Virus record (IMG/VR): IMGVR_UViG_2663763280_000005
Location: 1-6,874 of that record
Source of the DNA: a virus
Taxonomy: Duplodnaviria > Heunggongvirae > Uroviricota > Caudoviricetes
DNA length: 6,874 nt
Direction: 5' to 3' (one strand)
Shown: in pieces, positions 1-6,874 of the stretch
Position numbering within the stretch: the first letter of the stretch is position 1
Layout of the letters: the number at the start of each line of letters is the position of its first letter
The notes under the pieces: model-generated
What the model was told of the DNA's origin: nothing
Databases searched by the model: none
The model's input: only the letters and a program-made list of their open reading frames with translations
Position numbers and translations under genes: made by a program

Positions 1-1
1 A

Positions 2-234
2 GGTGTTCTGGTTAGAACGGGTGTATTTGGTCAGGTTGTAGATGTCGATACCTGCTTCACCCGGATACATCTCGTCTTCGTTAACTTTGATAACGATACG
101 GGAAGCATCCACGTACTGAACGACACCACCACGTTTAGCTACCGCAGTTACACCGGAGTCAACGGCAACAGCACGTTCCATACCAGTACCAACCAGCGGC
201 TTATCAGCGCGCAGAGTCGGAACGGCCTGACGTT
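2..234 (-). CDS. rpoB: DNA-directed RNA polymerase beta subunit, internal fragment (no start or stop in window)
   Basis: Minus-strand translation reads ...[78 protein letters not shown], which matches my recollection of the conserved central RpoB segment. Homology stops abruptly near 234, where the frame runs into unrelated MFS sequence. Confidence 0.85.
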
Positions 235-438
235 GGCGCCGTGCCGCGTTCTTTTTGTGCATACCAGTCGGTGATCGACTTTACTCCCGCAGGCATAAAT
301 GGCGCTTCGCCAATACCCAGACCGATACGCATTAAAATAAAGTGGCTAAAAGAATTAACCATTCCTGTTAATGCCTGCATTAATGACCAGAATATTAAGC
401 CTGCGCCTAAAACAATTCGTGGGCCAAAGCGGTCTAGC
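235..438 (-). CDS. MFS-superfamily transporter, internal fragment (sugar-acid/anion:cation symporter-like)
   Basis: Minus-strand translation [67 protein letters not shown] carries the MFS loop 2-3 signature (GxGxGEAP...ERG) and resembles E. coli DgoT/GudP-type transporters. It is bounded by the n run on one side and the rpoB junction on the other. Confidence 0.55.
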
Positions 439-456
439 NNNACNGNAANGNNGNNN
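439..456. other. Run of ambiguous bases (n interleaved with a few called bases): assembly gap or low-quality join
   Basis: Sequence is nnnacngnaangnngnnn; different genes on opposite strands lie on either side. Confidence 0.95.
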
Positions 457-724
457 AAGCCGTGGCCTGACCGCATTGTTGATGGCGCTGCTGGCCATTT
501 CATTAAGTCGGGTAAAACCGCGGCAAGGGCGATTTTCAACGTTATTGCCACTGACGTTGCTGTTTATTGCCATTTTTTATGGCGGCGACGTCTGCCGTAC
601 GCTGGTGGCTAACGGCGCGATTCCCCTCATTCCTGGTTTGTGGTTAGTACCCGGACTCATGCTAATGGGCCTGCTGATGCTGGTCGCACGCGACTTCTCT
701 TTGCTGCAGAAATTTTCCCGATGA
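457..724 (+). CDS. LptF/LptG (YjgP/YjgQ) family permease, C-terminal fragment (5' end lost in n run)
   Basis: Translation ...LLMALLAISLSRVKPRQGRFSTLLPLTLLFIAIFYGG...LLQKFSR* aligns by eye with the E. coli LptF C-terminus (...VPLSVVNPRQGRVLSMLPAMLLYLLFF...). The stop overlaps the next start as ATGA (721-724), as in lptF-lptG. Confidence 0.5.
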
Positions 725-1460
725 ATGTTTTCAGTCGCTATTTAATCCGTCATCTCTTTCTCGGTTTTGCCGCCGCCGCAGGGCTATTGCTGCCGCTTTT
801 TACCACCTTCAACCTGATTAACGAACTGGATGATGTCAGCCCGGGCGGTTATCGCTGGACTCAGGCGGTGCTGGTGGTGCTAATGACCTTACCGCGCACA
901 CTGGTCGAACTTTCGCCGTTTATCGCGTTATTGGGTGGTATTGTTGGACTGGGGCAGTTATCGAAAAACAGTGAGCTTACCGCCATTCGCAGCACGGGGT
1001 TTTCTATCTTCCGTATTGCACTGGTGGCGCTGGTTGCCGGGATATTGTGGACTGTTTCGTTAGGCGCGATAGATGAGTGGGTGGCGTCGCCATTGCAGCA
1101 ACAGGCGTTGCAAATCAAATCGACCGCCACCGCGTTGGGGGAGGACGATGATATTACCGGCAATATGCTGTGGGCCAGGCGCGGTAATGAATTTGTGACG
1201 GTGAAATCGCTGAATGAACAGGGCCAGCCTGTGGGCGTGGAGATATTTCATTATCGCGACGATCTCTCGCTCGAATCCTACATTTATGCACGCAGTGCCA
1301 CCATTGAAGACGACAAAACGTGGATTCTGCATGGTGTGAATCATAAAAAATGGCTGAATGGCAAAGAAACGCTGGAAATATTAGATAATCTTGCCTGGCA
1401 ATCGACATTCACCAGTATGAATCTTGAAGAACTGTCGATGCCGGGCAATAGCTTTTCCGT
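721..1460 (+). CDS. LptF/LptG (YjgP/YjgQ) family permease, 3'-truncated
   Basis: ATG at 721. Hydrophobic N-terminal region with the [12 protein letters not shown] motif (compare LptG SELVVMQASGF), followed by a soluble beta-rich domain. The expected C-terminal TM bundle is missing: homology ends near 1460 where the phage terL fragment begins. It is divergent from canonical E. coli LptG, so probably a paralog or from another genus. Confidence 0.55.
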
Positions 1461-1573
1461 TCGTGGCGCTGGCAGGCCTGAATCACAAACTGGCAGGCCA
1501 CAATCTTTCCCCGCACGACATCACGGGCATACTGATTGGCAGCATTTACGTTGGGGTAAGATTTCCGGCTCAT
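1461..1573 (-). pseudogene. Phage terminase large subunit, N-terminal fragment only (~37 codons)
   Basis: ATG at 1573..1571 overlaps the terS stop as ATGA. Translation [37 protein letters not shown] resembles the conserved TerL N-terminus (A.QYA.DV..G.I.AC..V..ACQRHL.DL). Similarity is lost after about codon 37 and the frame stops at codon 55. Confidence 0.4.
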
Positions 1574-2064
1574 GATTCGATGATTTTCAGAAACGGGTTA
1601 GTGGCTTTCTTCTGCCCCGCCAGGCCTATCAGACGCTGGCGGCTGCTGGGGTCGAGTCCGAGCATTGCCCCCGTGCTGCTCATCTCGGACTCCTGTTCTT
1701 TCTTGGCGGTCAGCTCCGGGTTTTTGACCCTGCCGCCCATTGCGCCGGTGATGGTGTTGCCCTGGCTGGCAATATTTTTCACGGCACGTCGCCAGAACTC
1801 ATAGGCCACGCACCACCGCTCAAGTACCGCCAGGTCAGTCACGCACAGCAGGCCCTGACCGCAGAGTTCTTTGGTTGTCAGTTGCCACATGATCGTGGCG
1901 AGAGGGAGATCTTCTTCTGCGAACCACTCCGGTGGCTCAACACCTTTGATGGGCGTAAAAACAGGTTCATCTTTATTCAGGGCTCGCTTGCCGGGGTTTC
2001 CGGCCAGCGCCTTGCGCGCCGTTGGCTTGGGGCGACGCCCGGAACGCCCCGCCGTTCCAGCCAT
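1570..2064 (-). CDS. Phage terminase small subunit (P27 family)
   Basis: Translation [36 protein letters not shown]... is typical of the P27-family TerS N-terminus. AGGAG lies 8 nt upstream of the ATG at 2064. The upstream GTG at 2073 lacks an RBS. Confidence 0.85.
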
Positions 2065-2114
2065 ATGCGGCACTCCTGGTTAAATTTCATTTTTCGCGGG
2101 TATAAAAAAACGAT

Positions 2115-2163
2115 GGGGCGGGCAGTCCGGAAGACGTCAGGTCACAGGGATTTGACCCGCCCC
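2115..2163. repeat. GC-rich inverted-repeat element in the HNH-terS intergenic region; candidate cos (cohesive-end) site
   Basis: ggggcggg (2115-2122) pairs with cccgcccc (2156-2163). Inside are the palindrome gacgtc (2133-2138) and the pair ggtca (2140-2144) / tgacc (2153-2157). In HK97-like phages cos lies between the HNH gene and terS. Confidence 0.3.
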
Positions 2164-2189
2164 TCCCCTCAGACAGTTGAGAATTATTA

Positions 2190-2540
2190 TCACTTCAGCC
2201 GTTCACGGGCCGTCTTCGCCTTATGACACGGCCAGCACAGACTCTGCAGATTACAGTCGGCATCAGTGCCGCCATGCGCTTTAGGGATGATGTGGTCAAC
2301 GGCTTTCGCCTCACGCACCACACCGGCACGCAGACATAACTGACACAGGCCTTTGTCACGCTTCAGGACACGCGCGCGGATACTGTCCCACTTCGAACCG
2401 TAGCCGCGCTGATGACGGGATTGTCTAGGTTTGTATTGCTTCCAGCCTTCGCTTTTGTGGCTTTCGCAGTAGCCTGACGGGTCAGTCGTGGTATGGCGGC
2501 AACCGCGAACACGGCAGGCTTTTGGGATTCGTGGCGGCAT
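2190..2540 (-). CDS. Phage HNH endonuclease (packaging-associated)
   Basis: N-terminal Cys-rich zinc ribbon (CRVRGCRH...YCESH) and HNH core (VDHIIPKAHGGTDADCNLQSLCWPCHKAK). Start assigned to the ATG at 2540 (MPPRIPK), because the longer ORF to 2591 would run through the terminator hairpin. Confidence 0.85.
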   Translation of the reverse strand: MPPRIPKACRVRGCRHTTTDPSGYCESHKSEGWKQYKPRQSRHQRGYGSKWDSIRARVLKRDKGLCQLCLRAGVVREAKAVDHIIPKAHGGTDADCNLQSLCWPCHKAKTARERLK

Positions 2541-2575
2541 TGAAGACTCTCTTTGATGTGCATGTGTGGTGCGCA

Positions 2576-2600
2576 TAAAAAAGCCCCGCATGTGCGAGGC
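2576..2600 (-). terminator. Rho-independent terminator ending the AT-rich three-gene operon
   Basis: Minus-strand RNA is GCCUCGC-ACAU-GCGGGGC followed by UUUUUUA: a 7-bp GC-rich stem with one U-G wobble. On the plus strand the same position is a C-A mismatch, so the hairpin is better on the minus strand. It lies 26 nt downstream of the gene C stop. Confidence 0.6.
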
Positions 2601-2625
2601 TAATGATTTGCATAAATTTGTTGTT

Positions 2626-2928
2626 TCAGTCTAGCTTTATAAGTTTTACGGGTTTCTCGCCTGCTTCTACACACCAGTTGTTGTACTCATGTACAGCTCG
2701 CATCAGCTCACCATCATAGTGACCAACCTTCTCTACAAGGGATGTAAGCGATTGGGGGTTGAATTCAACAATTTCTGGTGGGATGAGGTTTACATTCCCT
2801 TTCTGATGAAGGGCATAGACAGCAGTACGTAAATCACCAATAGCTTTCATTCGTTCAGCATGAAGATCTTTGATCTTTTCATTAAGGATTTTGCAGCGAC
2901 CTATTGCTTCATAATTCAGTTCAGACAT
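2626..2928 (-). CDS. Hypothetical protein, 100 aa (moron operon gene C), no recognised family
   Basis: ATG at 2928 preceded by AGGAGG with a 5-nt spacer. AT-rich codon usage matches genes A and B. Translation MSELNYEAIGRCKILNEKIKDLHAERMKAIGDL... is a soluble, helix-prone sequence. Confidence 0.6.
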   Translation of the reverse strand: MSELNYEAIGRCKILNEKIKDLHAERMKAIGDLRTAVYALHQKGNVNLIPPEIVEFNPQSLTSLVEKVGHYDGELMRAVHEYNNWCVEAGEKPVKLIKLD

Positions 2929-2973
2929 TCTGCCCTCCTATTAAAATTCGTTATCTTTAGAGATAACTCTATA

Positions 2974-3360
2974 TTAAGAATGATTTTCTTTATCCTTAAA
3001 ATAATACCCAATTATAAATCCTAATGAAGTACCAAGGGCAGTAATCATTATTGACAATACCTTTTCCAGCTCGAGTGGCTTTAAATATTGAACGTAATCA
3101 TCAACACCTTTGCTCTTTAACTCTAAAGCCCAATTCACAACAGAATTATTATACCAAAGAACAAAAAGACAGCTAAAAATAAGAAGGCAAAAAAAGAACC
3201 AGAGAAACGTAATAGTTAAGGCGCTTCGTGTTTTACCATCAGTATGCTTAGAGTTAACAGCATTTTCCTCTGCTTTTCCAGCTGACTCTTCAATTTTTTT
3301 ATTTTCGATCCTGGCTACTTTTAATCTATCAAGGATGCTTCCAACATCTTCAATCGACAT
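2974..3360 (-). CDS. Hypothetical small membrane protein, 128 aa, two predicted TM helices (moron operon gene B)
   Basis: ATG at 3360 preceded by GGGAGGG 7 nt upstream. It overlaps the gene A stop by 11 nt. Hydrophobic stretches are ALTITFLWFFFCLLIFSCLFVLWY and VLSIMITALGTSLGFIIGYYF. The ORF-track start (TTG at 3378) is less likely. Confidence 0.6.
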   Translation of the reverse strand: MSIEDVGSILDRLKVARIENKKIEESAGKAEENAVNSKHTDGKTRSALTITFLWFFFCLLIFSCLFVLWYNNSVVNWALELKSKGVDDYVQYLKPLELEKVLSIMITALGTSLGFIIGYYFKDKENHS

Positions 3361-3661
3361 TTGAATTCCCTCCCGCAATTTTAGATAAGGAGTTCATAGC
3401 CTCAACATAGTCTGAACTTAAAGACTCATTATATTTTTCAATACTCGAAATTCCATTTTTCACAACTGGGCTAATTTTTATGTAGAGAGCAACCTGTCCT
3501 TTTTCAAACTCAGAGAGATTATCACCAGAGTTTTTGCGGATATCCTCAATTGAGTTCAATAGCTCTGTAATAAGAACCATGTGAGCATCAGCCATCGCAG
3601 CAGATGCTGCTCTGAACTCCGCAATCTTTTCAATAGCTTGTTTGATTTTTATGTTTGACAT
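3350..3661 (-). CDS. Hypothetical protein, 103 aa (moron operon gene A), no recognised family
   Basis: ATG at 3661 preceded by GGAGA 6 nt upstream. Translation MSNIKIKQAIEKIAEFRAASAAMADAHMVLITELLNSIEDIRKNSG... is soluble and helix-prone. It is the first gene downstream of an AT-rich non-coding leader. Confidence 0.6.
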   Translation of the reverse strand: MSNIKIKQAIEKIAEFRAASAAMADAHMVLITELLNSIEDIRKNSGDNLSEFEKGQVALYIKISPVVKNGISSIEKYNESLSSDYVEAMNSLSKIAGGNSNVD

Positions 3662-3922
3662 ATTATCTCCATCATATAATGTTCATATTCTCTCACTTAT
3701 CATCAAAAATGACAAGCTAAGGGAACCACTTAATTTATATGTGGAAAGAATGATTAAATTTTTCAATCTTAATATATACATCACATCAATTATTAAAAGT
3801 AACAAAACACTTGTCTACTTATAACTTTATTGTTTTTCATATTTAGGTAAGCATGAGCAATAATTATATCGTATTCTGTGTGGTATATTATATTCATCTA
3901 CTAACAAGAAAAATATACCACT
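3662..3922 (-). promoter_or_regulatory. AT-rich non-coding leader; probable promoter/operator region for the three-gene operon
   Basis: About 260 nt with no convincing ORF and several TATA-like hexamers on the minus strand. Contains a 9-bp perfect inverted repeat, gtggtatat (3880-3888) / atataccac (3913-3921). I could not pin down a single -35/-10 pair. Confidence 0.3.
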
Positions 3923-4193
3923 TCAAATTGTACGTTTGTATTTCTTATGCATACCGCGCTCAACAGAGTCACCAGGAATATGGTTAATAGTCTGCTGTAT
4001 ATTTCTGGCCTCTTCCGTTGCCTCTACACGGTGTCCTGCTGCTGAGTGCTTAGCCGCTGCGTTAACTTCAGTGTATAACAGAGCAGTTTTAACCTCTTCT
4101 TTTACTAGTGCCACGGATACGCCCTAGGCCAACAACTCCAGCGATAACAGTGATAACCAAAGCAACCAGTCCAATAAATCTTTCGATACTCAT
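3923..4193 (-). pseudogene. Possible frameshifted gene for a small membrane-anchored protein (two overlapping frames)
   Basis: ATG at 4193 gives MSIERFIGLVALVITVIAGVVGLGRIRGTSKRRG* (stop 4091..4089). A +1 frame opens 4 codons before the track's GTG at 4114 and gives ...ALVKEEVKTALLYTEVNAAAKHSAAGHRVEATEEARNIQQTINHIPGDSVERGMHKKYKRTI* (to 3923). One indel near 4110-4125 would fuse them into a protein of about 90 aa with an N-terminal TM anchor. No clear SD precedes the ATG at 4193. Confidence 0.3.
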
Positions 4194-4270
4194 TGCATCA
4201 GAACAGATTTTGCCAAATTAACAGAACGGGCGTGGTATAACACTTCGAAAACACGATCAATCTGCCTCTT

Positions 4271-4708
4271 TTAATTCATGCATTGAGTTCTGATGTATTC
4301 CTGTAGGTAATTAACCTGTGCGGTTATCCTGTCGATTCCACTTCGGAGACGGTAATAATTGAATTCAGCATCTGCTGTAAGTCCTGGGCTTTCTCCATCG
4401 CCCATGCCGCTGGCTCTGGTCGTTGATTTTGCACAGGTGGCGGCGACTTGCAGGCGCTTACGCCCAGAAGAAACATCAGCACGGAGACTTTCGATAGTCG
4501 CGTTAGCATCAGCAAGCTCCTTTGTGTATCTGGCGTCGAGTTCTGCTACATCACGTTGACGCTTCTGCATATCAGCGATGATGGATGTGGCTTTATCGCG
4601 CTGTTCTTTGTAGGTAATGGCGTTATCACGGTAATGATTAACAGCCCATGACAGGCAGACGATGATGCAGATAACAAGAGCGGAGATAATCGCGGTGACT
4701 CTGCTCAT
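4271..4708 (-). CDS. Rz: Spanin inner-membrane subunit (i-spanin) Rz
   Basis: N-terminus [34 protein letters not shown] matches lambda Rz as I recall it. ATG overlaps the R stop as ATGA (4705-4708). The C-terminal half diverges from lambda Rz. Confidence 0.9.
4324..4515 (-). CDS. Rz1: Spanin outer-membrane lipoprotein (o-spanin) Rz1, embedded in the +1 frame of Rz
   Basis: Translation [22 protein letters not shown]|[13 protein letters not shown]... has a signal peptide, a lipobox (LLGVSAC) and a proline-rich mature region, and lies wholly inside Rz in a different frame, as with lambda Rz1. Confidence 0.7.
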
Positions 4709-5181
4709 GCCTCAATCTCTCTTACCGTTCCGCCAGCTTCTTTGAATTTTGCAATCAGGCTGTCAGCCTTATGCTCGAACTGACCGTAACCAGCCCCCGG
4801 CAGTGAAGCCCAGATATTGCTGCAACGGTCGATAGCCTGACGAATATCGCCGCGATCAATCATTGGTAAAGCGCCACGCTCTTTAATCTGCTGCAGCGCA
4901 ACAGCATCCTGGCTTTTCGGAGAGAAGTCTTTCAGGCCAAGCTGCTTACGGTAGGCATCCCACCAACGGGAAAGAAGCTGGTAGCGTCCGGCGGCTGTTG
5001 ATTTGAGTTTGGGGTTTAGCGTGACAAGTTTGCGAGGGTGATCGGAGTAATCAGTGAAGAGTTCACCACCGACAATAACGTCATAACCGTGGTTACGTGT
5101 CGGTTGTCGTCCGTTATCCGTTCCTTCTGACCAAGCCACCATATCAAGGAAAGCTTTACGCTGGGAATTTAGTACCTGCAT
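4705..5181 (-). CDS. R: Endolysin, lambda R-type lytic transglycosylase
   Basis: The 158-aa product [61 protein letters not shown]... is near-identical to lambda R ([42 protein letters not shown]...). AAGGAG lies 6 nt upstream of the ATG at 5181. Confidence 0.95.
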
Positions 5182-5184
5182 AAA

Positions 5185-5511
5185 TTACTCCTTAGAGCCA
5201 CCAAATTTGTTACCGATTACTCGCATTGCAGCCCCACGAATAGCATCGACACCGATCAGCCCCACCCCACCACCAATGGCAACAGAAAGTGATTTAGGCC
5301 ATCCGACATACTCAAGAGCGGATGCAAAGGTCAGCGTCAGAGCGCCACATAGCAAAATCTCAAGCGTTTTTCGCTTCCAGCCACCACCACCGCCAAAATA
5401 GGCGATGCGCAAACCAGCCATAACGATCGACATAATCACTGCGCCCAGCGGTGTGTCTCCACGCCACCAGCTCTGGACCAACTCCAACCAGGTATTTGGG
5501 TTATGAGGCAT
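5185..5511 (-). CDS. Holin (three-TM class I, lambda S-like architecture)
   Basis: 108 aa directly upstream of the endolysin, with a 3-nt gap. Three hydrophobic segments (PLGAVIMSIVMAGLRIAYF, LEILLCGALTLTFASALEYVG, LSVAIGGGVGLIGVDAI) and a charged C-terminal tail. There is no dual-start motif: the in-frame upstream codons are Q, L, stop. Confidence 0.75.
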   Translation of the reverse strand: MPHNPNTWLELVQSWWRGDTPLGAVIMSIVMAGLRIAYFGGGGGWKRKTLEILLCGALTLTFASALEYVGWPKSLSVAIGGGVGLIGVDAIRGAAMRVIGNKFGGSKE

Positions 5512-5650
5512 TTGTAGTTATCTCTCACCTCGCTGATACAGCAGGTGCAAATTGAGGGAACATCATGTACCGCAAATCAGAAGCGGAAACGTCAAAGAAG
5601 CCGAACCAATGGATAACTGCGGAATAGGCCAGAACCAACGAATCCCCAGC

Positions 5651-5684
5651 CCCAGAAACGACAAAACCCGCTCGACGCGGGTTT
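5651..5684 (-). terminator. Intrinsic terminator-like hairpin upstream of the holin (tR'-like late terminator candidate)
   Basis: Perfect 8-bp stem aaacccgc (5664-5671) / gcgggttt (5677-5684) with loop tcgac. On the minus-strand RNA it is followed by UUUUGUCGUUUCU (5663..5651). On the plus strand the T tract is shorter (tttaag). Confidence 0.45.
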
Positions 5685-5800
5685 AAGCTGTGTGGCGAAG
5701 TAACCACTCTTAACAGATTATGATAGTTTTTGCGTACGCGTTAGTAATTTATTATGCTCTTTACAATTGTTAGCTTAACCGCATGGAATTGACCAAAAAA

Positions 5801-6720
5801 ATGAGCAAAGTAAGCATACGCCACGTAATCGTTCATGAGCTCTTAAAAGAATCTAATAAAGACTTCGATCACTCCAAACCATACAATCTTCGTGATACAG
5901 AACTAGATAAAACAAATGATATAGTAAAAAAATTAGTAGACGGTGTTATTGATTTGTATGGTTCAAAAGGGAACTCAGCGCATTATGGTGTTTTTATTAA
6001 AAATAAAACAAAGCAAGGCCCTATACCAGAACTATTTCATAAATACTCTTTAGTTCAACAATCTGTTTCAAGTGATTTCATTGAATTATCGAAGGAAGTT
6101 ATGAAACAAATGTATAAATCTGCTCAAGAGCAGATTTGGGCTTCTGGAGGATATGTTGTTTTTACTGATTATATTTTATCTGGTTTCCGTTATCTATTGG
6201 TTACAATGATCAAAAAAACTAATGGCGTAACTATTAGTGAAAATTTAGAGCCAGAGGAAATGATTCACTTAGAACTTGGTAATATTAACCAAGCAGCAAA
6301 AATAAATTTCAGATATTATGAAGAATACCAAAAAGCAGATGACTTAAAAAAAACAGACTTAAGTTATCTAAGCTTTATAAGCAAAACTACGGGACAGTCA
6401 GCGGCAGCATATTTTATAGCAGCATTAGGATGTGACAAGGGGATTGCTTCAGCAGGTGCAACCCGTAAGTTACCAGATGAAATAAGGCGTTTCTTTAAGA
6501 AAGAACCTCTTTTAAAAAATCAAGCAGAGTCATTTAGAAATGATGTTATCAAATACTTAGAAAAGCAATTTGACAACGAGCACTCTGCAAGGCTTTCTGA
6601 TATCGAATCGCTTGCTTCAGGCCATATGTCCGATTTAAAAGAGGAAGAAAAAACAGAACTTGTTGATAAATTAATGAAACACCTCAATAGTGAGGAAGTC
6701 AGAATCCCATCAGAGTTCGT
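5801..6720 (+). CDS. NA37/NdpA (YejK) family nucleoid-associated protein, divergent low-GC paralog; 3' end uncertain
   Basis: From the ATG at 5801 the translation MSKVSIRHVIVHELLKE...ASGGYVVFTDYILSGFRYLLVTMIKK...YLSFISKTTGQSAAAYFIAALG aligns by eye with E. coli YejK/NdpA (MSLDINQIALHQLIKRDE...[25 protein letters not shown]...[22 protein letters not shown]). The true C-terminus is obscured, because the open frame runs through n 6723 into unrelated sequence. Confidence 0.6.
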
Positions 6721-6723
6721 AAN

Positions 6724-6873
6724 AGTAAATTGCCCTGCGACGGGTCAAAAGCATTCAGCCCCCAAATGCGTAAGTCTGGCCTGTTCCGCACTCAACTACG
6801 GGCGATTTTGCGCGCTGCCAGTTTTGGCAACGCCCAGTTGATGATCCCGATGGTTCACAGCCTCGATCAGATC
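6724..6873 (+). CDS. PEP-utilising enzyme (PTS enzyme I family) internal fragment
   Basis: Translation in the frame of the codon at 6781 gives ...[32 protein letters not shown], which resembles PtsI ...[30 protein letters not shown]. It is a family member, not PtsI itself. It runs off the window end. Confidence 0.5.
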
Positions 6874-6874
6874 T

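Follow-up and report, generated by a model that had tools for sequence, protein, structure and literature searches.

Sequence comparison indicates that the window (the whole stretch of DNA analysed here, 6,874 bp in length) is very probably a chimeric contig in a public E. coli draft assembly, stitched together from unrelated pieces of chromosome. The join between rpoB and an MFS transporter gene that the initial annotation had singled out near the left end is present in the sequence, yet it is an assembly or library artefact and represents no biological rpoB-transporter fusion. An exact look-up of the fused open reading frame (ORF) at positions 721-1575 returned two contigs, one of which, CCCB01000725.1 (assembly GCA_000945835.1), is identical to the window over its entire 6,874 bp.

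Within these 6.9 kb, at least six blocks are connected by five joins (J1 to J5, from left to right). A 6.3-kb core, made up of an island carrying lptF/lptG paralogs and the lysis/terminase segment of a prophage, bears fragments of rpoB (235 bp) and of the MFS gene (203 bp) on its left end and fragments of menF (52 bp) and fryA (99 bp) on its right end. The rpoB, MFS, lptFG, menF and fryA pieces are each 100% identical to genome M8, where they lie at 4.6296 Mb (minus strand), 4.6036 Mb (minus), 3.5556 Mb (minus), 2.6791 Mb (plus) and 2.7917 Mb (minus) respectively, and each neighbouring chromosomal block matches at near 100% identity loci that are non-adjacent in closed E. coli genomes. Every breakpoint falls within an ORF, with no regard for gene structure (lptG is truncated at codon 248, terL near codon 36) and with the reading frame lost between rpoB and MFS. 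No IS ends, transposon ends, att sites, target duplications or long repeats were found at the joins of the window, and the repeats present in positions 1-1700 are only short chance ones.

The rpoB, MFS and lptFG blocks are co-oriented and follow chromosomal order in genomes M8, GE3 and 600468, skipping 25.8 kb and 1.05 Mb. Taken alone, the collinearity of these first three pieces in M8 could hint at a non-random process; menF and the later blocks break the pattern, and we regard it as probably a coincidence.

The rpoB and MFS transporter fragments

Positions 1-235 (minus strand) are an internal fragment of rpoB that runs off the contig end. A megablast search of 5,426 complete E. coli genomes matched it at 235/235 positions (E=1e-118) in thousands of genomes, placing it at nucleotides 2056-2290 of a gene of 4029 nt (all of codons 686-763 and the initial base of codon 764; 4629572-4629806 in M8), and it also gives a weak Pfam match to PF00562. 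Positions 236-438 (minus strand) are an internal fragment of an accessory MFS transporter gene that natively lies between oxyR and manD; here the same search returned 203/203 identical positions (E=3e-101) in 1,869 genomes, corresponding to nucleotides 243-445 (codons 82-148) of the 1284-nt gene, with a PF07690 match at 1.4e-14. The initial annotation had placed the end of rpoB at about 234 and read on into MFS coding sequence on the same strand in another frame: strand and frame change (+1) hold, while the last rpoB base is at 235. As it had also remarked, both fragments lack a start and a stop. On alignment to both native loci, the native continuations of rpoB and MFS each diverge exactly between 235 and 236, so that J1 is blunt, with 0 nt shared. 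A predicted 87-aa ORF (positions 2-262) crosses this join.

The two loci are co-oriented in M8 and separated by 25,816 bp. The interval contains the first 685 codons of rpoB, rplKAJL, nusG, secE, tufB and four tRNAs, followed by coaA, birA, murB, an rrn operon, murI, btuB, trmA, fabR, sthA and oxyR. The essentiality of genes skipped here is long established in E. coli and, because the interval holds them, a 25.8-kb deletion at J1 would not be viable; the arrangement is viable only if the fragments are extra copies. The strain behind the contig must carry an intact rpoB elsewhere. It had been argued from the letters alone that an essential gene cannot be broken in this way and that the window is a composite, and the alignment to closed genomes that had been proposed as a check supports both statements: the pieces lie far apart with essential genes between them, and the exact arrangement occurs in none of the 5,426 complete E. 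coli genomes (0 records covering at least 80% of positions 1-438). A 40-mer spanning the join was absent from the GTDB species representatives, IMG/VR and the JGI metagenome contigs, and no IS end, target-site duplication or repeat flanks the breakpoint. Among all genomes and collections searched, J1 and J2 are confined to CCCB01000725.1.

The ambiguous stretch beside lptF

The MFS fragment is followed at 439-456 by a stretch that reads nnnacngnaangnngnnn, which the initial annotation had described as an 18-nt run of n. The length is right, although the stretch comprises 11 N and seven called bases and is not a gap. The native lptF paralog reads CGAACTGCAATGGCGACA at the same place; all seven called bases match it in register with the length conserved (chance of such a match, p=6e-5), and the second contig returned by the look-up, CDRT01000207.1, carries the same 18 native bases fully called. 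Because the called bases match lptF in register, 439-456 is a badly called part of lptF (plus strand) and no spacer or gap, in place of the uninterrupted N run for unknown sequence that a scaffold gap would show. Since the stretch belongs to lptF, the join between MFS and lptF (J2) is direct, lying between 438 and 439, where the two sequences have 2 nt (GC) in common. The corresponding loci of M8 are separated by 1.05 Mb. The LptF-like gene announced on the opposite strand beyond the Ns is indeed there, its 3′ end (about nucleotides 786-1071; PF03739; identity to M8) occupying 439-724 on the plus strand.

An alternative model, in which a spurious 18-nt overlap of the native MFS continuation with lptF was collapsed into one consensus and N was written wherever the two disagree, was rejected: at positions 3 and 8 of the stretch the native sequences agree and yet N is written, at position 5 they disagree and yet C is called, and the model fails again at position 5156 of CDRT01000207.1. 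Forms of the model in shifted registers fail by inspection.

The lptF/lptG paralogs and their join to the prophage

Overlapping the end of lptF, positions 721-1464 (plus strand) encode the first 744 nt of an lptG paralog (codons 1-248 of 359; PF03739 at 2e-43), and 457-1464 as a whole is 100% identical to M8. Both genes are LPS permease paralogs that belong to an accessory island flanked by yghO and yghS; the permeases to which they are paralogous are essential. In M8 this island (3551117-3560962) also contains genes for a serine palmitoyltransferase, an acyl carrier protein, a fatty acyl-AMP ligase, an epimerase, a YtfJ-family protein and an 'LPS biosynthesis' protein, and it has the look of a gene cluster for lipid synthesis and export. 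It is carried by about 4,100 of the 5,426 complete genomes.

At J3, between 1464 and 1465, lptG passes directly into a phage terL gene with 1 nt shared and no Ns, creating a fused ORF of 284 aa (721-1575) in which residues 1-248 of LptG are followed by 36 residues read from antisense terL. This join is common, base for base, to CCCB01000725.1 and CDRT01000207.1 (positions 4174-4175 of the latter), which belong to separate deposited assemblies. It was absent from the 5,426 complete genomes, GTDB, IMG/VR, the JGI metagenomes and every other indexed contig; among truncated LptG proteins of the same 90% cluster, ten others all keep native sequence at this point and none has a fusion of this type. 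A chimera formed at random in a library would not turn up twice unless the assemblies share data, and therefore J3 may be real: either the two assemblies stem from one strain of a rare lineage that bears a true scar, or they have data in common. In a weaker form of the real-structure reading discussed below, only this join would be real, as a lineage-specific scar of illegitimate recombination common to two isolates. Whichever applies, the verdict on positions 200-460 is unchanged, because the sister contig has native lptF at the site where the window has the MFS-lptF join.

The prophage segment and the right end of the contig

A prophage segment truncated at both ends fills 1465-6722, mainly on the minus strand, as recognized by Pfam matches and by identity to prophages of PapRG-04-4 (99.8% over 1464-4574) and 1008S13 (99.6% over 5663-6722). 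It contains the first ~36 codons of terL (from 1465, minus), terS (1570-2064, minus), an HNH gene (2190-2540, minus), an Rz/endolysin/holin group (4271-5511, minus) and, on the plus strand, the gene for an NA37 nucleoid-associated protein (5783-6722) that is cut at 6722. The closest prophage relative occupies thrW/proA, a site distant from the yghO-yghS island.

Between the HNH gene and the Rz/endolysin genes lies an AT-rich block (2626-4114, minus) of four ORFs (100, 128, 103 and 63 aa), kept at 99.8% in the PapRG-04-4 prophage. The 100-, 128- and 103-aa ORFs, the three to which this result applies, had no Pfam match at curated thresholds, and the block may be a moron or cargo cassette. The slot between holin and antiterminator Q varies within this prophage family: it is filled by the NA37 gene in the window (5783-6722), by a KAP-family NTPase in PapRG-04-4 (L008 10356-11687) and by a DNA methyltransferase, NA37 and a hypothetical protein in 1008S13 (L009 9165-13196).

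The phage sequence gives way at J4, between 6722 and 6723, to a single N at 6723 and a 52-nt internal fragment of menF (6723-6775, minus; 100% identical to M8), with 4 nt (GTAA) shared at the join. Relative to the other chromosomal pieces the menF fragment is inverted and out of order, lying beyond fryA. At J5, between 6775 and 6776, 1 nt is shared without any N, and the contig ends with 99 nt from the interior of a fryA-type PEP-protein phosphotransferase gene annotated as ptsP (6776-6874, plus), which runs off the contig end. A predicted 352-aa ORF (5783-6841) is a fusion of NA37, menF and fryA sequence. The warning in the initial annotation that arguments from genomic context are unsafe across its joins proved well founded, as J3, J4 and J5 add three further unnatural joins in the same window.

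A second chimeric contig

The sister contig CDRT01000207.1 (assembly GCA_001373215.1; 7,810 bp) consists for 4,174 bp of the native yghO-yghS island and is identical to positions 457-2456 of the window at every called base, its lptF being native and intact where the window has J2. It breaks within the HNH gene, which is intact in the window, and continues into an infB fragment of ~161-166 bp (region 5156-5334), then into a 1.6-kb pdxY-tyrS piece on the strand opposite to lptFG, and then into a further piece. Like the window, this contig is a chimera that contains part of an essential gene, in this case infB, and this suggests that both assemblies hold widespread chimeras. Its chimeric ends differ from those of the window and include the infB fragment, which points to a process that acted on the data and not on a genome. 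A literature search on both assemblies under their accession prefixes returned nothing relevant.

Origin of the joins

The Ns are tied to the joins in both contigs. All 12 in the window belong to clusters that begin right at a join (439 and 6723; chance ~2e-6 for both clusters), and in CDRT01000207.1 all eight lie within 10 nt of one (5156 and 5160 near the join at 5166, and 6916-6925 around that at 6918; chance 1e-4). Exact microhomology amounts to 0, 2, 1, 4 and 1 nt at the five window joins and to 5 and 1 nt at two joins of CDRT01000207.1; at least 4 nt are thus shared at two of these seven joins, more than random blunt joins would give (binomial p=0.005; expected mean 0.67 nt). The short blocks (52, 99, ~161-166, 203 and 235 bp) are of the size of fragments or reads and are attached to the ends of longer cores that are genuine.

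Overlaps of 0-5 nt are too short for an overlap or k-mer assembler, and therefore the joins were not built from correct reads; for the same reason we infer that chimeric molecules had entered the data. Microhomology of this kind is what template switching or illegitimate ligation typically leaves. Most likely, physically chimeric templates would have arisen during library preparation, by insert-to-insert ligation or by polymerase template switching, and would have found their way into the contig at breaks in the true path. An alternative origin could be a permissive step of contig-end extension or gap closing. The Ns beside some of the joins may mark spots with little consistent read support.

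Two more specific routes were discarded. Ligation at restriction sites came to mind from GCGC at J1 and J3, and no motif is common to the seven joins. A mate-pair circularisation junction, considered for the 25.8-kb skip at J1, would jump backwards, whereas the coordinates imply a deletion-like jump.

Alternative explanations

The initial annotation had offered a scaffolding error, a chimeric contig or deliberate concatenation, and among these the chimeric contig fits best. A scaffolding join, with rpoB/MFS and lptF as true contigs, the N run as the gap and an adjacency that is roughly right, is very unlikely. It would account for Ns at 439-456 and at 6723, a single N being the way in which certain scaffolders denote a gap of zero or negative length. 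It is refuted by the register test of 439-456, in which the seven called bases match lptF and the stretch has its native length; moreover, MFS and lptF are 1.05 Mb apart in M8, J1 and J5 are free of any N, and 'contigs' of 203 and 52 bp from unique genes are implausible members of a scaffold. The window is a deposited WGS contig and so not a sequence concatenated for the present analysis. A deliberate or pipeline concatenation, in which small contigs were ordered along a reference or the gaps were stripped from a reference-guided consensus, has a probability close to nil. The order and common orientation of rpoB, MFS and lptFG in M8, GE3 and 600468 would follow from it, but the test of order and orientation fails with menF, which is inverted and beyond fryA, and with the pdxY-tyrS piece of the sister contig, which is on the strand opposite to lptFG. 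The location of the closest prophage at thrW/proA, away from the yghO-yghS island, speaks against it too, and the record itself is not a pseudomolecule but one contig, number 725, in an ordinary WGS set.

It is also highly improbable that the arrangement is a real structure, in which extra short copies of rpoB, MFS, menF and fryA sequence were illegitimately joined onto a rearranged lptG-prophage locus. Such a structure would leave viability intact if the fragments are duplicates and the essential genes are whole elsewhere; the recurrence of the lptG-terL join in two deposited assemblies agrees with it, and microhomologies of 0-5 nt resemble the scars of end-joining. Against this, the rpoB-MFS and MFS-lptF joins occur in one contig only, and are absent from the 5,426 closed genomes and from all other indexed contigs; the sister contig has native lptF at the place of the MFS-lptF join. 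Ns cluster at the joins, and the ends of the sister contig differ and include the infB fragment, which points to a process acting on data. We therefore retain the reading of the window as a chimeric contig.

Implications and comparison with known systems

Read as a genome, the window would place rpoB beside a transporter, fuse LptG to a phage and fuse a nucleoid-associated protein to menF/fryA, and all three inferences would be false. It tells nothing about biology, and its value is one of quality control only. The artefact has spread, since gene callers have predicted the fused ORFs of CCCB01000725.1, and the 284-aa LptG-phage product is already in a collection of 15 billion proteins. Contigs of GCA_000945835.1 and GCA_001373215.1 are suspect in context-based scans. 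Because every N in the two contigs adjoins a join, isolated Ns elsewhere in these assemblies are possible markers of further joins.

Assembly evaluators class misassembled contigs by relocation, inversion and translocation breakpoints. The window resembles such contigs in its blocks of ~100% identity from distant or inverted loci, in its breaks in the middle of ORFs and in having no mobile element at them. It differs from usual misassemblies in packing five joins into 6.9 kb, with blocks down to 52-235 bp, and, whereas most de Bruijn misassemblies occur at repeats, its joins lie outside any repeat. With scaffold gaps it shares the presence of Ns between two unrelated blocks, but here the Ns are interspersed with in-register lptF bases, nothing is missing and the join is direct.

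Chimeric templates arise when library inserts are ligated to one another at blunt ends, or by template switching during PCR or phi29 amplification. The likeness of the window to chimeric sequencing templates lies in its abrupt junctions with 0-5 nt shared, in blocks of the size of sheared fragments and in the position of the chimeric blocks at the contig ends. MDA chimeras, reportedly treated by Lasken and Stockwell in 2007, mostly connect inverted, nearby loci, whereas J1 and J2 are direct and span 26 kb and 1 Mb. The window is also unlike chimeric templates in that one of its joins, J3, recurs in a second assembly.

Follow-up and report, generated by a model that had tools for sequence, protein, structure and literature searches.

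The segment at positions 457-1464 of the window, that is, of the whole 6,874-nucleotide stretch of DNA that was analysed, is probably a piece of an accessory lptF2-lptG2 operon that belongs to the ceramide locus of Escherichia coli and exports a ceramide-based lipid by way of LptB2. Our own observations in favour of this reading concern the identity of the fragments, their paralogy to the canonical lptFG genes, the fold, the conservation of the coupling helix, the synteny with ceramide genes, and the lack of a dedicated ATPase, LptC or LptA.

The segment contains two truncated genes, both on the plus strand. The first one, at 457..724 (coding positions 458-721, stop codon TGA at 722-724), corresponds to the 3' end of lptF2, codons 269-356 of 356, which encode the last transmembrane (TM) helices, and is 100% identical to positions 8001-8268 of L001. 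The second, at 721..1464, is the 5' part of lptG2, codons 1-248 of 359, and is 100% identical to L001 8265-9008; it spans TM1-TM3, the coupling helix with residue E85, and most of the periplasmic beta-jellyroll. When compared with the Pfam profile PF03739 (LptF_LptG), the 88-aa LptF2 fragment (458-721) matched profile positions 277-352 (E=3.9e-08, 33.2 bits) and the 248-aa LptG2 fragment (721-1464) matched positions 1-246 (E=2e-43, 149.2 bits). Both scores are above the gathering threshold of 27.9 bits and, as judged from the sequence, the assignment of the two open reading frames (ORFs) to the LptF/LptG family is far beyond chance. This agrees with an earlier note on this DNA, which had placed two adjacent ORFs of this family at 457-1460. 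The ATGA overlap of stop and start codons that it described can also be read directly from the plus strand at 721..724, where the lptG2 start codon ATG (721-723) overlaps the lptF2 stop codon TGA (722-724), an arrangement that suggests translational coupling. The homologous block comprises 1008 bp and is 100% identical to the chromosome of E. coli M8 and of many other strains; both genes are cut off at its ends. The 311-aa ORF listed at 640-1575 is a chimera, formed by reading on into prophage DNA that is unrelated to the pair.

The window as a whole is chimeric, with unrelated pieces of E. coli and prophage DNA joined by assembly or concatenation. Positions 1-235 are rpoB, with 100% identity to E. 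coli, and are followed by part of an accessory MFS-transporter gene (236-438) that is located ~1 Mb from lptF2-lptG2 in E. coli M8. Between this fragment and that of lptF2 lies a low-quality, N-rich junction to which no strand applies (439..456), which reads nnnacngnaangnngnnn; the sequences that flank it map ~1 Mb apart in strain M8, and it represents an artefact that lies outside the gene pair. Beyond the lptF2-lptG2 block (457-1464), a prophage late and lysis region extends from 1464 to ~6722, with genes for a P27-family small terminase, an HNH endonuclease, an Rz-like lysis protein, a GH24 lysozyme, a holin and a nucleoid-associated protein, and the window ends with ptsP (6776-6874). These remaining pieces are also E. 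coli at 100% identity.

A chimeric breakpoint, again without strand, was located at 1464..1465, between codon 248 of lptG2 and prophage DNA with the small-terminase gene on the minus strand; the match to the native locus stops at 1464 and the match to the prophage begins at 1464. Because this junction is clean and contains no Ns, it could be read as a genuine prophage insertion or rearrangement that truncated lptG2 in the source strain. We consider this very improbable, given that the prophage side is the interior of the small-terminase gene instead of a phage attachment end, that the window also joins rpoB to the MFS gene and the nucleoid-protein gene to ptsP within a few hundred bases, and that the join between lptG2 and the prophage terminase was absent from all 5426 complete E. 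coli genomes searched. In the same set of genomes, at least 80% of the window was found at one place in 0 of 5426. The odd neighbourhood of rpoB, the MFS gene, the prophage and ptsP is therefore attributed to the chimera and holds no biological signal, and since the window is chimeric, gene-neighbourhood inference inside it is unsafe.

At the native locus of E. coli M8, the genes are ordered gss, pitB, yghT, yghS, a yghR-like P-loop gene, yghQ, a 274-aa gene, a ytfJ-family gene, lptF2 and lptG2. Full-length YghQ at this locus is a 449-aa MOP-flippase-like protein, the 274-aa protein encoded upstream of the ytfJ-like gene had no family match, and the complete lptF2 and lptG2 products have 356 and 359 aa, respectively. 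The run that ends in lptF2-lptG2 converges on spt, the acyl carrier gene acpR, the gene for an NAD-dependent epimerase/reductase (epi/cerR) and that for the fatty acyl-AMP ligase, aasR, beyond which lie yghO (cerS) and then glcC; the stop codon of lptG2 is 34 bp from that of spt in E. coli M8. In the search against NCBIfam, Spt scored 600 bits on the serine palmitoyltransferase model NF047599, and the AasR ligase 875 bits on the FAAL model.

The lptF2-lptG2 pair is carried by 4122 of the 5426 complete E. coli genomes (76%), and ~24% are without it; the whole 8.4-kb island is present in 4064 of them. K-12 lacks the pair through an IS5-associated deletion: in MG1655, IS5 occupies the place of L001 5491-13873 (8.4 kb). 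What is missing there comprises the 274-aa and ytfJ-like genes, lptF2-lptG2, spt, acpR, epi and aasR, as well as the 3' end of yghQ and the first 40 nt of yghO. It is because of this deletion that the pair had looked foreign to E. coli when the sequence was first read.

LptF2 shares 28.5% identity with LptF of K-12, and LptG2 ~28% with LptG, in line with the initial impression that neither sequence is a canonical E. coli LptF or LptG. All 5426 complete E. coli genomes have the canonical genes, in the arrangement pepA-lptF-lptG, and the second pair occupies a different position, away from pepA, between yghQ and spt. The pair lptF2-lptG2 is a second, accessory and non-essential LptF/LptG-family permease pair, paralogous to canonical lptFG, which was one of the two options left by the earlier note (a second YjgP/YjgQ paralog pair). 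The other option, that these genes are the ordinary LPS-exporting LptFG of a distant genus, present in a window that mixes organisms, would fit with their annotation in RefSeq/PGAP as lptF and lptG. They receive these labels because both pass the NCBIfam equivalog cutoffs: full-length LptF2 scored 319 bits on TIGR04407 (cutoff 230) and full-length LptG2 305 bits on TIGR04408 (cutoff 240). We give this option practically no credence, since E. coli chromosomes match the fragment at 100% identity, 76% of the complete genomes contain it, all the genomes that bear the pair also hold canonical lptFG at a separate locus, K-12 is viable without the second pair, and the rest of the window is likewise E. 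coli at 100% identity. The assignment of the pair to the TIGR04407 and TIGR04408 equivalogs is an over-call. Thus, the high-identity hits to bona fide LptF/LptG, which had been named beforehand as the outcome that would make the pair unremarkable, do exist in a formal sense (RefSeq label, 100% identity), but not in substance. The conflict that had been perceived with the E. coli-like rpoB and the lambda-like segments nearby disappears once the chimeric nature of the window and the K-12 deletion are taken into account.

To place the pair in a wider context, we scanned one genome per GTDB species and obtained 80 loci, from Escherichia, Shimwellia, Sodalis, Serratia, Pluralibacter, Pseudocitrobacter, Citrobacter, Erwinia, Pantoea, Mangrovibacter, Rahnella, Tatumella, Rosenbergiella, Klebsiella indica, many Pseudomonas, Azotobacter, Azomonas, Stutzerimonas and a Porticoccaceae MAG. 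The lptF2 gene was directly upstream of lptG2 in 80 of these 80 species-level loci. The two genes overlap through ATGA in 71 of 81 loci and through GTGA in 3, and the canonical lptF/lptG junction of K-12 is TGATG, a 1-nt overlap unlike the ATGA of the paralogs; the description of the overlap as "lptFG-style" consequently holds for the overlap as such but not for the canonical K-12 style. Of the five ceramide genes (Spt, AcpR, Epi, AasR, YghO), three or more were present within 10 kb in 77 of the 80 loci, and the full set in 52. Of the three loci below this number, two are truncated by the end of a contig, and Azomonas macrocytogenes alone is without any of these genes. The order and orientation of the genes around the pair vary by lineage and the ceramide linkage stays; its maintenance despite the rearrangements speaks for a functional tie.

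With E. coli LptB, LptC and LptA as tblastn queries, no paralog of LptC or LptA was detected in the 81 loci, nor was an LptB ortholog found beside the pair in any of them, which answers the earlier suggestion to look for an associated ABC ATPase at the native locus. The ABC genes that do occur in these loci encode generic ATPases (25-34% identity to LptB) at least 7 kb from the pair, or, in Pseudomonas, MsbA-like exporters. Since this search of the 81 loci gave generic ABC ATPases only, we rejected the idea of an ATPase or bridge proteins dedicated to LptF2G2.

The AlphaFold model of full-length LptG2 (mean pLDDT 79) placed helices on either side of a beta-jellyroll at residues 150-227, and in a Foldseek comparison it was similar to the LptG chains 6mjp_G and 6mit_G (TM-score 0.85-0.88), with LptF chains giving a worse fit. 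According to this model, LptG2 has the full LptG fold, with six TM helices and a periplasmic beta-jellyroll between TM3 and TM4. In LptB2FG, we take LptF E84 and LptG E88 to be the coupling-helix glutamates that dock the ATPase LptB. The equivalent residue is E85 in both paralogs, and it was invariant in 79 of 79 LptF2 and 80 of 80 LptG2 sequences. The positions that form the hydrophobic cavity are retained conservatively in LptF2G2. E84 and E88 are not mentioned in PMC6744409, which reports, for Shigella/E. coli, that the lipid A phosphates and the core are contacted by K34, K40, K41, K62, R133 and R136 of LptG, and by R33, K317, K322 and R263 of LptF (Tang 2019). Several of these positions are changed in LptG2 (K34 to N/D, K40 to D/E, K41 to D, R133 to L), and others are kept, namely K62 (R59) and R136 (K/R) of LptG, and R33 (R34) and K317 (R/K) of LptF. 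The replacement of the TM1 lysines, together with the gain of an acidic residue at I66, was observed in all 80 LptG2 sequences of the clade. The same non-lysine TM1 pattern is present in the LPS-exporting LptG of P. aeruginosa (5x5y_G, 'FIDELNDIS ... PRRAYDM') and Acinetobacter (8frl_G), as well as in most of the 150 nearest representatives of the family. The acidic residues of TM1 were therefore dropped as a possible signature of a non-LPS substrate, and the pocket residues are not diagnostic of the substrate, because true LPS-exporting LptG proteins share the pattern.

These structural features bear on whether LptF2G2 could act as a reserve LPS exporter, or as one specialised in, for instance, a variant core or a modified lipid A, with its proximity to the ceramide genes being incidental. 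The complete LptG fold with its hydrophobic cavity, the conservation of several phosphate contacts (R59 for K62, K/R for R136, R34 for R33, R/K for K317) and a TM1 motif like that of the LPS-exporting LptG of P. aeruginosa would all be compatible with such a role. It is nevertheless unlikely, considering that the linkage to spt, acpR, epi, aasR and yghO is preserved across Enterobacterales, Pseudomonas, Azotobacter and the Porticoccaceae MAG despite rearrangement, that the locus has no conserved LPS biosynthesis genes, and that genetic evidence from Caulobacter links the analogous pair to sphingolipid and not to LPS.

In comparison with the canonical E. coli extractor LptB2FG(C) (yjgP/yjgQ; PDB 6MHU, 6MI7, 6S8H), the accessory pair has in common the PF03739 domain, the fold, the adjacent F-then-G gene order with overlapping stop and start codons, the coupling-helix glutamate, and a cavity that is mostly hydrophobic in both. 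It differs in being only ~28% identical, in its location at another locus, in its dispensability, in the ATGA instead of TGATG junction, and in the loss of K34, K40, K41 and R133 of LptG as well as of the residues with which LptF contacts the core.

A profile built from the LptG2 clade gave at least 368 bits for its members versus 178 for canonical E. coli LptG. In an exhaustive search of 1.84 billion representatives with this profile, the scores fell from ~300+ bits to a continuum from 270, and in a neighbour-joining tree the sequences derived from the loci formed a 14-leaf clade, with canonical LptG outside. A cluster look-up of the top profile matches returned Pseudomonas, Methyloversatilis and Salinisphaera, and no alphaproteobacteria were named among these matches. 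In a published BLAST comparison, CC_1156 and CC_1155 of Caulobacter showed 24% identity to Avin_44330 and Avin_44340 of A. vinelandii (E=1e-06 and 9e-13; PMC11324152 Table S2E). Because the identity is only ~24%, the gammaproteobacterial and the Caulobacter 'F2G2' groups may not share one origin and could represent independent duplications.

The closest known system is LptF2/LptG2 of Caulobacter crescentus (CCNA_01214/CCNA_01213, that is, CC_1156/CC_1155). Like the E. coli pair, it is a second pair alongside canonical LptFG and has retained the coupling-helix glutamates; it is encoded inside the spt-acpR-cerR-aasR-cerS locus, where a flippase gene is present but none for a dedicated ATPase. 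In contrast, E. coli is without LptC2, its flippase candidate is the MOP-type YghQ and not an MsbA-like protein, and its locus has no CpgB-type kinase; since the head-group genes differ from those of Caulobacter, the E. coli cargo is probably not CPG2. The pairs of Pseudomonas luteola and Azotobacter vinelandii (Avin_44330/44340) belong to the E. coli clade, with 47-59% identity (loci L044, L074, L081), and are linked to spt, but they are accompanied by CPG genes of the Caulobacter type (DAGK-type kinase, MobA-like NTP transferase) and by an MsbA-like ABC exporter. In Sphingomonas wittichii, the LptF/G homologs of the sphingolipid cluster, Swit_3905/3906, have been reported as the sole LptFG of the genome (PMC11324152).

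The accessory genes of the Enterobacterales loci encode the P-loop kinases YghR/S/T, a MOP flippase, the 274-aa orphan and a YtfJ-like periplasmic protein, and no DAGK-type CpgB was found there; those of the Pseudomonas loci encode a DAGK-type kinase, a MobA-like NTP transferase and an MsbA-like ABC exporter. Because the accessory gene sets differ, the head group of the Enterobacterales cargo is probably different from the Pseudomonas/Caulobacter type. The fact that the Enterobacterales set is unlike the CPG set of Caulobacter and Pseudomonas could also be taken to mean that the cargo is not a classical ceramide but a free long-chain base, an N-acyl amino-alcohol or a derivative phosphorylated by YghR/S/T, or even that the pair is part of an importer or remodelling system. 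To our knowledge, every characterised transporter of the LptFG family is an extractor or exporter, which speaks against import. Moreover, the five genes that suffice to make dihydroceramide are all there and conserved, and E. coli BL21 supplied with 3-oxo-sphinganine produced ceramide-like spots (PMC9386255), so we regard these alternatives as rather doubtful.

The enzymes of the E. coli locus have been studied in strain BL21, in which ECD_02850-02854 correspond to yghO/aca, aasR, epi, acpR and spt (Padilla-Gomez et al. 2022, PMC9386255). That work described biochemical activity for SPT, AcpR and AasR of E. coli B and a preference of SPT for acyl-AcpR. As 3-oxo-sphinganine was undetectable in extracts of BL21 with the empty vector (PMC9386255), the locus may be silent under laboratory conditions. 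In the literature that we found, the work on E. coli was at the enzyme level and no native sphingolipid has been reported.

Regarding transport, CC_1156/CC_1155 were named "LptF2/LptG2" and, along with a flippase, were proposed to carry phosphosphingolipids to the outer membrane; orthologous clusters of A. vinelandii and P. luteola were listed in the same study (Olea-Ozuna et al. 2024, PMC11324152). More recently, it was reported that lptF2, lptG2 and lptC2 of Caulobacter can be deleted only in spt or cpgB deletion backgrounds, that LptF2 and LptG2 co-purify, and that each of them binds the only LptB present (Uchendu, Isom and Klein 2026, bioRxiv 10.64898/2026.04.12.717747). The same authors noted lptF2/lptG2 in many sphingolipid loci of alpha- and gammaproteobacteria, and included the locus of E. 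coli UTI89 in their Fig 2B. The E. coli pair is thus already recognised in the literature, and the finding is real but not new; with the locus and the export idea published, its value as a discovery is small. What the present analysis adds are by-products: it shows the window to be chimeric, defines the boundaries of the K-12 IS5 deletion, puts numbers on distribution and synteny, and warns of the duplicate RefSeq labels.

Taken together, the genomic context and the Caulobacter work point to a sphingolipid or ceramide as the substrate of LptF2G2, by analogy. The earlier description of a "paralog pair of unknown substrate" was right about the pair, and the word "unknown" was too pessimistic. 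For the substrate, the sharing of LptB and the downstream route, our proposal follows the Caulobacter system. The co-encoded flippase YghQ would first flip the ceramide-based lipid to the outer (periplasmic) leaflet of the inner membrane. LptF2 and LptG2, by the same analogy, would form a heterodimeric 12-TM permease with two periplasmic beta-jellyroll domains, onto which the housekeeping LptB2 ATPase dimer would dock through the coupling-helix glutamates of both subunits. LptF2G2 would then extract the lipid from that leaflet and pass it toward the outer membrane, with the existing LptC/A/DE bridge as its probable onward route.

A bolder extension, which we put forward tentatively, is that most E. 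coli strains, but not K-12, may make a ceramide-based outer-membrane lipid that has gone undetected; its head group, installed by the YghR/S/T kinases and the 274-aa protein, would be unlike that of CPG2, and the lipid would be flipped by YghQ and exported by LptB2-F2G2 in competition with LptFG for LptB and the bridge.

The RefSeq/PGAP labels lptF and lptG on both pairs make it seem that ~75% of E. coli genomes duplicate essential LPS-export genes, and these duplicate labels can mislead analyses of essentiality, pan-genomes and drug targets. K-12 is a natural deletion mutant of the entire ceramide and transport island, and the E. coli pair offers an accessible system in which to test whether LptB and the Lpt bridge serve the export of sphingolipid as well as that of LPS, a question of relevance for Lpt-targeting antibiotics. 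Should the bolder reading above hold, a major pathogen would couple its LPS and sphingolipid traffic, to which the usual laboratory strain would be blind.

The window is a chimeric assembly or concatenation, since the fragments that it contains lie side by side in no complete genome. Its pieces are mutually unrelated E. coli fragments strung in a chain: an rpoB fragment (1-235), a fragment of an MFS transporter gene (236-438), an N-rich stretch (439-456), the fragment of lptF2G2, the accessory LptF/LptG-family permease pair (457-1464), a prophage segment (1464 to ~6722), 50 unplaced nucleotides with one N at 6724, and a ptsP fragment (6776-6874). Inside the prophage segment, an AT-rich block (2600-4100, minus strand, 27-37% GC) with three small ORFs on the same strand (2626-2928, 2974-3378 and 3350-3661) separates the HNH endonuclease from the lysis cassette; this block resembles a moron or another accessory insert. 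An AT-rich gene (5783-6722, plus strand), whose product is called a nucleoid-associated protein in the annotation of related genomes, adjoins the prophage lysis genes and is truncated at ~6722 by another chimeric junction.

In the native locus of E. coli M8, the paralogs (7198-9344) are named 'lptF' and 'lptG' by PGAP, as they generally are across RefSeq annotations, because they score above the cutoffs of the LptF and LptG equivalog models TIGR04407 and TIGR04408. As a result, each name occurs twice per genome in ~75% of E. coli genomes. Two other proteins of this locus had no match in Pfam or NCBIfam: YghO (13834-14976), the proposed ceramide N-acyltransferase, and a 274-aa protein (5771-6595) encoded upstream of the ytfJ-like gene, which is conserved together with the locus across Enterobacterales at 49-96% identity.

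When K-12 MG1655 (5147-6341 of its extracted locus) was compared with the M8 locus (5491-13873), IS5 (insH9) was found in place of 8.4 kb comprising the yghQ 3' end, the 274-aa orphan, the ytfJ-like gene, lptF2, lptG2, spt, acpR, epi, aasR and the yghO 5' end. Therefore, yghQ and yghO of K-12 are truncated remnants of the ceramide locus.

There were only two clear exceptions to the synteny of lptF2G2 with the ceramide genes. The locus copy of E. coli ECMA0423 is patchy and divergent (LptG2 67%, AcpR 99%), and neither Spt nor YghO was detected in it; in Azomonas macrocytogenes, lptF2G2 is present but the 10 kb around it contain none of the ceramide genes. Separately, the nominal alphaproteobacterium Martelella alba BGMRC 2031 carries an enterobacterial-type locus (64-78% identity), and the nominal Xanthomonas sp. 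WHRI 1810A a Pseudomonas-type one; in both cases the probable cause is mislabelling or contamination of the assembly, or else a recent transfer.

The accessory genes of the Pseudomonas capeferrum locus lie at 707-2446, 7964-8866 and 11064-12077. In the Pseudomonas-type locus, an MsbA-like ABC exporter adjoins spt, a MobA-like NTP transferase precedes lptF2, and a DAGK-type (CpgB-like) kinase is located downstream of lptG2, whereas the Enterobacterales locus has instead a MOP flippase, three P-loop kinase-like genes, and the genes for the 274-aa orphan and the YtfJ-like protein. The head groups attached by the Pseudomonas and Enterobacterales loci probably differ.

Follow-up and report, generated by a model that had tools for sequence, protein, structure and literature searches.

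At position 1464 of the 6,874-bp stretch of DNA analysed here (the window), a prophage ends about 37 codons into terL, the gene for the large terminase subunit, and continues mid-gene into an LptG-like gene on the opposite strand. This raises the question of whether the join is a genuine chromosomal structure, left by recombination or deletion, or a product of library preparation or assembly. The window is an entire draft contig, CCCB01000725.1, from the low-quality assembly GCA_000945835.1.

The join is clean and lies inside two genes

Three-way alignment of the window with its two parent sequences pinned the join to the base (J3; the joins are numbered J1 to J5 along the window). Identity to the parents drops from ~100% to random exactly at 1464|1465, and the overlap consists of t1464 alone, the one base common to the lptG and terL parents. 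The parent of window 457-1464 is the lptF-lptG locus of strain 504838 (reference L002; 98.6% identity), and window 1464-5750 is 96% identical to a lambdoid prophage of strain PapRG-04-4 (reference L001). J3 is thus a deterministic sequence feature in which statistics are not involved. The breakpoints of ~1460-1463 given in the initial annotation lie within 1-4 nt of this position. The features around the join are:

457..724, plus strand: 3' end of an accessory lptF paralogue, entered mid-gene (98.6% identity to L002)
721..1464, plus strand: accessory LptG paralogue, codons 1-248 of 359 (L002 match, Pfam)
1464..1465, no strand: J3, clean lptG'/terL' join (three-way parent alignment)
1465..1575, plus strand: tail of the fusion ORF, 36 codons antisense to terL and a stop (no homology of its own)
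1464..1573, minus strand: first 110 nt (37 codons) of terL, SfV/SfI/SfII type (99% to phage terL 5' ends)
1570..2064, minus strand: terS, P27-family small terminase subunit (Pfam Terminase_4, E=1e-20)

The initial annotation had seen no IS element, att site or tRNA at the join and had concluded that this is not a normal prophage boundary. Both statements hold. Searches of the window found no tRNA, its ORFs include no integrase or IS ORF, and no repeat flanks the break, which falls inside terL codon 37. Repeats across J3 do not exceed chance, and those near the join (10-16 nt) are at chance level. One 10-mer lying across J3, GTGGCGCTGG, has a second copy at 1024, away from the lptG breakpoint; chance alone would give ~0.7 pairs of this kind in 1.2 kb. 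With no tRNA and only chance-level repeats near the join, we rejected a boundary formed by an att site, IS element or tRNA.

The interrupted lptG is an accessory paralogue

In L002, lptF occupies 795-1865, and the window match begins at L002 1598. The intact reference lptG has 1080 nt (359 codons); the match to the window stops 744 nt in, after ...NSFSVR. The part kept encodes TM1-3 and most of the periplasmic domain, while the C-terminal TM segments are gone. Together with the antisense tail, the fusion ORF encodes a product of 284 aa. This product belongs to the LptF/LptG permease family (Pfam LptF_LptG, PF03739; 150.6 bits against a cut-off of 27.9) with the profile covered in part, at positions 1-254 of 353 only; the intact paralogue spans positions 1-352. 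Consistent with the initial annotation, the LptG-family ORF is therefore broken before its C-terminal TM bundle, the match ending at codon 248 of 359.

The label 'LptG-like' was also apt: this is an accessory paralogue, distinct from the essential lptG. Essential LptG (yjgQ), a component of LptB2FG, is encoded at the pepA-lptF-lptG locus; the gene in the window is not universal, belongs to another locus and scores 144 bits against solved enterobacterial LptG. The accessory lptFG locus is the yghS-yghO island, with the order YtfJ, LptF, LptG, serine palmitoyltransferase (spt), ACP, epimerase and fatty acyl-AMP ligase (L006 14715-24560). The lptG half (1360-1464) is one of the two parts of a junction probe that matches 1,385 of 5,426 complete E. 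coli genomes. Alignment of the intact paralogue with solved LptG of the LptB2FG transporter (PDB 6MHU, 6S8N, 5X5Y) extends over 3-351, and the two have the Pfam LptF_LptG fold in common. Unlike canonical LptG, the gene described here is an island paralogue beside serine palmitoyltransferase, occurs in about a quarter of E. coli genomes and is cut at codon 248.

RefSeq labels the accessory paralogues lptF and lptG regardless. The yghS-yghO island has the look of a module for making and exporting sphingolipid-like lipids.

A terL stub adjoins a collinear prophage block

Intact terL in references L001 and L003 has 1734 nt and encodes 577 aa, of which the window retains 110 nt. The TerL peptide kept comprises residues 1-37, ending in ...ACQRH as the initial annotation had read it, and lies upstream of the ATPase domain. 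Intact homologues carry the ATPase domain at 86-256 (PF03354) and the nuclease domain at 268-558 (PF20441); the 54-aa TerL stub ORF has no Pfam match, and thus neither domain was detected. The ATGA overlap described earlier between terS and terL was readily seen: the plus strand reads tcat at 1570-1573, which gives ATGA on the minus strand, where the terS stop overlaps the terL start. The phage is of SfV/HK97 type: HNH, terS and terL follow one another as in SfV/SfI/SfII/HK97-type cos phages, and SfV, SfI and SfII match the 5' end of terL at 99% identity. In contrast to SfV/HK97-type phages, the window keeps just 37 of the 577 TerL codons. Beyond terS, the prophage block comprises:

2190..2540, minus strand: phage HNH endonuclease (Pfam HNH, E=2.7e-14)
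2626..4114, minus strand: AT-rich small phage ORFs of unknown function, 100, 128, 103 and 63 aa (PHROG 4827, 20796, 21707, 1026)
4271..5511, minus strand: lysis cassette of Rz, Rz1, endolysin and holin (Pfam, PHROG, annotation)
4271-4708, minus strand: Rz
4324-4515, minus strand: Rz1-type o-spanin, 63 aa, lipobox LGVSAC, in the +1 frame inside Rz (phrog_3198, E=2e-28)
4705-5181, minus strand: endolysin
5185-5511, minus strand: lambda-family holin
5783..6722, plus strand: phage-borne NA37 nucleoid-associated protein (NAP) gene, interrupted by J4 near codon 313 of 382 (PHROG 3767)

The small-ORF block (~2600-4250; GC 27-37%) is collinear with the PapRG-04-4 prophage, and window 5663-6722 is 99.6% identical to L003. 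The intact homologue of the last gene matches Pfam NA37. The prophage block as a whole is collinear with known prophages, so J3 is the sole unnatural join inside 457-6722.

The AT-rich small ORFs, extending from HNH to Rz, occupy an unusual place between the lysis and packaging modules. Three of them are conserved: the 100-aa and 103-aa ORFs, which correspond to phrog_4827 and phrog_21707, respectively, and the 128-aa ORF, whose product is a membrane protein (phrog_20796) that PADLOC 2TM_IV matches weakly (E=0.003). The 63-aa ORF has a partial Rz-like spanin match. Rz1 embedded in Rz is the ordinary lambda-like arrangement. The NA37 (NdpA-like) gene has 32% GC and is divergent from the holin. 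The PapRG-04-4 prophage has a KAP NTPase in its place, and strain 1008S13 has a DNA methyltransferase in addition, marking the position as a variable cargo slot.

The contig is a patchwork of unlinked loci

The initial annotation had treated J3 as a single odd prophage boundary. This did not survive comparison with the 5,426 complete E. coli genomes, which revealed at least four more mid-gene joins in the contig, two of them flagged by Ns. The window consists of seven segments, from six chromosomal loci and the prophage, in the order rpoB / MFS / N-rich zone / lptF-lptG' / prophage / N / menF / ptsP. The pieces are 96-100% identical to their respective parents and each is cut mid-gene, with rpoB, MFS, lptF, lptG, terL, NAP, menF and ptsP all interrupted internally. 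There are five mid-gene joins in 6.9 kb, and their partners lie far apart in complete genomes; no locus in the 5,426 genomes covers at least 80% of the window or of the junction probes. The segments and joins outside 457-6722 are:

1..235, minus strand: internal fragment of rpoB (100% to rpoB of many genomes, over 1-235 only)
235/236: J1, rpoB/MFS, clean, 0 bp overlap
236..438, minus strand: internal fragment of an MFS transporter gene, native locus by manD (98.5% to the MFS gene of strain PAR)
439..456, no strand: J2, MFS/lptF, N-rich zone nnnacngnaangnngnnn, in which all 7 called bases match the lptF parent
6719-6723: J4, NAP/menF, with 'gtaa' common to both and an N at 6723
6719..6776, minus strand: internal fragment of menF, 58 nt (sequence match)
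6776: J5, menF/ptsP, clean, 1 bp overlap
6776..6874, plus strand: internal fragment of ptsP, 99 nt (sequence match)

The joins fall into two classes: J1, J3 and J5 are clean (0-1 bp), and J2 and J4 are N-flagged. J1 and J5 sit in read-sized terminal scraps of 438 nt and ~156 nt. Because rpoB is an essential gene, the 235-nt rpoB piece cannot be the cell's single copy, and J1 cannot be a real single-copy structure.

A second contig carries the identical join

Among all indexed assemblies, the 284-aa fusion protein occurs on two NCBI contigs only. An exact search with it returned, besides the window, CDRT01000207.1 (7,810 bp; L004) from assembly GCA_001373215.1. Positions 3167-5166 of this contig are identical to window 457-2456 but for two Ns, and J3 lies at its position 4174. 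Upstream of J3, the contig runs collinear with strain M8 over 4,174 bp (99.95% identity), with the island uninterrupted. Downstream, 993 bp of phage sequence lead to an N-flagged join to infB, followed by further unrelated pieces:

5162-5327 of CDRT01000207.1: internal fragment of infB, 166 nt, an essential gene, with a clean 1-bp join to pdxY-tyrS
6916-6925 of CDRT01000207.1: N zone after pdxY-tyrS
6926-7810 of CDRT01000207.1: unrelated AT-rich end with a fragment of a Bac_export_2 (FlhB/EscU-like) gene

The second assembly is therefore pervasively chimeric too. Both contigs place unlinked segments next to one another and break them at arbitrary points within genes, including rpoB in the window and infB in CDRT01000207.1. 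The two N-flagged joins open to comparison are not common to both contigs: J2 is not in CDRT01000207.1 and the phage/infB join is not in the window, while J3 is present in both and is to this extent reproduced between assemblies. The N-free flanks of J3 measure 1.0 and 5.3 kb in the window and 4.2 and 1.0 kb in CDRT01000207.1. An exact search with the rpoB/MFS chimeric ORF found the window alone and so yielded no obviously artefactual join common to the two assemblies.

Over 2 kb the two contigs have one and the same sequence, a variable phage segment included, and they display the same unusual style of artefact. This points to a common strain and a common laboratory or pipeline for both assemblies, possibly to the same library or reads. 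With independent libraries, recurrence of a random chimera would be impossible, and J3 must then have existed in the template DNA. A literature search for both assembly accessions returned nothing relevant.

Ns are interspersed at four joins (window 439-456 and 6723; CDRT01000207.1 5156, 5160 and 6916-6925), and the bases called within these zones always match one parent. We considered the N zones as a simple consensus of two overlapping parents and rejected this, since J2 has N even at some positions where the parents agree.

The join is absent from complete genomes

The initial annotation had proposed a BLAST search with ~200 nt across the join. With a 201-nt probe, none of the 5,426 complete E. 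coli genomes contained the sequence contiguously, the two halves matching separately, and it was likewise unspanned in 50,697 phage records and 72,556 plasmid records. An exact 40-mer over J3 was absent from GTDB representative genomes and JGI metagenomes, and the 284-aa fusion protein was absent from indexed Logan and ENA assemblies. The terS segment is present in 1,119 complete genomes, with a terminase large subunit annotated adjacent to it in 39 of the 40 records listed. In complete genomes, terS-terL occupies varied positions and never adjoins the yghS-yghO island.

The closest complete genome is that of strain M8. Downstream of its lptG paralogue lie spt, the glc operon, sslE, T2SS genes and a pheV-type island, the pheV-proximal element being a pathogenicity-type island; the annotation of this stretch of ~65 kb includes no structural or lysis gene of a phage. 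The prophage part of the window resembles DLP12-like cryptic prophages, which likewise keep the Q side, lysis cassette, terS and a 5' stub of terL and have lost the head and tail genes. Such remnants are stable in relatives and have recognizable integration sites, whereas J3 occurs in 0 of 5,426 complete genomes and joins the prophage to a locus that has no prophage nearby in M8.

Origin of the join

We consider it fairly likely that the lptG'/terL' join at 1464 is a chimera of library preparation or assembly, and J3 is probably not part of a bacterial chromosome. Chimeric draft contigs typically combine unlinked loci, mid-gene breaks that include essential genes, overlaps of 0-1 bp, Ns and read-sized ends, all of which are seen here. 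The blunt 0-1-bp signature of J3 is the same as that of J1 and J5 in the window and of infB/pdxY in CDRT01000207.1. Artefactual joins occur at ~1 per 2 kb in both contigs, a density far above any plausible for real rearrangement breakpoints. The chimeras may have arisen by blunt ligation followed by greedy assembly: sheared, end-repaired fragments would be ligated together before adaptor ligation or cloning, giving chimeric reads or inserts, and clean 0-1-bp joins such as J1, J3 and J5 would be the expected mark of this reaction. The N-flagged J2 and J4 have the appearance of contig-end merges or scaffold joins. As J3 belongs to the clean class, lptG and terL are probably both intact in the organism; the chimera would then account for both the 284-aa LptG fusion ORF and the 54-aa TerL stub. 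Unlike a random chimeric contig, J3 recurs in a second deposited assembly, which is unusual unless a library or read set is shared; the second assembly may have acquired J3 in this way.

Two other technical routes were rejected. Ligation at restriction sites, as in a Hi-C or partial-digest library, does not fit because the parents at J1 and J3 have no common site by eye, and a repeat-induced de Bruijn misjoin does not fit because the parents have 1 bp in common at J3.

The same recurrence is what gives weight to the main alternative, that J3 is a real chromosomal junction in one strain or lineage, formed by illegitimate, microhomology-independent (1-bp) recombination between lptG and terL. Such an event would be a large inversion or translocation that inactivated lptG and terL and left the prophage packaging-defective and locked in place; the remaining joins of the contigs would be unrelated assembly artefacts, and the event would have been sampled twice, in poor draft assemblies only. 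J3 and its identical flanks do appear in two assemblies whose N-flagged joins differ, and in both contigs the join is N-free and inside long contiguous sequence rather than in a read-sized scrap. Both cut genes are dispensable, one being an accessory lptG paralogue and the other a prophage terL, and truncated terminase genes are well known from cryptic prophages: DLP12 of E. coli K-12 carries nohD and a terminase-large-subunit pseudogene. However, J3 is found in none of the 5,426 complete genomes and in no other indexed assembly, it shares its blunt signature with the rpoB and infB joins, which are impossible as single-copy structures, and it sits in contigs with an artefactual join about every 2 kb. 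On balance we regard a real junction of this kind as rather unlikely.

A second alternative is a simple deletion scar: a prophage would first have sat a little way downstream of the lptG paralogue, its late genes facing that side, and a single deletion would then have removed the sequence from lptG codon 249 through host genes to terL codon 37. The orientations fit: lptG reads along the plus strand, and the minus strand carries the Q side, the lysis genes, terS and terL. The host genes that follow the island downstream (spt, the glc operon, sslE and the T2SS genes) are non-essential. Against this, the M8 annotation lists no structural or lysis gene of a phage over the next 65 kb, terS-terL never adjoins the island in complete genomes, and the objections to a real junction apply here as well. 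We therefore disfavour a local deletion beside the island and hold a deletion scar to be very improbable. The initial annotation had offered two origins, a deletion scar and a join that is artificial or misassembled; the second is the one favoured, the simple local deletion being at odds with M8 and with the lack of the join in any complete genome.

Consequences for the use of both assemblies

The finding matters mainly as quality control. GCA_000945835.1 and GCA_001373215.1 are probably both rich in mid-gene chimeric joins, and fusions, truncations, 'prophage boundaries' and gene neighbourhoods read from either should not be trusted. The 284-aa LptG fusion 'protein' in protein collections is probably spurious. 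As an artefact, J3 would not be a biological feature at all; as a real junction, it would add one ordinary case to the well-known decay of prophages through illegitimate recombination.

Other short members of the LptG cluster (255-287 aa) were considered as relatives of the J3 fusion and rejected, as their tails are native or frameshifted LptG and none is a terL-antisense tail. Truncated or frameshifted accessory LptG of 279-287 aa (cluster P0010, P0013) is also encoded on long contigs of up to 714 kb, which suggests that the accessory LptG paralogue is decaying naturally in some lineages, independently of J3.

Follow-up and report, generated by a model that had tools for sequence, protein, structure and literature searches.

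The window, i.e., the whole stretch of 6,874 nucleotides of viral DNA analyzed here (IMGVR_UViG_2663763280_000005), contains an HNH endonuclease gene at 2190..2540 (minus strand) and a terS gene at 1570..2064 (minus strand). The HNH gene encodes 116 amino acids plus a stop codon, and its product (Pfam HNH, E 2.7e-14) carries a zinc ribbon (CxxxxC...CxxH) at its N-terminus, in addition to an HNH domain with [CxxC]2. It is 92% identical to SfV orf53 and gives a full-length match with the structure of the HNH enzyme of Geobacillus virus E2 (5H0M; E 6.6e-12), the N-terminal zinc ribbon being present in both the E2 enzyme and the window protein. TerS (164 amino acids; P27 family; Pfam Terminase_4, E 1e-20) is 98% identical to SfV orf1. 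Homology with SfV orf1 places the start of terS at the ATG at 2064, and not at the GTG at 2073, and a Shine-Dalgarno sequence, AGGAG, is found ahead of the gene at 2077-2073 on the minus strand. The earlier note had described a 116-nt spacer between the HNH gene and terS. The spacer does adjoin both genes, which are minus-strand genes, but since terS starts at 2064 the gap measures 125 nt (2065-2189).

The first 37 codons of terL follow at 1464..1573 on the minus strand. All residues of this remnant (37/37) are identical to those of SfV TerL, a protein of 577 amino acids, and the homology stops abruptly at ~1464, the position at which prophage homology in E. coli genomes begins and homology to E. 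coli lptF/lptG stops. SfV TerL is homologous to HK97 gp2 (26% over 522 amino acids, E 1.5e-30), and the window-type and HK97 HNH proteins are homologous as well. The site considered below is non-coding, and has the HNH endonuclease gene on one side, and terS followed by terL on the other. An identical spacer is present in E. coli GE3 inside an intact module with the order HNH-cos-terS-terL-portal-HK97-family protease-capsid.

Beyond the terL remnant, the window appears to be a composite: positions 457-1464 are 100% identical to the 3' end of E. coli lptF and the 5' part of lptG, after which the sequence continues with terL codon 37; positions 439-457 contain scattered Ns, and positions 1-438 hold an MFS-transporter-like ORF. 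None of the complete E. coli genomes holds at least 80% of the window, and GTDB representative genomes lack the 40-mer that spans position 1464. Strain GE3 has both the lptFG segment and the cos spacer in identical form, with ~920 kb between them. The junction at 1464 reflects either a deletion particular to the strain or a chimeric assembly.

On the other side of the HNH gene, an AT-rich insert (2620-3900; 27-37% GC vs ~50-59% in the flanking phage DNA) separates it from the Rz lysis gene. The insert carries minus-strand ORFs at 2626-2928, 2974-3378 and 3350-3661, none of which has a significant Pfam match and one of which seems to span the membrane, and it looks like a moron, i.e., an extra gene cassette of the prophage; the same interval is occupied by other, smaller genes in SfV and E. 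coli GE3. A terminator-like canonical hairpin with a T-run, located at 2582-2601 on the minus strand and immediately upstream of the HNH start, probably ends the transcript of the insert. This hairpin gives a sub-threshold Rfam match to the 3' end of the sRNA STnc100, with 20.4 bits vs a gathering score of 47. Beside the lysis cassette, an AT-rich gene at 5783-6841 (+ strand; 31-35% GC) encodes a 37-kD nucleoid-associated protein (Pfam NA37, E 5e-38); its 3' end has an ambiguous base, and the frame apparently runs into unrelated sequence.

The spacer contains an 8-bp perfect inverted repeat with + strand arms GGGGCGGG (2115-2122) and CCCGCCCC (2156-2163) and 33 nt between the arms, as well as the inner palindromic elements GACGTC (2133-2138), GGTCA (2140-2144) and TGACC (2153-2157). 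These are the 8-bp GC repeat and the enclosed gacgtc and ggtca/tgacc elements to which the earlier note had drawn attention, and all of them are present. When the spacer was shuffled 5000 times in a dinucleotide-preserving manner, 7.9% of the shuffles contained a perfect inverted repeat with arms of 8 bp or more and a loop no longer than 60 nt; among 113 real tiles of 116 nt taken from the window, 7 did so. Compared with shuffles, the fold of the spacer displays no excess stability (RNA z = -0.78, DNA z = -1.56). The inverted repeat is not beyond chance expectation, and the finding of a cos site is therefore justified by homology and not by the repeat alone.

The comparison with phage records provides this homology. 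The HNH-terS region matches SfV, SfI, SfII and SfIV at 97-98% identity, together with several other enterobacterial phages; ST64B and the Shigella phages have linear records that start or finish within the spacer. The virion DNA ends of SfI have been sequenced directly, and exactly 10 nt, 5'-TGCCCGCCCC-3', are missing relative to the prophage (PMC3636060). On the basis of these ends SfI packaging is of the cos type, like that of SfV, in contrast to the headful phages Sf6 and SfX (PMC3636060), and the cos site is stated to be identical in SfI, SfII, SfIV and SfV (PMC3851460). In the window, the 10-mer identical to the gap between the SfI virion ends is located at 2115..2124 on the minus strand, where it forms the cohesive end (the equivalent of cosN) and equals the reverse complement of the proximal repeat arm plus 2 nt. 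The last bases of the SfI record are TGCCCGCCCC, and the record restarts at the base equivalent to 2114, which puts the top-strand cut between 2115 and 2114 on the minus strand. GGAC at 2125..2128 (minus strand) directly precedes the cohesive end on its 5' side, and the predicted + strand nick, CA|GT, falls between 2124 and 2125. We infer that the SfI-type overhang is 3'-protruding, as in HK97, since run-off sequencing gave a gap, while 5' overhangs would give an overlap.

Records of relatives agree with this register. The annotated 'cos-site' feature of phiP27 (AJ298298), which lies on CGCCCGCCCC, aligns in register with the window 10-mer, and the records of SfI, HK97 and Edwardsiella EPP-1 all end at -1/+1, a top-strand position common to the three, with the EPP-1 ends assigned by PhageTerm (PMC11043334). 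The record of Proteus Pm34 ends at -11/-10, i.e., at the other nick, and of two IMG/VR contigs one (L176) stops at -11/-10 and one (L170) is one base short. The SfV (NC_003444; L001/L002) and SfIV records begin 7 nt upstream of the mapped 10-mer, at TCCGGAC|TGCCCGCCCC; with this offset, the ends of these two records do not correspond to the real virion termini, and record ends are not always true virion ends.

One reading of the repeat is that it is a chance feature of an intergenic region carrying the terS ribosome-binding site or promoter, with packaging initiated elsewhere, e.g., at a headful pac site inside terS. The repeat alone would be compatible with it, being within expectation in the shuffles. 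However, SfI has defined virion ends and has been contrasted with headful Sf6 and SfX (PMC3636060), a cos is annotated in phiP27 at the homologous site, several record ends match the predicted nicks, and non-coding blocks in the region are conserved above their surroundings across genera and phyla, which together leave this reading with virtually no probability. The 10-mer, the phiP27 feature, the record ends and the gene homology all support the cos interpretation, and positions 2078-2168 on the minus strand very probably represent, judged by sequence comparison, the cos site of a temperate phage of the SfV/SfI/phiP27 type with an HK97-like head and packaging module, cut with a 10-nt stagger and preserved here as a terL-truncated relic. 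The candidate cos site of the earlier note is thereby borne out, as the SfI-mapped 10-mer, the phiP27 feature and the record ends of the relatives coincide. This holds also for the comparison with related virion and genome ends that it had suggested, in which SfI, HK97, EPP-1 and Pm34 end at homologous nicks. Termini of the pac type, or a lack of conservation among relatives sharing terS, would have spoken against its proposal; the relatives are cos-type, and all those that share terS have kept the region.

Alignment in the register of the cut (window, SfI, SfV, phiP27, Klebsiella phi6.3, EPP-1, Pm34 and HK97) reveals three conserved blocks with variable sequence between them: an upstream G-box at 2168-2146, the cut region GGAC|TGCCCGCCCC| at 2128-2115, and a downstream block composed of a T-run at 2110-2104 and ACCCGCGAAAAATGAAATTTAACC at 2101-2078. 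These non-coding blocks are better conserved than their surroundings, across genera and phyla. The G-box reads GGGGAGGGGCGGG-TCAAATC-CCT (2146..2168, minus strand) and contains the distal repeat arm (2156-2163). It is followed by a variable spacer (2129..2145, minus strand), which holds the inner palindromes and connects to the cut region. The length of this spacer is constant, while its sequence is unrelated in phiP27, Klebsiella phi6.3 and HK97, and the 17-22 nt between G-box and cut region are variable even where TerS is 99-100% identical. Downstream of the cut, the T7 run (2104..2110, minus strand; +5 to +11) precedes the predicted TerS binding site, i.e., the equivalent of cosB, formed by ACCCGCGAAAAATGAAATTTAACC (2078..2101, minus strand; +14 to +37). 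The latter is nearly invariant in 41 distinct close-relative spacers (one A for C, window 2079), and the block is conserved in Klebsiella, EPP-1 and phiP27, all of which have a P27-family TerS. With a Pm34-type or other TerS the downstream block is replaced by other boxes, and the G-box is constant throughout. From 2131 up to and including the terS start, the window matches SfV and SfIV with 100% identity; the tail of the G-box reads TCAAATCCCT in the window vs TCAAATCTCT in SfV and SfI, a single C/T difference.

The earlier note had regarded the repeat as the recognition and cleavage element. The spacer does hold the cos site, but the functional unit is not the inverted repeat as such: its two arms belong to different elements, one being the cohesive end and the other a part of the upstream box. 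That the repeat is functional as such, a hairpin, cruciform or symmetric binding being required for recognition or cleavage of cos, is highly improbable. Such a role would be in keeping with the perfect arms (8/8) in the window, the Shigella phages and phiP27, both of which fall within conserved blocks, and with the recurrence of partial complementarity between box and C-rich end in Pm34 (7 bp, computed) and Gamma (7 bp, read from the sequences); both elements are GC-rich runs, however, so that short complementarity is expected. Across 29 diverse cos regions no compensatory changes between the arms were found; the arms vary independently, with no double changes. At loci L010, L016, L042 and L050, GGGGGAGG faces an unchanged CCCGCCCC, leaving 6/8 pairs, where L016 and L050 carry the same spacers as L010 and L042. 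In-register pairing drops to 3/8 in HK97, 5/8 in EPP-1 and 1/8 in the loci with G-rich cohesive ends, and the folding energy cannot be told apart from that of the shuffles. The inner GGTCA/TGACC pairing is broken in close relatives, in which TGTGACC is changed to TGCAGCC, TGCGGCC or TGTGGCC. Moreover, cutting is off-center relative to the inverted repeat, with the nicks falling asymmetrically inside one arm. The site requires neither a hairpin nor a cruciform; in the SfV/P27 subtype, the C-rich cohesive end and the G-rich box are complementary by coincidence, and this gives rise to the repeat.

A second structural role would be that the repeat and the T-run form a Rho-independent terminator, or another RNA structure, that ends the lysis/HNH transcript. 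On the transcribed (minus) strand, T7 does indeed come 4 nt after the stem GGGGCGGG...CCCGCCCC, and the predicted RNA fold closes the stem. The geometry is nevertheless poor, with a loop of 33 nt (vs 3-8 nt), the 4-nt gap before T7 and an RNA z of -0.78, and a terminator scan did not report the spacer site, yet did report the canonical one at 2601-2582. No Rfam family and no tRNA-like element matches in the spacer. The T7 run is kept in TerS-sharing relatives in which the inverted repeat or stem is missing (Klebsiella phi6.3, EPP-1 and phiP27), and it is therefore not a terminator tail. Finally, late transcription in lambdoid phages must pass through cos into terS and terL, which also speaks against termination at this point. 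We consider the terminator reading extremely unlikely, and the reading as a cos site of the SfV/P27 type is retained in what follows.

The G-box is unique in the window and had 0 matches in 200 shuffles. Counting downstream from the T of TCAAATC (2155), which sets the register, the C of GGAC is reached after 31 nt and the top-strand cut after 41 nt. The box is found at the same spacing in SfI, phiP27, Klebsiella phi6.3, Pm34 and HK97; EPP-1 has one base fewer in the box and keeps AAATC in register, and D3, Gamma and E2 are ~1 nt from that spacing. A pattern search of IMG/VR with the G-box returned at least 120 contigs with 121 sites, and an HNH gene is immediately upstream at 114 of the 121 sites among the matches listed (29-100% identity). 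The cohesive-end sequences of these loci are highly diverse, and at least three TerS types are represented. Measured from the G-box, AC-N-G clusters at offsets of 29-32 in 26 of 32 dereplicated loci. One contig (L123, IMGVR_UViG_2711768073_000020) has two G-box matches on the same strand, at 3492-3509 and 6363-6380, i.e., 2.87 kb apart, perhaps through duplication of a cos region or a satellite-like insertion.

Since the G-box was itself the search pattern through which most of these loci were obtained, phages chosen beforehand were also examined; HK97, D3, Gamma and E2 were picked without reference to the G-box. The loci with HK97-type terS all have the G-run plus ATCAAATC or a one-base variant thereof, the corresponding boxes are GGGGCGGGTCAAAAC in Pseudomonas D3, GGGGCGGGTCGAAAA in Bacillus Gamma and GGGGCGGTCTGGAAAG in Geobacillus E2, and in each case a (G)GAC|CG-type junction is found ~31 nt past the box. 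The box and the AC|CG junction are common to phages of Gram-positive and Gram-negative hosts, as observed for Gamma (L298/L301), D3 (L300/L303) and E2 (L299). In Gamma and E2 the stop codon of the HNH gene, TAG, is embedded in the box (GGGTAGGGGCGG), and the Gamma record carries the 9-nt end CGCCGCCCC at both termini. G-box modules are thus seen in Enterobacteria phages (SfV, P27, HK97), Pseudomonas D3, Bacillus Gamma and Geobacillus E2, whatever the TerS type.

An IHF site in TCAAATC was considered and set aside, as the match to the consensus is poor by eye; the occurrence of the box in Bacillus phages likewise makes a host IHF site unlikely. A literature search with the sequence string of the G-box returned only unrelated primer matches, and two packaging reviews from 2026 make no mention of such an element in HK97. 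We tentatively propose that a G-box of the form GGGGNGGG-TC[A/G]AA... placed ~31 nt before an AC|YG nick is a deeply conserved and apparently undescribed sub-site of cos, with a cosQ-like role in which it would serve for pausing or docking and would position the HNH nickase for cutting one strand, TerL cutting the other; we regard this proposal as a serious possibility that falls somewhat short of being probable. Whereas the element type as such, i.e., the cos of SfV/P27-type phages, is already known and common, the architecture of G-box and AC|YG may be the sole part that is new.

The following mechanism is suggested for an intact phage. The terminase (TerS and TerL), together with the adjacent HNH protein, would cut concatemeric DNA at this site, with nicks staggered by 10 nt at 2115/2114 on the minus strand and at 2124/2125 on the + strand. 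The resulting ends would bear the 10-nt single strand TGCCCGCCCC, presumably 3'-protruding as in HK97, and packaging would then start from the terS side. The G-box would serve as a cosQ-like termination or positioning signal for the TerL/HNH nuclease, and the T-run, ACCCGCG and the A/T tract (2110-2078) would, by analogy with HK97, constitute the binding site of the TerS ring.

With respect to the division of labor between the nucleases, the HNH protein would make the + strand nick, CA|GT, and TerL the other. In HK97, the overhangs are 10 nt long and 3', and the HNH protein gp74 stimulates cos cleavage by TerL (PMC9410871, PMC11331095). Xu and Gupta found CG|GT to be the site nicked by the zinc-ribbon HNH enzymes that are encoded next to cos in Gamma and E2 (PMC3592412); on the opposite strand this corresponds to AC^CG, i.e., to the recessed-strand nick of these cos sites. 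The + strand nick at CA|GT is proposed for the HNH protein because the window protein resembles the E2 enzyme and the CG|GT specificity equals the recessed nick. On the other hand, according to a recent review the effect of HK97 gp74 in vitro is limited to enhancing cleavage by TerL (PMC13595911), which argues against an obligatory HNH nick.

The assignment of the TerS site is guided by HK97, where a 15-bp sequence, CTAACCCGATTTTTT (+15 to +29), is bound by the TerS ring (PMC11331095), which reads one C:G pair beside an A-tract (PMC9410871, PMC11331095). The ACCCG motif of the window is 4 nt nearer the cut than that of HK97. P27-family TerS proteins display no BLASTP similarity to HK97 gp1, a profile comparison of the two is borderline (probability 50%, E 1.6e-4), and no relative of P27-family TerS was found in the PDB by sequence. 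As P27 TerS and HK97 gp1 are barely related, the analogy for the TerS site is an indirect one.

Because only the first 37 of 577 terL codons are left, this prophage is unable to cleave the cos that it carries, and the site is a relic. Intact packaging genes are not present in cis, which affects the function of the site here and not its sequence identity. With complete identity to SfV from 2131 to the terS start, and only the one C/T in the box tail upstream, the site should be recognized in trans, and a related helper phage should, as far as the sequence tells, be able to recognize and cleave it. The cos spacer is present, unannotated, in 1162 of 5426 complete E. coli genomes, and 15 of 1312 matching places in the E. 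coli collection are on plasmids. The plasmid copies may be phage-plasmids, or cos plasmids mobilizable by SfV-type phages.

For the window, an unannotated 90-bp element can hereby be labelled as a phage cos site, the prophage copy being a relic. The 10-mer and its flanking boxes provide exact coordinates for the genome ends of SfV/P27-type prophages, and the cos element could serve in cosmids or packageable plasmids for phages of this type. The model of G-box and AC|YG, if true, would answer which protein makes which cut in HNH-dependent cos cleavage, and the comparison yields as a by-product a directly testable model of strand assignment that extends from Enterobacteria to Bacillus.

The cos of lambda is tripartite (cited in PMC11331095), with an upstream termination element (cosQ), staggered nicks (cosN), and downstream binding of the small terminase near its gene (cosB). 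Lambda has a 12-nt 5' overhang, the Nu1/gpA terminase, an IHF site and no HNH protein. The layout of lambda cos works alike; the window site is, however, not a member of the same family and there is no sequence similarity between them. A lambda-type cos was rejected on the grounds that TerS belongs to the Terminase_4/P27 family and the SfV-type TerL is HK97 gp2-like, neither being Nu1/gpA; a symmetric 12-nt 5' overhang of the lambda type was rejected as well, the end in the relatives being 10 nt long and TGCCC|GCCCC asymmetric.

The closest counterparts are the cos sites of SfI, SfII, SfIV and SfV, which share with the window the same 10-nt end, TGCCCGCCCC, and the same gene order, i.e., HNH, cos, terS and terL. 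Compared with the Shigella phages, terL in the window stops after codon 37, beside E. coli lptFG sequence, and there are a few substitutions right after the HNH stop codon. In the Stx2e phage phiP27 (AJ298298, misc_feature 21806-21815) the G-box is identical, the cut has the same spacing and is preceded by GGAC, and the cohesive end CGCCCGCCCC is one base off; ACCCGCGAAATTAAAAATTT forms the downstream box, and a P27-family TerS is encoded. It differs from the window in an unrelated 22-nt spacer and in an end that begins with C, which results in a canonical AC|CG nick, whereas the window has AC|TG.

The cos of HK97 is likewise located between an HNH gene (gp74) and terS and has a 10-nt end. It shares with the window the G-run plus ATCAAATC at 41 nt before the cut, GAC|CG at the recessed nick, and ACCCG with an A/T tract downstream, at the TerS binding region (PMC11331095). 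The two differ in that the HK97 cohesive end is CGCCGCCAAA, without the inverted repeat, and in that ACCCG is at +18 in HK97 and at +14 in the window; furthermore, the HK97 HNH protein lacks the N-terminal zinc ribbon (Group 3, PMC3592412), and its gene is 319 nt from the end.

The resemblance extends to Bacillus phage Gamma, which has the G-box GGGGCGGGTCGAAAA, GTAC|CG at the same 31-nt distance, the C-rich end CGCCGCCCC, an HNH gene (N.phiGamma nickase) directly upstream and a P27-family TerS (TIGR01558), and differs from the window in its 9-nt end, its Gram-positive host and the overlap of the HNH stop codon with the G-box. On our own reading, which is not a claim of the original report, the CG|GT site measured for the Gamma nickase appears to coincide with the recessed cos nick.

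What the first reader, a model, noticed from the sequence alone, without database searches (positions are those of the whole stretch)
2576..3922. Self-contained AT-rich three-gene moron operon between spanin and HNH-terS: candidate undescribed phage-borne accessory or defence module
Three co-directional small genes sit in a strongly AT-rich block, flanked by higher-GC lambda-like lysis genes on one side and the HNH/terS packaging genes on the other. They encode a 103-aa soluble protein, a 128-aa two-TM membrane protein and a 100-aa soluble protein. Each has a strong SD, genes A and B are translationally coupled, and the unit has its own ~260-nt AT-rich leader and its own terminator (2576-2600). 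This is the position lambda uses for the moron bor. Own promoter, own terminator and deviant base composition are moron hallmarks, and such morons often encode anti-phage or host-fitness functions. I could not match any of the three proteins to a family I know. A small soluble protein paired with a small membrane protein is a layout consistent with abortive-infection, superinfection-exclusion or toxin-antitoxin modules, though nothing in the sequence selects among these.
Basis: partly seen in the sequence, partly recalled or inferred. Interest (0 to 1): 0.8.

Follow-up and report, generated by a model that had tools for sequence, protein, structure and literature searches.

The report
Two fused phage cargo cassettes
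The three small AT-rich genes are real, but they are two independent, uncharacterised prophage "cargo" cassettes joined together: a widely conserved pair (a small soluble protein plus a two-helix membrane protein) and an unrelated single gene, sitting in a cargo hotspot between the phage's lysis and DNA-packaging genes, with their function still untested.

Summary
Three co-directional minus-strand genes lie in a 34% GC block between about 50% GC lysis genes and about 59% GC HNH/terS genes: A (3350-3661, 103 aa), B (2974-3360, 128 aa, two TM helices) and C (2626-2928, 100 aa). A and B overlap by 11 nt.

"One self-contained three-gene cassette" is only partly right. A-B is an obligate pair. Every B homologue with upstream DNA has an abutting A-like gene. 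The pair is AT-rich in every host. A promoter-like -10 precedes it in 26 of 29 loci, and a terminator-like hairpin with a T-run follows it in 26 of 32. It sits after non-homologous lysis cassettes and before non-homologous terminases, and even in a PM2-like prophage.

C travels without A-B in 13 of 17 viral loci, with its own -10-like element and its own conserved terminator, directly upstream of HNH. In this window the A-B insertion replaced C's promoter region, so the three genes probably share one transcript here.

Sister phages with at least 85% identical HNH carry no cargo or different cargo at this site. Pfam, NCBIfam, PADLOC, PDB and Foldseek give nothing. PHROGs lists all three as unknown function.

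My favoured mechanism for A-B is inferred: a cytoplasmic regulator gating a glycine-zipper membrane effector, as in Rex or a toxin-antitoxin pair.

The parts
3350..3661 (-). Gene A: 103-aa acidic soluble protein with no hydrophobic segment. It is the fast-evolving partner of B.
   Evidence: ORF. phrog_21707, unknown function. No Pfam, PADLOC or NCBIfam match. A homologous ORF of about 100 aa abuts every B homologue that has upstream DNA. Identity to the window protein is 15-30% in alignment A2, with Y85 invariant and R17 and Y77 nearly invariant.
2974..3360 (-). Gene B: 128-aa inner-membrane protein. It has a variable cytoplasmic N-terminal helix, TM1, a loop of about 28 aa, TM2 carrying the invariant GTSLGFIIGYYFK motif (a GxxxGxxxG glycine zipper), and a short basic tail.
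   Evidence: phrog_20796, unknown function. 129 clusters at 90% identity. 227 clusters at 50% identity with E<=1e-3, no domain fusions. No Pfam family for the window protein or for remote members.
2626..2928 (-). Gene C: 100-aa soluble two-helix hairpin protein. It is an independent cassette, homologous to Sb55 of Salmonella phage ST64B, and is normally the gene directly upstream of HNH.
   Evidence: AlphaFold model with pLDDT 87 and helices 6-43 and 58-86. No Foldseek PDB match below E = 0.4. Profile comparison shows no relation to A.
3687..3715 (-). Candidate sigma-70 promoter of A-B: TTGTCA, 17-nt spacer, TG-a-GAGAAT (extended -10). It ends 25 nt before the ATG of A.
   Evidence: A -10-like element 25-65 nt upstream of A is found in 26 of 29 loci, against 12.6 +/- 2.7 in shuffles. 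An extended -10 is found in 19 loci, against 5.7 +/- 2.2.
3789..3817 (-). Second promoter-like site in the leader: TAGACA, 17-nt spacer, AATAAT (10 of 12 matches).
   Evidence: No cross-locus support was examined for this site.
3662..3922 (-). AT-rich leader of 261 nt (25% GC) between the frameshifted small gene and A.
   Evidence: The length of this gap varies widely in other loci, so a long leader is not a conserved feature of the cassette.
2576..2601 (-). Intrinsic terminator (AGCCUCGC-ACAU-GCGGGGCU followed by U6). It belongs to the C cassette and lies in the C-HNH intergenic region.
   Evidence: -16.9 kcal/mol, z = -3.5. The hairpin is conserved in all seven C loci aligned, with stem sequences that differ between loci while the hairpin is retained.
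2929..2973 (-). B-C junction. It contains a weak AT hairpin (2967-2950) and the SD sequence of C. Similarity to C-only loci starts only about 20 nt before the ATG of C, so the usual upstream region of C, with its TAAAAT -10-like element, is missing here.
   Evidence: Alignment A4. Fold at -6 kcal/mol, z = -1.2.
3189..3195 (-). T7 homopolymer inside the TM1 codons of B. This is the site of a natural 1-nt deletion allele that truncates B to 74 aa.

Best explanation
**Structure of the block (shown).** The block is two independent phage accessory cassettes (morons) that landed side by side in the cargo hotspot at the end of the late-operon lysis cluster, just before HNH/terS.

- Cassette 1 is A-B: a promoter-like site, the small soluble protein A, the translationally coupled two-TM protein B, and in most phages a terminator-like hairpin right after B.
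- Cassette 2 is C: a single gene with its own -10-like element and its own terminator.
- In this phage the A-B insertion replaced C's upstream region and brought no strong terminator. So A, B and C are probably transcribed together from the A promoter and terminated at C's terminator (inferred).
- None of the three is needed for lysis or packaging, because sister phages lack them.

**Mechanism proposed for A-B (inferred, not shown).**
- B inserts N-in/C-in in the inner membrane and oligomerises through its invariant TM2 glycine zipper into a membrane-perturbing or channel-like effector.
- A is a cytoplasmic partner made in at least equal amount through translational coupling. It binds B's equally variable cytoplasmic N-terminal helix and keeps B inactive or gates it.
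- Infection by another phage, or loss of A, would release B. That gives abortive infection or exclusion of the RexA/RexB type, or toxin-antitoxin-like behaviour.

**C.** C is a separate helical-hairpin protein. Its fold gives no clue to function. Because it keeps its own expression signals next to HNH in many phages, I treat it as another small accessory or regulatory protein rather than as part of the A-B machine.
For: **A-B is an obligate pair.**
- An A-like ORF abuts or overlaps B in every locus that has upstream DNA.
- This includes remote B relatives recovered from metagenomes.

**Moron signature.**
- A and B are 0.29-0.41 GC in loci whose overall GC ranges from 0.37 to 0.55.
- A promoter-like -10 occurs in 26 of 29 loci, against 12.6 in shuffles.
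- A hairpin plus T-run occurs within about 160 nt of the B stop codon in 26 of 32 loci.

**Independence from the flanking modules.**
- Upstream neighbours are spanins of six PHROG families, endolysins of many families, and holins.
- Downstream neighbours are HNH genes and small and large terminase subunits of several families.
- The pair also sits near the end of a gene string that begins with a PM2-type spike gene in Vibrio, and next to a lambda-type GpA terminase.

**Dispensability.**
- Among 80 loci whose HNH is at least 85% identical, the lysozyme-to-HNH distance ranges from 1021 to 2900 nt.
- A-B occurs in one of them.
- 8 of the 53 loci with a recognisable lysozyme gene have no cargo ORF between spanin and HNH.
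- The rest carry unrelated genes.
- L053 has the same holin, lysozyme, C and HNH, but a different spanin and a 177-aa TM-protein ORF in place of the orf63-A-B stretch.

**C is separate.**
- 13 of 17 viral C loci lack A-B.
- C has a conserved upstream TAAAAT region and a conserved downstream terminator.

**Effector/regulator pattern.**
- B's TM hairpin carries invariant G111, G115 and G119 (alignment numbering). B's N-terminus and A are both highly variable.
- The order is A first, with an 11-nt overlap.
- Two independent natural lesions hit TM1 of B: a T7-to-T6 frameshift and a 5-aa deletion. A is intact in the frameshift lineage; its state in the deletion contig was not checked.
Against: - There is no experimental or homology evidence for any function. 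Pfam, NCBIfam, PADLOC, PDB sequence search and Foldseek are all negative.
- The cassette always points the same way as the late operon and always follows lysis genes. A late, lysis-linked role therefore cannot be excluded.
- In one subfamily A carries an N-terminal hydrophobic extension and its ORF overlaps the o-spanin stop codon. That looks like integration into the lysis operon.
- Promoter-like motifs are easy to find in AT-rich DNA. The loci are not phylogenetically independent, and the control was a mononucleotide shuffle.
- The frameshift lineage also has a nonsense codon in C. The lesions may reflect general decay of the cassette rather than toxicity of B.
- A glycine zipper indicates helix packing, not necessarily a pore.
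Confidence: 0.55

Rival explanations
1. All three proteins work together as one three-component defence or abortive-infection system.
For: In this phage the three genes are contiguous and co-directional. They probably share one promoter and one terminator. The same A-B-C arrangement is seen in two complete E. coli genomes and four IMG/VR contigs.
Against: C is absent from all other A-B loci, more than 40 in total. A-B is absent from 13 of 17 viral C loci. C keeps its own -10-like element and terminator elsewhere. All A-B-C copies are at least 98% identical, so they represent a single recent fusion.
Confidence: 0.07
2. A-B is a late-expressed accessory of the lysis programme, for example a lysis-timing regulator, an antiholin-like factor or a membrane-remodelling factor. 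In that case it is not a lysogen-expressed moron.
For: It is always immediately downstream of spanin and endolysin genes and co-directional with them. The gap to the previous ORF is under 80 nt in several loci. In the L148 type, the A ORF overlaps the LysC stop codon. B is a small two-TM protein, as class II holins are.
Against: The partner lysis genes belong to many unrelated families, whereas antiholins are holin-specific. Sister phages with the same holin and lysozyme lack A-B. A terminator-like hairpin directly after B and a -10-like element before A are the rule. No PHROG or Pfam holin family matches B. B's 45-aa cytoplasmic domain and 28-aa loop are atypical for holins.
Confidence: 0.15
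3. B is a superinfection-exclusion protein that blocks DNA entry at the inner membrane, like T4 Imm, P22 SieA or HK97 gp15. A would be an assembly or stabilising partner.
For: B is a small inner-membrane protein in a prophage cassette with a promoter-like site. The conserved TM hairpin could contact a conserved host membrane component used for DNA entry. From my own knowledge, HK97 gp15 is a moron-encoded membrane protein.
Against: From my own knowledge, known exclusion proteins of this type act alone. Here a fast-evolving cytoplasmic partner is obligatory. The variable parts of B are cytoplasmic, and the periplasmic loop that would face an incoming phage is the more conserved part. There is no similarity to any PHROG family with an assigned function.
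Confidence: 0.15
4. A-B, and perhaps C, are counter-defence or host-takeover genes placed at the chromosome end that enters the cell first, and are expressed from host-type promoters right after injection.
For: In Klebsiella prophages the same intergenic zone carries an Acb2/Tad1-family anti-CBASS/anti-Thoeris gene next to A-B. The cassette lies next to HNH/terS, where from my own knowledge the cos site of HK97-like phages is located. It has a host-type promoter-like site.
Against: Membrane proteins are unusual counter-defence factors. The cassette also occurs in a PM2-like prophage, a virus type that from my own knowledge has a circular genome, so entry order is irrelevant there. A, B and C do not match Acb2/Tad1.
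Confidence: 0.08

Closest known systems
Phage morons (lambda bor and lom, HK97 gp15) as defined by Hendrix and colleagues
   Same: An autonomous unit inside the late region. It has a promoter-like site, a terminator, lower GC than the flanking genes, and is present or absent between otherwise near-identical phages. It occupies the post-Rz position that bor occupies in lambda.
   Different: The proteins are unrelated to Bor, Lom or gp15. A-B is always co-directional with the late operon. Two morons are fused here into one probable transcript.
Lambda RexA/RexB, and the similar Sbash gp30/gp31 pair in mycobacteriophages (two-component abortive infection)
   Same: A prophage-borne pair made of a soluble cytoplasmic protein followed by a small polytopic inner-membrane protein, with the soluble gene first.
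   Different: No sequence similarity; PADLOC is negative. From my own knowledge, RexB has four TM helices and RexA is about 280 aa, and rexAB lies in the immunity region, not after the lysis genes. Function is untested here.
Toxin-antitoxin pairs with small membrane toxins (for example GhoS/GhoT)
   Same: Small soluble protein first, small two-TM protein second, with overlapping genes. Natural inactivating lesions hit the membrane protein, and the soluble partner stays intact in the one lineage where it was checked.
   Different: No homology. B is twice the size of GhoT and has a cytoplasmic domain. A is not detectably related to GhoS. Toxicity is untested.
Salmonella phage ST64B Sb55 (for gene C)
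   Same: 86% amino-acid identity and the same position directly upstream of the HNH gene sb56.
   Different: Sb55 itself has no known function. In ST64B it stands alone with its own upstream region.
Class II holins and pinholins
   Same: A small N-in/C-in two-TM phage protein encoded next to the lysis genes.
   Different: No family match. B has a long cytoplasmic N-terminal helix and a long loop, and it requires a soluble partner. The phage already has a complete lysis cassette of holin, lysozyme and spanins. Sister phages do without B.

Membership tests
Phage moron (independent accessory transcription unit) | Own promoter upstream of the cargo gene(s) | tested here: met
   By sequence only. 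The window has TTGTCA-17-TGaGAGAAT at 3715-3687. A -10-like element is found in 26 of 29 A-B loci against 12.6 +/- 2.7 in shuffles. A conserved TAAAAT region lies upstream of C in C-only loci. Transcription itself was not measured.
Phage moron (independent accessory transcription unit) | Own intrinsic terminator downstream | tested here: met
   A hairpin plus T-run follows B in 26 of 32 loci. The terminator after C is conserved across loci and folds at -16.9 kcal/mol, z = -3.5 in the window. In the window itself A-B has no terminator of its own.
Phage moron (independent accessory transcription unit) | Base composition that deviates from the surrounding phage genes | tested here: met
   A 0.369, B 0.333 and leader 0.249 GC, against 0.49-0.60 in the flanking genes. 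The same holds in 40+ loci.
Phage moron (independent accessory transcription unit) | Present or absent between otherwise closely related phages | tested here: met
   One of 80 loci with at least 85% identical HNH carries A-B. 8 of the 53 loci with a recognisable lysozyme gene carry no cargo. The others carry unrelated cargo.
Phage moron (independent accessory transcription unit) | Expressed from the repressed prophage | not testable with these tools
   This needs RNA-seq or a reporter fusion in a lysogen. The one lysogen-transcriptome paper I consulted says nothing about the C homologue sb55.
Known anti-phage defence systems (PADLOC-DB v2) | Sequence match to a model of a known or candidate defence protein | tested here: not met
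   A and C give no hit. B gives only 2TM_IV at E = 0.003, and only 2 of 31 family members reproduce that hit. The A family gives scattered single hits only.
RexAB-type two-component abortive infection | Soluble cytoplasmic partner plus polytopic inner-membrane partner encoded as a pair in a prophage | tested here: met
   This is architecture only.
RexAB-type two-component abortive infection | Homology to RexA/RexB | tested here: not met
   No PADLOC, Pfam or PHROG match to Rex proteins.
RexAB-type two-component abortive infection | Phage-triggered membrane depolarisation and exclusion | not testable with these tools
   This requires infection assays.
Toxin-antitoxin pair with a membrane toxin | Antitoxin-first, translationally coupled bicistron | tested here: met
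   A precedes B with an 11-nt overlap. The genes overlap or abut in nearly all loci.
Toxin-antitoxin pair with a membrane toxin | Toxicity of the membrane protein, relieved by the partner | tested here: inconclusive
   Indirect evidence only. Two independent natural lesions hit TM1 of B, and A is intact in the frameshift lineage. The same lineage also carries a stop codon in C, so general decay is an alternative explanation.
Holin / antiholin (lysis cassette member) | Match to a holin family, or constant association with one holin type | tested here: not met
   No holin match in Pfam or PHROGs. Neighbouring holins, endolysins and spanins belong to many unrelated families.
Holin / antiholin (lysis cassette member) | Required part of the phage's lysis cassette | tested here: not met
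   Sister phages with 94-100% identical holin and lysozyme lack A-B. Their viability was not tested.
Acb2/Tad1 nucleotide sponges (considered for the hairpin protein C) | Match to PF24729, or a fold match to Acb2 or Tad1 structures | tested here: not met
   No Pfam hit for C. No Acb2 or Tad1 entry among the top 50 Foldseek PDB matches listed, and all matches have E > 0.4.

The most novel reading that the evidence does not exclude
A-B is the founding example of an undescribed, widespread two-gene prophage immunity module. A fast-evolving cytoplasmic sensor or antidote would control a conserved glycine-zipper two-TM effector. The module moves as a self-contained cassette with its own promoter and terminator between unrelated temperate viruses, including siphoviruses, myoviruses and PM2-like corticoviruses, and always lands at the lysis/packaging junction.
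Probability: 0.3. Interest if true: 0.7.

Novelty: new member of a known kind. Interest (0 to 1): 0.45.

Why it matters
If A-B proves to be an exclusion or abortive-infection module, it would add a compact defence family of about 700 bp. That family is missed by PADLOC, the defence-model library tested here. It spans more than 200 sequence clusters in Enterobacterales, Vibrio and metagenomic lineages.

It would also mark the spanin-to-terminase junction of lambdoid and HK97-like prophages as a cargo hotspot worth mining. At that site I saw a dozen other unknown small genes, many of them membrane proteins, and an Acb2/Tad1-type anti-defence gene.

Even without a known function, the analysis gives a concrete example of two morons fusing into one transcription unit. 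It also defines minimal constructs for testing.

Tried and rejected
1. **Family searches.** Pfam, NCBIfam and PADLOC gave only sub-threshold noise for A, B and C. The B hit to PADLOC 2TM_IV (E = 0.003) was rejected because only 2 of 31 family members reproduce it.
2. **PDB profile searches.** These returned only designed helical bundles, repeat proteins and unrelated transporters.
3. **A and C as distant paralogues.** The idea came from a shared 'YN' motif. hhalign gave a probability of 0.6%, so it was rejected.
4. **Fold searches.** The C model against PDB and the B model against BFVD gave no match below E = 0.4 and E = 2.7 respectively. Both folds are generic helical hairpins.
5. **A structure for A.** I could not build an alignment acceptable to the predictor, because the word-indexed protein search found only one near-identical homologue. 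Both prediction jobs were then used on C and B.
6. **Domain fusions in remote B relatives.** None were found. The longer proteins carry only low-complexity N-terminal extensions.
7. **A-B as a transposable unit.** A 14-nt inverted repeat brackets A-B in the window. Twelve other loci show no flanking repeat, so I judged it a chance match in AT-rich DNA.
8. **Known defence genes alternating at the same site.** Ten alternative cargo proteins gave no PADLOC match better than E = 0.0015.
9. **Literature.** No paper mentions the accessions, the PHROG identifiers or sb55. The Tai-system paper and the Salmonella lysogen-transcriptome paper gave nothing relevant.
10. **Rfam.** Only a sub-threshold STnc100 match over the 3' end of C.
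Full report
**1. What is in the window**

The window is a patchwork. Positions 457-1464 are E. coli lptF/lptG at 100% identity. Runs of N at 439-456 and at 6723 mark joins. The prophage piece runs from about 1465 to 6722.

On the minus strand, in the direction of transcription, the prophage piece reads:
- lambda-family holin (5185-5511)
- GH24 lysozyme (4705-5181)
- Rz/Rz1 spanins (4271-4708, with Rz1 at 4324-4515 embedded)
- a frameshifted small membrane-protein gene (3923-4193)
- a 261-nt leader of 25% GC
- A (3350-3661)
- B (2974-3360)
- C (2626-2928)
- a terminator (2601-2576)
- HNH (2190-2540)
- a P27-family small terminase (1570-2073)

RefSeq annotates the same genes in a 100% identical prophage of E. 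coli VTB97420v.

- Sizes are 103, 128 and 100 aa.
- B has two hydrophobic helices and A and C have none.
- All three genes have strong Shine-Dalgarno sequences, and A and B overlap by 11 nt.
- GC is 0.37, 0.33 and 0.42 for A, B and C, against 0.49-0.60 in the flanking genes.

**2. The three genes are not one evolutionary unit**

*B and A are an obligate pair.*
- B belongs to a sizeable family of 129 clusters at 90% identity in Enterobacterales, Vibrio and others.
- I fetched 46 loci from genomes and viral contigs. Every one with upstream DNA has an ORF abutting or overlapping the start of B, usually about 100 aa long (range 75-163 aa).
- 32 of the 33 upstream ORFs tested are homologous to A by iterative HMM search, although identity to the window's A is only 15-30%.
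- Four remote B relatives found by exhaustive profile search also have a small helical ORF of 74-89 aa just upstream.

*C is separate.*
- C lies next to A-B only in the near-identical E. coli prophages.
- The C family has 28 clusters at 60-99% identity. It lies 40-65 bp upstream of an HNH gene in most of 17 viral loci, and 13 of those loci have no A-B.
- One example is ST64B, where sb55 precedes sb56.
- A and C are unrelated by profile comparison.

**3. Each cassette has its own expression signals**

*A-B.*
- A sigma-70-type -10, often of the extended TGn type, lies 25-65 nt upstream of the A start in 26 of 29 loci. Shuffles give 12.6 +/- 2.7. An extended -10 is found in 19 loci, against 5.7 +/- 2.2.
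- The window's version is TTGTCA-17-TGaGAGAAT at 3715-3687.
- In 26 of 32 loci a hairpin followed by a T-run lies within about 160 nt of the B stop codon. Most of these hairpins are GC-rich.
- A and B are 0.29-0.41 GC whatever the GC of the locus, which ranges from 0.37 to 0.55.

*C.*
- The loci that carry C without A-B share a conserved upstream region with a TAAAAT -10-like element.
- They also share a conserved downstream terminator, whose stem sequence differs between loci while the hairpin is retained.

*The fusion in this window.*
- Similarity to the C-only loci begins only about 20 nt before the ATG of C, so C's usual upstream region is gone.
- The B-C spacer holds only a weak hairpin, -6 kcal/mol and z = -1.2. 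The C terminator folds at -16.9 kcal/mol, z = -3.5.
- So in this phage two morons have fused into one probable A-B-C transcript.

**4. The location is a cargo hotspot**

- I examined 80 viral loci whose HNH is at least 85% identical to the window's. The distance from the lysozyme gene to HNH ranges from 1021 to 2900 nt.
- A-B occurs in one of these loci and C in two.
- Of the 53 loci with a recognisable lysozyme gene, eight have no cargo ORF between spanin and HNH.
- The rest carry Rha, a GrlR-like protein, DUF2513, DUF6979 or several unknown membrane proteins. The ten representatives tested gave no PADLOC match better than E = 0.0015.
- Locus L053 has the same holin, lysozyme, C and HNH as the window. 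It has a different spanin, and a 177-aa TM-protein ORF with its own terminator sits where orf63-A-B sit here.
- Across 32 A-B loci, the upstream genes are spanins of six PHROG families, endolysins of many families, and holins. The downstream genes are HNH and small and large terminase subunits of several families.
- The pair also occurs before a lambda-type GpA terminase.
- In Vibrio parahaemolyticus it lies near the end of a gene string that begins with a PM2-type spike gene, that is, a corticovirus-like prophage.
- In Klebsiella it lies next to an Acb2/Tad1-family gene.
- It is found in one of 72,556 plasmids, and there it sits inside a prophage with the same gene order.

A-B is therefore phage-specific cargo. 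It is independent of any particular lysis or packaging machinery and dispensable for both.

**5. What the proteins look like**

*B.*
- It has a variable cytoplasmic N-terminal helix of about 45 aa ending in a conserved (K/E)TRS.
- TM1 is followed by an invariant YN, and then by a loop of about 28 aa.
- TM2 carries the invariant GTSLGFIIGYYFK(D/E)K, which is a GxxxGxxxG glycine zipper.
- An exhaustive profile search found 227 clusters at 50% identity. Lengths run from 38 to 228 aa and there are no domain fusions.
- Pfam has no family for them.

*A.* It is acidic, has no hydrophobic segment and evolves fast. One subfamily adds an N-terminal hydrophobic extension.

*C.* It is a confident two-helix antiparallel hairpin (pLDDT 87) with no informative structural neighbour.

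*Databases.* Pfam, NCBIfam, PADLOC, PDB sequence search and BFVD all give nothing. PHROGs has families for all three, each labelled unknown function.

**6. Natural variants**

- One E. coli sub-lineage carries a cassette that is 99.6% identical over 1.8 kb. It has lost one T from the T7 run (3189-3195) in the TM1 codons of B, which truncates B to 74 aa. This allele is on 41 contigs, against about 260 contigs with intact B.
- The same lineage has a stop codon at codon 26 of C, while A is intact.
- A further allele has an in-frame 5-aa deletion in TM1.
- Two independent lesions in TM1 are suggestive of a cost to expressing B. General decay of the cassette is an equally simple reading.

**7. Mechanism**

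*Shown.* A-B is an autonomous, horizontally mobile, obligately paired cassette. Its membrane component has an extremely conserved TM hairpin. Its cytoplasmic parts, A and the N-terminus of B, are variable.

*Inferred.*
- B oligomerises through the glycine zipper into a membrane-perturbing effector.
- A is translated first and is coupled to B. It binds B's cytoplasmic helix and restrains or gates it.
- This is the logic of RexA/RexB or of a membrane-toxin toxin-antitoxin pair.
- I put about 0.3 on an immunity or abortive-infection role. I put about 0.55 on the overall account: two fused morons, A-B a regulator/effector membrane pair, and C separate.

*Rivals.*
- A late lysis-accessory role. Constant position and orientation, and short gaps in some loci, argue for it. 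Non-homologous lysis partners, absence from sister phages and the cassette's own expression signals argue against it.
- A DNA-entry blocker.
- A counter-defence role.

**8. Novelty and score**

Morons at the post-Rz position are textbook. What is new is the definition of a widespread, undescribed A-B family and the demonstration that the apparent operon is a fusion. No function has been established, so I score interest at 0.45. It would rise to about 0.7 if a defence phenotype were shown.

Noticed in passing
window 3923-4193 (-): A small gene between Rz and the leader is frameshifted. A 35-aa N-terminal TM peptide (ATG 4193 to 4086, MSIERFIGLVALVITVIAGVVGLGRIRGTSKRRG) and the 63-aa ORF (GTG 4114 to 3923) together correspond to an intact protein of about 88 aa with an N-terminal TM helix (phrog_1026, labelled 'Rz-like spanin'). 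The intact version lies upstream of A-B in about ten other loci. RefSeq annotates only the 63-aa part.
   Followed up: partly
window 3189-3195 (-), gene B; L162 5001-5225: The T7 homopolymer in the TM1 codons of B has a T6 allele that truncates B to 74 aa. It is seen on 41 contigs. This could be slipped-strand on/off switching, or a single inherited knockout. A second allele (P0002) deletes 5 aa of TM1 in frame.
   Followed up: partly
L162 5432-5737 (C homologue): The lineage with the B frameshift also carries a nonsense codon at codon 26 of C (a 74-aa gene call, 61 contigs). A remains intact there (78 contigs).
   Followed up: partly
window 5783-6841 (+): An AT-rich (36% GC) gene on the opposite strand encodes an NA37/NdpA-type nucleoid-associated protein. 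It sits in the Q-to-holin gap, which is a second cargo site. The identical prophage backbone in E. coli VTB97420v carries a KAP-family NTPase there instead. An NA37 gene also accompanies A-B in Klebsiella phage P7641 and in a prophage on plasmid pBio30.
   Followed up: partly
L154, L155, L157 about 4775-5068 (Klebsiella prophages): An Acb2/Tad1-hairpin family gene (PF24729, anti-CBASS/anti-Thoeris sponge family) sits in the same post-endolysin zone, a few hundred bases upstream of A-B.
   Followed up: no
L151-L153 (Vibrio parahaemolyticus): An A-B pair (116 and 148 aa) lies near the end of a gene string that begins with a PM2-type spike gene (P2_N/P2_C). This looks like a corticovirus-like prophage and it sits next to a filamentous-phage Zot gene. 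The cassette therefore crosses virus realms.
   Followed up: no
window 1-1569 and 6723-6874: The window is a mosaic. Positions 457-1464 are chromosomal lptF/lptG (100% identity to many E. coli genomes) joined to the prophage just past the terS stop codon. Ns at 439-456 and 6723 mark further joins. The small terminase is therefore not followed by its large subunit here.
   Followed up: partly
window 2571-2664 (-): A sub-threshold Rfam match to the Salmonella sRNA family STnc100 (23.8 bits against a gathering score of 47, E = 0.049) covers the 3' end of C and its terminator. It may be a 3'-UTR-derived sRNA of the sb55-type cassette, or it may be noise.
   Followed up: no
window 2970-2983 and 3763-3776: A 14-nt inverted repeat (93% complementary) brackets A-B together with its promoter. 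No comparable flanking repeat exists in 12 other A-B loci, so it is probably a chance match in AT-rich DNA.
   Followed up: yes
L008, L009, L047, L148 (A subfamily): Some A homologues carry a conserved N-terminal hydrophobic extension (…AIFFPLFAIW…). In L148 the extended ORF overlaps the stop codon of the o-spanin LysC gene. The -10-like motif then lies inside this extension, so the true start codon and the transcriptional organisation of this subfamily are unclear.
   Followed up: partly

What the first reader, a model, noticed from the sequence alone, without database searches (positions are those of the whole stretch)
3923..4193. Apparent frameshift splitting a small membrane-anchored protein gene just downstream of Rz
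A 34-codon ORF with a clear N-terminal TM segment (MSIERFIGLVALVITVIAGVVGLGR...) is followed, in the +1 frame, by an open frame of about 67 codons encoding a charged soluble tail. A single indel would fuse them. This could be a decaying moron, a sequencing error in a real gene (the window already contains n's), or a programmed frameshift. The location next to the lysis cassette would suit a lysis regulator or an exclusion protein.
Basis: partly seen in the sequence, partly recalled or inferred. Interest (0 to 1): 0.4.

Follow-up and report, generated by a model that had tools for sequence, protein, structure and literature searches.

The report
Frameshifted relic of second spanin pair
The split small membrane-protein gene after Rz is a dead leftover of a second, different phage spanin (outer-membrane lysis) gene pair, left by recombination between two kinds of lysis cassette and broken by one extra A plus several other lesions; it is ordinary gene decay, not a sequencing error or a programmed frameshift.

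Summary
On the minus strand, a 34-codon ORF with a membrane-spanning N-terminus (4193..4089) is followed in the +1 frame by a 66-codon open frame (4124..3923).

- **Identity:** joined after codon 31, the two frames give an 89-aa protein. It aligns without gaps to the 89-91-aa "overlapped" i-spanins of phages HK639 and mEp390 (about 50% identity) and matches phrog_1026 end to end (E=6.5e-14).
- **Cause of the split:** DNA alignment shows one extra A in the run at 4103-4100 compared with every intact relative.
- **Other lesions in the unit:**
  - The GAGGT ribosome-binding site before the ATG is deleted (8 nt).
  - The partner o-spanin gene, which in relatives starts 190 nt into the i-spanin gene, has ATG changed to ATA (4000) and is cut off after 33 of 75 codons (about 3904), where an AT-rich module begins.
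  - Only about 40 nt of the cognate GH19 endolysin gene remain (about 4234-4196).
- **Redundancy:** an intact lambda/HK97-type S-R-Rz/Rz1 cassette lies immediately upstream.
- **Not a sequencing error:** the same frameshifted sequence is base-identical in 12 independent assemblies, and the 63-aa ORF is indexed in 255 blocks of a public assembly collection. No intact copy of this allele was found.
- **Independent decay:** a sister prophage lineage carries the same relic in a more decayed state.

Verdict: a pseudogene relic, of low interest. RefSeq annotates the 63-aa fragment as a hypothetical protein.

The parts
4196..4234 (-). Remnant of the last ~13 codons of a GH19-type endolysin gene (reads ...RSVNLAKSVLMQ*). 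It marks the left edge of the relic cassette.
   Evidence: Local DNA alignment of the 77-nt Rz-to-ATG spacer against the last 90 nt of the endolysin genes of E. coli 1344_LBHALD and HK639 scores 20 and 17; 0 of 2000 shuffles reach that. mEp390 does not (score 9; 351 of 2000 shuffles reach it). Collinear in the alignment (columns 57-92). Protein-level match NLAKSVLM vs NLAKSVLV, weak on its own.
4194..4199 (-). Site of an 8-nt deletion that removed the GAGGT Shine-Dalgarno sequence of the i-spanin gene (window reads ctgatgca|ATG).
   Evidence: Alignment (columns 89-96, gap only in the window). Kongari et al. record GAGGT as the SD of HK639_70 and mEp390_051.
4089..4193 (-). ORF1: i-spanin codons 1-31 (N-terminal transmembrane segment plus the conserved RGTSK motif), then three out-of-frame codons (RRG) and TAA.
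   Evidence: phrog_1026 positions 5-35. Family-invariant R27, G28, S30 and K31 are read in this frame.
4100..4103 (-). AAAA run carrying the single extra A, which is the frameshift lesion. The context is AGT AAA A GAA GAG; read in frame 0 it becomes AAA AGA AGA GGT TAA.
   Evidence: A one-column gap in all four and all three relatives, exactly at this run. Base-identical in 12 other assemblies.
3923..4114 (-). ORF2 (63 aa, GTG start as called by PGAP, WP_001385440.1). From 4099 downstream it encodes i-spanin codons 32-89, the periplasmic part.
   Evidence: phrog_1026 positions 46-84, E=4.6e-10. Invariant E33 and K35 are read in this frame. In the representative search it aligns to residues 32-88 of a 92-aa protein.
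3904..4002 (-). Remnant of the overlapped o-spanin gene: IYSRLLTIFLVTLLSAVCIRNTNVQFEVVYFSC, followed by TAG TAG. The start codon is ATA instead of ATG (G to A at 4000). The lipobox is degenerate (LSAVC vs LIASC). It is truncated after 33 of 75-76 codons.
   Evidence: Third frame. Relatives all start MYS[KR]LLT...LIASC at nt 191 of the i-spanin gene. Alignment. tblastn E=1e-5 to 4e-5 in a small database. 0 of 5000 shuffles reach the observed score for each of 4 relatives. The PHROG scan found nothing for the 33-aa fragment.
2626..3903 (-). AT-rich module (25-37% GC) whose arrival truncated the o-spanin. It holds three ORFs of unknown function (3350-3661, 2974-3378, 2626-2928). It is the right boundary of the relic, not part of the spanin unit.
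   Evidence: Composition profile. Homology to spanin relatives ends near 3904. phrog_21707, 20796 and 4827. No significant Pfam or PADLOC hit.
4271..4708 (-). Intact Rz (i-spanin, lambda/HK97 type) with embedded Rz1 (4324-4515; probable ATG at 4509). This is the functional spanin pair that makes the relic redundant.
   Evidence: phrog_13 E=2e-71 over the full length; phrog_3198 E=2.4e-28. The Rz1 mature sequence is nearly identical to the HK633 embedded o-spanin listed in Kongari et al..
4705..5511 (-). Intact lambda-family holin (5185-5511) and lambda-R-like endolysin (4705-5181), which head the functional lysis cassette.
   Evidence: phrog_126 E=1e-36; phrog_90 E=9e-64. PGAP names.

Best explanation
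The locus is a pseudogene relic of a second two-component spanin unit. The likely history is as follows. An ancestral lambdoid prophage had a cassette of the HK639/mEp390 type: two holins, a GH19 endolysin, a 91-aa i-spanin, and a 75-aa o-spanin overlapping the i-spanin's 3' end in another frame. Recombination with a breakpoint in the last ~40 nt of the GH19 endolysin gene placed a complete lambda/HK97-type S-R-Rz/Rz1 cassette upstream. The downstream spanin pair became redundant and has decayed. The i-spanin gene lost its Shine-Dalgarno sequence (8-nt deletion). It also gained one A in an AAA run after codon 31, which splits it into a 34-codon membrane-anchor ORF and a 63-66-codon tail in the +1 frame. 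The o-spanin lost its ATG (now ATA), and an AT-rich three-gene module replaced its 3' two-thirds. Shown: the homology, the position and nature of each lesion, the intact upstream cassette, the identity of the allele across many assemblies, and independent decay in a sister lineage. Inferred: the order of events, and that the relic has no function. It is probably still transcribed as part of the late operon, since no terminator was found. At most trace amounts of a full-length but partner-less protein could arise by leaky +1 slippage at AAA AGA AGA.
For: (1) The fused product matches phrog_1026 over positions 5-84 of 85, E=6.5e-14, with the two halves collinear. (2) It aligns without gaps to mEp390 gp51, HK639 gp70 and KPP5665-2 gp50 (49, 51 and 37% identity). 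Invariant residues come from frame 0 up to K31 and from the +1 frame from E33. (3) DNA alignments show a single extra base in the window, exactly at the A run 4103-4100. (4) All relatives carry an overlapped o-spanin starting at nt 191. The window has its homologue with ATA in place of ATG and a stop after 33 codons. (5) The SD region is deleted (SD recorded in PMC6139136). (6) An endolysin 3' tail remnant is present. (7) HK639_70/71 and mEp390_051/052 are catalogued as overlapped i-/o-spanins (91 and 75 aa, 86-nt overlap) in Kongari et al. 2018. (8) Intact holin, endolysin, Rz and Rz1 lie upstream. (9) The 421-nt relic is base-identical in 12 assemblies, and the 63-aa ORF is indexed in 255 blocks of the collection. 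A word-indexed search of 5.8 billion protein clusters returned only the 63-aa cluster and no intact version. (10) Cluster variants show further decay: a second frameshift in P0005, and D to G at family-invariant D75 in P0003. (11) FHI_NMBU_10-type prophages share the same Rz and Rz 3' flank. They carry a more degraded, unannotated relic with different lesions: an in-frame TAG at codon 43, the o-spanin ATG changed to AGG, and the o-spanin match split between two reading frames.
Against: The +1 frame has stayed open for all 58 remaining i-spanin codons, and the 421-nt relic is invariant across the 12 assemblies compared. That fits very recent spread, but selection on the sequence cannot be excluded. 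The out-of-frame context created by the insertion (AAA AGA AGA) is a known shift-prone motif in E. coli, so some full-length product may be made. No expression data were available. The PHROG HMM did not recognise the 33-aa o-spanin remnant. Part of that remnant's similarity follows automatically from its overlap with the conserved i-spanin 3' region.
Confidence: 0.9

Rival explanations
1. Programmed, or usefully leaky, +1 ribosomal frameshifting. With peptidyl-tRNA-Lys on AAA and the rare AGA codon (followed by a second AGA) in the A site, the ribosome slips one base forward onto the overlapping AAA. It then continues in the +1 frame and produces a functional 89-aa membrane-anchored periplasmic protein.
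For: The sequence at the shift is AGT AAA AGA AGA GGT TAA. Perfect re-pairing AAA to AAA is possible. Tandem AGA_AGA is documented to cause expression-dependent frameshifting in E. coli (Atkins et al. 2016, PMC5009743). The downstream frame is still fully open.
Against: The AGA AGA codons are simply the ancestral GAA GAG read out of frame after the insertion. The shift site is absent from every diverged homologue; all are in frame. No Shine-Dalgarno-like stimulator lies close upstream of the site. The gene's own SD is deleted. An i-spanin needs its cognate o-spanin, which here has no start codon and lacks two-thirds of its length. The sister lineage lets the same gene decay further. Variants carry additional frameshifts.
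Confidence: 0.04
2. The two ORFs, or one of them, have been co-opted as independent small proteins. Candidates are the 34-aa membrane peptide or the 63-aa soluble fragment that PGAP annotates, acting for example as a lysis modulator or exclusion factor.
For: PGAP calls the 63-aa ORF a protein (WP_001385440.1). An AGGG lies 8 nt before its GTG. The sequence is widespread and invariant. ORF1 has a clean transmembrane segment.
Against: There is no SD before ORF1. The 63-aa fragment would be cytoplasmic, whereas the domain it derives from works in the periplasm. It aligns only to the C-terminal part of full-length family members. Variants with a further frameshift or a change at an invariant residue persist. 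Invariance across copies is explained by recent spread of one prophage block: flanking DNA is 99-100% identical over 3-5 kb.
Confidence: 0.05
3. Sequencing or assembly error in an intact gene. The window does contain n's and looks like a composite of contigs.
For: The window has n's at 439-456 and 6723, and an abrupt prophage/core-genome joint at 1464. The lesion is in a homopolymer.
Against: The homopolymer is only 4 bases. The identical AAAA is present in two complete genomes and ten other assemblies or viral and metagenomic contigs from different laboratories. No assembly yields an intact 89-aa product. The other four lesions cannot be read errors.
Confidence: 0.01

Closest known systems
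Overlapped two-component spanins of phages HK639 (gp70/gp71) and mEp390 (gp51/gp52): i-spanin group '(HK639, mEP390)' and o-spanin family 'BcepNazgul' in Kongari et al. 2018 (PMC6139136); phrog_1026 / phrog_1275
   Same: Collinear homology over the whole conceptual i-spanin (about 50% aa identity). Same N-terminal transmembrane segment and RGTSK motif. The o-spanin reading frame starts at the same nucleotide offset (191). It is preceded by the tail of a GH19 endolysin gene, as in those phages.
   Different: Here the i-spanin is frameshifted by one extra A and has lost its SD. The o-spanin has no start codon, a degenerate lipobox, and is truncated at codon 33. The unit sits behind a complete Rz/Rz1 pair instead of being the phage's only spanin.
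Lambda/HK97-type embedded spanins Rz/Rz1 (the functional neighbour at 4271-4708)
   Same: Same job: an inner-membrane subunit and an outer-membrane lipoprotein that disrupt the outer membrane at lysis. Same position at the end of the lysis cassette.
   Different: The sequence family is unrelated and the gene architecture differs (embedded vs overlapped). No phrog is shared between Rz and the relic.
Frameshifting at tandem rare arginine codons AGA_AGA / AGG_AGG in E. coli (reviewed in Atkins et al. 2016, PMC5009743)
   Same: The insertion creates AAA AGA AGA, a motif of the kind that gives low-level, expression-dependent frameshifting.
   Different: Those cases are incidental, not programmed. 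Here the motif is a by-product of the indel, is not conserved, and would restore a protein that has no partner.

Membership tests
HK639/mEp390-type overlapped i-spanin (phrog_1026) | Sequence homology over the full length of the ~90-aa protein | tested here: met
   The conceptual fusion hits phrog_1026 at positions 5-84 of 85, E=6.5e-14. It aligns without gaps, at 49, 51 and 37% identity, to three members.
HK639/mEp390-type overlapped i-spanin (phrog_1026) | Single N-terminal transmembrane segment followed by a charged periplasmic domain | tested here: met
   Hydropathy of 1.9-2.25 over residues 1-25, negative thereafter. Topology itself was not tested.
HK639/mEp390-type overlapped i-spanin (phrog_1026) | Uninterrupted reading frame of 89-91 codons with a ribosome-binding site | tested here: not met
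   An extra A at 4103-4100 splits the frame. The GAGGT SD is deleted.
HK639/mEp390-type overlapped i-spanin (phrog_1026) | Cognate o-spanin lipoprotein gene overlapping the 3' end (start at nt 191, lipobox LIASC, 75-76 aa) | tested here: not met
   Only a 33-codon remnant is left, with ATA for ATG, LSAVC for the lipobox, and TAG TAG at 3903-3898.
HK639/mEp390-type overlapped i-spanin (phrog_1026) | Location immediately downstream of the endolysin gene of its own cassette | tested here: inconclusive
   Only about 40 nt of a GH19 endolysin 3' end remain upstream. The gene now follows Rz of a different cassette.
HK639/mEp390-type overlapped i-spanin (phrog_1026) | Required for outer-membrane disruption at lysis | not testable with these tools
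   Needs genetics in a lysogen. The family assignment itself is bioinformatic (PMC6139136).
Programmed +1 ribosomal frameshift site | Shift-prone P-site codon with re-pairing in +1 and a slowly decoded A-site codon | tested here: inconclusive
   AAA AGA AGA is present and the motif class is known to be leaky. Sequence alone cannot give the efficiency.
Programmed +1 ribosomal frameshift site | Conservation of the two-frame arrangement and shift site among diverged homologues | tested here: not met
   All diverged homologues are single-frame. The two-frame state occurs only in one invariant allele.
Programmed +1 ribosomal frameshift site | Functional context for the trans-frame product | tested here: not met
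   The partner o-spanin is dead and the SD is lost. The sister lineage shows further decay.

The most novel reading that the evidence does not exclude
The relic is not inert. Leaky +1 slippage at AAA AGA AGA during the burst of late transcription would yield a small amount of a partner-less, membrane-anchored i-spanin-like protein, or the 34-aa anchor peptide alone. That product could modulate lysis, for example by interfering with or timing Rz/Rz1 spanin action. It would be an exapted 'anti-spanin' born from a pseudogene.
Probability: 0.03. Interest if true: 0.45.

Novelty: new member of a known kind. Interest (0 to 1): 0.12.

Why it matters
It matters mainly for annotation and as a small, clean example of phage mosaicism. 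The 63-aa "hypothetical protein" (WP_001385440.1 and its cluster, indexed in 255 blocks of a public assembly collection) should be flagged as a fragment of a frameshifted i-spanin pseudogene. The locus records a recombination joint between two unrelated lysis-cassette types. Once a functional Rz/Rz1 pair is present, a redundant spanin pair decays by several independent lesions in two lineages. This agrees with the view that a phage needs only one spanin system. It opens no long-standing question.

Tried and rejected
- **Pfam:** scans of ORF1, ORF2 and the fusion gave nothing above threshold. The best hit was a sub-threshold DUF1328 match on the transmembrane segment.
- **Word-indexed protein search:** searching 5.8 billion clusters with the fused product returned only the 63-aa cluster, so no close intact allele was found.
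- **GTDB representative genomes:** no relative found.
- **Viral and metagenome contig scans:** four hits, all with the identical frameshifted allele.
- **Exhaustive phmmer with the 63-aa ORF:** 9 hits. The five sequences fetched are i-spanin family members or fragments of 61-113 aa. Two others are 1,385- and 1,636-residue proteins at 28-32% identity that I did not examine. The query is too short to map the family.
- **PHROG scan of the 33-40-aa o-spanin remnant:** no hit. Its homology rests on tblastn, shuffles and position.
- **Protein-level search for more of the GH19 endolysin in the window:** only a weak 8-residue match. The DNA-level shuffle test was needed.
- **Terminator scan of 3600-4400:** none found, so there is no evidence that late transcription stops before the relic.
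- **Transcriptional slippage:** rejected.
- **'Moron' reading:** rejected for the relic itself. It is homologous to core lysis genes. The real cargo-like DNA is the AT-rich module next to it.
- **Structure prediction:** not run. The fused sequence is not a window-encoded protein, and the answer did not depend on it.

Full report
**1. The observation**

The window carries a prophage lysis region on the minus strand:
- holin, 5185-5511
- lambda-R-like endolysin, 4705-5181
- Rz, 4271-4708, with embedded Rz1, 4324-4515

A 34-codon ORF starts 77 nt after the Rz stop, at 4193..4089. It reads MSIERFIGLVALVITVIAGVVGLGRIRGTSKRRG*. Residues 1-25 are strongly hydrophobic. The +1 frame is open from 4124 to the stop at 3925-3923. 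That is 66 codons; the last 63 form the GTG-started ORF 4114..3923.

**2. What the two frames are**

Against PHROGs:

| Query | phrog_1026 positions | E-value |
|---|---|---|
| ORF1 alone | 5-35 | 5e-4 |
| ORF2 alone | 46-84 | 4.6e-10 |
| Conceptual fusion | 5-84 of 85 | 6.5e-14 |

A tblastn search of phage genomes found intact 89-91-aa homologues covering residues 1-88. They occur in mEp390, Citrobacter phage Chris1, Escherichia phage SaltyDalty, many Klebsiella phages and Yersinia phages.

Joining the frames after K31 gives a gapless alignment to mEp390 gp51, HK639 gp70 and KPP5665-2 gp50, at 49, 51 and 37% identity. The family-invariant R27, G28, S30 and K31 are read in frame 0. The invariant E33 and K35 are read in the +1 frame. 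The frame change therefore lies between codons 31 and 33.

Nucleotide alignments with four and then three relatives each put a single one-base gap in every relative at exactly that place. The window reads AGT AAAA GAA GAG where the relatives read AGC AAA GCG GAA. The lesion is one extra A in the run 4103-4100.

**3. What the family is**

In the relatives whose neighbourhood I examined, the gene directly follows the endolysin. It is overlapped by a 75-76-aa ORF that starts at nt 191 of the gene and begins MYS[KR]LLT...LIASC, a lipoprotein signal.

Kongari et al. 2018 (PMC6139136) list HK639_70 and mEp390_051 as overlapped i-spanins (91 aa). The downstream ORFs are listed as overlapped o-spanins (75 aa, 86-nt overlap). 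A GAGGT Shine-Dalgarno sequence is recorded before the i-spanin start. The mEp390 o-spanin hits phrog_1275. These assignments are bioinformatic, not experimental.

**4. The rest of the unit is also broken**

- **o-spanin remnant.** The third minus-strand frame reads IYSRLLTIFLVTLLSAVCIRNTNVQFEVVYFSC** from 4002 to 3904.
  - This is the homologue of the o-spanin N-terminus. Support is tblastn E of about 1e-5 in a small database and 0 of 5000 shuffles reaching the observed score for each of four relatives.
  - The ATG is ATA (G to A at 4000; a conservative V to I change in the i-spanin frame).
  - The lipobox is degenerate.
  - The frame stops after 33 codons.
  - The PHROG HMM does not detect this short remnant.
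- **Right boundary.** Homology to all relatives ends near 3904. There G+C falls to 25-35% and a three-ORF module of unknown function begins.
- **Lost ribosome-binding site.** Upstream of the i-spanin ATG the window lacks 8 nt that hold the SD in relatives.
- **Endolysin tail.** The ~40 nt before the ATG match the last 40 nt of the GH19 endolysin genes of E. coli 1344_LBHALD and HK639 (0 of 2000 shuffles). The same test against mEp390 was not significant (351 of 2000).

The relic therefore spans about 4234 to 3904: an endolysin tail, a frameshifted i-spanin without an SD, and a start-less, truncated o-spanin.

**5. Not an error, and not conserved as a two-frame gene**

- Two complete E. coli genomes are 100% identical over 601 nt. 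PGAP annotates the 63-aa ORF as hypothetical protein WP_001385440.1.
- The 63-aa ORF is indexed in 255 blocks of a public assembly collection. In the seven places shown it always sits in the same block: endolysin, Rz, relic, three ORFs, HNH, TerS.
- The 421-nt relic, including the AAAA run, is base-identical in 12 assemblies and contigs.
- No intact allele was found in the protein collection, GTDB representatives, IMG/VR or JGI metagenomes.
- Minor variants show more damage. P0005 has a second frameshift that runs into the o-spanin remnant frame. P0003 changes the family-invariant D75.

**6. A sister lineage**

Six complete E. coli genomes (FHI_NMBU_10 type) have a homologous Rz and the same Rz 3' flank, followed by an unannotated stretch. 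That stretch holds the same spanin pair in a more decayed state:
- The i-spanin stops at an in-frame TAG after 42 codons.
- The o-spanin ATG has become AGG.
- The o-spanin match falls into two pieces in different reading frames, so that gene is frameshifted too.

The fusion of a lambda-type cassette to this spanin pair therefore predates the split of the two lineages. Each lineage then inactivated the pair by different mutations. This is the strongest argument for relaxed selection.

**7. Mechanism and history** (inferred)

Recombination inside the 3' end of the GH19 endolysin gene replaced the holin and endolysin part of an HK639/mEp390-type cassette with a full lambda/HK97-type S-R-Rz/Rz1 cassette. 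With a working Rz/Rz1 pair, the second pair was redundant and decayed. Later, the AT-rich module removed the o-spanin 3' end.

No terminator-like site lies between Rz and the relic, so it is probably still transcribed late. Without an SD, translation of ORF1 should be poor.

**8. Rivals**

- **Programmed +1 frameshift.** The insertion turns GAA GAG into AGA AGA after a slippery AAA. Tandem AGA_AGA is known to give low, expression-dependent frameshifting in E. coli (PMC5009743), so traces of full-length protein are possible. But the motif is a by-product of the indel, no diverged homologue has it, the SD is gone, and the obligatory partner is dead. I give programmed or useful frameshifting about 4%.
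- **Co-option of either fragment as a new small protein.** About 5%.
- **Sequencing error.** About 1%.

**9. Verdict**

It is a pseudogenised member of a known i-spanin family with the stump of its o-spanin partner. Interest is low. The practical value is an annotation fix and a tidy example of lysis-cassette mosaicism.

Noticed in passing
window 1-1464 and 6723-6874: The window is a composite. 1464-6722 is prophage DNA, 100% identical to one E. coli draft contig (L008). 457-1464 is core lptF/lptG at 100% identity. It abuts the prophage inside the terminase large-subunit gene (minus strand, start 1573), about 110 nt into it, with no n at the joint. There are n's at 439-456 and 6723. TerL and the NA37 gene are therefore cut artificially or by a rearrangement.
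   Followed up: partly
window 5783-6841 (+); loci L008-L014, ~850-2330: The slot between antiterminator Q and the holin is a variable cargo site. Prophages that share the same downstream block carry different cargo there: an NA37 (nucleoid-associated protein family) gene plus a ~400-aa partner (as in this window), KwaA/KwaB (Kiwa defence), a KAP NTPase, or an N6/N4 methyltransferase.
   Followed up: no
window 2626-3661 (-), with intergenic 3662-3903: An AT-rich (25-37% GC) three-gene module of 103, 134 and 100 aa (phrog_21707, 20796, 4827). All are of unknown function with no significant Pfam or PADLOC hit. A sigma-70-like site lies at 3817..3789 on the same strand. It sits between the lysis genes and HNH/TerS and truncated the o-spanin relic.
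   Followed up: partly
L002 3211-3640 (E. coli FHI_NMBU_10 and five other complete genomes): An unannotated, more decayed relic of the same i-/o-spanin pair lies downstream of a homologous Rz. Its inactivating mutations are different.
   Followed up: yes
window 3923-4114 (-); proteins P0002-P0007: RefSeq/PGAP and other pipelines annotate the 63-aa tail as a stand-alone hypothetical protein (WP_001385440.1). Variant P0005 (70 aa, 7 contigs) has a further frameshift in the AAGAAA stretch near 3940 that fuses it to the o-spanin remnant frame.
   Followed up: yes
L005 2501-2921 (Escherichia phage SaltyDalty) and L003 2691-2918 (mEp390): Spanin annotation in deposited records is inconsistent. In SaltyDalty the intact 89-aa i-spanin ORF is not annotated; a 46-aa out-of-frame ORF is called instead. 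In mEp390 and HK639 the o-spanin is annotated from an internal start (49-50 aa) rather than the 75-aa ORF with the lipobox.
   Followed up: partly

Follow-up and report, generated by a model that had tools for sequence, protein, structure and literature searches.

Why does a strongly AT-rich gene for a nucleoid-associated protein (NAP) of the NA37 family lie against the lysis genes of a lambdoid prophage, on the opposite strand and at the place where the late-control elements Q and pR′ would be looked for? The question was raised by a viral record of 6,874 nucleotides (IMGVR_UViG_2663763280_000005, positions 1 to 6,874), whose whole length is referred to here as the window and for which a preliminary description had been made from the sequence alone. 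The reading that we favour, to which we assign a probability of roughly 0.7, is that positions 5801–6722 are a truncated gene for the sensor of a two-gene anti-phage system carried on prophages, a putative sister lineage of DS-1 with the architecture of type II PANGU.

A chimeric record with a natural prophage junction

The record turned out to be a mosaic of lptF/lptG, lambdoid prophage and ptsP DNA, with the following parts:

457–1464: E. coli lptF/lptG
1464–6722: lambdoid prophage DNA
6723 (single N): chimeric join truncating the NA37 gene, all native matches ending at 6722
6776–6874: E. coli ptsP (in a megablast of 6724–6874, query positions 53–151 were 100% identical to many genomes)

N bases occur as a cluster at 439–456 and singly at 6723, and the window is chimeric at 439–456, ~1464 and 6723. 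The lptF/lptG, prophage and ptsP pieces are found together in none of 5,426 complete E. coli genomes, and the whole 6724–6874 piece, of which 52 bases (6724–6775) lie outside the ptsP match, was covered by no genome in megablast. Immediately past 6722 the native copy reads ATCAATAAAAACTCC..., and the window reads NAGTAAATTGCCC.... As to the origin of the chimera, GATC sites are absent at the joins, so that a simple Sau3AI/BglII ligation could be discarded. Searches of the window against Rfam (E up to 0.1) and for tRNAs returned nothing relevant.

The phage segment carries a lysis module and several other genes, all on the minus strand:

phage segment, − strand: P27-type small terminase, HNH endonuclease and three small low-GC ORFs
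4271–4708, − strand: Rz spanin (Pfam Phage_lysis, E 2.8e-34)
4324–4515, − strand: Rz1-like ORF embedded in Rz, with a lipobox-like LLGVSAC
4705–5181, − strand: endolysin (RefSeq name 'glycoside hydrolase family 24')
5185–5511, − strand: lambda-family holin, the first late lysis gene (Pfam Phage_holin_3_1, E 5.7e-25; RefSeq 'phage holin, lambda family')

The holin and NA37 genes are divergently oriented, and GC content falls from 0.49 (4000–5750) to 0.335 (5751–6722), in agreement with the AT-rich block opposite the lysis genes that had been noticed at the outset; its edge lies at ~5750. Such a sharp drop, in a window that is chimeric elsewhere (439–456, ~1464 and 6723), might mean that the block arose artificially during assembly or cloning, from foreign low-GC DNA such as another organism's yejK joined near 5700, as the preliminary description had suspected. 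We regard the chance of this as negligible. Positions 5500–6722, with the holin-to-NA37 junction included, are identical at 1223 of 1223 positions to the complete chromosome of E. coli GPEC1405, so the boundary between the holin and the AT-rich DNA is natural, and the actual join lies at 6723. Moreover, the cassette to which the gene belongs is present in 30 complete genomes, and its layout recurs in the sequenced Klebsiella phage P7641 and in further genera (see below).

The NA37 gene and its truncation

The gene and the region preceding it were delimited as follows:

5750–5800, + strand: cassette-specific upstream region (cargo boundary at 5745–5750)
5801–6722, + strand: YejK-like NA37 gene, 5′ 80% (codons 1–307 of 382; assigned by Pfam NA37 and native copies)

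The open reading frame on the strand opposite the lysis genes (5783–6841, + strand, 352 aa) matched Pfam NA37 (PF04245) over residues 1–314 and profile positions 1–275 of 325, with E 3.5e-39 and 135.5 bits against a gathering cut-off of 24.6 bits; for the full-length native protein the match extended to profile positions 1–321 of 325 (E 2.1e-50, 172.4 bits). The NA37/NdpA homology proposed in the preliminary description is thereby confirmed. The gene probably starts at the ATG at 5801, which is the RefSeq start and is preceded by an A-rich tract that is kept, together with the ATG, in related loci, where the in-frame alternative at 5783 is not conserved.

Segment 5801–6722 is identical at all 922 of its positions in three E. 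coli genomes. After 6722, the native reading ...EFVINKNSLDK... is lost and unrelated sequence takes its place, the 352-aa frame ending in 38 residues of read-through into foreign DNA. The window gene is a 307-codon fragment made by the chimeric join and is short by the final 75 codons; the partner gene that follows it in native loci is wholly absent from the window. Since the join at 6723 removes both, the system is nonfunctional in the window, and the practical message is that the record is a chimera and its gene a fragment.

A promoter belonging to the cassette itself presumably lies upstream of the gene, in the 5750–5800 region. The TATTAT hexamer found there at 5750–5755 has TAnnAT-like counterparts in most of seven aligned loci; a scan of 5450–5900 for sigma-70 consensus promoters gave no match.

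A divergent YejK paralogue

By sequence, the only significant solved relative of the NAP was E. coli YejK (9BE2; E 3.9e-15). When the AF2 model of the NAP (pLDDT 81) was compared with the PDB using Foldseek, 9BE2 was again the sole significant match (E 3.7e-15, probability 1.00, 369 columns), and the match ran from end to end at ~24% identity, the PF04245 domain and the whole-length fold thus being common to the NAP and chromosomal YejK/NdpA. Its score against the NCBIfam YejK equivalog model NF001557 was 134.9 bits, under the cut-off of 341, as befits the divergent YejK homologue recognized earlier. Because the gene is prophage-borne, has 33% GC and is operon-linked to a membrane protein, and because its product shares only ~24% identity with YejK and scores below the YejK cut-off, the NAP is, judged from its sequence and setting, a divergent YejK paralogue and not a housekeeping gene. 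The preliminary description had also kept in view a core yejK gene spliced in from a low-GC organism; this was ruled out by the miss at the YejK cut-off and by the native presence of the gene in 30 complete E. coli genomes. A likeness of the NAP to KwaB of the Kiwa system was tried by comparison of structure models and rejected as not significant (E above 2).

NA37 genes that stand alone are known from Pseudomonas plasmids, pCAR1 (NC_004444) among them, and from phages such as F116, H66 and LKA5, their products being 23–32% identical to the NAP, and the prophage NAP family has its own PHROG, filed under 'DNA, RNA and nucleotide metabolism'. It was therefore an overstatement to call an NA37 gene in a mobile element unusual. 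No NAP relative with more than 33% identity was found on plasmids, and an origin of the NAP from plasmids was rejected since the homologues there are at most 32% identical.

The stand-alone genes, the PHROGs class and the database annotation, which goes no further than 'nucleoid-associated protein' for the NAP and 'hypothetical protein' for its partner, would suit a chromatin or regulatory protein of the mobile element, acting on the nucleoid and on host or prophage transcription (in lysogeny maintenance or silencing, for example), with the partner tethering or modulating DNA and with defence not the main role. We consider such a regulatory function unlikely. The lack of plasmid relatives above 33% identity speaks against it, as do the strict conservation of the partner beside it, the homology of both proteins to a validated defence system and the alternative contents of the locus, which are described in the following sections.

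Conserved pairing with a membrane protein

In the native loci of E. coli GPEC1405 and elppa6, the 382-aa NA37 gene overlaps a 408-aa gene by 4 bp, and the end of the latter overlaps convergently with the end of the antiterminator Q gene. The intact cassette, located at 2100305–2102758 of the GPEC1405 sequence NZ_CM142774.1, has 31–34% GC inside a prophage of 50% GC. The allele was found at ≥99.3% identity in 30 complete E. coli genomes, with one chromosomal copy in each and always inside prophages; the whole cassette was present in all 30 carriers, none of which is cut at the position equivalent to 6722. The mobile-element context assumed from the window alone is thus borne out, the neighbourhood of the native copies being a lambdoid prophage.

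The same layout was observed in a second E. coli lineage, in Klebsiella phage P7641 (62% protein identity for the NAP and 48% for the partner), in prophages of Edwardsiella and Pectobacterium whose structural modules differ, and in Salmonella, for which 846 assembly-collection blocks contain the NAP. On two metagenome contigs with partner homologues, and at one non-prophage locus, the partner again lies directly downstream of an NA37 gene. NAP and partner were therefore paired at every locus examined, from several E. coli alleles, P7641, Edwardsiella, Pectobacterium and Salmonella to the metagenomic and non-prophage ones, and the persistence of this pairing across prophage, metagenome and non-prophage loci marks the two genes as a conserved unit. 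A partner so strictly conserved beside the NAP, also outside prophages, argues against the regulatory function considered above.

The partner (WP_016159279.1, 408 aa) was modelled by AF2 with a pLDDT of 85 as an alpha/beta N-terminal domain followed by long helices and hydrophobic C-terminal helices. Its hydrophobic segments lie at ~287–331 and ~381–405, and the Kyte–Doolittle 19-aa windows with values above 1.6 (at 287, 303–313 and 381–387) fall in model helices 289–302, 306–351, 358–388 and 390–403. Residues 1–285 are mildly acidic (pI 5.46, net charge −7.9), a mild net negative charge that weakly suggests a DNA-mimic character for the N-terminal domain. A Pfam search with the partner gave noise only, the family has no Pfam model, and a PDB sequence search gave nothing; fold searches yielded generic helical matches and a weak CorA-like hint. 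A profile built on the partner retrieved, at E ≤1e-3, 1,009 representatives at 50% identity, and among the matches listed most are 400–430 aa long.

Distant homology to DS-1

DS-1 (construct D390; WP_000355468.1 and WP_000150292.1) was validated in the DefensePredictor study as a system that protects E. coli from phage, and the E. coli table of that study lists the partner itself, WP_016159279.1, as a 'Predicted novel defense gene' with a defence log-odds of 13.0 (PMC13092281). We found that the NAP matched the NCBIfam model NF053868 (DS1_1_antiphage) with 100.1 bits and E 1.3e-28, and the partner matched NF053869 (DS1_2_antiphage) with 100.0 bits and E 1.5e-28, both scores being under the respective equivalog cut-offs of 330 and 315. 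DS-1 at the locus of E. coli 2015C-3163, taken as a positive control, passed both cut-offs (451.4 bits for DS-1A and 375.2 bits for DS-1B). In BLASTP against DS-1, identities were 24% for the NAP (E 6e-11) and 22% for the partner (E 8e-11), and comparison of the partner profile with DS-1B in hhalign gave a probability of 96.6%. By these sequence comparisons, both proteins are distant homologues of DS-1 and not DS-1 proper.

The two systems have much of their organization in common. DS-1, like the cassette studied here, has the NAP first and then a partner of ~400 aa, and it occupies the same position, being an AT-rich block between Q and the holin gene that is encoded on the opposite strand. 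They differ in that DS-1A has an N-terminal zinc-ribbon-like CxxC...CxxC segment, which the NAP lacks, and in that the alignment of the partner with DS-1B is confined to roughly residues 88–318. None of the PADLOC 2023 models matched the NAP or the partner, and no published experiment on this NAP–partner subfamily was found in the literature. The lineage thus lies below the DS-1 family thresholds, as a likely sister to known defence systems that is common in Enterobacterales prophages. That NAP and partner are both homologous to a validated anti-phage system, which moreover can occupy the same slot (see below), is a further point against a regulatory function, and it suggests that the preliminary description, in supposing a role in the exclusion of incoming DNA, had guessed in the right direction.

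Late-control region and exchange of cargo

Between the holin gene and the cassette, two elements on the late strand were delimited:

5654–5684, − strand: tR′-like intrinsic terminator (8-bp stem with five G-C pairs and a T-rich tail)
5685–5757, − strand: conserved non-coding element beside the cargo (from a seven-locus alignment)

The tR′-like hairpin described initially was recovered at 5684..5664 of the late strand by a terminator scan; TTTTGTCGTTTCT follows it, and the scan gives its tail as TGTCGTTTCT. It appears in both the MFE and the centroid folds and is shared by the E. coli loci whichever of the three cargo types they carry. The free energy of the 71 nt around the hairpin is unremarkable relative to shuffled sequence (z −0.35), so the terminator call rests on form and conservation. 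On the late strand, the adjoining conserved element reads TAACGCGTACGCAAAA, then ~12 nt, then TTAAGAGTGGTTAC..CACAGCTTAA. Over the ~95 nt at 5660–5757, hairpin included, 46 alignment columns are invariant across genera and cargo types, namely in E. coli with three different cargos, Klebsiella phage P7641, Pectobacterium and Edwardsiella.

In the canonical late cassette, Q is followed by pR′, a sigma-dependent pause element, the terminator and the late genes. From its position and this canonical layout, we infer that 5660–5757 comprises pR′, with the Q-loading/pause region, and tR′; the consensus promoter scan of 5450–5900 gave no match here either. The window contains no Q gene; native loci have one of the PF06530 type on the other side of the cargo, at a distance of 2.4 kb. 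The preliminary description had placed the NA37 gene where Q and pR′ should be, as if in their stead. Since Q is found just beyond the cassette and the promoter-like/terminator element remains before the holin gene at ~5660–5757, Q and pR′ have apparently been kept rather than replaced, and the cargo would have been inserted between gene Q and pR′, the likely target of Q.

In lambdoid phages, the interval from Q to the lysis genes is known to harbour cargo ('moron') genes, examples being stx in Stx phages and the lc/nmpC porin genes in PA-2/DLP12. The NAP pair resembles these in being accessory, of atypical composition and adjacent to the Q-dependent late-control region. Unlike them, it is encoded on the opposite strand and, as we read the locus, upstream of pR′, so that Q-dependent late transcription would not read through it. 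An AT-rich pair placed in this way against the late genes, between Q and the promoter-like/terminator element, would be expressible from the resident prophage.

By comparing prophages that have the same lysis module and different cargo, we mapped the left boundary of the cargo to window positions 5745–5750 and the right one to the inside of the 3′ end of Q. In a prophage of E. coli 2015C-3163, whose P27-terminase-type backbone is the same, the slot is filled by DS-1 itself; in strain TUM1880, it holds a 68%/53% variant of the pair in the window; and in PapRG-04-4, it holds a KAP NTPase that matches the PADLOC candidate PDC-S20 with E 9e-177. The occurrence of DS-1, NAP-pair variants and a KAP NTPase in one position indicates that the slot is an exchangeable site for defence cargo, and a defence-type KAP NTPase as an alternative occupant adds to the evidence against a regulatory function of the NAP. 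Exchange of alleles at one fixed slot beside the late-gene switch offers a simple handle with which to find more systems, and the natural alleles present there lend themselves to a comparison of trigger specificities.

Type II PANGU architecture and a possible mechanism

In type II PANGU, a NAP (Pag2A) is paired with a transmembrane effector (Pag2B) that binds it through an acidic, DNA-mimicking (DMK) domain at the N terminus; protection depends on both genes and takes the form of abortive infection, and on infection by T4 the NAP departs from the nucleoid (bioRxiv 10.64898/2026.04.06.716658). We liken the cassette in the window to it by architecture alone: a tight operon of a YejK-like NAP and a partner with a C-terminal membrane region is common to both, the transmembrane domain of the type II effector being C-terminal, as is that of the partner according to hydropathy and the model. 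The operon criterion used for PANGU is that adjacent genes lie less than 40 bp apart, a range into which the native cassette falls with its 4-bp overlap. On this footing, the NA37 gene of the window is most likely the putative sensor, PagA- or DS-1A-like, of a two-gene anti-phage cassette.

As the cassette fits the type II architecture, we adopt the PANGU mechanism as the most likely one, with the reservation that this mechanism was derived mainly from type I and is reported in a preprint (bioRxiv 10.64898/2026.04.06.716658). By homology and architecture, the NAP would coat the host chromosome and would be released when an incoming lytic phage degrades the host DNA; the released NAP could then bind the cytoplasmic domain of the membrane partner, which would damage the membrane and cause the infected cell to abort infection.

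The same genes invite another explanation, namely superinfection exclusion or an addiction module of the toxin–antitoxin type, with the membrane protein blocking DNA entry or acting as a toxin that is held in check by the NAP, so that the prophage is stabilized. A membrane protein and a DNA-binding protein are indeed encoded together here, transcription runs in the lysogenic direction from the prophage, and the position is a classic moron one. Nonetheless, we think this even less probable than a regulatory function, since searches of Pfam, PADLOC and NCBIfam showed no resemblance of the pair to any known exclusion protein or toxin–antitoxin family, and since, in the PANGU systems tested in the preprint, neither gene was toxic alone and the NAP activated the effector instead of neutralizing it (bioRxiv 10.64898/2026.04.06.716658).

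An abortive-infection pair of the DS-1/type II PANGU kind thus remains our preferred reading. A fuller version of it, which we offer tentatively and at less than even odds, is that the cassette belongs to a lineage sister to DS-1 and type II PANGU, with a trigger range of its own, and that the gap between Q and pR′ is a dedicated, sharply bounded immune slot of these Enterobacterales prophages, where divergent NAP–effector alleles, DS-1 or KAP NTPases take one another's place as whole units; the effector might then be a CorA-like gated channel opened by the released NAP. DS-1 and PANGU both date from 2026, when the sensing of phage-inflicted genome damage by nucleoid proteins was first described. 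The PANGU preprint makes no mention of prophages, whereas the cassette of the window sits in a fixed prophage slot. Type II PANGU is found in E. coli, as is the allele in the window, and one of the strains that carry exactly this allele is named UPEC85.

Chimeric make-up of the window

The window is a chimera joining unrelated E. coli pieces, arranged as follows:

before 439-456, MFS-transporter-like fragment, the first piece in the window
439-456, run of Ns and bases
457-1464, lptF/lptG, an E. coli piece
between the lptG/phage join at ~1464 and the N at 6723, prophage segment
6723, N, followed by 52 bases and then ptsP
6776-6874, ptsP, an E. coli piece

Two copies of CTGGCAGGCC flank the lptG/phage join at ~1464, and this arrangement of pieces was absent from every complete E. 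coli genome.

A conserved element beside the holin and variable cargo at the Q-holin slot

Within the prophage segment, ~95 nt of non-coding DNA (5660-5757) are conserved whichever cargo adjoins them (loci compared: L001, L003, L004, L005, L007, L018 and L019), with conservation spanning E. coli, a Klebsiella phage, Pectobacterium and Edwardsiella. For the QuuD/Q21-family (PF06530) prophage group, this element probably represents the Q-dependent late promoter together with its loading site and terminator. In E. coli PapRG-04-4, the slot between Q and the holin is occupied by a KAP family NTPase (L003, 10356-11687) that matched the candidate defence system PDC-S20 in PADLOC (E 9e-177), with PifA and QatA as weaker matches; the same strain also has the NA37 cassette (the YejK-like gene and its membrane partner), in another of its prophages. 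The experimentally validated two-gene anti-phage system DS-1 occupies the slot in E. coli 2015C-3163 (L018, 8003-10395), whose prophage is 95.8% identical to the phage segment of the window. The DUF968 gene adjoining DS-1 in that strain is broken by an IS3 element.

In one of the 30 carriers of the window's NA37 allele, E. coli strain 268.2, an IS1 element is inserted within the cassette region (NZ_CP059947.1, 1161567-1164797), so that a natural knockout may exist. In the common Salmonella enterica version, the NA37 gene has a DUF6037 gene (L012, 4321-4884) upstream of it in the same orientation, hinting that the Salmonella cargo may be a three-gene unit.

A second low-GC block and a spanin-like ORF

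A second low-GC block (2600-3900; GC 0.34), flanked by the genes for the HNH endonuclease and Rz spanin, contains three small ORFs:

2626-2928, minus strand, small ORF
2974-3378, minus strand, small ORF
3350-3661, minus strand, small ORF

These match phrog_4827, phrog_20796 and phrog_21707, the phrog_20796 ORF also having a weak PADLOC match to 2TM_IV (E 0.003). Related prophages differ at the HNH-Rz position, where TUM1880 carries an S1 peptidase and others have different small genes, and the block may be a second cargo slot. Downstream of Rz, a 63-aa ORF (3923-4114, minus strand) partially matches Rz-like spanins (phrog_1026, E 4.6e-10) and is possibly a leftover of another lysis module.
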